64,000 bases of DNA from Octopus vulgaris. Its lineage: Eukaryota. Position numbers and translations under genes: made by a program. Positions 1 to 64,000 of this stretch are shown here, piece by piece. The stretch covers positions 54,684,001 through 54,748,000 of the forward strand of contig OX597827.1 in NCBI GenBank assembly GCA_951406725.2. The letters run 5' to 3'. The notes under the pieces are model-generated. The model ran no database searches, had not been told where the DNA came from, and saw only the letters and a program-made list of their open reading frames with translations. The first letter of the stretch is position 1. Every line of letters begins with the position of its first letter.

Positions 1-28
1 TTTTTAACCCAATGTTCACATGCTATTA

Positions 29-372
29 CCGTAAATCCTCGAGTATAATCCGCATTTTTTCCTCAAAATTTAAAGGTCAAAATCCCTTGTGCATACTATA
101 TACGAGGTTAAAAATGAAAATTATTTTCTAAGCAATGTCCGAGTCTCTATTTGCTGTCCGGCAATGTTTATTCAGACACATTTTGTGATGTCGGGTGCGA
201 AAATACCTTAAATCATCTATAACTTGCAGTTAGCAACATTTACTAAACATTATTACTGTTATTTCTTTATTTTCTGCAAACAAAATGCACAGAAAAGCTA
301 CACGTTTGCATTATGTTATATATACAATAATAATAAAGGACGTTACCTCAGACTATACTTGAGGATTTACAG
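29..372. mobile_element. Tc1/mariner-pogo (Tigger-like) MITE
   Basis: ~24-bp imperfect TIRs (CCGTAAATCCTCGAGTATAATCCG / CAGACTATACTTGAGGATTTACAG) with TA on both sides (27-28, 373-374). Confidence 0.8.
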
Positions 373-674
373 TATTTATACTTTTATCTGTTTCAAGTTC
401 CACCATTCCAAAAAAGAAAAAGAAAAAGACCTCTTTGGGTAGTTGTCGAGAAGTAGAAAATGAAGTGGTTGGTTTTGTAATACAAACAGTAGGACATCTA
501 CTATTAGGGAATATAGTTATTCATAGACAATGTCTCTTCCTTGGTACAAGTAGGGGGTAGTTGAGTAACACCTTAGAATAAACAGTGGAAGATGGCAGTA
601 AACTTGATTTTGACTATTGACTGAGAAAGCTGGAGGGAGGTGTAAGTTGTTCCGCTTGCTGTATGCCTTCAGAA

Positions 675-754
675 TATGGGTTTTATATGTGGGCTATGGG
701 TTTTATTTGCAGGCTGTGGGTTTTAAATGCATGCTAAGGGTTTTGAATGCTTGA
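675..754. repeat. Minisatellite, 4 x 20 bp
   Basis: TATGGGTTTTATATGTGGGC-like unit repeated at exact 20-bp spacing. Confidence 0.75.
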
Positions 755-968
755 ACATTTCTATAATTTTGAAAACATATTTTTTTTAAACCTTTATTCT
801 TGTTTATGTTCAATTATCATATTTTGAATTGATGCATACACATACATATGCACTCACATGCACACACATATGTATACACATACATGCACACACATTCCCA
901 TGTACACAGACACATACTTATGATAGGTTTCTGCAGTTTCCAATGACTGAAATTTGCTCAAAGGATAT

Positions 969-1180
969 GGCAGAGTTCATAGCATGCCTGGTGAAATGCT
1001 TAGCAGTATTTCATCCGCCGCTACGTTCTGAGTTCAAATTCCGCCGAGGTCGACTTTGCCTTTCATCCTTTCGGGGTCGATAAATTAAGTACCAGTGACA
1101 CACTGGGGTTGATGTAATCGACTTAATCCCTTTGTTTGTCCCCTCTATGTTTAGCCCCTTGTAAGCAATAAAGAAATAAG
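969..1180 (+). mobile_element. SINE family C (tRNA head, Nin/Deu-like central domain)
   Basis: B-box GAGTTCAAATTCC, then GACTTTGCCTTTCATCCTTTCGGGGTCGATAAATTAAGTACCAG, tail ending AATAAAGAAAT; more than 10 copies in the window. Confidence 0.85.
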
Positions 1181-1425
1181 AAACTGGAAGAAGCTCATCA
1201 TATATATAAATGTGTGTATGTGTGTATCTTTGTGTATATGTTTGTCCCCCACCACTGTTTGACAACTGCACTTGGTGTGTTTACGTCCCCATAACTTGGT
1301 GATTTGGCAAAAGAGACCAATAGAATTTACAAAAAGATAAATACTGGTGTTGATTTATTGGATTTAAAGTTCTTCAAGTCAGTGCCCCATTATGGCTGCA
1401 GTCTAATGACTGAAACAAGAAAAAA
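1181..1425 (+). mobile_element. SINE family A, 3' part
   Basis: Matches body and tail of full copies at 25816 and 51600. Confidence 0.75.
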
Positions 1426-2364
1426 AAATGTATTGCAAGTTAGTAGCAGTATGGGGTTTGACTTGGGTGATAAAAGGAGTTTATACATAAACATCATTAT
1501 AGTAAGGTTTGATTTTATAGTTACTTACTGTGTTCTACCTCTTGTAACATTGGACATGGAATGAATTGAAAAATTTATGATGGAATAATGTGAAATGGTG
1601 GCATAGAGCTACTTACTTACTCTGACATGAATAACAAGGGAGCTTTTCTATGTTCACTTAACCTATTAGAAAGAAACAGCAGGCAGATCTCCTTCAGTCA
1701 AACCTACCAGCTTAAGAAGAGTACATTAGGTATTGTCACCCAAGATCTTCATTAAAAAACAAAATGGTCGTGGTTGGAATGCTTTGGGTCCAATCAATAC
1801 TAAGATTAAGATTGCTAAGACTTGTCCATAAAGTTGGCTGTCAGCAGTTAACAGGAAAAAAAGATCAAGAAGAGAGACAAAGAGAGAGAGAATTCTATTG
1901 TTATGTAAGTAAAATATTTATGACAATATATATATGATATAGATTTATGGTATACAAAATATTTATGACACTGATAGAACTATTAGTTATCTCTTTAAAT
2001 TCTTTGGTAATTAACTAAATATTGGCAATATAACAAGAAGGAAACACAATGAATAGTTATGGACAAACTGTATTTATTAATGTATTTTGGTCATAGCTTT
2101 TTGATACATGCAATAGTTGAAAAGACAATCACACATTTCAGTTAGTGTGTTTACTGTTAATTTTTTTTTCTAAAATTTTAATGCTTTTCATATTATTTGG
2201 CCGTAGATCAAAAATAAGGTCCCCAAAAATATTGAGCACGAAGCAAAAAGCTTAAAAATAGTTATTGTCCATTAAGTGAATAGCTTGTATTAACTTCCAA
2301 ATTGGAATATAATAGGTAGAAGTGCACCTAGAAAGGTTAGCTTGTCTTCAGTGAAGATTGATCA

Positions 2365-2765
2365 GCTGTATGGTAAGAGGTTTGCTTCCTGACCACACGG
2401 TTTCGGATTCAGTCCTGCAGCATGGTACCTTGGGAAAGTATGTATACCTGTGACCCTGAGCCAACCAAAGCCTCGTGAGCTAATTTGATAGGTGGAAAGT
2501 GAAGGAAGCCCATCATGTGTGTGTATGTTTATATGTATGTATATATGTGTGTGTCTGTCTTTGTGTCTGTCCCTAACTGCTTCACAACTGGTGTTGGTGT
2601 TTTTTTTTCTTTTACATTCCCCATAACAAAGCAGTTTAGCAAAAAGTGACTGATAGAAGAAGAACCAGGGTATTTATATACTAGGATCAATTTAATCAAC
2701 TAAAACCCCTTCTGAGTGGAGCTCTAGCATGGCTGTAGTCCAGTGTCTGAAATGGATATAAGATG
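2365..2765 (+). mobile_element. SINE family A, diverged
   Basis: tRNA-like head, CCTTGGGAAAGT core-like segment, internal (TG/TA)n, family tail. Confidence 0.75.
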
Positions 2766-2939
2766 AAGGCTGATAGCATCACAAACATAACTTAAGACAT
2801 CTCTTGCATGAACTACACTTCCTTGTTAACCACCTTCCCAGTCATAAAACACGTGCATCATCATCATTGTCATTTTTATGTCCATTTTCCATGCTGTCAT
2901 GAGTCAAACAGGTCATTATGGTCAGTTCTTATCCAAAAG

Positions 2940-3830
2940 TGAAGGTACATGACTTGGTGGTTAGCATATTTGTCTCACAAACATAACGTCATGAGTTTGA
3001 TTTCTGGCAGTGTGTTGTGTCCTTGAGCAAGACACTTTATTTCATATTGTTCCAGTTCACTTAGCTGGCAAAGATGTGAAGTACCTGTCTTTAAACGGGC
3101 CAACCTGATCACATTTCAGGTCATGTGGAATCTCCCAGAGAACTATTGGGTTGTCCAGAAAGTTTGTGCTGCTTTTTAAAGGAAAGAAAAAGGTCAATGA
3201 ATACTTGCCATTACATTTTTAATCAACCAGATATGAACCATTTTGTTGCACAATGCGTCTCTATCTTTCCTTTAAGTTGAAAATATCCTCTTCATAGAAT
3301 TGAGCTTGTTTCATGGCAAAGAATTCATCAAGGTATCTTTTTACATCCTCCAAGGAATTAAAATTTTTACCATTAAGACTATTCTGCAGAGACTTGAATA
3401 AGAGGAAATCTGAAGGAGCAATATCTGGTGAATTTGGAGGGTGGGGTAACACATCACAGCCGAGCTGCAGCAATTTTTGTCTGGTTCCCAAAGCATCAAG
3501 TACCGAAAATGAACTTTCTTATCTTCCAATTTAAAGGGTTACAGAATTAACACAGGTTATAGGAACATAAACCTTCTTCCACGAAAAGATAGCTTAAACT
3601 GTGCTCTAAATGGAGGTGTAGTTAAATCCTATTTTATGGACTCAACCATGTTCTAAAATAAGTGGAAAGGTAAGCTACTATAAATCAGCACAAACTTTCC
3701 GGACAGCCCAATACATTAAGGGTACGCATTTCTGTGGAGCGCTTATCCACATGCACATTAATTTCATGAGCAGCCTGTTTTATCGACCAGATTGATTAGA
3801 ACCCTCATCATTGCAACTGTTGGAGCACCA
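2940..3830 (+). mobile_element. Old tRNA/CORE-like SINE (family B2), split by a mariner insertion
   Basis: GTGTCCTTGAGCAAGACACTTTATTTCA core; the two halves join to match the uninterrupted copy at ~55736-56050 (minus). Confidence 0.75.
3146..3711 (-). mobile_element. Internally deleted mariner transposon
   Basis: ~30-bp TIRs TTGGG(T/C)TGTCC(A/G)GAAAGTTTGTGCTG, TA TSD (3144-45, 3712-13); N-terminal MEDKKVHFRYLML joined to C-terminal LPHPPNSPDIAPSDFLLFKSLQNSL (mariner YSPDLAP motif). Confidence 0.95.
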
Positions 3831-4116
3831 GTATCCAAAATTACTGCCTTTCTAAACTGGTTGGAAGACTGTATTTTTTGTATGTCTCAGTTTTGCCCTG
3901 CTGATGTTTAATAGTGCTGCAAATAAACCAGGTTACTTCTGACTCTATAGCAGATTGTAAGATGCCTGCAGGCATTTGACTTCCATTATTGAAAGCATAT
4001 AAACAGACACTAACACCTGGAAGAAAATATTGTCACATGGTCTTGTAATATACAATTAAATGTTCTCATCCAGTTTGGAAATGAGATATTTTCTACAGCT
4101 ACATTAGAGAATAGAG

Positions 4117-4342
4117 TTAACCTTTTAGCATTCTGGATATTGTGAAATGTAATGCTTATTTATTCACACTGTTTTGAATTAATCATGAATTGTCTTGTAG
4201 CTTCAAGATTTTGATGATGTGGTAGTTTATTTTTAGAATGACATTGTAAGGCAGGTGTGAGAGGTCTGGTTTGGCCTGTTTAAACGTAAAGCATGTACAG
4301 TATTTTAGCTAGATATGACTGGTTTACATATTAAAGGGTTAA
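4117..4342. mobile_element. piggyBac-type MITE family D
   Basis: TTAA-CC(C/T)TTTAGCATT ... TAAAGGG-TTAA ends; ~225 bp; about 12 copies or fragments in the window. Confidence 0.85.
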
Positions 4343-5989
4343 ATGCACTAATTTAGATACTACATTTGGTGGAGAATCTGTTTACACAGCCGTGTAATTA
4401 TCAAAAGTTTTATACTTCTGATAAGTCTGATATCTCTATTATTATTATTGTCTGCGTAATGATTATTAGATGTTAGTGATATATTTAATGGCAATGATTT
4501 TATTGAAAAACATGTTTTCATGATGTATTGTAAGACAGTTTGTTGGGTTAATGCCAAAGTTATGGGGTGGGCAATTTAGGAAAGTGACTCATCTGTTCTT
4601 TCTTTTTTTTTTCTGTCATGGCATCAGTGTTTATAATCAACAGTAAAAGAGCTAGCTGGATAATTTCAGTTTTGATGATAATTCGCCATATGCTCTTTTT
4701 GTGTATCAGTCTAATTTCTTTCATTAATCTATTACTAGCTTTCTTAAGTATGTAGCTTTTAAGTTGCTTTCAACTTTTATAAAATCTGCTTAACATTTTA
4801 GATAGTTACTTCAAATAAATACTACAAAAGCAAGAAGGAATGGTTGAGATTTAAAAAGTCAAAAAAAAAAAAAAAAATGGGAAAAAGTCCCATACTGACT
4901 AAACCTACCCTAATGTATTACAGTGACTACTAATATTGTGTTAGTGCATGGGTAAGATATTATCTACATTTCCTTATCACTCTCCACTTATCTAACATGT
5001 TCATCATCATTATACACCCACTTTCCATGCTTGCAATGAGTTGAATGGATCAGTTCTTATCCAAATTTCCTGCCTTCTTCAACAGATTGGCAAACCATGT
5101 CTTGTTCATATGTTTCATTTTTACCTTCTTTTCTCTAGTTGGATACCCCTAAACAATTATTTTGAATTACTCATGCATTATCTTGCATCTTGATGATGTA
5201 ATTGCTTATTTTCAGATTGACATTGTGGGGTAGGTGTGAGAGGCCAGATCTTGCCAATTTAGATACTAAAGGATTAACCATAGCTTTTTAAAATTTATTT
5301 ATACTTTACTTTTCATCCAGGTTAACATTCACTTCCAGTTGATCATGTCATGTGTCTCTTATTTCTCTATCATTTGCATTCACCCTCATTACCATGAAAC
5401 ATCATATTTTTAGCACACTCTTTTGCATACTCATCTTTTGCATACTCATTGTTTACTCTGTGTAAACAACACTGAAAATACAGTAACTTATTTCCTATGC
5501 ATCAAGCAAAGTTACTTCCTAGATGACACAAGATTTCATGCTCTCCTTCATATTTCTAATTAGTATTTTGATGTCTGAAATGCTCACTTTAAATCTTTAA
5601 ACTCTAGGCTTTGTTTCCTCTTTGTTTGTATTATTGTAGTAGGCAACCATAACAATGTAACTATGAACATACTTCTCTCAAATGATGTATATTACTGTGC
5701 AATTTGGAATACATCATGCCTCTCATCTTCATGATGCAGAACAATTGCAGATTACTTATACACACAGCTAGACACACTCAGGTATTTTATTCCTTGCTAA
5801 ACTTCATGGTATCACTTTTTACTTTCACTTTTCTTATGCTCATCTTACTTAGTTATTGCCACCTACTTATCTACTCTGTTATTACCATTGAATGGCTTGA
5901 TTTATTGGTTGGAACCCTGCTCAAGCTACTGAACTAGACTGTGACTCTATAAATCATTCATTTTCTTGTAGTTTTGTATTTTCCATTCT

Positions 5990-6470
5990 CCTTATGGAGC
6001 AGAAGCATGGCCCTTCTCGAAGACCCTGGCAAAAAAAATCAACAGTTGATAGAGCACTGGGAACCATCAAAAACATCAGATAATACCATCATGTTTCCAA
6101 CAAAGAACTGCATGCACACACGTATCAGCTCACAGCCTCCCACTGCATAGCTATCTGCCACATGCACTGGTATGGACTTGTCCTCTGTCTCTTGCTAGAT
6201 AATCCTATCAAGGCTTTACTCTCATTCAATGCAGCAGCTGCAAGCTGGAAGAGGCCTTGTAGCATGCCCTACACCAGTTGGCTGGACATGATTGAGAGAG
6301 ATCTCCAGAAGCTCAACATCACCTTAGTGGTTGCAGAGGGGCTGACATGGGACTACCAGTGATGAAGAGCACTGGTAGACCTGGTTGGCTCTATGCATGA
6401 TGATACCTCTGGGACCACTGACTTGGAATGACCTCAGTTACACAGGCAAGAGCATGAGGCCAAGCTAAGC
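5990..6470 (+). mobile_element. RTE-clade LINE 3' fragment (decayed ORF C-terminus)
   Basis: Translates to HVSNKEL...WYGLVL...WKRPCSMPYTSWLDMIERDL, resembling RTE RWYGHVLR...KRPRGRPRxRWxD. Confidence 0.75.
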
Positions 6471-7973
6471 CATTTCCTATTTTATTACAGTATTTTGTGA
6501 AAATTTCTAAAAACAAGAGCCTGTTTTAACTTCCATACCTTCCTTCTAACTTGTCTTTTGCTTTTGAGTCTATTTTCTCCTTAGTTTAAATTTACTTACT
6601 AACACCCTACGGTGAGTTGTAAATTCATCTTCAGCCTGTCTCAATTTCCTGTAAGTACAGATTCAATCTGGGTCACATGCTTATCTTTGGGCCAGCTAGT
6701 TTTGTGAAGCTTGTGTTATAAATACTTACACCATTTGCATTTGGTCCTTCATTTCTTGAATCCTGACTAAAGCTTCCATTCTCACCAGTTTACTTGTCCT
6801 GGTGTTTCCTAACATGACTGTCACCATCTTGGATTGATAAGAAAGCTTTTACATGGTCACTCTAGCTGCAAGACATAGCAGCTATACCTCCTTCAAATTA
6901 CATCCTATTGACTTTGCCCCTCAAATAAGAGGATGGTCATGGCTGGAATGCCTTAAGGTCATAGACCTGCTCAATCAAAATATGCCTAGGGTTAAACAAC
7001 TATCACTATCATCAATTTTCCAAGTACCCTATGCATATCAAACTGGGATACATCATTCTCAGGCTTAAAGAACTCATCCTTTTTGTACCATCCTACTGCA
7101 AGAGGAGGAAGCCATAAAATCATACATGCTATCATGAAATCTTTATCATCTTCTGAATTAAACCATTTTATGTATCCTGGTAACCCTAATTACTCCAACT
7201 ATCCATTTCTCTGTTAAAAGTACACTTACACCATCAATACTAGAGTTGTTACCCACTCAGAAGAATTTGTGTTTGTGTTCCTTGCTGATATGGAGTTTGG
7301 CAGAAACTTCTCTTCATCTCATCTCATTTCTATAACTCATTTGTATCCAGTTTAATATCTCTACAATCTCACCAGACGTACTCTTCAATGTGCTATCATG
7401 AATAAGTAGAAGTCTCCTGCAGTAGTTGAGTTTAATATCAGCTTCATGCAATTATTTCAAACTAAATATTGTTGAAATAGTAGTTGATTCATTGTAAAGT
7501 TATCAACCCCTCCCCCTATACACTATTTAAAATGTGTGTGTATTGGAGGAGGAGGAGGTATTTTATGATGTTGTTTGAGATTATAGTAAAACTCAATAAA
7601 ACAGTAAAGAAAATAATCTATGCTTTGATAATCAGACAAGAAAAATATTCACAGCTATTTATTTATAAACAGTTTTTAACCAAATTACTTGTTTTAATGT
7701 TTTCATATCTGATGGCAAACTTGATTTTGGTGTAAAATCAAAGATAAATGAAATAGATTCAAAAGCTTCTGAATATCACAGTTTATTTTTCTTGAGCTAG
7801 AAGCAATAATTATTGAGCAGTTTAAGCTGGAAGATGTGTAATCCAGCTAAGCATGGCAAAATACACTTAATTAAAATCATAATGACTAGATAAGTAAGCT
7901 GATCTTTTGGTCTACGAAAGTGCAGCAAAGGCTATTTGGATTGTGAGCATGAATGGCAGAGGTGTGTTTGTAT

Positions 7974-8422
7974 CAGGAGTTCTCTATAATTTTTTTTATC
8001 TATGGACCCTTTTGATTACTTTATTATTTTGGTGGACCTCTGTAGCTATTCAATGTTTAAGAAACTAGTTTTATAGAAACTTCTTTGAAAATTCCTATTT
8101 TGTTTTTCACACATTAACTTGTGTAGGTTGAACTGTGTAAAATGTTAAAGAAACCTAGCTGTTTCTTGCAGTACATACCAATACATACATCAACTTGTGT
8201 AGGTTCACACATTAACTTGTATAAATTGAACTGTGTAAAATGTTAGAGAAGAGAAACTTAGCTTTTTCTTGCGATAGATACCAATGTATACATCTAAAGC
8301 AAAATTTTTTCAGGGGCCCTTAAAATACTAATGCAGATCCCCAATTTATTATTTTGTTGTGTGAACCTCAAAAATCTTATATGGACCCTCAGGGGCATAT
8401 GAACCCCAGTTGAGAACCACTG
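7974..8422. mobile_element. hAT (Charlie-like) MITE
   Basis: CAGGAGTTCTC ... GAGAACCACTG ends; 8-bp TSD GTTTGTAT/GCTTATAT; related copy at ~62670-62930. Confidence 0.7.
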
Positions 8423-8477
8423 GCTTATATTATATGACTAATTGGCAGCTTGTTTTTGATCACTAGATCAACCTTGA

Positions 8478-8705
8478 TTAACCTTTTAGCATTTAAACCA
8501 GACATGTCCAACATCAAATTGTTTACTTTTTTATGTTCAAACTGGCCAGATCTGACCTCTCACACCTTCTTAACAATGTCATTGTAAAAACCAACAATCA
8601 CATCATTGAAATCTCAAAGCTATCATATAATGCATAATTCATTCAAAACAATGTGAATGAATATGTATTACATTTGACTGAGTAATCTGAATGCTAAATA
8701 GTTAA
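8478..8705. mobile_element. piggyBac-type MITE family D
   Basis: TTAA at both ends; family body. Confidence 0.8.
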
Positions 8706-8766
8706 AGTAGACAGACCTATAAATTAAAAATATTTCAGTTATGAATCACCCAGGTTTTATTTTTGT

Positions 8767-8996
8767 TTAACCCTTTCATTACTATATTTATTTTGAGATG
8801 CTCATTGCTTCTTTCAATTACTTTAAATATATAACAAAGAATTTAGTAAAATAACTTTGTTTTCATTCAGCTGATGTTAGGAACATAAATTGTGACTAAG
8901 GTTTGGTGGAAGATTTTAATTCAAAACTTTTGAAAACAAGACATTTGTACTCAGAGCCAGAGCTGGTTTCAGCCGGGTTTGTAATGAAAGGGTTAA
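8767..8996. mobile_element. piggyBac-type MITE family E
   Basis: TTAA-CCCTTTCATTAC ... GTAATGAAAGGG-TTAA perfect TIRs; other copies at 12971 and 32314. Confidence 0.9.
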
Positions 8997-9664
8997 GGTT
9001 TACATTATTCACTGTATCTTGTTCCTATTTTTAAGACAGTTGGATGTGATTTCTGTGAGAGATATAGCAGATCAGTTGACAACATAAAGGCTGCCTTATG
9101 TTCAACTATACTAGAACAATTCAGAACTGTCATATCATAACAGACTTCACACAACATTTTCTTTGCATAGATAATATTATCCTTAAAAAAATATAGAAAT
9201 GAAATAACGATTTCTTACATTGAAACAAAGCCACACATTTACAAAGGTAGAGAATAAAATTGATTTGCTTGCTGATAATTATTTTATCAACCCTGAAGGG
9301 ATAAAAAAAAGAAAAAAAAGTAACTGCCAACATTGAAGGGATTTGATCTCAGTGTAAAGAAACAGAATTAGATTCTACAAATCTGGTATTTTGCCAATTC
9401 TGTTATTCACTACCTTCAGTAATACAGTAATAATGTTAACCAATTTTTTGTATGTCTTGCATAATTGACTATTTTCAGAAAATGTTGCCCAAGTTCTATA
9501 ATTGGTGTCACAACTCTGGGATAGGTAAATAAATTATGTAGTACAATAAAACACGAGTCCTATATGAAGGCAGATTTTTGTTTTAACGTTAGTGTATATC
9601 CCATAACTCAATGGACTGCTTTGGAATTACTAAAATTGTCGTCTTCTTGTAGTAACATACCACT

Positions 9665-9975
9665 TTTTTTTTTTGTCGCCCTTTTCAAGCCTAGCCAGGC
9701 TCATGGGCCCAGTTTCCCGGTTTCAATGGTGTATGTGTTCCCCACCTGGATGGGATGCCAGTCCATCGCAACATTACTCAAGAAACAAGAAGACAGAGTG
9801 AGAGAAAGTTGTGGTGAAAGAGTACAACAGGGGTTGCCACTACCCCCTGCTGGAGTCTCGTGGAGCTTTTAGGTGTTTTCGCTCAATAAACATGCACAAC
9901 GCCCGGTCTGGGAATCGAAACTGTGATCCTCCGACTACGAGTCCACCGCCCTAACCACTGGGCCATTGCACCTCC
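9665..9975 (-). mobile_element. tRNA-derived SINE family G with poly(A) tail
   Basis: Minus-strand head GGAGGTGCAATGGCCCAGTGGTTAGGGC...GTTTCGATTCCC (A/B boxes); TGCGATGGACTGGCATCCCATCCAGG segment; 11-bp TSD AACATACCACT (9654-64, 9976-86). Confidence 0.9.
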
Positions 9976-10115
9976 AACATACCACTAGCACTTACAATTA
10001 ATGGGGATACCATCACACTTCAAGCTGTATCTACAGTAAGATTTAAATATGTTGCTCTATGTTACTGGTATCAGTAGAGTTAAAAAGTATTAGCTGTTGT
10101 CACAGTACAGTATTA

Positions 10116-10447
10116 AGCGTGGCTGTGTGGCAACAAGCTTGCTTCCCAACCACATGATTCCAAGTTCAGTCTCACTGCATAGCAACTTGGGCAAGTGTCT
10201 TCTACTATAGTCTCAGGCTGACCAAAGTCTTGTGAGTGAATTTGGTAGATGGAAACTGAAAGAAGCCAGTCGTGTGTGTGTGTCTTTGTGCTTATGTCCG
10301 TGTAACTCAGCAGTTTAGCAGAAGAGACTGATAAGTACTAGGCTTAAAAATTTAGATAAGTTCTGAGGTCAATTTGTCCAACTAAGACACTCTCGATGGC
10401 AGTGCCCCAGCATGGATGCAGTCAAATGACTAAAACAAGTAAAAGAT
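10116..10447 (+). mobile_element. SINE family A
   Basis: GGCTGTGTGG head through GACTAAAACAAGTAAAAGA tail. Confidence 0.85.
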
Positions 10448-10493
10448 ATAAAAAAAAAAGATAAGATACCAGTCACAGGCAGACTGACTGGCA

Positions 10494-10823
10494 CACCAAC
10501 AAAAAATTATCTAGAATTTTTTTCTTTTTTAGTGTGGCCCTCCTGAGGAAGTATGAGCTATGTCTCATGTAGCCTGCTTCTCGTTAAAGGTCGAGCATGT
10601 ATTGACTATGCAAATATGCTGCTTCTTCACTATGCAAATTTATTGCCTCTATGCCAGTCATGGGTAAACTGCATGTCACAAGACTTTCTGAATGACACAC
10701 CAACAAAACATACTTAGAATTTTTTTCTTTTTTAGCAATGTGGTTCACCTGATTATGGATGTGGCCCGCTTCTTGATAAAGCTTACCCATACCTTGATTA
10801 TGCAAATCTATTGCCTCTTCACC
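10494..10823. repeat. Diverged local duplication (~200-bp period) with three ATGCAAAT octamers
   Basis: CACCAACAAAA..TAGAATTTTTT at 10494 and ~10697; octamers at 10608, 10632, 10800. Confidence 0.6.
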
Positions 10824-12970
10824 GGTAATCTGCCACCTTATCTATTCAGCTGTGATTTTTTTTTTTTTTTTTACATAATTAGAGGAACTTCTAAAAGTTC
10901 TAATTTAGAAAGTGTTAATGTTATACTTGTTGCTTTCTATTTTCACTCAAAATTTTATGATTTGCTTCTAGTATAAGCAAAAATGTTGTATCCTGATAAT
11001 TACAGCTCCAAGTTCAATCCTTTTTCTAAATGGTAGCAAGGAAATCAATACTATTATGCTAATAAATATTACAATTTAGTGGAAATTTGATGTGATGTAA
11101 ATCAAAGAAAACTTGAAAAGTAATCAAACCTCTCTGGCAAACATTGCGGTTGATAAAAACCTGATTAAATGCAGCTTGGCTTCTTCTTTAATTTATGCCA
11201 ATATTAATGAGGAAATCTAGCATTAAACTTGAGTGTGATTATCTATTTTCTAGGCACATTGAAAATTGCTTTTTCATTAACCATTTCAATATTGTATGTG
11301 TATACTTGTATTTTGTCTTGAAAATATATTATTTTAACTTTTTGACTGCAATAGCTGTCAAGGGAGTATTGCAGAGCTTGTTTTTTCACATGTATATATT
11401 AACATTTATAAGGAGAAAAAAATTAGGAGTTCATGTTTTTCCCCAAAAGTTCATACTTTTCCCAAAATTCAATTTTTATACTTACAACAATTGTCACACT
11501 ATCTCTCCCTAATTTTCATTAGCTTTTCACTTCCATCTTGTAATCAAATTATGTCATGCTTCTGTTTTTTTTAAACAGTAGAGGTGTACAATTACAAATG
11601 CAGCATTTGTAATTATTTTCAAGTGCATCTTTCTTGGAAAATACTGCTGTGGTCATCATTGTTATTGCCATTCCTATATCTCTTTCTTCCCAATGGAAAG
11701 GATTGGATCAATTTGCAGTATAACAGTGTCCATGTTGACTCGACTCCAAGTGATTGCATCAGTTTTGTTAATAACTTTACTGGTGTTTCTGTTTTGGCTG
11801 GTATCTTTTACAAATAAATGTCTTTTCTAGTGTAAATTACCTTGAAGAATGCATTTCTTTTTTATTATCTATTATTTTGAAGGCAACAAGCTGGTAGAAT
11901 AGTTGCATGCCAGGAAAAATGCTTAACCACATTTCATCTAACACTTTACATTCTGAGTTCCACCAAGGTCAACTTTGCCTTTTGGGATCAATAATTTAAG
12001 TACCAGTTGAACACCGGAGTCTCTGTAATCAACTTTGTCACTTCCAACAAAATTCAGGTCCTGTGCCTATTGTAAAAATATTTATTAGGTGATAGAGAGC
12101 TGCAGTATTCATGTTTTTTTAAAAGTTCCTGCTAAGCTGGAGAATATAGATATAAATGGGTGAGATAGTGCAGTTAAAATGTCTTTGTAGTATATTTGTT
12201 TTTGAGGTTAAAATGTGGGTAGAGGGAGCTGTCTCTGAGAATAGAATTTCTGGAGGGGAAAAAATGTGGTTAAATTGTTAGTATAAGGCCTATGAGGTGT
12301 CATAGAGAAAGGGAGGAGAGAAATGGTTATGTGGATTTAAGTGAGAGTAGTATAGAACTGGCAAATTTAAGGAATATGGTAGTAGAAGAGCCAGAGGCAT
12401 TTAGTGCTCTGAGTACATTCCTGGAACGTATAATATTTGTATTAAATGTTAATAAAATATTCAGAATATATTCTCATTCTATTTAACTGGGTTTTTTTTT
12501 AGTTCTTGGTCATTTTGTTTCTAAAGCATTTATTGGTCTTAAAGTCATTTCTTCAAACGAATTTGTACTCTCTATAAAATGTTGAGTTTTCTCAGTGATT
12601 TATGAATTACTGTTTCCAGTTACTCTAATTTTGTTTATGGCAGATGGTATCATGGTATTATATTTCTAATAGTATTACTTACTCTTTATATGTATATATG
12701 TATTTTTTATTTAAAAACTCTAAAGAAAAACAAAACAACCTTTTTTTGTTTTTGTCAAAAAAAAAAAAAAAAAGAAAAAGAAAAACTAATACCGTTTGAT
12801 TCTTTTCATATATTTTTTACTACATTTGCTTTCTGCAAGTTTCTGTTTGCCTTTAAATACAAGAAAAGAATATTCATAATGATATATTGTATACAAACAG
12901 GAACAAAGTATTTGGTTATGCTACAAGAAATTATAAACCATTGGTATTTTTATGGTTTAGAGATACATTC

Positions 12971-13182
12971 TTAACTCTTTCATTACCAATATTTCTGTTA
13001 AAATATATTCCCCGTGTTTCAAAATAATTTTGGAACTAATGAAGAATTTAGTAAAATAACTTTGGTTATTAGTGTTTGGAACATAGATTTATATGGAATT
13101 TTGATGGAAGGTTTTAGTTCAAATCACTTTATATTATAGAATGTGGGTCAGTCTCAGGCAGGCTGGTATCAAAAGGACTCAA
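12971..13182. mobile_element. piggyBac-type MITE family E, diverged
   Basis: TTAACTCTTTCATTACC start; shared GAATTTAGTAAAATAACTT body. Confidence 0.7.
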
Positions 13183-13928
13183 TGTTTTGAAACTGACCTA
13201 AGTTTGCATTATACTTCAGACAGATTCAATTCTGAGTTGCTGAAGCAAAAATATCGTTATAGCAAGTATTCTGCTTAATATCACTGATTTGTTTGTTACA
13301 AGGTCTTAACCACTTAGCATGTCCTTTAGTGGCTGAGAATATGTGTATCTCTGATCACGAGCAGGAGTAGTAGGAGGGAGCATCATAGCCATGTGTTGAG
13401 AGAGATTCTTTGAATAAATATAAATGTAACAAAAGCAAAGTTTAAAGGAAATATTATCCATTTTTCATACTTACTAGGGGTAAGCAAATAGGAAATAACA
13501 GTTGTTACTAAAAGACAAAAAATCGTGTGACACAATATTGTTACATGACTGCCGTTAGTTCAGCAAAACAAATAATCTGGCATTGGACTGGAACCAGGGG
13601 TGCTGGAAAATTAGTGCTACACAGATTGATGTTAAAAGAGGTAACTAACTGTTGTGACAAATTTCCCTCAGTATTTCAAAGATGATTGTCCAAGAAAGCA
13701 TGTATCTATACTGTAGAATTCAGTGTTTATACAGACGCATAATTAAAATAACAGCAGGCAGTATTTCTATAACCTTTACTAATACTAAAATTAATTTTGA
13801 AATGCTAATATACTTTGTAAATTAGCAGTGTGTTAAATATTCTGTTTTTAGTTGTTTTTATTTATTTTCTTTTTTTATTTTTTGCTTTTTTTTTTTGCTT
13901 TTAAACAAATTAAAATTATTGATCAGAA

Positions 13929-13962
<34 letters not shown>

Positions 13963-14360
13963 TCAGAATTCTATATGAGATTTTTAAAACCCTTGTATAT
14001 TGAGATTTTTAGGAAATTTTGCTGTTATTTCTAGCTATATGATCAACCATACAGAAGCTCACACATTGGCTCAAACAAATTTGTTTTCCTTCAAGTGAGG
14101 TTTGCTCAGACTGTTGCTATATTAGTGTTGAAATTAGCTACTTTAATTACTTGTCCTACTCCACTTCAGTGTAAAACATTAACTAAGTGTTCCTGATGTT
14201 TCTTTGAAGTAAGCCAGTGAAATAATTTTCTATTATCTGGCTAATGAAGCAAGTGCATTGATCTCATAAACTATTATTGCAACTTCTAGAGTTTCAAAAT
14301 TCATATCCACTAAAATATGCACTTGTAGAAGAGAAACTTATAGTATTTGGTAAGTGTATA

Positions 14361-14501
14361 ACTGTACTCTATAACATTTAACTGTACTCTTTAGCATTTA
14401 ACTGTATTCTATAGTATTTAACTGTACTCTATAGTATTTAACTGTACTCTATAGCATTTAACTGTACTCTATAGTATTTAACTGTGTCAATATAGTATTT
14501 A
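14361..14501. repeat. Minisatellite, 7 x 20 bp (ACTGTACTCTATAGTATTTA)
   Basis: Direct tandem units without spacers. Confidence 0.95.
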
Positions 14502-14579
14502 ACCAGTCAATCCTTGTTCAGCCATCATTGAGAAGATCTATAGTCAGAAATATTTTTAGGAGTACCTTTTTTTTTTGAC

Positions 14580-14865
14580 CTGGCACTAACTATATTGGAC
14601 TCCTTTGCTGAACTGCGAAGTTATGGGGATGTAAACAAACTAATGCTGATTGTCAAGCAGTAATGTGGAGGGGACACACACGCTTGCTCACTCACTCACT
14701 CACTCACATACAACAGGCTTCTTTCAGTCTTTGTCTACCAAATCCACTTACAAGGCTTTGGTTGACCCAGGGCTATAGAAGACACTTGCCCAAAGTGCTA
14801 CACAGTGGGACTTAAACTCTAAATCTTGTGGCTGGGAAGCAAGCTTCTTACCACCCAACCATACT
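14580..14865 (-). mobile_element. SINE family A
   Basis: Reverse complement of family head and body. Confidence 0.75.
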
Positions 14866-15539
14866 TAAAAGACAATTAGAGAATGTACTAAAAAAAGCAC
14901 TAGATAATAATAGTAATAATAATAATTATAATAATAATAATAATAACAAAAACATTCTAAGAAAAAGAAGTCAAATAAATCATGTCTAAAAAGAGAAGTT
15001 GAGGAAGAAGTGAAGGACTAAAAACAATCAATTTAAAATACTGATATTAAGAATAGATATAGATCTTTGTTAAGATCATATTTTTTTTCCTTGTGAGTAA
15101 ATCTCTCAGTAATTCTTGGTCATACAAAGATTGAGATAAAATTGGAAATGAAAGAAAAATAAATAAATAGGTGTGATACTAAATATACCAGAAGTTAATT
15201 ACTACAAGATGTTAGATAATAAATATTGTAACGTAACAAGTCGAAAAAAATTATACCTTAGAGAATGTCTTTGGTAAAGAGAAAGAGAGAACGAGTGAGA
15301 TAGAAGCAGCTGAAAATGTTTAATTTGTTCTGACAATAAACTCACGTGAAACATAAACAAATTTTTGTAGAACACAGGAGGATACTTTTGAAATGACCTT
15401 ACTATAACAAATATCACAGGTGTGTGTATGTGTGTGTGTGTGAGAGAGAGAGACAGGTAGATAGGCAAGGAGATTGAGGGAAGATGCAACAATTATTTAA
15501 TAGTAGGTTGAAAGTATGTTTATCATAAAGCAGAAATAA

Positions 15540-15752
15540 GGTAGCAAGCTGGCAGAATCTTTAGTATGCTGGACAAAATTCTTAGATGCATTTTGTCCTT
15601 TGTTTTTAGTTCAAATTTCACTGAGATCAACCTAGCTTTTCATCCTATTAGGGTTGATGAAATAAAATACCAGTTGAGCAATGGGGACAATGTAATCAAC
15701 TGGACTCTTCTCCTAAAACTTCAGGTCTTCTACCTATAGTAGAAAGGATTAT
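15540..15752 (+). mobile_element. SINE family C, older subfamily
   Basis: AGCTGGCAGAA head, CTTTTCATCC-GGGTTGAT-AAATAAAATACCAGT domain; similar copies at ~11880, 18435, 22345, 39170, 40050, 50048. Confidence 0.7.
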
Positions 15753-15959
15753 TAAAAAGGAATTGATGAGGGAAGAAAAAATCTGAGAATATAAATAAGT
15801 GTATGGATTATATTGTTGGATTCTCAAACTCAAAAGGTGTCTCAAAAAAGAATTTCATCACTGTCATAAACTTCCTCCTTTTAACTTGTCAAAACAGGTA
15901 GCGTTAGAAACAGTTTATTTGCATTTGCAAAATATCACTAGACCTCAGTGCATCGAAAA

Positions 15960-16333
15960 TGGAGTGGCTGGGTGGTAAGTAGCTTGCTTACCTACCACAT
16001 GGTTCTGGGTTCAGTCCCACTGCATGGCACCTTGGGCAAGTGTCTTCTACTATAGCCTCAGGTCGACCAAAGATAAGTGGATTTGGTAGATAGAAACTGG
16101 AAGAAGTCTGTCGTGTATATAATGTGTATGTGTGGTGTGTATGTTTGTGTGTCTGTGACAACCGATGCTGGTGTGTTTACGTCTCCATAACTTAGCGTTT
16201 CGGCGAAAGAGACCGATAGAATAAGTACTAGGCTTACAAAGAATAAGTCCTGGGGTCGATATGCTCAACTAAAGGTGGTGCTCCAGCATGGCCACAGTCA
16301 AATGACTGAAACAAGTAAAAGAGTAAAAGAGTA
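15960..16333 (+). mobile_element. SINE family A, young
   Basis: Near-identical to copies at 25816 and 26462; tail (GTAAAAGA)n. Confidence 0.9.
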
Positions 16334-17038
16334 TATGGAGAAGAAATGCAGATAAATCAACAGGTACAATATGTATGTATGTATAATCTTTTTTCACAGC
16401 CCCACAAACTGGATGTGTCATTTTCTCACTTCCAGTAACTGAAAGCAATTGCTGTATTTTTTTCATACTAGTCATCTCTGAGGAGCGCGTGATTTTAGTT
16501 AACCACCCAGTTATCTAATAGCCAGTTTTTTAACACCCAGTGCAAAACCAATTGGTAACATTTGGCTCTATAATACAAATGGCTCTATAATACAATGCAC
16601 TTTGATACATACATACATAACATCATCATCATCATCATCATCATTTATTGTCTGTTTTCCATGCAGGCATGTGTTGGATGGTTTTACAGGGGCTGGTTAG
16701 GCAGAAGACTTCACTGTGTTTTGGCAGGGTTTTTATTCCTGGATACCCTTCCTAACACCAATCACCTCACAGAGTGGATTGAATGCTTTTTACATGGCAC
16801 CAGCATATATATATATATATATATATATATGTTAATAAATCAATTAAGAATGGCAGAAGCAATGCATCAAATAAAAATACCTTGTGGTATTTAGTTTTGT
16901 CCCTTTATTTCTATTTTGACTTTACCTCTCTTACTTATGAGGTTTATATAGTATGTATCAGTGTAGAAGTTGATATAATTAACTAAAGCTTTGTAAGTTA
17001 CTGCCTCAGCATGGTCAAAGTCTGGTGAATGACATTAA

Positions 17039-17264
17039 CTAATCCTTTAGCATTTAGGTTTCTCTGTCAAATCTAATGATTATTTATGCACAGTGTTTTG
17101 AATTAATCTTACATTATCTGATAACTTCAAGATTTCAATGATTATTTATTTTTTGTAGAATGACATTGTAGGATAGGCATGAGAAACCAGATTTGGCTAG
17201 TTTGAACATAATACAGATAGAATATTTAGACTGTATATGGCCAGTCTAAATGCTAAAGTGTTAA
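17039..17264. mobile_element. piggyBac-type MITE family D
   Basis: Family body; right end AATGCTAAAGTG-TTAA. Confidence 0.75.
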
Positions 17265-19389
17265 AAAAAAAGAAACAATGCTGAAACAACCTTGAGTATG
17301 GTACCAACAAGGAAGCCTCTTGATAGAATGGTTGCTTGACCTACAAGAAAAGGCTACCAAAACAGACTTTACTGTTTTATAAATAAGAACACATTGGATA
17401 ATAAATAGCTTTAGGTATTCCTAAAAAGACAGGAGTTGCTTGATCATGCTTGACTTAGGACTTGGTTGACTGAACAACAACTTTGGACTGTTGAATCAGC
17501 TGAATGAGCATCAATAAATAGTTTGGTAGTTCAACAAACTGTGATCAAATCCTCAGGTTTTTTTTCTCTTTTTTCTTTTTTTTTTTTGCTGAAACAAATT
17601 ATTTGACTCCCTTTATATGTATTATAGTATAAACAAGAAAATTGTTATTAGATTATTTTTTTTTAATTGAAAAAGTAAATATATAAAATAATGCATAAAT
17701 AATGTCATGCAATAAAATAAATACTAAATAAACTCACAATTTTTTTTTTTTAATCAGCAAAATTAAAATTTGTTTATAGAAAAGCCTGAACAAAAGTTAA
17801 TAAATAAATTTGATAAGAATGCAATATAAATGGAAAATTTCACATGACTTCAATAATAATGTCTATTTTTGGTAGTTTGTAATAAGACAAAACAATCCTA
17901 TTTCTGAGGTGACACTGTATAGAATAATAAAAGAAAGACTAGGAGAGAAGGGTGGGAGATCACACATGTGTGCACACACATACACACAAACAGACACACA
18001 AACAAACAAACAAGAATTTATTATTCTTTTCAATGATGGTTTGTTTCAAGCTTATTGAATGTCAAGTAAATGCTAATGTTGAAATACTTGATAGCAACTC
18101 TCCACCTTCCCCCTTAGATCATATAATACCAGGAGAAGCGTGTATATATTTGAGAGATCATTCATAAAGCATTGTGCACATGGTTATGGTTACACAGCTT
18201 GTATATGTGTGTATGCAAGTATATACCAAAGTATTTGTTTATGTGTTATATAATGCTTGTGCCTAAGCATTCAAAGAAGTGTATGTCACAGAGTAATTTG
18301 TAGGTAATTGTGGATGATGTACTCATATAAATATGTACAAGTGTCTGTGTTTCTGTTTCTTTTATTACCTCTACCTTAGTGAACATTTATGTAGTAATAT
18401 TTATATAGTTCAATAATATGCATTTGGAGAAAAGACGGCAAGCTGGCAGAAATGTTAGCATGCCGGATGAAATGCTTAGTGGTACTTCGTCTGTCTTTAC
18501 ATTCTGAGTTCAAATTCTGCTGAGGTCGACTTTGCCTTTCTCTTTGGGTACTTTTCTACTTGTCACTTATAAGTTCATTCTTATAATCTCCCACAAATAT
18601 ATGCTTTCTATCTACTAAATTCACTCACAATGCTTTGGTTGACCCAGGGCCAAGGTGCCACACAGTGGAACTGAACCTGAAACCATGTGGTAAGGAAGGA
18701 AAGTTCTTTCTACACAGCCTGTAGGAAATGTATCCACACCAACTCTTTCCAACTAACTGATGCTAAAACTAGATCAAATCCTGTTTTCTTTCAATACTAT
18801 CCAGAATATCACTCCACTCTTACTTTCAGAGAGTTGACCCCCACCTTGTTTTTCCTACCCAACAAAAATTTGCTGGAATTTGTTTGCTTTTTGCACCATA
18901 TATCTTTATAGCTTATTTTTGGGAATCACTATTAATATTGACCAAATATCTCATTTTGATTCTCTATACCAAAGCTACTCACCCAGTTCTGTCATCTGTT
19001 GAATCTCTCTGGCTTTCTTTCTCCCCCACCCCGCTCTCTCTCTAGCAACAGCAGCTACTCATTGGAATGATAGTAATCCCTACCTCCAACTGTTCTGTGA
19101 ATCTTGTGATTGAATGAAAGAGGAGTTAACAGACATAAAGGGAAGAGGTCATGTTTTTTTTTATTTCCTTCTTTTCAACAGAACATTTCTATGTGTTGAA
19201 TGAAATTGCAAAGTTAAATTCTTTATATCCAATGTCTATTGAAGATATAGTGATGTTGTTAAGATTAACTATAAATTAATTCATTTTGAAGATATTTTGA
19301 TGAAAGCTAGTCTTCAGGTGCAGTGAGACAAATTATAATTTCCTTTGCTGGTAGTTGTTAACTTGAATTCACTCTCTCTCTCTCTCTCT

Positions 19390-19690
19390 CCCATGCACCG
19401 GCATGGATGCTTTTAATATGATACCGGCTCTGTTGCTTTTTATGTGGCACTGGTGCATTTTACATGGCACTGGCACAAGACTCCTCTTCAGCAGGAGGAG
19501 CGGCATTAACACTTCTTCTGTGGAGGATGGGTCTTGTTGAGTACAGCAAGGCACTGGATATCTCGGTCCTTTGTCATCCCCGCCATAAGGATCAGTGTCC
19601 TGACATCATCCCAGTACATCGTCCAATGTCTTCCTGGGTCTCCCTCTTCTATGAGTTCCATCCACTTTGAGTGATCTTCACTTCTTCACA
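19390..19690 (-). mobile_element. RTE LINE 3' fragment
   Basis: Homologous to 21120-21360 and 40520-41145 (GRPRKT-type C-terminus plus 3' UTR). Confidence 0.65.
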
Positions 19691-19803
19691 TGTTCACACT
19701 CAGAGTGGTTAGCATTGGGAAGAGTAACCAACCAAAGAAACCCTGCCAAATCAGAGCTTGCTACCCCTGGTCAAATGATGATGATATATATATCTTTATA
19801 TAT

Positions 19804-19846
<43 letters not shown>

Positions 19847-20479
19847 CAACACATTCTTTTTAGTAATGTCTTTAATTCTCACTGGGCTTTCTTCTAACTA
19901 TAGAAATTTCAATGAGTAAAAACTGCTTTTGGTTTCTTCTCTTGGAATATTAACGATATTGTGTGTAAGAGGTGTCAACCATTTCAGCTTGTAATGTCAA
20001 TCATTTCAAGTAACTGAATTTAATATAGGAGACATAATTCACATTAAGAACACATCCATAATAGCTTTGAGAGAAAAAAAAATGGGCTTCTACTGAGATA
20101 TATTAAAACACGTGTGTGTGTGTGTGTGCGCATCATATACTAGTACTATATTTGCTGCCTTGTCTTAAATCTATTTAATTTTCCTGTGAAATGTTGCATG
20201 TGTTGCCATTAGTTTAATGTACAAAACCATACAGAACAAAATGAACTTTGAACTTCCCTGATCAAGTTTCTATAATGGAAATAAGTATTGATTAGATTGA
20301 TATTAGAGTGATATACTGTGTGGGTTTTAAATTTAAAGGTTATTAGTGAGCATCCCATTTTAAAGAAAACTTAAAGCATGTAAGTATCGGGCACCATTGA
20401 ACAGAAGCAGGACACAACACAAAATAGACACTTGTTGCTTTGTGGCTAATAATGATGCCTACATTTTTTTCTTTTTGTC

Positions 20480-21019
20480 TTTTATCTTCTACTTGTTTCA
20501 ATCATTGGACTGTGGTCATGCTGAGGCACTGCTTTGAAGTGCTTACTCAAACAGTTTGACCCCCATACTTCTATTTTTATCTTGTTACAGTCATTGGAGA
20601 GTGGCCATTCTGGGGCACTGTTTTGTTGTTGTTTTTTGTTTTTGTTTTTTTTCTGCCTGGTGCTTATTATCTCAGTCTGTTTTTGCCAGACCATGAATGT
20701 GTGGAGATGTAAACAAACCTATACTGATTGCTGCTAAGCAGTAGTGAGGGACAAATACAAACAGAAACACACACACTCACACATTACACACATACAATTT
20801 ACACACACACACATACACCATGCGCGCATGCTCACACACACACACAAACACATGCTCACATAACAGGTTTCTTTCAGTTTCCATTTACCAAATCTGCTCA
20901 CAAGGTTTTCATCAGCCTTGGACTATCGAAAAAGACACTTGCCCAAGGTACCATGCAGTGCGCCTGAACCTGGGACCATGTGGTTGAGAAGCAAATTCTT
21001 TTCACACGGCCACACCTGT
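20480..21019 (-). mobile_element. SINE family A
   Basis: Reverse complement of family head, body and tail; internal (CA)n. Confidence 0.75.
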
Positions 21020-21119
21020 GTTTATTTGTGAAATACCTCTGAATGCCACTTGACTGATTGGCATGTTACTTGCTCACCAACATCTGACCTACAGATCTCT
21101 CTTTCTCTCTCTCTCTTCC

Positions 21120-21360
21120 AGCACTACTACAGTAGCCTCTGCTTTAGGAAGGAGAGCAGCATTGACACTTCAGTGTGGAAGATGGGTCTTCTTGAGTACA
21201 GCAAAGTGCTGAATATCTCAGTCATTTGTCATCTCCTCCATAACGCTGAGTGTCCTGAGATTGTCCTTCAGTATTTCGTCCCATGTCTTCCTAGGTCTCT
21301 CTTTTTCACAAGTTCCATCCACTTTGAGTGATTGGCACTTCTTTATGTGCTGACTGACAC
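21120..21360 (-). mobile_element. RTE LINE 3' fragment
   Basis: ORF 21218-21406(-) contains IKKCQSLKVDGTCEKERPRKTWDEILKDNLR, an RTE C-terminal motif. Confidence 0.75.
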
Positions 21361-21919
21361 TCAAGACTCGTTTCTTTCCTCTCTTCACTCTCATTGATCC
21401 ATCCACTCATCCCCAGTCCTGGCACTAATCAATTACAACATCCAGTCCTTCCTCACCTGCATATCAACTTTGAGATTTCCTTCCTGCCTTTGTTTTTATT
21501 GCATCCATTGACTTAATAATTATTTAAAAGGAACATTAATTTTGTTGCTTTCACTAGTCTCACAGGCCCTATGATGGCCATGAACACAGCCTCTTCTTTC
21601 AAACCAAACCAATAAAGACAATAACTGCTAGAATAACAAGGTGATTTGATTAAGTGAAAATCTATTTAAAAATTTTCCACAAATGAAAAGAATTGACTGT
21701 ATAACCATCATTACAGAAAGTAAATGACAATAATTCCATGTTGATATGACAATATGACCATCTCTTATTGGCTTGATGACTTCTTTTAATCTCTTGATTA
21801 TAATTCTGGTTACACTGACCAACCAGCCAACCAAATAACCAATTTTAAATGGACTTAATTGTACTACATTGACTTCTATGACTATAGACATAAAACTGTT
21901 TATCAAAGAATTCTGTGTA

Positions 21920-22270
21920 GTTCAGAGATCAGTGAGTCTCTCCAGGTTGAACCACTACTCCATGTTGAGAGGTCATAGCTTTAGGATTATGGACATGTGA
22001 TAAGAATGTTGCAGGAACAAATCGCAAGACAGATTCTTCAAGTTGAGCCAACCGGCAGGAGATCTAGTGGCAGACCATGAACAAGATGGTTGAATAACAT
22101 CCACATTCTCAATTGGTCATACTCTGGAATCCAGACTGAAAGTGTAATGACAGTTGCTTTTGATAGGATCCTAAGGAGGAGGGTATCCTATGGAGGAGGT
22201 ACCCGAGGACTCTGCTCCTATGATCCTCCTGCAAATAGTGGTAGGGAAAAAGTAGATAGGTAGACGGACG
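21920..22270 (+). mobile_element. RTE LINE 3' fragment (another family)
   Basis: Translates to YGHVIRM..EQIARQILQVEPTGRRSSGRP*TRWLNNI. Confidence 0.75.
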
Positions 22271-25251
22271 GGCTGCCTTCCTGTTATAGTACACAGTTAA
22301 CCACTGTTTTCATTAGCTTTCAAAATCATCAAGAGAAAATATTGATTTCAAATTTTGGCACAAAGCCAGCATGTTCGAGGGGTGCGGTTTGGCAGGAATG
22401 AGTCAATTACATTGACCTCAGTGCTCAACTAGTACTTATTTTATCAACCCTGAAAGGATGAAAGGCAAAGTCAACCTTGATAGAATTTGAACTTAGTACA
22501 TAACGGCAGATGAAATGCCACAAAGCATTTTGCCTATATGCTAACAATTCTACCAGCTTGCAGAATAACATTATCAAACAATATTTGTTCCAAAGTCAGT
22601 CACATGTGTTTAAAAGTTGTCTAACAACAGGTGTTTAACAATGTTATAAAAATTATATATTTTATACAGGTAGTAAAGGGTGTGAGAAAATAATGTGCAA
22701 CTGTATATATTTTGTCTTTCATTCAACTAAATACAGTATTTGTATGTTATCACCAACTCTATGGAAATGTAATAAAGGAAAGGATTAAAGTAACAGGTGT
22801 AAAAATTTCAGTGATAGTGTCTTTATATTTGTGATTCTTTTCACTAAAAAGAAAGTAATCAAGGTAATATTGTGATGCTTCTTGTTTGTAAACTTTCAAA
22901 TTTACATTCAAACTGCTGAATACAAAACTACCAACTGAAGATTCCAGATACAGAGATTTTAAATTTTGACATGGATTTGTTTGTTGGAACATAAAGAACT
23001 AGCAATTTCTTGGAAGCAAGCCACTACTTCAAATGAGAACAGTTATTACTTAACCATTTTACACATAAACTGAGCCTAAAAGATATTAAAAATGACAAGA
23101 TTAATAATCGAAGCATATGTCAGTTCACAGTGCAATCAGTTTGGAAACATTTCCTCTAGCACATACACATTCGAAGTTACCAAAACTTAATGACAACAAG
23201 GAAATACAATGCTGTAACATGTTCTTCTGTTTTCCTCTTGGCTACTAAAACTAAGAATTTCTAAATCACTCACTTTTGCCAATTCAAGTGCCAAAACAAA
23301 ATCATTGCCATTCGTAGATAGCGTCTTATTAGTTGCCAAAAGATAAATTTGGCACAAACTGATTACAATTCCATATGATAAGAGGTGTATTTTCAAATAA
23401 TGTTTCTTTCTTCTTTATTTTTTTCTTTTCATATTCTCAACGTTCTTTGTTCTGTATGTATGGAACATTATTTTTCAAAGCATAACAGAACACCTGTTTT
23501 AAAATCATAAATTTTAAACACTATATGTAATCCAATGAAAAAAAAAACCTAAATATATTATTCTATTCTGAATATTTTCTGATGTTACAAAAATCCATTA
23601 GAATAACTATAGAAGGTTATAAAATTATTGAATATCACAAGATTTCTTTTAAAATATTTTCATTAATGCATTCGAGACATTATCTACAAATACTTTCACA
23701 AATGCATTTAAAACATTATCTACATAATGGAATTCAACAAGAATCTATGAAAGAATTTTACACAATTCCACGTAAGATCCCAGAACAAAGTATTTACAAA
23801 GAAGTAACTTACAAATTACATCACACCTTATTTCCTTGGCCCGAAAATAATCACTGAACCACAATTAGAAGAATAATTATTATATTTCCTAATTTAAATT
23901 TTGCTTATTTTTGTAATCTTTTTCCTAGCAGGAAATAAAATAAGTAAACATATATATATGTATATATATGTATATTAGCTAATGAATTCTTCAACATACA
24001 TGTAACATTTCCTTCAAAATGAAATAAGTTAAATTGATATATATATATATAGAATACAAAAGAAACAATTCTGCCACACGTTTTAATATTCATTATGATT
24101 ACAAGAAGTTACTCATTTCAAATTCACATTCCTTGCACAAATCGGATTGTTCCATCTGGTATTTGGGTGTTTACAGTAGTGAGAAGAAATATGATAAAAA
24201 AAGTAGCACAAGAATGTTTTGTTTGTTCCCGATTCAAAGTTACATGAGAAAGTGAAATAATTCCTACATTTTTACATAAAAGCATTCATTTCAATACTGT
24301 CTTTTATAACTAGAAAAGGATAACATATTCCAAAGGCATGTATGTGAATGTGTATTCACATGTGTGTGTCATATAGAAGTGCACATATATAATACATATA
24401 TATATATATATATATATTTGTATAGAGGCTGTACTGCAAGGCTGACTGAAATTTAATAAAAGGAAAAAATCAGCATCAAGTTTTGTATGTCTACATAACA
24501 CAATAGTGATTCTGTTTATTGTGAGAGAAATACTAATGGATGATTGATATTAACTGTTTGCAATAGAAAGATATCAATCATTAGGAACATGGCTGGAGTT
24601 TGTGGCGTTGGAATTTTCTCTTTATTAACCCCTTAGCTTAAAACTTTTGTAATCATATATCTCTAATGAAATACACTTCCTAATTTTGAAAACAGCCAGT
24701 TAGGAATTTGCTGTAATTTAGTAAATTAATTAACCTTTTTTTTTCTTTAAGTTGTCATTTGGAAAATGTTCACTTCACTGCCATGTGGCTCCATATTCAA
24801 TCCCACTGGCATCTTGAGCAAGTGTTTTCTACTTTATCCTCAGATTGCCCAATGGTTTGTAAGTGAAATTTTCTTCTTGGAAACTGTATGGAAGCTCATC
24901 AGATAGTGTGTATAGATATATAGGCTCTAGTCACAGGCATGGCTTTTATAAAGTTTGGCAACCACATGGCTTTAGGTTCAATTACACTGTATGGCATCTT
25001 AAGTAAGTGGATTTCATTGATGGTGACTGGTATTGTGTGCTAATTGTAAAATGAATATCACTCAAACAGGCAGTGTTGTCTGCAGTCTTCTGTGAAACCA
25101 TGTCCAGCCATTGAACCATTCATGTTTGAGGGGCTTGGAGAACTATTACAGATTCAAGCTGGTGATACGAAGAAAATTCAGCTATGGAAAAAAATCTGCC
25201 TCAATAAATTTCATTTGACTCTGAAAATAGAATAAAGTTCATGTGAATATG

Positions 25252-25253
<2 letters not shown>

Positions 25254-25316
<63 letters not shown>
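25254..25316. repeat. (TA)n microsatellite
   Basis: Direct reading. Confidence 0.95.
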
Positions 25317-25323
<7 letters not shown>

Positions 25324-25815
25324 CAAGATGCTGTCTCAGGTGAATTGGTGAGGTAGTCAGTATTACAGTAAACCAAGGGAATGTAAGAATTTCATAGCTT
25401 ACTACACAAGCAATAAACCTATACAATCCCTCAGTAAACACAGAATAATTGTGGACACTGAAAGAGGATAGGCAATCACTGCTGAAATCCATTACACCTG
25501 AATGTGTGATTCTGTAAACAATTTTTTTTTCTTTTCTTTTTGCAACAAATAATACAGTGTTGTATATTTAATGCAATTTTCTTTTGTGTTGTCACCTTAA
25601 TCTCTAAAGATGAATTTTTAAATATTCTATATTTACATCTGTATGACAATTCAATCTCTAGTCATATGTACATAGCACCATACAGGATTTGAATTAGGAA
25701 CCTTTATTTTTAAAATAGTTGTATTAACACTCTCATCTATTGTCCATTATGCTAGTGATGAATGTATATTTAATGTTACATCAATTAAAGTTATCTTTCA
25801 GTAAAGTTAACCATA

Positions 25816-26212
25816 GGTGTAGGAGTGGCTGTGTGGTAAGTAGCTTACTTACGAACCACATGGTTCTGGGTTCAGTCCCACTGTGTGGCACTTTGGACAA
25901 GTGTCTTCTACTATAGCCTCGGGCCGACCAAAGCCTTGTGAGTGGATTTGGTAGACGGAAACTGAAAGAAGCCCATTGTATATATGTATATGTATGTATG
26001 TGTGTGTATATGTTTGTGTGTCTGTGTTTGTCCCCCCAACATCACTTGACAACCGATGGTGGTGTGTTTACGTCCTCGTAACCTAGCAGTTCAGCAAAAG
26101 AGACCGATACTAGGCTTACAAAGAATAAGTCCTGGGGTCAATTTGCTCGACTAAAGGCGGTGCTCCAGCATGGCCACAGTCAAGTGACTGAAACAAGTAA
26201 AAGAGTAAAAGA
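25816..26212 (+). mobile_element. SINE family A, full length, young
   Basis: GGTGTAGGAGTGGCTGTGTGGTAAG...GGGTTCAGTCCC pol III boxes, CORE-like segment, internal microsatellite, GTAAAAGA tail; CpGs retained. Confidence 0.92.
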
Positions 26213-26461
26213 ATCACATCATGATCAATTCAGAACAGTGAATAAATAAGCATTACATTTGACAGAATAATCTGAATGCTAAAAGATTGATAGTTAGTGG
26301 TGGTCTTCCTTACTATATGTTTTGAGAGCTGAAAGCATGACGTTCGTGATGTAATTTCTGGCAAACAGAAATTGAAAATTTTTTTTTTAAATGTGGAAAT
26401 TAACTATTTTTAAAACAAATTGAAACTTCCACTTTCAATTGATAGCTTATTTTCATCGTTT

Positions 26462-26866
26462 CTACTCTTTTTACTCTTTTACTTGTTTCAGTCATTTGAC
26501 TGTGGCCATGCTGGAGCACCGCCTTTAGTCGAGCAAATCAACCCCAGGACTTATTCTTTGTAAGCCTAGTACTTATTCTATCGGTCTCTTTTGCCGAACC
26601 GCTAAGTTACGGCGACGTAAGCACACCAGCATCGGTTGTCAAGGGGACAAACACAGACACACAAACATATACACACACATATACAGATATATATACATAT
26701 ATACAATGGGCTTCTTTCAGTTTCCGTCTACCAAATCCACTCACAAGACTTTGGTCGGCCCGAGGCTATAGTAGAAGACACTTGCCCAAGGTGCCACGCA
26801 GTGGGACTGAACCTGGAACAATGTGGTTGGTAAACAAGCTACTTACCACACAGCCACTCCTACACC
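26462..26866 (-). mobile_element. SINE family A, full length, young
   Basis: Near-identical reverse complement of 25816-26212. Confidence 0.92.
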
Positions 26867-27652
26867 AGGTTATTTTTCCATTTCTGAGTGTAAACAATTG
26901 CACCACTCCATGAATATTGTTAGTCATTCACACATAATCATTTGTCTTTGTAGATTTTTGATAATTGGACAAAGTAGATAGATGAATCTATCTAATTAAC
27001 CTTTGCATTTCAGACACCACAAGTAATCATAATGATTACTATATATAGCATTGCTAATTATAACTTTTCTTAAGAAGTTTAAGTGAAAATGATTAAAAAA
27101 AAAATTAAACCATTGTGGAGCAGAGAAGATATAGACTATTGCTAGCTAATCTGAACTTGAATGAGTTAATTCTGAAACAAAATCATGGCTTTCGATGGCA
27201 TCTTAAGACTTAGTAATCTTAGTTGCAATTAGTTACAAGTGGCAATGGAATACAATGAGGTGGAGTGTAGCATAGCATCAATTCAAGGAGAAAATATGAG
27301 AAAAGTATCTAGAAAGATAATTTCTGTGGCAGGCTGTAATTTCAGGAATTCACAAAGCTTAAGCAGGCCTTGACACAAATAGATGGTGTAGAGAGGGTTT
27401 TTTTCCCTTCCCACCACTGTTTTTCAAATAATAAAAGGCACTTGTACATATTTGCATGAGCTTTTTGATATCAGAAAGAAACCCAATCACAAGATGTGTC
27501 ACTTACAAAAGAAAGTCATCCATTGAAATTAATTTGCTTGTGTGTATGAGAGAGACAAGCAAGAGATTATCTAAATATCTTTTAGTTATACTGGATTTAT
27601 TCATAGTATATCAATTTTATTTCACATTAATAGTAATTTATATTTTATATAT

Positions 27653-28085
27653 TACTTGAAAAGGAAAGTGAGAGTAGAGAGGCAAGTTTTGTCTGGCGAA
27701 TGTTTCAAAAAAAGATGGGTGAATGTAGCAAGGATGGCACGTGTGAATTGCGAAGCCACCTTGAGCATAATCCTATGAACCCAGAAAAATTTAAAACAGA
27801 GGGTTACTTACTTGCAACCAAATGTGTTAACATGTGACATTATTGACCGAGGTTACCATGGTCTTTTCCATAGGCTTTTCTTTCCACGGATAAACCTTAT
27901 CTGCTTCCCCCTTTACACTTTACATCATGACATTTCTGTGATACACGATCCCTATTGATTCTTTCCCTTTTACGATCCCTTTTGATCAAAAACCAACCCC
28001 CTTTTTTTTCTCCCCAAAAAGAAAAGCTCTACTTTGTAATCTGTCCCATCTGCGTGCAGCCCTGTGTGGCTAATAAAGAAACATA
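27653..28085 (+). mobile_element. 5'-truncated LINE 3' end (Tx1/L1-like)
   Basis: Open C-terminal frame YLKRKVRVERQVLSGECFKKRWVNVARMARVNCEATLSIIL*, then a pyrimidine-rich UTR ending CAGCCCTGTGTGGCTAATAAAGAAA; clade call from memory of Tx1 C-termini. Confidence 0.6.
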
Positions 28086-29427
28086 TATTACATGACTGGA
28101 CCATATACACGCACACACGCACAAGTAGATGTGCAAAACAGTAACAGAAAGAATATAAACTGAAGACCAGTTCAAATGTGTTTGAGAAATATTTAAACCT
28201 GTAAAAGCTTTTCATTGCAGTTCATGGAAAAAAAAAATTTCATTTAAGACAAAGAGGTATTAAAACACCATAGTCGGCTCAGTGCTAGTGAATTCATCTC
28301 GGGCGTGTTAGTACTCTTCAGCACTAGATACCAAGGGAGGCAACTCTGAGCTAATTAGAAAACTGTGCTTTCTTTATGGTAAATCTGCCAATATTAACTA
28401 TTAATGGTGCACATCAGCCACAGCAGGCTGGAATGAATTCAAGAGTAGGTCTACAAATCAGCAGCAAAAAGAATATATATACAAACTTCAGACCAGTTCA
28501 AATATATCTGTGAGATATTTGGATCTATGAAGGTTATTCACTGCAGTTTGTTGTAGAGAATATTTGCATTTGGTCAGAATAATCTGAATGTTATCATTAG
28601 AATTCAATCTATTCTTGGCTTACAAAATGTGTTGTACTCTGTGTGGCAGTAAAGAAAGTAAATGTGTATACATTGAGGTGTAAAACTACTATTTTGCACA
28701 TAGAATCAAACTATTATAAGTAAAGTTTGTTTAGCTGGTGCAATCTATATTTGTATAGTGATTTAATGTGCAGTATCTCTTTATTGCAGCAGTTAAATCC
28801 ATTGAAGAAAACCAAAATAAAAAAACAAATTGATTTACTTCTAAGGAATTATGGTGAAAGATAGGATAATGGGTTCTATTTTAATGATTATAAAAGTTTT
28901 TTTTGTAGTAATGGCAGTAAAAATAAAAAAGATTACAGCACCAAAAAGTGTCGTTAATTAGGTAGATCTTTGTAAAGGCAAGTTTATTAATCAGGCAGAT
29001 GAGTTTTTATTGAATATAGTACAGAAAGAATATAAGTCATTAAAAAGTGATTAAACCCTATTTTGAGAAATAAACTGTATGAGGATGTATAATTTGATCA
29101 CTGCATGGTGTCAGCAGCTGTTGGAAGTAGGTATTACGACACCAATCAAAAGAAAATAAAACCTACAAAATGTTTGAATTTTTCTCAAAGAAATACTTAT
29201 TTTTGGTTGAAATCAAGTTATTTAATGTGTTCAGTAAAGAAGAAAAAGGAAAAATAATAAAATATTCAGGTTTAATTATAACCAAAATTTGACACGGATT
29301 CTAATATAATTAACTTGATTCTTTTAATCTTGATCATACTATCAGCAAACATTTTCAATAATACAGGGTTTAATCTTTACCATTCTTCTCTGAACTGCTG
29401 CAAGTAAAAGTTTCATGCTTTTAACAT

Positions 29428-29840
29428 TGTTGTTGCTTTAATGCCCACTTTTCCGTGCTTGCATGGGTCAGATGGAATATTATTGAGGTAGATTTTCTGC
29501 AGCTGGATGCCCTTCCTGTTGCCAACCCTCAACATTTTCAAGTAAGGAAATAATTCCCTATGACCAAATATGGAAGATAACAAAGGCAATACTTGCATGA
29601 TGGCCTCTCTCTCTTTCTATCTCCCTCTCTCCCTCTCCCCCTCCCCCTTTCTCTCCCTCACATACACACCTACACTCACATTCACATACAATAGTCTTCT
29701 TTGAATTTCCATCTACCAAATTCCCTCAGAAGGCTTTGGTTGGACTGAGGCTATAGTGGAAGACACTTACACAAGGTGCCACACAGTGGGATTGAACCCA
29801 GAGCCATGTGGTTGGGAAGCAAACTTCTTACTACCTGTCT
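29428..29840 (-). mobile_element. SINE with family-A head, GGTTGGCAACAGGAAGGGCATCCAGC (Meta-like) domain and RTE-type tail
   Basis: Same architecture as 63530-63860(+). Confidence 0.65.
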
Positions 29841-29937
29841 GCAGTCCTTGAGTTTAATTCTAACTTAATGGTTTGCCTTAAAGATTCAGCAAACTTTGAG
29901 TCTGAAGAGTGTTGGGGTCAAAAGAAAATCTTTGTTG

Positions 29938-30181
29938 CTCTTTTACACTTTTACTTTGTTTCAGTCATTTGATTGCAGTCATGCTGGAGCACCACCTTGA
30001 AGGGTTTTAGATGAACAAATCGACCCCCAAGACTTATTTCTTAAGCCTAGTACTTATTCTATCATTCTCTTTTGCTGAACCACTAAGTTATGAGGATGTA
30101 AACACACCAACACCAGTTGTCAAGCAGTGATGGCGGGACAAACACAGACACAAAACACATACATAGATATACATACATACA

Positions 30182-30231
<50 letters not shown>

Positions 30232-30449
30232 CCATGCTAGCATGGAAAGTGGACGCTAAACGATGATGATGATGATGATGATGATGATGATATATAATGG
30301 GCTTCTTTCAGTTTCTGTCTCCCAAATCCATTCACAAGGCTTTGGTCAACCCGAGGCTACAGTAGAAGAAACTTGCCCAAGGTGTTAGTGGGACTGAACC
30401 TGGAACCATGTACTTGGGAAGCGAGCTTCTTACTACACAGCCACACCTG
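29938..30449 (-). mobile_element. SINE family A with a short RTE-tail insertion in its (TA)n
   Basis: Family body; insert CCCATGCTAGCATGGAAAGTGGACGCTAAAC(GAT)n at ~30227-30292. Confidence 0.85.
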
Positions 30450-30450
30450 G

Positions 30451-30550
30451 AACATAGAACGCTTCATAAATTTGTGTGTCGTTCTTTCACAGGAGCCATG
30501 CTAATCTTCTCCGTATCATTCCAATTTTAGTATGTGTTTTGCCTAAACAA
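30451..30550 (-). pseudogene. U6: U6 snRNA retropseudogene, near full length
   Basis: Minus strand reads TTGTTTAGGCAAAACACATACTAAAATTGGAATGATACGGAGAAGATTAGCATGGCTCCTGTGAAAGAACGACACACAAATTTATGAAGCGTTCTATGTT; colinear with metazoan U6 (about 16 substitutions per 100 nt by hand); ACAGAGA box changed to ACGGAGA. Confidence 0.95.
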
Positions 30551-30642
30551 TTTGAGAATCTTTGATAAATTTGAAAAATTGAGCAGATGCATTATCATAT
30601 TGCCATATTACCACCTCTGAATAAGTAAGCTGTTGTGTTAAA

Positions 30643-30984
30643 GAAGGTGCATGGCTCAGTGGTTAGAGCATCGAGCTTACGATCGTGAGGTTGTGAGCTC
30701 GAATCCCGGACCGGGCTGTGTGTTGTGTTCTTGAGCAAGGCACTTTATTTCACGTTGCTCCAGTTCACTCAGCTGTAGAAATGAGTTGCGACGTCACTGG
30801 TGCCAAGCTGTATCGACCTTTGTCTTTCCCTTGGATAACACTGGTGGCGTGGAGAGGGGAGGCTGGTATGCATGGGTGACTGCTGGTCTTCCATAAACAA
30901 CCTTGCCCGAACTTGTGTCTAGGAGGGTAACTTTCTAGGTGCAATCCCATGGTCATTCATGACCGAAGGGGGTCTTTACCCTTT
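30643..30984 (+). mobile_element. SINE family B (tRNA head, CORE-like), young
   Basis: TGGCTCAGTGGTTAGAGC and GCTCGAATCCC boxes; GTGTTCTTGAGCAAGGCACTTTA; second copy at 59735; possible TSD TTAAAGAA. Confidence 0.9.
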
Positions 30985-32313
30985 AAAGAAAGGAAACAAT
31001 AAATGACTTAGTTCTATTACAGAGCATAGCATTTTTATGGCATGGTTAAAATACTTTGACTTGTGAAACACCAGCATACTTGATGCTTCATACAAGAAAT
31101 GAATATCAATGTATAAGTTCATTTAAAAAAAAATACTTGTCATATGATTACAAATTCCTATTTTACTGTCAGAAAATCAGAAATTCTCTCTAAGATAGTG
31201 CAAAATATTGAAATGCATTTTAACAGTTCTTGAATTCAATTTTGACTTATGAATTACAATAAAGATTTGGTATATGGTAGACTTCAAGTCTGGAGACTGT
31301 TTCTTTGAGGAACCATATTTTGATAAATTTGAAGCAATGAGCAGGTGCATTATAATGGTTAGTCATGTTAGTCAGGCTTAATAAGTTAGGGAGGAAAGAC
31401 ACTTTTGAAACATATTCGCATTTTGACACCATTCATTGACACCTTCATGGCTGAGAATGCCTTATACAATTCTTTGTCCAGTGAAACATCTCTACACTCT
31501 CTTACTAATCTTCACCAAATCTTGTCCTAAACAATCTTCCCAATTATTTGATTTTCCAAGACACCTACAAAAAAAAAAAAAAAAAAAGGAAATGCTAAAT
31601 TATCCAAGAGAAACAATAATGCTAGCAAAACAAATGAAGAATTTTCTAGCTACGCCCTTTTCTTATCATGTTTAGTGATGTGTTTCTTTAATCTAAAGAG
31701 AACACACATAACCATCTTGATGAAATTTTGGCAATTTGCAGGAGTTAGTTTTGTTTTTAATTTTCTATTTCTCTTGAGATAAAGAATGCCCTCATAATAC
31801 ATTAAAGTAAATTAAATTGGCTATACTCTCTCTTTGGGAGGAGTGGGGTCTGAAGGATCCAAGAATATAAATATTGAGACATAAGGTGGGTGGGGTCAGT
31901 GGTCTAATTAATCTTCACTATTAAAGCTATTGTTAATGTCACAAACATGGCAATCTAATTATTGAAAATTATTTACATTCGAAATTACTTTCTTTGGTTT
32001 GTTAAACCACTCACTGGTTGTGTCAGTTCAAAGGCAAAAATATCATCTCAGATTTTCCTTTGCATTGAATGAGTGAGATAAATTTCCTCATTGTTGTGCT
32101 CTTATTATTATATTCCAGTATTTAGCACTATTTAATAGATAATTTCAAAGTCTTATGGGCTTTGCTTCAGAACATATTAGTAGAACGTAAACTTGTGGTC
32201 ATGTGATAATGATTTTTTATGTATTAGTACTTAGTTCTCTTGAGAATAAGACTTGTCTTCTGTAAGGAACTCGGTACAAGAAACATATCCAACCTATTGA
32301 AAACTGTTCTTTT

Positions 32314-32541
32314 TTAACCCTTTTGTTACTGTATTTCTGTTGAGATGCTCTGTGTTTCTTTCAATTACTTTAATTATAACAAAGAATTTAGTAAAATAAC
32401 TTAGTTATCATTTAGCTAGTGTTAGGAACATAAATTGTGACTAAGGTTTGATGGAAGATTTTAATTCAAAACTTATGGAAACAAGACATTTGTACTCAGA
32501 GCCAGATGCGGTTTCAGCCAGGTTGGTAACGAAAGGGCTAA
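32314..32541. mobile_element. piggyBac-type MITE family E
   Basis: TTAACCCTTTTGTTAC ... GTAACGAAAGGGCTAA. Confidence 0.85.
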
Positions 32542-32551
32542 TTAATTAGAT

Positions 32552-32778
32552 TTAACCCTTTAACATTCAGATTTCTCTGTCAAAGGTAATACTTATTTAT
32601 TCACTTTGATATGAATTAGTCATGCATTACCTTGTAGTTTTGAGATTTCAGTGGCGTGATTGTTTACCTTTAGAATGACATTGTAGGTAGGTGTGAGAGG
32701 CTGGCTCTGGCTAGTTTGAGTATTAAACAAGTAGAATATTTTGGCCAGATATGACTGGTTTAAATGCTAAAGAGTTAA
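32552..32778. mobile_element. piggyBac-type MITE family D
   Basis: TTAACCCTTTAACATT ... AATGCTAAAGAGTTAA. Confidence 0.85.
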
Positions 32779-32860
32779 TGATTTGCCAAATATTTGTGTT
32801 GCTGTGTGTATAACTCTAAATTACTAAAGTTGAGATGATAATTATGTCTGTTTTTCTCAG

Positions 32861-32869
32861 TTTACAATG
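32861..32869 (+). other. Candidate 9-nt microexon TTTACAATG
   Basis: tgtctgtttttctcag|TTTACAATG|gtatgt; splice motifs only. Confidence 0.25.
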
Positions 32870-33445
32870 GTATGTAGATTTACAAAGGATACAAATATAC
32901 CAGTATAGAAAACAAATGTCCACACCTTTGGTAATTTGCTGTGCTTGAGAAGACACATCCAGCCAAGTTAAATCATGGTTGTGGTTAGTGCTGGTGACAT
33001 GTAAAAAGGCACTTGTGTCGGTAACACATAAAAGGCACCCTCTACACTCTTGGAGTGCTTGGTGTTAAGAACATCCAGCTGTAGAAACCAAGCCAAATCA
33101 GACTGGCGCCTGGTATAGCTACCCAGCTTATCAGTCCCAATCAAACCGTCTAACCCATGCCAGCATGGAAAACCGATGCTAATTGATGATGATGATTAGC
33201 ATTCAGATTACTCTCTCAAATGTAATGCATTTTTATTCGCATTATTTTGAATTAATCATATATTACCCTGTAGCTAAGAGATTTTCATGGCATGATTGCT
33301 TATAATAACATTGTAGGATAAGTATGAGAGACCAGATCTTGCCAGTTTTAACACAAAAATGGTAGAATATTTTGGCTGGATATGGCTGGTTTAAATGCTA
33401 AAGGGTTAAGCATTATCATGAACTCAGTCAATATTTTATTTATCA

Positions 33446-33810
33446 CTAGCACATTTGACCCGGCGTTGCCGGGTCATAATGCTGGTGCATGCATATACAG
33501 CTACATGCATGCCCACATACATGCGAGTACTGTCCAAATCTCCGACGAATCACATACAGCTAGCTGGCATTCAATTGGCGTATCAAGTTTCGGGCATTTT
33601 GATTGGGTTTTGAATAGAAATTTCACAAAAAAGTCACTTCTATTGATTTTTTAATGGCTTTGCGGGGTGACTGGGGAAATGTAAAGATGTGCACGACCAC
33701 CCTTGGACGGTTTTGAATGACCATAGAAAGTGCGAGCCCTCTAACTGAAAAATTGTGGATTTGTATAAAGGACACACGCGCAGACATTTTGCCATTTATT
33801 TATATAGAGA
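33446..33810 (-). mobile_element. Non-autonomous Helitron
   Basis: Minus strand 5' TC ... perfect hairpin TGACCCGGC-AAC-GCCGGGTCA ... CTAG 3'; inserted at A|T with no TSD. Confidence 0.9.
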
Positions 33811-34514
33811 TTTTATTTCCTCTGTATTTCTGTTTTATCCATATCTAATTTTTGCACAAATATTTTTTATTTCTATGAAAGTTTAAGCTGTAAAATACTA
33901 GTTGGACAGGAATCTTTTATCTTTTACTTGTTTTTCCATCATTGAGATTCAGCCACGCTGGGGGTTTTAGGTCAAACAAATTGACTCCAGTGTTTATTTT
34001 TGAAGTTTGGTACTTCTTCTATTGATTTCTGTTGCTGGAGTGCTAAGTTATGAGGATGTAAATGAATCAACACCAGTGGGGGAACACACACACACAGCAG
34101 GCTTAACAAAATTCACAAGGCATTGGTTGACCTAGGACTAGAGTAAAAGACACTTTACCCAAGGTACCATACTGTGGGATTGAACCTGAAATCACGTAGT
34201 TTCTATGCAAGCTTCTTGACCACACAACCATACCTGTTCCTATGTACATATTTTTAAAGAAATTGATTCATAACTTGGCATTTGTTCAACCAGTTTTGAG
34301 TTATTAACTATTAAAGAGTAGATGAGATTGAAGGTATTTTGGTATGCAATTGAAATGGCTGTATTCAAAGTAGAAACATTATTGATTCATTTAGATTTCA
34401 TTTAATCTAATCTTTTACATTTACATTGTTTCAATTCAAGCCAACAAGGGAACCTCTGTAGTAACTTGACCTACAAGAATTAGCAGTCAAATTTGCTTCA
34501 AGCTACACCTGCCT

Positions 34515-34733
34515 TAACCTGTTAGCATTTAAACTGGCCATAACTGGCCCCAAATATTCTACCTGTTCTAAGTTCAAACTGACCAGATCTGGCCTCTCAC
34601 ACCTACCCTACAATGTCATTCTAAAAATATATAGTTGCATCATTGAAATCTCAAAGCTATGAGATAATACATTATTAATTGGAAATGATGTGAATAAATA
34701 AGCTTTACATTTGGCAGAGTAATCTGAATGCTA
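34515..34733. mobile_element. piggyBac-type MITE family D nested in an older (AAC)n-tailed repeat
   Basis: TTAA left end, family body, right end clipped. Confidence 0.8.
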
Positions 34734-35828
34734 CATTGGATGATGTGATCCTTGAGAATAAAGACTGCACCATCATTGTTTGAACACCAGCCGTTCATGA
34801 CACGATTGCCTGGGATGAAACAACAACAACAACACTACTTTTTTGAATGTGTTGAATTGAAGTAATGTCCCTTCAAGAATAGAAATTGAACTTGTGACAC
34901 ATAGATTAGTATTCTCTCTAGCCTACTTGGTCACACAAACTGTTTTTCACCATTTGACCATTTTATTTAAATTTGGTAACCTTTTGCCTGTCTTGTGTAC
35001 TACATGTGATACACAGGAAATATTTCCCTGGTGTCCAACCATCATATATAACAACACATTCACAATTGTTTTCAATCTTTAGAGTAATTTGGGACCTATT
35101 AAAGGAAAGCTTTATATTACTCAGAATGTACGAAACTTGGATTAATAAAAAGCATGGACATTTTAACAAAACTTATGAAAATTTTTTTGGACAGGCAAAT
35201 GGTTAAAATTAAATATTTCATGAATGTCATTCGTTTATTTGCTGAGGCATTAGGGAAATATTTTCCCTTGTTTTAGAACGTGGCAGTTTATGATTTCTCA
35301 CTTTCATAATAGCCATTCAGTTTGCTGTGAATATATTTTCTCTTATGTGTCAACATAGTATTGATTTTTTTTTTACATAGACAACAAAGAATAATCATAT
35401 GTTCTGTACATGCACTTTCACAAGTGCATTATTGACATAGAGAAATAAAATTGTTACAACCAGTAATCAAAGCTGAGTTATGAAACGGCTTTTCAAGATC
35501 CCCCACCTCCACACATAACCTTCATATTATATTATTTAGGTGAGTTACACATTTACCTTTTTATAAAGTGATACATGAGTATTTTATAAATAATGATAAC
35601 AAAGAAAAAAATCTTTTATTAGTTAAGATATAAAAGCTTGAAGAAAATCAAATGCTTTGATTCTTTGTAATTTCTTTATGATGTTCTTAGCTGAATTTAT
35701 ATCTTATTTTTAAATACTAGAAATTGATTTCTTAGCATCTGTTTGAACAGCTGGCCATGTCGTTTGTGTAGAATGCAGCTTTTTATACTCTTTCCATTTT
35801 AACAACAGTGTTATGATACTTCTTTCAG

Positions 35829-35858
35829 ATCTATATTCTCGCCCGCTTTCTCTGATTG
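35829..35858 (+). CDS. Candidate 30-nt frame-preserving microexon of an unidentified host gene (phase 1 xLYSRPLSLI or phase 2 SIFSPAFSD)
   Basis: gatactttctttcag|ATCTATATTCTCGCCCGCTTTCTCTGATTG|gtatgt; locally GC/CpG-rich; repeat-poor flanks; TGCATG 32 nt downstream. Confidence 0.4.
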
Positions 35859-38238
35859 GTATGTGTCTTGATTATTTTTCATTTTTAACATGCATGAGCA
35901 TGTTGCTGATGCCTCAACCAGAGGACATTACTGAGTTTATTTCTCCCTAAGTGGAGTCTGCTTAAACAAGAAGAAAAATTGATAAAAAAAAAAAGATAAC
36001 ATTGGAAGATGGCTTTTAGTTAGGTTATCTTAAGATATTTTCCAGTGTCATTATCTATTAAAAACATGCAGCATGCATATGTGCACAGCTGTGGATGCAA
36101 CCTCAACTGTAGTTAGGAAATATGCTTTCCAGGGACTTGGTTTCAAATCATATCTCATCAGATCTCGCAGCACAGCACTTTGACCAAGTGTCTTCTACCA
36201 TCACCTTGTGTTGACCCCAAATGTTTTTGTGTACAATTTGTTACACAGAAACTGTGGGAAAACCAAGGTTGTTCCTGTTCATGGATCTTATAGACTTAAT
36301 CTACTTGACCCTTGCTGCCATTAGCAGTGTCTATGTTTTGCAGGCACTCAGAGTAGGTGTCTGGTCTGAAAGTAACTTTCTCTTTTTCTCCCACTAGTCC
36401 TGGAACCCTAAAAAATTATTTTTGGTTCAGAGCTGGTAACCATGTAGATTCCCTCATTGGCCACAATGACTTGTTAGTTTCACAGCTCTATAGTCGATGA
36501 CCTTTGACCAATTTGTCTGTTAGGTTTCCACTTTGCAATGAATCTTTGTTAATTACCTGTCTATAAGAACTTAAGATTCTGCTAGTCGAAACTTTATTTA
36601 CAAGTCAGTTTGGTTTGTTGTAAAGGAGGCACAAATGAACATAGTAGAAATCACTAAGTCAGAGATATTAAAAAGAAAACAAACATTTGGTAATGAAATA
36701 TCTTGGAAAAAACTTTTGGTAGTGCTTTTCTTTATCCCTTGTGTGTTTTACAAGTGATAACAGGTATTCTTTCTAGTGAGAGTAGCTAAGATTGTGTGTT
36801 ACAAATTGTGGCTTCAAGGCTTACCTGAAGCCATTTAAAAAGCCTCAGAAAAGCTCGGAAGATCCAGCAATCCTTGCAAGCATCATTGAGATTTTGTGCT
36901 TCAACCAAAATATATATGTGATGATGATGATGATGATCACTCCTGTCATTTCGACATATGAGTATTTGAAGGAGAGGGATTCAAAAAAAAAAAAAAAAAG
37001 AAGTTTAAAGAAGCTGCGTCTATTTGCAATGGATGCATGAATATAATATACATATTGAGGGAAAACAAGAAGAAAATGGAGTATAAATGGATGTAATTAC
37101 CAATTTATTTGTATGTTACAAAAAGATGACATTTTTTAAAAAAGCATTTCAAATAAATTGATTGGAAGTTGAAAGCTCAACAAAAAAATAAATAAGATAA
37201 AAAACAAAAAAAAAAAAAGAACCTACATATGTTTCAGTCCTATCATCTAGTTGATGGGAATTTCCAAGCATTTTGTTGAATGTCAAGAAAGATGCCACAT
37301 AAATTAGTAATTACATCCATTTATTCTCCATCTTGTTTTCCCTCATTATTGATAATTTCAATAATCCTGAACATATACCAATGAGTTTCTCATTATATAA
37401 TATGGATTAAACCAGTGGAATACTTTCAACTATATAATCCCTTATGAAGATATGATTTCCTCAAATTAACTATATATATCTTCAGCAAATGTCTAATATG
37501 TGTTCTGATAATTCATATGCTCAGTTCTCAGTTTTTGCCAAACTATCTCAGTTTATATGAACTTATATATTTTTTCCCTTCATTGAAAAAAACAAAAAAC
37601 ATAGCAAGTGTTAATCTTTTAGCTAATAGATTTATTAATTCCTGTAGATCATATGACATGCTTTAATCTCATAATTTAATTAAATATCAACCAAATTATT
37701 CTTTTAGCAAATTGCAAGAATGGTTTGTTTTATATATTTTATAGCTTCAGAATTTTTATTATGATTATTTTTTTCTATTACTTTTATTGAAATAAAATTT
37801 GCAGGAAATTAAGAAATTCTAGTTTATTTTATTAAATAACTTTAGTCATTAAGAAATCCATGAATTTCAATATAAATATTATGTGAATGCATTTTGTTTT
37901 CTTAAGATGTTGTTGAGTCTTTAGTTGCCAATGGGTATTTTCATTTTTATACAGTTTAGAATAATGAATGTTATTGTTTCATTTCTGAAATCAAATTATT
38001 TGTGAAAAAAAATTTAAACTTTCATGCTCACTAGAATGAATGAATATGTCTCACTTGTTTGTCGGTGTCATTGACTGTGGTTGTGGTGGGGCATCACCTT
38101 GAAAGATTTTTGTTGAGCAAATTGACCCGGTACTTAAGTCTGGTATTTATTCTATCAGTTTCTTTTGCTGAACCCTAAATCATGGAAATGCAAATGAACC
38201 AACATCAGTTTTCCAGTGGTGTGGGAGGACAAACACAC

Positions 38239-38280
<42 letters not shown>

Positions 38281-38283
<3 letters not shown>

Positions 38284-39037
38284 GAAATATTAAAATTACT
38301 AAGTCTCTCTAAAAGAGAACACGGCTGCGTTCCTGGAAATTAATAGTTATCGCCATACTAATATGGCATTCTTATAAAAATAAGAATAAAGCTGTCCGCT
38401 TATTAGCTCCATGAGGCCATCGCCTTAAGTTAGCTATTTGATACACAAACTGTATCCATATAACCTTCGAACAAGGGAGGTCAGTCGCTCCACACTACTT
38501 GATCGACAGCTACAGACGCGTTTCGGGGTATTGCCCCTTGTCAATGTAGCGTAGTCAGACCAGTAGGTGTCGCTTCCGACTATCTCTGTTCGAAGGTTTT
38601 ATTTACCTAGTTTCGGTGGAATACATCCACTTGTTTTCAATAATAGAAATATTAAAATTACTAAGTCTCTCTAAAAGAGAACACGGCAGCGTTCCTGGAA
38701 ATTAATAGTTATCGCCATACTAATATGGCATTCTTATAAAAATAAGAATAAAGCTGTCCGCTTATTAGCTCCATGAGGCCATCGCCTTAAGTTAGCTATT
38801 TGATACACAAACTGTATCCATATAACCTTCGATCAAGTAGTGTGGAGCGACTGACCTCCCTTGTTCGAAGGTAATTTTAATTAGAGACTTAGTAATTTTA
38901 ATATGGATACAGTTTGTGTATTTTAATATGGATACAGTTTGTGTATCAAATAGCTAACTTAAGGCGATGGCCTCATGGAGCTAATAAGCGGACAGCTTTA
39001 TTCTTATTTTTATAAGAATGCCATATTAGTGTGGCGA

Positions 39038-39043
<6 letters not shown>
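38281..39043 (-). mobile_element. Young Penelope-pLTR/retrozyme-like insertion: 362-bp unit x ~1.5 plus inverted fragments, in the (TA)n of a family A SINE
   Basis: 38281-38470 recurs at 38643-38832 with one mismatch seen; 38829-39043 is a mosaic of reverse-complement pieces of the unit; (TA)n on both sides; contains a hammerhead. Confidence 0.85.
38509..38550 (-). ncRNA. Minimal type I hammerhead ribozyme, U3-A8 core variant
   Basis: Minus strand GCUACA-UUGACAA-GGGG(CAAUA)CCCC-GAAA-CGCG-UC-UGUAGC: 6-bp stem I, 4-bp stem II, palindromic ACGCGU stem III, GUC cleavage triplet. Confidence 0.88.
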
Positions 39044-39083
<40 letters not shown>

Positions 39084-40519
39084 ACTGGCTTCTGTATAGT
39101 TTCCATCTGCCAAATTTATTCACACCGCATTGGTTAGTAGCATGGTGTTAGTAGCATAGTGTTATTTATATTGGTTTTAAATTTTGGCACAAATCCAGCA
39201 ACTTCAGGGAAGGGTGTAAGTCCATTACTTTCACCCCAGTACTCAACTGGTACTTATTTTATCACCCCTGAAAGGATAAAAGATAAAGTTGACCTTGGCG
39301 GAATTTGAACTCAGAAAGTAAAGACAGATGAAATGCCACTAAGTATTTTGACCTTGTGCTCACCACTGCCTTTGTGTTATTTATAATGATAATGCTTCAG
39401 GTAAAACAGTAACCAACATCAACTTCACCTTCTCACCTTTGGATTTATATTTATGTTAATCTGATAAACTCTTTCGTTTATTTCTCTCAAGTGAATGTGA
39501 AATGTTTGAGTTATAATCTGTGGCATCCACCAAATTTTTGATTCACTTTACCAAATTCCTTACCGATTATCCTGCCCCATATCTTCTTCAAAGGTTAGCT
39601 TTGATGATGGTACCTCACTATGACCACAGTTCACTGGCTGAAACCACTAAAATAACATGATAGCCAAGCAGTTTAGCTAAAAGGAGATTTTTCATTCATT
39701 CTGTCAAATGTAAGGCTTATTTATTCACATTGTTTTGAATTGATCAAGCGTTATCTCATAGCTTTGAGATTTCAATGATGTAATTATTTCTTTTCAGAAT
39801 GACATTATAGGGTAGATGTGAAAGGTTAGATCTGGTCAGTCTGATTAAAGAATAGGTAAAATGTTAGGGCTGCATATTATTTTACACAACTCAATCTAGA
39901 CCTAAGCACTTGACTTTATAAAATCTACATTTGTAGACACCATTGCCATAACTACATGTTTGTATTTTGTTACAGAGTATCTTTCACTATAATTAACAAA
40001 GTGTGAAGGAAAATAAGTTGATGTAAAAAGTTTACAAATATGAATTTTTTACACTGGGATAAAGGTATAAATTTCAAGAGAAGGGTTGATTAAATTGATT
40101 CCAGTACTTGACTGATACTTTATTTTATCAATTCCCAAAGAATGGAAAGCAAATGACCTCAATGGAATTCAAACTTAGAATATAAAGCACCAGAACAAAT
40201 ACTCTAAGGAATTTTGTCTTCTGATTCTACCAATCCACTGAGGAAATCATTGTCAATATGAATAAAGCTTATATGTATTGGGAAGACGAGAGTTCAAACA
40301 GAGGCCTCTTTCTAAATAAGGGCTTTTCTCAAAACATTAAAAGTTCTCCTCATGACAAATATATTTGCAAACTTTATAACAAGGCTTTTACCAAAGAGGC
40401 CATTATTAGTTTTTTTGGACCCTTGTTTTATTTTGATTGAGCTAGAACATTTATTTGAGTGATCTTCTAGATCTAAACTAATCGCTTATTAGTGTGGCTG
40501 GCATTTGACAATGTGAAGT

Positions 40520-41145
40520 CATCCTCATCATCATCATTTAACATCCGTTTTCCATGCTAGCATGGGTTGTACAATTCGACTGGGGTCTGGGAAGCCAGGA
40601 GGCTGCACCAGGCTCTAGTCTGATCTAGCAGTGTTTCTACAGCTGGATGCCCTTCCTAATGCCAACCACTCTGTGAGTGTAGTGGGTGCTTTTACATGCC
40701 ACCGGCACAGGGGCCAGAGGAGGTTGGTAACGGCCACGATCAGTTGGTGCTTTTTATGTGCCACCAGCACAGAAGCCAGTCAAGGCAGCACTGGCATTGG
40801 CCACATTTGGATGGTGCTTTTTATGTGCCACTGGCATGGGGATCACAACTACAATTTCCATTTGATTTTCATTTTGATGTTGATGTACTTGACTCAATAG
40901 GTCTCCTCAAGCACAGCAGGTCACCCTACGATCCAAGGTACTTTTGAATGGGCTGGGGCTGGTTATGTGAAACTGGTGTAGGATACAGCCGTGAACTCAC
41001 TTTATTTGCCGGGTCTTTGCAGTCACAGTATATCTCCAGAGGTCTCAGTCTTTCATCATTACTTCTGTAAGGCCCAACATTTGAAGGTCATGCTTGACCA
41101 CCTCATCCCATGTCTTCCTGGGCCTACCTCTACCCTGGATTCCTG
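40520..41145 (-). mobile_element. RTE LINE 3' end with UTR and (GAT)n tail
   Basis: GIQGRGRPRKTWDEVVKHDLQMLGL; UTR with GGTTGGCATTAGGAAGGGCATCCAGC; CCATGCTAGCATGG hairpin; ATG-repeat tail. Confidence 0.85.
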
Positions 41146-41976
41146 CTATTATCTGACAGTGAAAGCTACTAAAAATAGAGGAACCAAAAAAAAATAAAAT
41201 GGAAAAAGTGTAAGATGAAAAAAACACGAGGACCTAGATCTCATTGAAGTAAATCAAGGAATTATGATTGATGATCTGATACATGATAGATTCATCTAAG
41301 AATAGAATAATTTCAAACTGAAGGGGTATTGTTTCTGTGGAATATGAAATGCTAGTTGATATAGAAACAATATTTAAGGATAGGCTCCATGAAAGGTTGT
41401 TGAATTAATCTTCTCTTCATGGACAACTTTGAAAATAAACTTGAGTTCTCTCATTTCTCTGTTACATTCAAAGTTGCCAGCAAAGTGTATCCAAATTAGG
41501 ATACTATCAATAATGACTTTGCTTTTCAGCCTGCTTGGGTTGATAAATAGAACGCAGAACTGTAAAATCTTTATTGAATGTTGGTGCTCATCTTTACCTG
41601 AAGATCATATGACCTGGTTTTATTCTTTTTCTTTCATTTTATATTTTAATAACTAATTCTTGTGTTGCAGTTCATACGGTGATGATGGACAATAGCTTTT
41701 CATTTTTAGAGTACCATTCAGATGTATTTGAGCATTACTAGAATCTTTATTGTTGGAGCCATCTACATAATGGAGTTATTTAAAAGATCTGACATTCTCT
41801 GTGGATTTTAACTGCAAATGAAATGAATGGTGTACAAAATATGCTTCAATGACATTAAAAATTGTCTTTGTTTTAGTTTTACAAATACTTTGTTTATATC
41901 TATAAGGAATATGGTTTAAATGTCATAGATAGTTTGTTGCTGCTTTAACACAAAAGAAACTAACATTTATAGCTAA

Positions 41977-42361
41977 CTAGCAGTATCACCCGGCGTTGCT
42001 CGGGTTTGTAAGGGAAATAACTATAAAGCATTTTTAGAGAGTTATAGCCAAAAAATAGCAAAAAAATGGAAAAAAAAATGATGGTAAATTTTTTTTTGTG
42101 AGTTAAAAGGTCGAGTTGCGTCCCCTAGACAGTCTGTCGTTTGTGTTTCTCATTCTCGACCCCATGTCGAATTTATCGATTTTTTTCAGAACTGGGGGAA
42201 CTTTTCAAAATTTTCGCTGCGTTAGTTTTGAATTATGACATTGGGCTATGTGTGTATCAAGTTTCATCAGAATCGGTTGAAAGCCGTGGTCAGGGTGAGG
42301 GTACAACCAAACAGACACACAGAAACACACACAGACAAACTGCCGTTTATATAGAGAGAGA
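41977..42361 (-). mobile_element. Non-autonomous Helitron
   Basis: 5' TC, 3' CCCGAGCAACGCCGGG hairpin then CTAG, A|T site. Confidence 0.9.
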
Positions 42362-43036
42362 TGCATATGCAATACATAAGCCAAATTACTTCTGTAAAAT
42401 GATCATAGAAATAAGTAGTTGAATTTTATTGAAATTTTCCACTTTAAAAAATTACCATTATTAATTTTCTTTGAATTTTATTTAAAAACAAAAGTAAAAA
42501 CCAATTATGTTCAATTTAGCGTTTTTAGTGTTTTGTGATTAAAAGCTAAAAATTATGCAAATTCATTGGAATTGATGATGTGTTTTTCAATTCTTTACAT
42601 TTTTTTTGTTGTTTGTGCTGCCCCATCTCCTCTCACATTAAATATTTTCAGCCTTGTTTCACATAAATTGAATAATTCTGTAAATTTGGATTATTTATTT
42701 ATTATACATGTTGTCTTCATCATCAAAATGTTACATTTTGTTTCAAAATAATATTTACTGGAAACCAATTTCATTAAAAATATTCTACTTTAATTATATT
42801 TTAGTGATCATTATATATTTACATCTCTAACAGATCGTAAACAATTAGTCTTTTAATACAACAAACATTCTGTTTTCTAACTTATTCTTTTAAGTTATAA
42901 AAAAAAATCTTTGAAAGATATTTCACTGTCATTATCATAGTACTGATGAGAGAGGGGGACAGACAGAGCTTGTATGTGATCATTTGATTGTTAGAAATAT
43001 CAGCCAAATCTTCCTCTACCATCACATCATACTGCC

Positions 43037-43264
43037 TTAACCACTTAGCATTTAGATTACTTTGTTAAATGTAATACTTATTTATTCACATTGTTTTGAA
43101 TTAATCATGAATTATCTTGTAGCTTTGAGATTTCAATAATGTGATCGTTTATTTTTACAATGACATTGTAGAGTAGGTGTGAGAGGTCAGATCTGGTCAG
43201 TTTGAACATAAAACAGGTAGAATATTTGAACCGGTTATGGTTAGTTTAAATGCTAAAGGGTTAT
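43037..43264. mobile_element. piggyBac-type MITE family D nested in an older repeat
   Basis: TTAACCACTTAGCATT ... AATGCTAAAGGGTTAT. Confidence 0.85.
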
Positions 43265-44441
43265 GATAGGACATGACATTGAATAATGCAGTCCCGTACA
43301 CAATACTATATCTGGATAAAACAGATAACTTTTGATCATAAGCTAGACATGATTGGGCTGGCCCGAGGCTAAACATTATCATTATCACCAATTATCAATC
43401 CCAATTAGTCCATGCTCACAAGTAATTAAGAAATCTACAGTCACATATCTTTCCATTGATCTTATACTATTCACTCAAGGGGATCTTAATACTTTCAGGT
43501 TTGAATTAATTACTCTTGAAACTTCATTCGTTCTACTCTGGTCATCTATAGGACTCATTGAGCCAAATTATCTGCTGAAAACAACAACTAAGCTCTCTTT
43601 CAGACAACCCCCTACCACCTTATAGAGAGAAGGTCGTATTGGATGATGTGATGCTAGATGTACTGTGACTGGAGGAAATATTACACCAGTGCTACTCAGA
43701 ATGGGTGGTACCACCCCATTTGTGTGAGGGCAATGAAAAATTTTATATGGGTACTGTGGATAAAGGGAGATAGTAGGGGTGGTACATAGCTATGTCTGAA
43801 TGGTTTTTCTTTTTTAGCTTTTGATTCTTATTTGAATATCACTTCTAAAAACAGCATAAAAAGTTTGTAATATGATAAATTGCTTGTTAGCCACAATTAC
43901 AACAGTAGACAAGATGAGTAATAATGACAAGATAACCAAAACAATATAATACCATATAGGGTATTGACTGACAGTTGGATAGTAAATGTGGGTAGATTTG
44001 ATTAATTAGTCACCATCACCCATGACACAAGTAAATTACTCTGGCCTGATATAATAGGGGCTAGAGTGTTGAACTGATGTTAAAATAGTGTGAGAAGTGT
44101 TGGACTACATGATCTCTGTTGGAACACTTGGATCATAGGTTTACAGGTCTACTTAATGAGGACTGACTTCTCAATTTAACTACTGCTGACTCACAGCTTG
44201 TTTCCCAAAGTATGCATCAATCATTCAAATTAAATGCCCTTGGCTACATGGGTTGTCTTTCTCTACTACAACCATTGTCTGTATCCTGTTTTGGGTTTTT
44301 TAATTTTTTTTTATTTTCTTTTGCAATATGCCATACAATTTATATAATTTTACAATGTAAAATATTTGCCTATTTTATCTTTTATTCGATTCAGTCATTG
44401 GACTGCTGCTATGCTGGGGTACTGCTTTGAAAGGTTTAGTC

Positions 44442-44751
44442 CAGTGATTCCCAACATGGGGCAAATTCCCCACCGGTGGGGCCTGGGGAAATTGTGGTTG
44501 GGCATGGTACCGTAGTTGGCAAGCACAAGGTTCTCATTAAACTCATTAAAATGAGTCATTTTTTTTTTCTCTTAGTCAATAATGTACTTTTTTATTTGCT
44601 CAGTATTTAATAAAAGAGTAGATTCTTTTGTATCAAAGATTTGTGATAGAATATTAAAAGTAAAGTTGTTTTTTTCCAATCACTGGTAGATCAATCATTT
44701 TTCTGGAAAGTTATGGTGGCGCTTGTGGGGAAGATAAGTTGGAAAACACTG
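44442..44751. mobile_element. hAT (Charlie-like) MITE inside a family A SINE
   Basis: CAGTGATTCCCAAC ... GTTGGAAAACACTG TIRs; TSD GTTTAGTC/GTTTACTT. Confidence 0.8.
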
Positions 44752-45094
44752 GTTTACTTGATCAAACCTACCCCAGTACTTATTTCAAAGTCTGATGCTT
44801 ATTCTAAGCGTCACTTGTGCCAAACTGCTAAGTTACGTGGACATAAACAAACCAACCCCAGTTGTCAAGTAGTGGACATACACACATACACATGTAAACA
44901 AAATCAAACATACATGCACAAGATGTGTGTTATTAGTTTGTGGGTCAGCTGCATTTTAGGTATAAGAGAACATATTCTCAGGGTACCTGGTGTTAAAAAC
45001 ACCTGAAAGTAAGTTATAGAGAAGCGAGACAACTCACATTAGGTTCCTTTTCGGAGCAACAGACATTGATGTTTCATCATTGTTGACTTTTCAA

Positions 45095-45326
45095 TGCAGC
45101 ATACTGAACACAGTCTACTGCCTCCTTCAAAACTTCCATGCTTCCTGAGATTCGCCAACACTACACCTGATTTTCTCCCCTCCATACACACGCAAGCATG
45201 TATCTGACTCATACACTGTTCACTTTCCGGACATTTGTACATTACTGCATATGCTTTATACGCACTTTTGACAAGTTGTGGTGCACCTGAGCACTGTATA
45301 CAATAATTTCATTATTATTATTATTA
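45095..45326 (+). mobile_element. LINE 3' end (CR1/L2-like) with (ATT)n tail
   Basis: Short C-terminal remnant STASFKTSMLPEIRQHYT*; UTR ending GCACCTGAGCACTGTATACAATAATTTC(ATT)n. Confidence 0.55.
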
Positions 45327-45716
45327 CTAGCAGTATCGCCCAGCGTTGCTCGGTTTTGTTTCAACCCTTTAGAATTGGAATTTTTGAAAAGTAAAAATTT
45401 TGCATTATGTAGCTTGTTATTCTCTTTAAGTGAACATTTTTCTGGTTGAAATACACCCAAAAATGGTGACACAGCAGTAAAAAAATCGTAAAAAATAGGG
45501 ATTTTCATAGAAAAAAAAGCACCTTTTTCATGTAAACAATTTTTGGTGTTAACATGGTCCGATTTGAATTTTTACTTCTACGGAAGGAAGAGCAAGCCTT
45601 CTATCATACTCTCAATTTTGGTCAACTTGTGCCGCATAGTCTCGGAGGAGATAGTGTTAGTTGAAGGCTACCAAACCTGCCATACACAGACAACTTCAGC
45701 TTTATATATAGAGAGA
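45327..45716 (-). mobile_element. Non-autonomous Helitron inserted in the (ATT)n tail
   Basis: Termini shared with 41977-42361; A|T site. Confidence 0.88.
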
Positions 45717-46073
45717 TTATACTACTGCAAGCTATATCGCTGACTATGACTATATGCTAAATGCTTTAAAAACTATTTACTGGAATGTCCTGTTTCATGC
45801 CATGGAAAAATTCAAATATGAATTAGAAGACACATACACAAGGTGCATGCTTTGTTAGTTTCTTGGGTTGGCTGCATTTTAGGTGTAACAGAATCTATTC
45901 TCAATGCACCTGGTGTTGAAAATACCTGAAAGTAAATCATCGGCAAGCAAGACAACTCACATCAGGTCCCTTTTGCAGCTGACCCATGAACTAATAACCC
46001 ACACACCTTGTGTATATGTGTTCGATTTTATTTATATACCTCGAGATGCTTCCAATTCATATTTCAGTATATA

Positions 46074-46314
46074 CAGGGTTGGCCACAAGTCACCCGACAG
46101 TAAATCAAAATTCCATAGACACTAAATAATACAATTTTATTTCTTCATTCCAGTTTTGAATGTTTAATAATTGAATGCTGTGAGTTAAAACCACCGATTT
46201 TTTTCCCCCCAACATTTGTTTATTTATTAGGGAAGTCTCATAAAATAATTTTTTGTCTTAATCTTGGAATTAAATGGTTTTAATTTACTGTCAGGTGACT
46301 TCTGGCCAACCCTG
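46074..46314. mobile_element. Tc1/mariner-type MITE
   Basis: TIRs CAGGGTTGGCCACAAGTCACCCGACAGTAAAT / ATTTACTGTCAGGTGACTTCTGGCCAACCCTG; TA TSD. Confidence 0.9.
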
Positions 46315-46321
46315 TACACAC

Positions 46322-46356
<35 letters not shown>

Positions 46357-46359
<3 letters not shown>

Positions 46360-46456
46360 TCATCATCATCATCATCATTTAGCGTCCGCTTTCCATGCTA
46401 GCATGGGTTGGACGGTTCAACTGGGGTCTGTGAAGCTGGAAGGCTTCGTCAGGCCA
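46357..46456 (-). mobile_element. 5'-truncated RTE-tail element in (TA)n
   Basis: Near-identical to 51436-51586; flanked by (TA)n. Confidence 0.8.
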
Positions 46457-47435
46457 TATATATATATATATATATAATCATCATTTAACACCCGTTGTCC
46501 ATGCTGGCATGGGTTTGATGGTTTGACTAGGGCTAGTAAATTGAGGGGTTGCACCAGACTCCAGCCTGATTTGGCATGGTTTCTATGGTTGGATGCCCTT
46601 CCTAATGCCAACCACTCTGAGAGTGTAATGGGTGCTTTTACATGCCACCAACATGGATGCCAGGCTTCCATATTATTTCCATCTACCAAATTCTCTCACA
46701 AGGCGCTGGTTGGCCTGGGGCATTAGTAGAAGACACTTGTCTAAAGTGTTGCACTGCGGGATTGAACTTGAAACCACATGGCTGCAGAGTGAGCTTCTTA
46801 ACTAGTCTCAATAACATACAATGTGGTGGGTCATACATTTCAGTTTAACATTTTTGTTTTTTATTTGTCCTTTTCTTTTTCCATGCTAGCATGGTGTATA
46901 TGTGGTGTGATGTTTGTTTTGATGGAGTAGTAGTAGACCCCCGTCCATTTCCTGCTTCTAGCCACTCAAATGTGAAGTAGGAATGGAACTCTTCTCCTCT
47001 CCCTCTCCATCCCCCCTCCAGTGTTTTCTGGCATCTGGAGCTTGCAGTTATGTGCTTTGTTAAAGGACACACCACAAAAGCTATGGTAATTTCAAGATGA
47101 ATGTGATCAGGAATCTATTATTTTAACCTCAAGGCAGTGTTTGCTTTTATTAAATAGTTTAGGAGAGTCTTTCTCATCAAGTAGATGGCCTCTTAACCTC
47201 TCCTTCTCTACTTACTTGGCAACAGAGTGGGTAACACTTGAAAATAGAATGGAAACTGACAAGTTATTAGGTGATTCACAGAGTTGACATCAAGTATTCT
47301 CACATATGAATAATAATAGATTGTGTGCGTTTTTTTTTTTTTTGTGAGCATGCTTTTATTCCATGTAGGAATGGAAGGCCATATAAAGTCATAATTGTAA
47401 GCAACAGCACTGCGAAACTGGTGAATTACTTATCA

Positions 47436-48127
47436 GGCAGAGATGTGGCTGTGTGGTAAGAAGCTCTCTTCCCAAACAAATGGTTCCGGATTCAGTCCTG
47501 CTGTGTGGCACCTTGGGCAAGTGTCTTCTACTATAGCTTCGGGCCAACCAATGGATTTGGTAGACAGAAACTGAAATATACTTGTTGTATATATGTGTGT
47601 ATATATATATATTTATATATATGTGTGTGTGTGTATATATATGTGTGTATATATATGTGTATATATATGTGTGTATATATATATATGCATATATGTGTAT
47701 ATATATATGTGTGTATATATATATATGCATATATATATATATGTATATGTGTATATATATATGTGTATATATATATGTGTATATATATATGCATATATAT
47801 ATGTGTATATATATATGTATATATATATGTGTATATATATGTATATATATGTATATATATGTGTATATATATATGTGTATATATATGTGTATATATATGT
47901 ATATATATATATGTGTGTGTGTGTTTTGTCTCCCACCACCACTTGAAATCAGTATTGGTATGTTTGTGTCCCTGCAACTTGGTGCTTTGGTAAAAATGAT
48001 CGATGGAATAAGTACCAGGTTTTTAAAAAATAAGTAATGGAATCAATTCATTCAACTAAAAATTCTTCGAGGCATGTAACCAGCATGGCTGCAGTCTAAT
48101 GACTGAAACGAGTAAAAGATAAAAGAT
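47436..48127 (+). mobile_element. SINE family A with expanded ~330-bp compound (TA/TG) microsatellite
   Basis: Head at 47436, microsatellite ~47588-47922, tail to 48127. Confidence 0.85.
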
Positions 48128-48175
48128 TCCAGTCCAGGAATTGAAACCTCAATCTTACAACCATGAATCCTAACC

Positions 48176-48407
48176 TATTTCTTTATTACCCACAAGGGGC
48201 TAAACACAGAGGCGACAAACAAGGACAGACATAGGTATTAAGTCGATTACATCGACCCCAGTGTGTAACTGGTACTTAATTTATCGACCCCGAAAGGATG
48301 AAAGGCATAGTCGACCTTGGCGGAATTTGAACTCACAACGTAACGCAGACGAAATACCGCTAAGCATTTCGCCTGGCGTGCTAATGTTTCTGCCAGCTCG
48401 CCGCCTT
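48176..48407 (-). mobile_element. SINE family C, full length, young
   Basis: 13-bp TSD ATGAATCCTAACC (48163-75, 48408-20). Confidence 0.93.
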
Positions 48408-48811
48408 ATGAATCCTAACCACTAAGCCACTCACTTCCACCTTATCTAAAATACATCCTCAAAATTAACCCTGTGTGTGTGTGTAACGAACACTTCCATG
48501 TATTTGGATAAAATTTTTTTTTTTATTAAGCTCTAGTCCAAGACTGTGACCATGCTGGAGCAGCATCGTTTAAGGCAGTTTATGTATGTTATAAAACATG
48601 AAATTATATTGCTTATAGTTAGGAGTACATGTTAGATACAAAGCTTTCATTTTCTCTTTGTCCTCATATGATGGAGTTTTGTTGTCAATTGGTGCCTGTT
48701 TCAACAACTCCATCCACGACCTACAATCAAAGAGAGAGAGGGAAGCTAACACTGACATGATGTAAACTAATAAAAAAAATAGGAAAAGCAAATTAATATT
48801 AAGCTCTAAAG

Positions 48812-48958
48812 CAGACATGGGCAACCTTTCTCAAGAAGTGAGCCACATGAGACATAACTTTTCATCAGGCAGGCTGTGCTTTTAAAAAACACCACAAGGT
48901 AATTTTCATTAAGTTTACTGCTCAGCAAGTCCTATAGGCCACAGTTTGCCCATGGCTG
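48812..48958. mobile_element. hAT (Charlie-like) MITE
   Basis: CAGACATGGGCAAC ... TTTGCCCATGGCTG; TSD CTCTAAAG/TTCTAAAG. Confidence 0.8.
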
Positions 48959-49050
48959 TTCTAAAGCATGTGGTGTAAAACATTTACTCTCAACCTTTAT
49001 TCTTGGCTTGCACATGCACGCATGCACGCACGCACACACACACACACAGA

Positions 49051-49216
49051 GGCAAAGGCATGGCTGTGTGGCAAGAAGCTTACTTCCTAACCACATGGTT
49101 CTGGGTTCAGCTCTACTGTGTGGCACTTGGGCAAATGTCTTCTACTATAACCTTAGGTTGACCAAATCTTTGTGAATGGATTTGGCAGACAGAAACTGGA
49201 AGAAACCTGTTGTATA

Positions 49217-49256
<40 letters not shown>

Positions 49257-49464
49257 TGTATGTGTCTGTGTTTGTTCCCCACCACCACTTGACAACTGGT
49301 GTTTATATCCCATAACTTAGCAGTTTGGCAAAAGCGATTGATAGAATAAGTGCCAAGCTTACAAAAAAAAAAAAATTAAGTACTGGAGTCAATCCATTCA
49401 GCTAACAAGATCTTCAAGGAGATGCTCCAGCATGACTGCAGTCTAATGACTGAAACAAGTAAAA
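49051..49464 (+). mobile_element. SINE family A
   Basis: Family head, body and tail. Confidence 0.85.
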
Positions 49465-49591
49465 GGGGGGAAAAAAAGATATCTATACACACACGCACGC
49501 ACACACAGAGGTGAGCACAAAAGTGCAAAACAAGGTGGAAAAAAGTACTCGAATACCAAATGTAGAGCAACATGGTTTTTATTAAAGCTGC

Positions 49592-49689
49592 AAAATTATC
49601 ACAGATGTTACTCAGTTTCACATTCCTGTTTGTTGGACAGTTGACAAATGGGAGCATAAAACTCTGAGTAACAGTTCTGTGATGGTTTT
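49592..49689. repeat. Inverted repeat with two decayed hammerhead-like motifs (Penelope-like remnant)
   Basis: Arms AAAATTATCACAGA.TGTTACTCAG.TTTCACATTCC / GGAGCATAAAACTCTGAGTAACAGTTCTGTGATGGTTTT. Confidence 0.55.
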
Positions 49690-49706
49690 ACCACTTTAAT
49701 AAAAGG

Positions 49707-49752
<46 letters not shown>

Positions 49753-49790
49753 TACATGCATACATACACACACACACACACACACACACA

Positions 49791-49948
49791 TTTATAGAAG
49801 ATTGATCGTTATGGTGAATCAGAGAGTGACCACTGGTTTCATGACTATGAAGTACGTGTCCGTTGAATTGCCTATGCAACTAAGAGCTTTATAGGTACTG
49901 AACCAATGGTCACTCTCTGGCCAACCATAACAATCAATGTTCTGTAAA
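49791..49948. repeat. Fold-back element with ~50-65 bp inverted arms
   Basis: TTTATAGAAGATTGATCGTTATGGTGAATCAGAGAGTGACCACTGGTTTCA matches the reverse complement of 49899-49948. Confidence 0.75.
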
Positions 49949-50159
49949 TATATTACTGCTCTGAAGTTTTAGAGTGTGCCTCTTTTCAGATATATAAACT
50001 GCGTTGTGTGTATGTGTGTTCCAGTTCTCATATAATGGTCAGGTTAAGGCAGTGAATTGGCAGAATCATAAATAGGCATTCCTGGTCTCTGTATTTTAAG
50101 CTCAAATCCTGCTAAAGTCTACTTTGCTTTTCATCTTTTTGGATCAATAGATAAAGTAC

Positions 50160-50216
<57 letters not shown>

Positions 50217-50542
50217 GATTGTTATTGAACAACTGAAGTCTCAAAATTGAAAACAACAGAATCCACCAACATATTTTCTGTGTAAATTGTTAAACAAACT
50301 CCTTACTTCTACTAAAAACCATACATACACACACACACACTCTCTCTCTCTCTCTCTCTTTCCCCCTCTCTCTCTTTCCCTCTCTTTCTCTCTCTCTGTA
50401 TATGCATATATATATATATATTACTCCTTTGCTTGTACTTTTGCTTCATTCCTCACTTTCAGAAACATATTCCCATCTTCAGTTCTAAACACATGAACAC
50501 TGTTTATTTATACCATAAGATGTATTTCAATGTTGCCTACAT

Positions 50543-50930
50543 TTCATACTGACATTGGATGAATGGGGTTCTGATAAGAAAATATCCGCATACTTAACAG
50601 GACCAACCAAAACCATTCACATTGTTAAGATAATGGGAACAGATCTGCATCTCATGTGAAAAAATAATTTGTAATCGGAGAGCAGAATATCTTGAGATGA
50701 ATAGGGAGTGGCAATGTATTCCTTGCTGTCATTTACAATAGCTATTGCTGTTTGAGTTGATCGCAGGAATTATAATATTACCAAGTAGAAGCTTGGATTA
50801 CATTTACTGCTGTATTACTGACAATGTTAGAAGATGACAATGATTAGATCCTTCAAGATCATAACTAGAGAACATTGTTTCGAAAGTATGGAATTTTGCT
50901 GCTTGCATTTAGCCATCGTATTGGCTCTTT
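50543..50930 (+). pseudogene. Probable hAT transposase fossil
   Basis: FILTLDEWGSDKKISAYL (cf. hAT SLTxDxWTS...YL) and, ~260 bp later, IYCCITDNV (cf. IVTDNA); frames disrupted. Confidence 0.5.
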
Positions 50931-51404
50931 AAAATTCCTCAGTTAAATTCTTTGCACTGCCATAGTAAGGCTATTGAATGTCTTTAACATACAATATCTA
51001 GCTATTAGAGATTGTTCTGTAAAATATATACCCTGAATGAAAATACACACACACACACACACACACATGCACGCACCTGTTTGTTATAAGATGCAGTGGA
51101 CTGATAGTTGAGTGCCCGAATAACATTGTATAGCTTTGCTTTTTTTTTATATCAGAAACAGCTGTAAGCTAATGAAGCTCATACAGATTCACACACACCA
51201 CCACCACCATCACCATCATCATCATCATCATCATCCTCCTCCTTTCACATCCATTTTCTATGGTGGCATGGATCTGATTGTTTGACCAGAGCTGGCAAGC
51301 AAAAGAGCTGCAGCAGATTCCAGTCTGGTTTGGTTTAGTTTCTACAGCTGGCTGTCCTTCCTAATGCCAAACACTTTACTGTGTGTGCTGGGTGCTTGTA
51401 ACAT

Positions 51405-51435
<31 letters not shown>

Positions 51436-51586
51436 CATCATCATCATCATCATCATTTAACGTCCGCTTTCCATGCTAGCATGGGTTGGACGGTTCAACT
51501 GGGGTCTGTGAAGCCAGAAGGCTGCATCAGGCCCAGTCTGATCTGGCAGCGTTTCTACGGCTGGATGCCCTTCCTAACGCCAACCA
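51436..51586 (-). mobile_element. 5'-truncated RTE-tail element in (TA)n, young
   Basis: (CAT)n tail, CCATGCTAGCATGG, GGATGCCCTTCCTAACGCCAACC; (TA)n on both sides. Confidence 0.85.
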
Positions 51587-51599
51587 TATATATATATAA

Positions 51600-51986
51600 G
51601 GCGCAGGAGTGGCTGTGTGGTAAGTAGCTTGCTAACCAGCCACATGGTTCCGGGTTCAGTCCCACTGCGTGGCATCTTGGGCAAGTGTCTTCTGCTATAG
51701 CCCCGGGCTGACCAATGCCTTGTGAGTGGATTTGGTAGACGGAAACTGATAGAAGCCTGTCGTATATATGTATATATATATATATGTGTGTGTTTGTGTT
51801 TGTCCCCCTAGCATTGCTTGACAACGATGCTGGTGTGTTTACATCCCCATCACTTAGCGGTCCGGCAAAAGAGACCGATAGAATAAGTACTGGGCTTACA
51901 ATGAATAAGTCCCAGGGTCGAGTTGCTCGATTAAAGGCAGTGCTCCAGCATGGCCGCAGTCAAATGACTGAAACAAATAAAAGAGT
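51600..51986 (+). mobile_element. SINE family A, full length, young
   Basis: GGCGCAGGAGTGGCTGTGTGGTAAG head; CpGs intact. Confidence 0.92.
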
Positions 51987-52228
51987 ATATATGGCTTAAG
52001 TTGGATTCACATTTAAGTATAATCAAAGTTTGCTTTCAGCATAGCTAAATTAACAGGTTACATACACAACATGATTAAGATTTATTTTGTTGTCTAGCAG
52101 TTACATTTTATTTCCAGAAAGGTGAGGTCTTTCCCTCCGGTTAACAGTTTAAACAGATTTGTCTATAGCCTCGGTGGGTTCTCTTAGAGTGGAGTCTGAG
52201 ATTCTATGGAAAGTTTTATGATTTAAAT

Positions 52229-52553
52229 CAGTGTTTCCCAACCTAATTTCTCCCCAGGTCTCACTATAACTTTCTAGAAAAACATATGCCCCCCACCAGT
52301 GATTGAAAAAAACAACTTTATTTTTAATATTTTATCATAATTATTTTATATAAAAGAATCTACTGTTAACTCTTTTGTTAAGTATTGAGTACGAAAAAAG
52401 TACATTATTGACTAAAAAAAGGGAATCGGTTTTAGAGTTTTTCACAATTTGATGTCTCACTAAAGAAAAAAAAAAGGATGTTGGATCCTATGCCTCACCA
52501 CAATTTTTCTGGGCCCCACTGGTGGAGCATCTGCCCCATATTAGGAATCACTG
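52229..52553. mobile_element. hAT (Charlie-like) MITE
   Basis: CAGTGTTTCCCAA ... TTAGGAATCACTG; perfect 8-bp TSD ATTTAAAT. Confidence 0.9.
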
Positions 52554-53397
52554 ATTTAAATGGTTGAGCAGTGGATTGAAGTTTAGGAATAATACTTTTG
52601 GAGTAGGGTATGATTTTGGCATGTTCACCACATCTTAGTCAAAATGCTTGAACAGCCGATACCTGTAACACTGAGTGATGAAATACAAATCCCTTCTCTG
52701 GTTTGAGTGACAAATTGGAAGACTAAAGTTGATTTTGATGTATCCCTGAATTTAGGACTAAATGCAGCTGACCAGCATAATATACATGTGTATAATCTGA
52801 ACATGTGTATAATCTGAAATTTAAAGGCAGGATTGTGGTATAATAGTACATATGTGGAGTTTCATTACAGTTATTTGTCATGCAGGTTGTTTAACTATCC
52901 TGCCTGTTTGGAATGTTATCTTAGATTAACACCTGCAATATCCAAAGTTGAAAAAAATGAAGGGGAGGGTTTTTTTTTTTTAAATTTTGTTTATCAGCTG
53001 TAACTAACAGGATGCAGAATTGCACTAACAGATCATAAATCTTTAGTCTTAATGCACTGCACGCATTTTTGTTGGTTAGTATCAGATCACCTGGAGATAT
53101 TCTCTGTAATAGACTGGCACCTTATCCAGAGAAGTAAAGGTTTATTTCTATTCAGGGTTATTGGATATATTAACATTTTGCTGGCTAAATTTATAAGAGA
53201 TTAAATGGTCGGCAGAGAAGCCTCCTTTCTGTTTTTTTGATTCATTTCCAAGAAAAATGCTATTTATTACTTGACAAAGAAAAATAAAAGGAATGTTTGT
53301 TTGTTTTTCTTAAATAGAAGTATCAGCAATTTTATATATAACCAGAAAAAGAGTTTAAAATTAAAAGAATCTGAATGCAGAATTATCAACTAACAAA

Positions 53398-53629
53398 GGG
53401 GACGAGCTGGCAGAATCGTTAGCACGCCAGGCGAAATGCTTAGCAGTATTACATCTGCCGTTGTGTTCTGAGTTCAAAATCCACCAAGGTCAACTTTGCC
53501 TTTCATCCTTTCGGGGTCGATCAAATAAGTACCAGTTACGCACTGAGGTTGATATAATCAACTTAATCCGTTTTGTCTGTCCTTGTTTGTCCTCTCTGAG
53601 TGTAATCCCTTGTGTGTAGTAAAGTATTA
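53398..53629 (+). mobile_element. SINE family C
   Basis: 18-bp TSD AGAATTATC(A/C)ACTAACAA. Confidence 0.9.
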
Positions 53630-53969
53630 AGAATTATCCACTAACAAGTTGAACTGGGAACTCTGTGTTCCAAACACCAGTTTAATAATGATTGTTATTT
53701 TCTACATTTTTCAAAATAAATTGAAACCAAAGCAGTATATTTCAACAATAATATGTAACAAAAAGGTTAAATTTGTAGGCCATTCATCTTTTCCAACTTA
53801 ATGCAGTGTCCACGAAGCTTCAGGGTCTTCAAACTGTCTTTGCATTTTTAGAATGGAATTATATGAATTTTACTATAGAATGTTCACTTTTGTTAAATGA
53901 AGTTTTTTGTACTTTGTATAAAAAGAATGAGAAACATGTTAACCATAGACTTTAGTGATAACTTTAGTA

Positions 53970-54191
53970 CAGTAATCCCTTGCCATATCGCAGTTCACCT
54001 ATTGTGGTTTATTATTTAAGCTTCCATCGATTCTTCTGTGACGTTGTTTTGCATTTATAATAAAATAAATATATACAAATTATAAAAATGATAATAAAAA
54101 TATACAATACAGTACTGTTTCTACTACATGGACTTTCACCTATCGCATGGGGTTTTGGAATGTAACATCCGCGATAGTCGAAGGATTACTG
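53970..54191. mobile_element. Tigger/pogo-like MITE
   Basis: TA-CAGTAATCC ... GGATTACTG-TA. Confidence 0.85.
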
Positions 54192-54848
54192 TAAATATTT
54201 TCTTCCACTCCCTCTGTCTGTCTGTCTGTCTCTCTCTCTCTTTCTACCCAAACCATCCTTCTCTATAATTTCTTTTGAAATTATAATGCAATCATAGTTT
54301 CTATATTAGAAAAAAATACAATTAATTATAGGTGTGTATGTGTGATGTTTTGTGAGAGAATAGATCTGTTAGCTTATTGTCATATCCAGATAGTTGTTTA
54401 TCACAAGCAATTTCTTTTTAAATCAATTTTATCATCTATAATGGTTTTTCAATACTCATAAGACAATAACAGTTTTTAATGATTAAAAGAAAATGAAATG
54501 TATTTAAAGAATGTGTTGTTGTTTAACCCCAGGACAGCTCTGAGTCTGCATAAAGATATCCTACACATGAACATCCTATCAACGTTTTGCAATCAGTCCT
54601 TCCTGTTTTAAGACGACAGTAACTTGAAGGAGATTTAGCTGCAGGTTCAATGTTCTACCTCATCAATGCTATGACTTGGACTTTTATCCGGGGGGGGGGG
54701 GGGGCAATAAAATGAAGTATCAGTCAAATACTGGAATCAGTATAACTGACTATTCCCTCTCACTAAATTTTTGGCCTTGTGCTTCTGTTAGAAATTATTA
54801 TCTTTATATTGCCTTTGGATTCATTTCTGCCACTTTTCTGGCAATAAC

Positions 54849-55080
54849 TATTTCTTTATTACCCACAAGGGGACAAACACAGAGGGGACAAACAAGGACA
54901 GACAAACGGATTAAGTCGATTACATCGACCCCAGTGCGTAACTGGTACTTAATTTATCGACCCCGAAAGGATGAAAGGCAAAGTTGACCTCAGTGGAATT
55001 TGAACTCAGAACATAACGGCAGACGAAATACGGCTATGCATTTCACCCGGCATGCTAACGTTTCTGCCAGCTCAACGCCT
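54849..55080 (-). mobile_element. SINE family C
   Basis: TSD CTGGCAATAAC (54838-48, 55087-97). Confidence 0.9.
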
Positions 55081-55735
55081 TCTTTCCTGGCAATAACATC
55101 AGTTAATTCTATTTCTCACTTCAACTTCAGTGAGTAAAAACAACTCTTTTATGCCTTATATATAAGACATAAATATATATATGGTAACTATTTATTTATT
55201 TTTTCCGTGTTAATTGTTAACAAGGTAAAAATACACTCATCTATTTATATATATTTATATATATATATATATAGGCTGTGACAACCATTTAATGTAAGTT
55301 TTGTTTGGTGTTAAAAGTACTTTGAATTTAGGTTGAGTTTTCTGCCTATAAAGATGAAACCCAGTTTGGGATGTGACTTGAAACTAACTTACTGAACTTT
55401 GAGGTGTGATCATTCTTAATGTTTTTTACAAAGCATATTATACTCTTATGATGGTAATTTCATGATCTCAGAAGTGGCATTGGAACTATAGCATTCATAC
55501 TATATAACTGAAGTGAAGTAGTTACAAATGGCTACAAAATAAACTCAACGAAGATTCAATATCCACTTACTATTTTGAAGTATTTTGTTATGCATTGTTA
55601 GCACAATAAAATACTTTGAAATCTGACAGCTTCTGTGCTTGAGAATTTGCTTTTTTTTTCCATGACAGCATTTTGCTTAAACAAATCCCAAACTCTTCAA
55701 TTTTTTTCAAATTGTAAGAGTCTAAAAAAACAAAA

Positions 55736-56050
55736 ATGGCACACTGTTGATTACAATGACGAAGGTTCCAGTTGATCCAATCAATGGAACAGCCTGCTTG
55801 TGAAATTAACATGTAAGTGGCTGAGTACTCCACAGGCATGCATGCCCTTAATGTAGTTCTCAGGAAGATTCAACGTAACACAGAATGGGGCAAAGTTGGC
55901 ACTTTGAAATACAGGTACTCCTCATTTTTGCCAGCTGACTGGACTGGAGCAATGTGAAACAAAGTGTCTTACCTCAAGGACACGTGCTGCCAGGAATAAA
56001 ACCTATGACCTTACAATTGTGTGCTGGACACCCTCACCAGCTAAGCCTTC
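55736..56050 (-). mobile_element. Old SINE family B2, uninterrupted
   Basis: Matches the joined halves of 2940-3830. Confidence 0.75.
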
Positions 56051-56122
56051 ACTTATAGGAAACTAACGATGGTCTTTCAGCATAAGTCTCTGCAATAAAA
56101 GGAAACAACAAAAGAGTATTTC

Positions 56123-56330
56123 TTATTTCTTTATTGCCCACAAGGAGCCAAACGTAGAGGAGACAAACAAGGACAGACAAAGGAATTAAGTCGATTACAT
56201 CGACCTCAGTGTGTAATTGGTACTTAATTTATCGACCCCGAAAGGATGAAAGGCAAAGTCAACCTCAGTGGAATTTGAACTCAGAATGTAATGACAGATG
56301 AAATACCTATTTCTTTACTGCCCACAAGGA
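56123..56330 (-). mobile_element. SINE family C, 5'-truncated, with a duplicated tail piece
   Basis: Family domain; second TATTTCTTTACTGCCCACAAGG at ~56308. Confidence 0.8.
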
Positions 56331-56887
56331 TTGCAAAAGAATGACTTGACCTGTTAAACTTTTAGTCTCAATGACAAATTATATGTAAAATATATTTTGT
56401 AGTGGCAGGCATGGCTCTGTGGTTAAGAAACTTGCCTTGCTACCACATGGTTTGGGGTTCAGTCCTACTTGGGCAAGTTTCTTCTGCTATAGATCCAGAC
56501 CAATTTGGTGGACAGAAACTGTAGAAACCTGTCACACAAGCACATGTGTGTATGTGTTTTTGTGACTGTGTTTTTTCATACACCCTCTGCTTGACAACCA
56601 CTATTGGTTTGTTTGCATTCCTGTAATTCAGCATTTCAGCAAAAGGGACTGATAGAGTTAATCTTTGCGTTTAAATGCCTTCAAGATTTTTTTAAAGTTT
56701 AAACAAACTATACTAGATCCCACTTTATTCTACAGAAGTTGTGATTATTATTTATGATAATAATTGATGGTGGTTAAAAGAAAAAAAAATCAAAATGGAA
56801 TAAGCATTAAATCATCACCAAAAACATGTATATATAAATTTATTTTAATTAAGTATCCAAATAATATAAGCTCAAAAATTTATAACA

Positions 56888-59220
56888 CTAGGCATCTTCA
56901 ATGTACATAATATTGGTGACATTGTTTGATATTGTCACTATACTTGCTGCATCACCCTGAGTAGTTCTTAACACAGTTAAATACACTTGTCCACGAGGAG
57001 ATGGATCAGTTGGGAAGAATAGAAATATTTTATTCAATGACTGGTATTATGATTTATTGACTGTTATTGCAATAGCCATTTTGAGCTGGAAGCTGTAATT
57101 GTGTTAGTGTAAATAATAGAATGGTGTCAGAATGTCTTAGTTAATTCTTGGTACAATGATGTTTTCTATAATCTTCACCTTCAGTAACAATATTGCCTTC
57201 AATCTTCATTCATATAAATGGGTTATTTGAATTATTCTTCCATTACAAAATCCATTAGACTTATTTAAACTCCACAACAACATTACAACACATCCCTTTT
57301 ACAAGATTAATGTTAAGTGGGTCGGTCGGGGGGAGGGGGAGGGGACACTCCATCAAAGTTACAGCTATTTAAGGAACTTCGTTGAATAATTGTATAGGTA
57401 GTCTTTATCATTGCAGGAGTATAGTTGCTTTTTGTAAGTAACAATTTCTTCATTATAGAATTTACAACACCATTGTTAGGAGTTGTGAAGCTTGAAAGAT
57501 CTAAAGGACTACAGTTAATTTGATTTGTCATTTCATATTCATCCAACGCTATTTGAAAACTCAGTCTAGCAACCCATCCAGTTGCTTCCTCCCCTCACAC
57601 AAAGCAGAAAATAAATCAGCCACGGTCCTTTAGTTCTGTACTTGCATATTCATGATTAACTTCAGTTTCACCATTCTCTCTTAAAAGGAAGAATGGAGCA
57701 ACTTTGTCCTCAGTAGCTGCTCCACCAAACATTCTGTAAGCTAAGAAGTGTAAATAAAAATTGCTTAGAAAGTCCATGATGTTCCTGTCATAAAGGCCAC
57801 AAAATATACAATCGAGTTTCATATACATACATATGTACATCTCAATATTTGTGGTGTTCTGTGCCAACACATAAAATGACAACCTTGAATTAACTTTTAC
57901 CAGTTTGCTGTTATCATCAATTTTCCAAACAAAATTTTTTGAGCAGAAACTGGAATATGGAAAGTTGAAAGAACTGAAGAACCACTTTTGTAGAACTTCA
58001 GATTGTTCTGTAAATCTGTGAGAACGGTTTGATCTAGACATGCTTCAACATCCTCTATATGTAATCTGTTGAAATAGTGTGTCTTTCTGGAGTCATCAGG
58101 ACAATCAACAGAGAAAATACATGAACTTGTTGCTCTGTGAAGCATCCATTAATCATTAGCATTTAAACCAACTAAATCTGGACCGAATATTCTTTTTACT
58201 GTTTTGCGTTCAATCCAGTCAGATCTGGCCTTTCATAATTACACCAAAATGTAATTCTAAAAATCAGCGACCACATCATTAAAATCTTGAAGCTATGAAT
58301 TTAACCATATGCATGGTTAAATTCAAAACAATATGAATAGCTAAGCATTTCATTTGATAGAGTAATGCTAAAGGGTTAAGGTATCAAAAGTATTTGTTGC
58401 ACTTGGCTCAATTGTTTTCTTTGTGTGTGTGTGTGTGTGTGTCCATGTGCATGCAAGCACTTTGTTTCTTTTCCAGTTGTCGTCAGCAGTGTCAAAAATT
58501 TATGTATCTGCTGAAGACAACTCAAAGATGAGCTGCTGAAGGAACGTTCCACTTTGAAGGCAGAAAGTTTATAAAAAGTCTGAGATAGTATGCTTGTCTA
58601 ACATTTTTATTATCTATAAGGATGCTGCCGTTGATGATCTGCCATAAACAATTTGTGATTTTTAAAAAATTCTTATTGATCTGAGATTCCACATAACAGC
58701 AATACTGAAATTCACAGATTTTAAAATTGAGGTGCAGAACAGATTCCAAATTCATAAAAAAAATTGATGTCCCTATCAAATTAATCATCAGACTCCATAA
58801 TGTCTATATTTGAAGTTGCATCTTTGAATGTTTAGCATTACTGTCTACAACAGTTTACAGTTCCTGAAATGATCGCGCCCTAGATTCTTGCATTGTAAAA
58901 TTAACTTTTAGAATTTCGAACAGCGACAGCTTATTCTTTCATTTGATGTTCCTATCACATAAGCCATCAAACTCCATGACATCTATATTTGAAGTGGCAT
59001 CTTTGTGTGTCTGATATTACTGTCCACAACAATTTTCAGTTCCTGAAATGAGCTTGCACTAGATTTCACATTGTAAAGTCATCTTTTAGAATTCCAAGCA
59101 TCGGCAGTTTATTCTCCCATTTGACAACCTACATTTTCTCTTTGTGACTTCATTAGTCCACACCAAGTGCTTTCATCCATGTTGGAATTCTTGAATTGCT
59201 ACCGCTTTGTATTCTTCATG
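56888..59220 (-). pseudogene. Decayed Helitron RepHel gene (linker plus Pif1 helicase)
   Basis: Motifs in the expected order across stops and frameshifts: ARSFQELxTVVD (GATSFEDLRTV), IFSVDCPDDSRKTHYFNRL (Walker A, FFIDGPGGTGKTFLYN), SSVLSTFHIP (TAHSxFKIP), RMFGG (PFGG), TPNNGVVNSI, LNSCNFDG-PP, GCVVMLLWSLNKSNGFCNG, IIVPRI, MAIAITVNKS*YQSL (AFAMTINKSQGQTL), RGQVYLTVLR (HGQLYVALSR), TNIMYIEDA*. Confidence 0.88.
58156..58379. mobile_element. piggyBac-type MITE family D inside the Helitron fossil
   Basis: Family body; right end AATGCTAAAGGG-TTAA. Confidence 0.8.
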
Positions 59221-59734
59221 TATCTGAATTTACAGAAATGCAAATAAAATGATATTTATTACTTTTAGAATTTCTATGAATATGAAAGTACAATAAAAAT
59301 GTAATATTTCTATCACAGACAATCCATTGTCTCCTGTGACACACAATAATAGTAAAATAAAATGTCATGTGATTTCTAAAATGTACTCCCCCCCCCCCCC
59401 TGCACATTTCATTGAAGAAAAGTCTAAAGACTGAAATTCATGTTAAAGTCAATATCACTACTGACTCATTACATACAGCGCCATCTTTTATCATTATTTT
59501 ACTTGTTGCAGTCATTGGATTAAGACCATGCAGTGGCACCAACTTGAAAGGTTTAAATCAATCCCAGCACTTCTTTTTTTTTTGTTGTTGTTGTAAAGTC
59601 TTATATCTATTTTCAGTCTCTTTTGCTAAACTGTCAACTAACATTGTCAAGCATTAGTGGAAACAAATGCAACACAAACACATCTAAGCATAGATATGTA
59701 TGTGTGTAATATATATGTGTGTGTGTGTGTGTGT

Positions 59735-60070
59735 GAAGACGCATGGCTCAGTGGTTAGAGTGTCGAGCTTACGATCGTGAGGTTGTGAGCTCGAATCCCG
59801 GACCAGACTGCATGCTGTCTTCTTGAGCGAGACATTTTATTTCCCGTTGCTCCAGTTCACTCAGCTGTAGAAACGAGTTGCGACATCACTGGTGCCAAGC
59901 TGTATCGGCCTTTGCCTTTCCCTTGGATAACATCAGTGGTGTGGAGAGGGGAGGCCGGTATGCATGGACGACTGCTGGTCTTTCATAAACAACCTTGCCC
60001 GGACTTGTGCCTGTGGGGGTAGCTTTCTAGGTGCAATCCCATGGTCTGTGTCGTGACCAAAGAGGGTCTC
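59735..60070 (+). mobile_element. SINE family B
   Basis: Highly similar to 30643-30984; sits within a (TG)/(TA) tract. Confidence 0.9.
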
Positions 60071-60071
60071 A

Positions 60072-60120
<49 letters not shown>

Positions 60121-61003
60121 GAAGACTATTTGCCAACATAATGTGGCAGTCCTGGAAGGGATGATTATTACAGTTGTTTAGCACCAAGAGTGATGTGATT
60201 GTTTATTTTTAGAATGACATTGTAGGGTAAGTGTGAGAGGCTGGCTGGATCTGGCTGCTTTAAATACAAAAGGGTTAATGGAAAATAGTTCTTCAAGGCA
60301 GCGCCCCAGCATGACTGCAGTCTGAAATAAGTAAAAGAAAAGAAAAATATATGAAAAATAGATATATAGATGACAAGCCTTTGGTTGGCTTGGGGCTATT
60401 GTAGAAGAAAGATGGTTTACCAAAATAGGACTAAACCCAAGACCATGTGATTGGGCCACACCCGCGCCTATAATAGTGATAAATTTTGACCATACGATAG
60501 GCAGGTAGTTCTTCTTTTTTTTTCACTCTAGGATAATAAAACATAGTAATGGAAAATACAACAGTATTAGTCACCTAAACTTAATGGAAACACTAAGAAA
60601 TTTAATTGACACTCTAAGTATATTTAATATTTTCAAGCAATTCATTTGGTGATTTCTGAGTCAGAAAAACTGTTTGCATTAATAAGGACAGTCCTCTCAA
60701 ATGTCTAGAAATATTGCAAATTATCACGAGAGAGATAACTATTTGTGCTAGCTACACATATTGTAGTTTAATCCTATTATAATGATAGTAGGCATCTAAT
60801 CGTTTATATCACCTGCTAACAATTTCTGGTAGAAGCCAATTCATTTCACTTACTGTGCCAATATTTTGGGGGAAAGACAAGGATATTACAAAATCTAAAA
60901 ATTAAGATGAAGTGCTATTAGTTTTCTCAGTATTGATTTATTTCCTTGAAGCTCTCTCTCCAGAATTTCAATGACTTCTTTGAATTAAAAAAACATTGGT
61001 GCT

Positions 61004-61010
61004 GTATGTA

Positions 61011-61098
<88 letters not shown>

Positions 61099-61102
61099 TG
61101 TG

Positions 61103-61140
<38 letters not shown>
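61004..61140. repeat. (GT)n/(TA)n compound microsatellite
   Basis: Direct reading. Confidence 0.95.
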
Positions 61141-61143
<3 letters not shown>

Positions 61144-61366
61144 CTTTATTGCCCACAAGGGGCTAAACATAGAGGGGACAAACAAAGACAGATAAAGGGA
61201 TTAAGTCGATTATATCGACCCCAGTGCGAAACTGGTACTTAATTTATCGACCCCGAAAGGATGAAAGGTAAAGTCGACCTCGGCGGAATTTGAACTCAGA
61301 ACATAACGGCAGACGAAATACGGCTACGCATTTCGCCTGGCGCGCTAACGTGTCTGCTAGCTCGCC
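61141..61366 (-). mobile_element. SINE family C, young, in (TA)n
   Basis: Family consensus, CpGs intact. Confidence 0.9.
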
Positions 61367-61441
61367 TTATATATATATATATATACATACATACATACAT
61401 ACAAGCATACACACAAGCTTATACTTTCATATTCTTACACA

Positions 61442-62196
61442 TAAAAGGACTGATCAAAAAGTATCAGAACTGTTGCTATGATAATGGAGCAAAAGTATGC
61501 AGAATGAAGCTGCCTTGCCATAGATTGACCTTGAACTCTGTTGCTCATGCATACTAAGTTACAACGTTGTTTATAGCAGTACATGGAAACAAAGTGTGTA
61601 GAGTGTGGTTCTCTCAAAAAAGAAGACTGGGTTTCAGCTGTGCAGGATTTTTTGGATTGTGTTGAGGAAGACAAAATCTTTAAATGTAACCATTAACAGG
61701 TGACAAATCGTGGGTCTATGGCTACAACCCCAAAACCAAAGTAAAAGTCAAGTCTGTCTTGAAAGGAACAAGATTTCAAGACATCAAGGAAATCCAAGAG
61801 GATGTGACAAGGTAGCTGCTTGCTATCCTAGAAAAGGAGTTCCAGGAATGCTTCTGTTAATGGAAATGATGCTGGATAAAATGTGTGTCTTCAGAAAGGG
61901 ACCACTTTGAATGTGATTAATCCTTTAGCAATTTAAACCAGTCATATCAGGCTCAAATATTCTAGCTGTTTTATTTTCAAATCAACCAGATCCAACCTCT
62001 CACACCTGTCCTACAATGTTTTTCTTAAATTAAACAATCACATCAGTGAAATCAGAAAGCTATGAGTTAATGCCTGATTAATTAAAACCAATGAGCATTA
62101 CATTTGACATAGTAATTTGAATATTAAAGGGTTAAATGCCAATTTCTTTTTAAAACTCAAACTCCAGTCCTGATACTTTGTGATGAGACCTCGTTA
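61442..62196 (+). mobile_element. Internally deleted mariner (second family), interrupted by MITE D
   Basis: Imperfect TIRs (AGGACTGATCAAAAAGTATCAGAACTG / CAGTCCTGATACTTTGTGATGAGACCT); LTGDKSWVYGYNPKTK (mariner TGDESW) joined to LKGTRFQDIKEIQ...FQECF..WK.CWIKCV..ERDHFECD*. Confidence 0.85.
61917..62135. mobile_element. piggyBac-type MITE family D
   Basis: TTAA at 61917-20 and 62132-35. Confidence 0.85.
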
Positions 62197-62669
62197 ATAA
62201 AATATCATTACACTAACTCTGTACTCATTACACTGTATTCTCTGAAAACATCTAAAATAATTCAAGCAAAACCTTCGGAAAAATTTATTTCAGTGATATA
62301 TTGTTTTCCATTCAGTTATTGGACTTTAGCTGTGCTAGCACACTGCCTTGAAGGGTTCTAGTTGATCGTATTAGCTCCAGAACTTATTTAGTCTGGTCCT
62401 TATTCCAATAACACAACCATTCCCTAGATTTCTATTTGTCTGGCATGTGATTTGTTTTGAAATTACGTATTAAAACTAAAGCAAATGCAGCATGGAAAAC
62501 ACATTTCAGTCATTCAAAATCACACAAAAGCCTGTTAACTGTATTTAATCATCTATTTGGTGTCAAAGTTTTCATCACTCTGGCTGCCAGGTAAAGATGA
62601 CTTGGATATACATAAAGATACCTAAATCATCCAATCATAAAAACAACACTGCAAACTTCTAAATGAATG

Positions 62670-62930
62670 GGACCCAACCAAGGTTCATATAACCTCTTGG
62701 GGGTCTGTATAGGATTTTGTGGGGTCTACACAAGCAAAATAGTAAATTGGGTTTATGGTAGTATTTTGGGCGTCCAGGAAAAAATTTTGCTTTAGACACA
62801 TTTATTTCAAGAAACAACCAGGTTTCTTTGCCTAATGCTTAACATAGCTCACCCTATACTATAAAACTAGTTCTAAACATAAATGGTTATGGGGGTCCAT
62901 AGATTAAAAAAAAATGGTTGAGAACCACTG
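62670..62930. mobile_element. hAT MITE, partial; same family as 7974-8422, opposite orientation
   Basis: Ends GGTTGAGAACCACTG; internal homology. Confidence 0.65.
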
Positions 62931-63514
62931 TTCTATTTATCTCAGGCTCGTCAACTTTGGTCATCTCTTTCTTAATTGGGGCCAGATGGGGAATTGAACT
63001 CAGGAAGCTATTGTCAATTATATTTGATTTCAGGTCCCTGCAGTTAGAAGTTACTTTAACTCTGCTACAATTATTTACAGTAGATGGATTAGGATATTAG
63101 AGATTAGTCCAATCCACTAAGCACTAAGTGACCTGGCATGAACTGCTAACCTCTTTATTATGTGTGTCTGGTCATCAAATATATTTGAGATTGCATGTTT
63201 TCCTGCAGTAGTGGTGGTGGTGGTGGGAATGATGGTGTTACTAGTAGTAGGAATATCTATGTAAAAAAAAGAATACTCATTATTAAAAGAAGTTATATTT
63301 GTTTATATTTCAAGAAATTCATTGCAAATGTACATAATATATTGAATTTTTAATGCATGAACACATACACAGACATGTTTACACATGCACGCACACACAC
63401 ACAATTCCTAGTATTGCTAACAATGAAGTAATTAAGACTATACAGTTGGGAGTTTAGAATTATAGGATATTTTGTTTTGATACAGAGATATATATGAGTA
63501 CAGGATTGTGCAAT

Positions 63515-63860
63515 TAAGAAGTCTGCTTTCCAATGGTTTTAGGTTCAATCCCACTGCCTGACACTTTGGACAAGTGCCTTGGGTTGACCAAAGCTTTTTG
63601 AAGAGATTTAGTTGGTGGAAATTGAAAGAAGCCTGTTGTATGTGTGTGTTGCCTTGTCTTGTGATTGAGTGGTTGTTGTAAGTGAATGTTAAATGTCATG
63701 CATTTCCAATATTCTGTAAACCCTGTCTGTCCATGGGGAATATTATCTTGCTTGGAAATGGGTAAAGGTTGGCAACAGGAAGAGCATGCAGCCATAGAAA
63801 ATCTGTCTAGGTAAGCTCTTTTCAATTCATGCAAGCATGGCCAAGTGGATGTTAAATCAT
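63515..63860 (+). mobile_element. SINE with family-A head, Meta-like domain and RTE-type tail
   Basis: GGTTCAATCCCACTGC head; GGTTGGCAACAGGAAGAGCATGCAGCC; CATGCAAGCATGG tail. Confidence 0.65.
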
Positions 63861-64000
63861 CAGAATACTATAGTTTCAGAATATATTCTCAGAATACTAT
63901 AGTTAATATCAAATATTGGGAAATCAAGTAATCTTGTTTAAGATCGATACCACATTGCATGTTCAGAAATAAAATGTTTAAATTTGATTTTGCTTCTGTT

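Follow-up and report, generated by a model that had tools for sequence, protein, structure and literature searches.

A two-armed insertion of a 362-nt repeat with a predicted hammerhead ribozyme between TA runs of Octopus vulgaris

Anatomy of the insertion

The window analysed here, a 64-kb stretch of Octopus vulgaris DNA, is AT-rich (34.6% G+C), contains no N, and abounds in microsatellites and dispersed short repeats. Self-comparison identifies a single two-armed copy of a 362-nt unit at 38281-39041, 761 bp long and flanked on both sides by (TA)n. A (TA)20 microsatellite lies to its left (38241-38280) and a (TA)19.5 microsatellite to its right (39042-39080), and these are presumed to be the left and right halves of the target. 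The 362-nt copy is isolated within the window, and the self-comparison reveals no LTR-type layout at the locus. A target-site duplication is not visible and would be indistinguishable inside (TA)n, as has likewise been described for Penelope-like elements (PLEs) in PMC8557442. An earlier, sequence-only reading had placed the element at 38281-38832. This extent is too short: an inverted arm adds 209 bp and carries the insert to 39041. That reading had overlooked the inverted arm, the (TA)n at both ends, the presence of a single hammerhead, and the unusual U3-A8 core of the latter.

The left arm extends inward from the left TA run over 552 bp or 1.52 units. It consists of one full unit of 362 nt (38281-38642; 40% G+C, without an ORF, with extensive self-pairing and with its RNA sense on the minus strand) and of a partial second unit of 190 bp (38643-38832, minus strand), which ends 9 nt inside a 12-bp stem and before the hammerhead. 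The claimed period of 362 bp is confirmed: 38281-38470 and 38643-38832 differ by a single mismatch at 38326 in 190 bp, and a period of 362 yields 237 matches in 400 positions versus a background of 98-121 in 400 for the other periods between 355 and 369. The outermost 62 nt of the left arm (38281-38342, minus strand) are missing from the outer end of the right arm, and by analogy to the tails described in PMC8557442 and PMC11167929 this stretch may be tail-like.

The right arm comprises 209 bp, is inverted, and has its outer start 62 nt further into the unit than the left arm. In the self-comparison, inverted unit sequence covers 38829-39044. The main body of the arm (38926-39044, plus strand) corresponds to unit positions 38343-38461 with one mismatch at 39031. 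Further inward, four short inverted pieces form a mosaic (38871-38929, plus strand; unit 38287-38296, 38441-38461, 38287-38308, and 38289-38299) that includes a 25-bp tandem duplication, and the inner end is built from a piece of unit 38463-38506 (38829-38872, plus strand). In this order, inward from the right TA run, the arm is composed of six pieces that all have the same polarity, with overlaps of 2-4 nt at four of the five joints and a single extra base at the remaining one. The two arms are joined head-to-head at TCGA (38829-38832), a palindromic microhomology of 4 nt common to both arm ends. Both arms open with ATAG beside the TA run, at unit points that are 62 nt apart, and both are complementary to the hammerhead-bearing minus strand, as expected of cDNAs. 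A match to the Rfam model MIR841 (E-value 9e-10, 52.5 bits versus a gathering score of 200) was rejected as a mere reflection of the inverted arms.

Elsewhere in the window, a diverged full-length copy of the U6 snRNA with several substitutions is found at 30448-30551 on the minus strand (74.5 bits). It represents the only Rfam match in the window at the gathering score and is likely a pseudogene. In addition, there are at least three families of dispersed repeats of 120-230 bp, which may be SINE-like, on both strands and with 60-92% likeness (for example at 22331-22560, 25815-26019, 26651-26866, 39219-39363, 43037-43263, and 54844-55073), and an old tandem duplication of a 179-bp unit with 79% matches at 58764-59124.

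The 362-nt unit and its predicted hammerhead

The unit has no coding capacity, as had been stated before. Treated as a circle and read on both strands, its longest stop-to-stop frame has 54 codons and its longest ATG frame 21. The strong structure attributed to it was recovered as well. The unit folds far better than its shuffled versions on the minus (z -7.0) and plus (z -6.5) strands, and the circularised minus strand reaches -116 kcal/mol (z -7.3). The 12-bp stem is perfect, with 38462-38473 being the exact reverse complement of 38587-38598, and the four further hairpins that had been proposed, GCCATA/TATGGC, GATACA/TGTATC, and GTGGA/TCCAC among them, are all present. The 12-bp stem closes a long imperfect rod (38459-38602, minus strand, z -6.85), which extends stem I of the hammerhead, and the two termini of the unit are base-paired in the predicted fold. 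A scan for promoters and terminators was discarded, as its models are bacterial and irrelevant to this organism, and it returned only the hairpins already known.

A type I hammerhead is predicted at 38509-38550 on the minus strand (read from 38550 to 38509). It is the only match of the descriptor on both strands of the 64 kb; in 40 shuffled windows the descriptor produced one match, and none at the stringency of the hammerhead itself. The motif is built from a 6-bp stem I, a 4-bp G-C stem II with a 5-nt loop, the GAAA, and a palindromic stem III (ACGCGU). In the position numbering that we assume for 38509-38550, the core UUGACAA reads U3 U4 G5 A6 C7 A8 A9, followed by G12-A15.1, U16.1, and C17. 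Thus, the C3-G8 pair is replaced by U3-A8, and the features of a type I core are all found (3-8 pair, GAAA, A15.1-U16.1, non-G at position 17). The predicted cut would fall after C17, between 38515 and 38514. There is one hammerhead at the locus and in the whole window, because the second copy of the unit stops 39 nt before it would have reached the motif.

In the predicted fold, the pairs of stem I have probabilities of 0.89-1.0 and those of stem II of 0.97-0.98, and stem I is open-ended. Within a monomer, the A15.1-U16.1 pair of stem III has a probability of 0.0, and the active fold lies 7.1 kcal/mol above the minimum, while the duplex of the stem III palindromes of two copies is computed at -7.5 kcal/mol. 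Dimeric hammerheads have reportedly been found in PLEs by Lunse et al. The modelled behaviour of stem III would be that expected of a dimer-type motif (PMC6765202), a design that has been described for animals (PMC6765202; PMC7229834).

The Rfam models do not report a hammerhead at the locus, neither at the gathering score nor at E-values up to 10, and a family with a U3-A8 core also escapes the standard CUGANGA descriptors. The 23-nt hammerhead pattern had no match in metagenome contigs and none in viral contigs. The U3-A8 swap itself has been seen before in PLE hammerheads of Schistosoma (PMC4209133), and U3-A8 cores are natural and active in vitro (PMC3088659, Perreault et al. 2011). Position N7 (38540) is a C in the window copy and an A in most copies of the family (63-95% of the depth in four runs). 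With C7, the predicted fold of the window copy allows a competing 3-bp helix (probability 0.6) by which the core is masked; the common A7 would be expected to weaken this helix. The window copy is damaged and not the most suitable one for bench work.

Copies of the family in public sequencing runs

Part of the stretch is present in 20 of the 24 public sequencing runs listed, and at least half of its words are present in 16; the runs derive from 11 studies and carry four organism labels. Runs X2, X4-X10, X12-X17, X19, and X20 contain fractions of 0.43-0.86 of its words. The contigs of the four runs X1, X3, X11, and X18 were aligned to the monomer unit, to which 3,934 contigs of X1 and 1,853 of X3 could be assigned. 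X11 contributed 41 contigs and X18 contributed 15. None of the runs containing the stretch is recorded as RNA, X11 and X18 are guessed to be so, and their contigs carry no weight here as to expression. The summed depth in X1 and X3 amounts to 0.14-1.37 million in most bins, compared with 22-97 for single rearrangement joints. Summed depth does not equal copy number, and overlapping short contigs may, as we infer, inflate it up to about thirty-fold. Therefore, the copy number is only given as a minimum of hundreds, although thousands to tens of thousands of copies are plausible.

Head-to-tail joins leading from 38632-38642 to 38281-38284 account for 11 of the 12 junctions listed (12 of 16), three of them from X1, eight from X3, and none from X11 or X18. 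Because the head-to-tail junction appears in both X1 and X3, it is a feature of the family. The listed joins are variants of it, and the exact junction of the window is absent among the joints listed. Opposite-strand joints make up three of the eight joint entries. One contig of X11 starts at 38344 directly after (TA)n and one of X18, from a different study, at 38340, both near the start of the right arm (38343). A clean depth step at this second start was not found in the bins, those of 38281-38319 being as deep as those beyond 38346, and the comparison is confounded by the divergent stretch 38319-38340. X11 and X18, which belong to two studies, also share a junction at which the unit ends at 38473 and is followed by (TA)n and unique DNA. 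Position 38473 is the top of the 12-bp stem, and this represents another copy ending at that stem.

The window copy belongs to a minor subfamily and has minority letters at 38503, 38506, 38540, and 38581; its letter at 38326 is nearly private. The depth of X1 drops 10- to 100-fold in the bins 38554-38579 and 38632-38642, where X3 stays high, so that organism labels A and B do not have the same dominant subfamily. Two contigs of X1 have about 134 unrelated letters ahead of 38583, and one 725-nt contig of X18 matches 38599-38640 and then continues for about 600 letters. These extensions are possible links to a longer parent element.

Only two of the 40 variants listed (of 51), which are distributed over 35 places, fall into the hammerhead (38509-38550), namely one at the free core position N7 and one wobble in stem I. 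None of those listed affects the other 29 bases of the core and stems II-III (p ~0.05). In the rod, the pair is kept or restored in 11 of the 14 paired-site variants listed (p 0.03 against a null of 50%), a count in which compensated cases are scored as kept and in which the phase is mostly not known; the covariation would thus lend modest support to the rod. Outside the rod, the drawn pair is kept in just three of the ten listed paired-site variants, and the small hairpins near 38305-38332 are therefore unsupported as drawn. The mismatch of the right arm at unit position 38356 (A to G in RNA sense) was considered as an RNA edit fixed from one template, an idea left unsupported because both copies in the left arm keep the common letter. 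Among the variants in general, T>C changes (A to G in RNA sense) exceed A>G changes by 6:3, 7:3, 10:4, and 10:3 in the four non-independent runs. Such an excess could reflect A-to-I editing fixed by retrotransposition, but the changes are unpolarised.

Origin of the copy and its known relatives

Insertions of EN+ PLEs are described as having a partial tandem, an adjacent inverted truncated copy, a one-sided tail, and a bias for (TA)n (PMC8557442). At the locus, a microsatellite target contains a partial tandem with a truncated, inverted copy next to it, and the one-sided extension has 62 nt compared to the 30-40 bp of the tails in print. PAc has been reported to cut and extend both strands of AT-rich DNA in vitro, with two internal start sites of reverse transcriptase (RT) defining the tail (PMC11167929, Frangieh et al. 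2024). Hammerhead cleavage was unnecessary for insertion in PAc, one PLE tested in vitro (PMC11167929). Young Penelope-like copies have been reported from Octopus vulgaris (PMC13282606). We consider it probable that a Penelope-like endonuclease and RT wrote the insert into (TA)n as a copy of an abundant 362-nt repeat, which encodes no protein and carries a predicted type I hammerhead. At this locus, the unit does not stand beside an autonomous Penelope ORF, a configuration that would have made it an ordinary pseudo-LTR (pLTR): (TA)n closes the insert, no Pfam match to RT or GIY-YIG was obtained among the 150 longest of the 246 frames of at least 55 aa in the window, and the arrangement of an autonomous element, with an RT and GIY-YIG ORF between or beside the repeats, was not seen at the locus. 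Four weak Pfam matches among these 150 frames, below the curated cut-offs, were taken as chance. A PLE partner of the unit was not identified within the window.

The geometry can be translated into a sequence of events. Source arrays of at least two units elsewhere in the genome would be transcribed, and their hammerheads would pair via the palindromic stem III. The paired hammerheads may excise monomers, which would then be ligated into circles. A Penelope-type protein would nick both strands of a TA run, and each of the two ends would prime a cDNA that begins at its own internal site of the template RNA. The left cDNA would have run for 1.52 units, past the cleavage site and the unit junction, with a circle and an uncut tandem RNA being about equally probable as its template. 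Since the left arm crosses the predicted cleavage site as well as the unit junction, a plain cleaved linear monomer cannot have been the template, barring a jump. The proposal that the greater-than-unit copy derives from a circular or tandem RNA is thus supported by these crossings, although they do not distinguish the two. On its second pass, the left cDNA would have ended 9 nt into the 12-bp stem. The right cDNA may have stalled at the foot of the same stem, twice leaving the template at 38461, hopped five times among sites of the same polarity, copied tail sequence from behind its start point, and taken up the template again at 38463. Finally, the two cDNAs would have been joined by the TCGA microhomology. 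The mosaic of the right arm, at this one locus, looks like the result of a polymerase that stalls at structure and changes sites along a minus-sense template. A proximity of the hop sites in the folded RNA was considered and rejected, because 29-53% of positions lie at least as near. Eight nucleotides separate the end of the right arm (38506) from the predicted cleavage site (38514). In this one case, the arm could have reached the end of a cleaved RNA and then been trimmed back to the TCGA overlap.

More tentatively, the locus might be read as preserving a single event in which one Penelope-type enzyme copied one RNA circle, made by the ribozyme, simultaneously from both cut DNA ends, with one cDNA completing more than a lap and the other hopping five times, twice into the tail, and resuming two bases further on. 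If this were true, the inner junctions of the family would map the pause sites of the RT on a retrozyme circle in vivo, and the step from circle to genome, which has so far only been proposed, would become directly testable.

The two differences in 607 duplicated bases give an age of about 0.9 Myr (0.1-3.3), calculated with a borrowed clock (0.09 per 25 Myr in Octopus vulgaris, PMC13282606) and with the reservation that some of the differences may be copying or assembly errors. The high identity had been taken to mean recent activity; the insertion is indeed young, at about 0.1-3.3 Myr, but present activity does not follow from this. Similarly, the interpretation as a retrozyme or Penelope-mobilised RNA gains from the inverted arm, the (TA)n, the recurrent junction, and the lack of a local PLE ORF, but does not extend to an active retrozyme. 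The latter is defined by two hammerheads (bioRxiv 10.64898/2026.07.22.740005), and with only one the present copy falls into the monomer or solo class. Because two cleavage sites are needed and one is present, this copy would not by itself release a unit-length RNA. Judged from its sequence, the copy would be a dead-end product from which no circles arise, and any circle of the kind that had been proposed would have to originate at other loci. The best reading of the locus is an offspring of an animal non-LTR retrozyme, that is, of a non-autonomous Penelope derivative.

The same geometry would be left by ordinary debris of an autonomous PLE, in which the 362 bp would represent the pseudo-LTR or 3' end and the locus two 5'-truncated tandem copies and one inverted copy (PMC8557442). 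The first reports of U3-A8 hammerheads concerned PLE pLTRs, in which the motif mostly occurred singly, and pairs of hammerheads on opposite strands 100-700 bp apart are on record (PMC4209133). The young Penelope-like copies of Octopus vulgaris (PMC13282606) and the X18 contig that continues beyond 38640 would fit as well. We nevertheless regard this origin as unlikely. Random truncation would produce a different junction at each locus, but the 5' boundary at 38642 reappears, joined head-to-tail, in many contigs of two runs. In addition, the ends of the unit pair mutually in the fold, the helices have the canonical 6 and 4 bp of retrozymes, whereas helix II is long in minimal PLE motifs (PMC4209133), the 150 frames searched in the window contain no match to RT or endonuclease, and the supplementary file of Craig et al. 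(PMC8557442) has no match to three hammerhead motifs taken from the unit.

Still less probable is a satellite-like unit with a vestigial hammerhead that was spread and rearranged at the DNA level, by unequal exchange and by microhomology-mediated repair with templated insertions. End-joining repair also leaves short templated pieces with overlaps of 2-4 nt, and the joints of the right arm resemble such scars. Local amplification of the pLTR by unequal crossover, once in place, has been suggested by Li et al. However, the six pieces of the right arm share one polarity, both outer ends begin with ATAG immediately at (TA)n, no further copy occurs in the 64 kb, and the listed variants spare the catalytic core. 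The least probable explanation is an error of the assembly, in which the collapse of a high-copy repeat would have created the partial duplication or the inverted mosaic: tandem and inverted structures of the PLE type do trouble assemblies (PMC8557442), but the window contains no N, opposite-strand and head-to-tail joints are found in independent runs, and the copies in the left arm share minority letters at 38319, 38320, 38334, and 38340 while differing at 38326, a pattern that collapsing random copies would not produce.

The gain over published work is incremental, as the class, its link to Penelope, and the U3-A8 core are already in print. PLEs have been proposed as carriers of retrozymes by Cervera and de la Pena, and retrozymes have been argued to be non-autonomous derivatives of PLEs (bioRxiv 10.64898/2026.07.22.740005). 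The published link rests on shared hammerheads, co-occurrence, and pLTR similarity; insertions such as the present one put the Penelope footprint on a non-coding unit, with concrete start and stall sites. We found no description of a cephalopod retrozyme in the literature, although cephalopod or U3-A8 ones might be listed in the supplementary data of PMC7229834 or bioRxiv 10.64898/2026.07.22.740005, and the terms ribozyme, hammerhead, and retrozyme do not occur in the 2026 octopus repeat paper (PMC13282606).

The closest known relatives are the metazoan non-LTR retrozymes (Cervera and de la Pena 2020, PMC7229834), especially the 350-390-bp repeats of mussels and the axolotl Rtz_331 with HHR_Amex1. 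The family has the sequence features of this group for which it was tested, namely size, G+C content, lack of an ORF, self-pairing, head-to-tail arrangement, and many copies. Like these retrozymes, it has a unit within 150-450 bp and of the size found in molluscs, a G+C content below 50%, and a type I hammerhead with helices of 6 and 4 bp, and as in HHR_Amex1 the predicted helix III has one pair and is capped by a palindromic tetraloop. Unlike the retrozymes as described there, it has a U3-A8 core, a single hammerhead in the copy, and a two-armed insertion in (TA)n, and it is known here from sequence alone. The non-autonomous PLE derivatives of Li, Clavereau and Pollet (2026, bioRxiv 10.64898/2026.07.22.740005) are similar in being retrozyme-like units tied to Penelope machinery, in their head-to-tail organisation, and in having dispersed monomer copies that represent offspring unable to transpose; eight of the nine Xenopus dimers in that work did not cleave. 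That survey covered 31 vertebrates, three insects, and one coral and linked the units to PLEs by co-occurrence and pLTR similarity, whereas the link is drawn here from insertion geometry. Non-autonomous Chlamys elements such as MRC1 (PMC8557442) form a comparable PLE-derived class.

With the hammerheads of PLE pseudo-LTRs, including the U3-A8 variant of Schistosoma mansoni (Cervera and de la Pena 2014, PMC4209133), the motif shares the covariation of U3 and A8, palindromic positions around helix III, the G10.1-C11.1 pair, and the predicted need for a dimer. As an insertion, the copy resembles those of EN+ PLEs (Craig et al. 2021, PMC8557442; PAc, PMC11167929) in the partial tandem, the adjacent inverted 5'-truncated copy, the extension at one end, the AT-rich or (TA)n target, and the two internal start points. 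It differs from these in being non-coding, in the 62 nt of its extension compared to 30-40, and in the multi-hop mosaic at its inner junction. While PAc starts without homology (PMC11167929), the start sites of the octopus copy share ATAG with the TA target.
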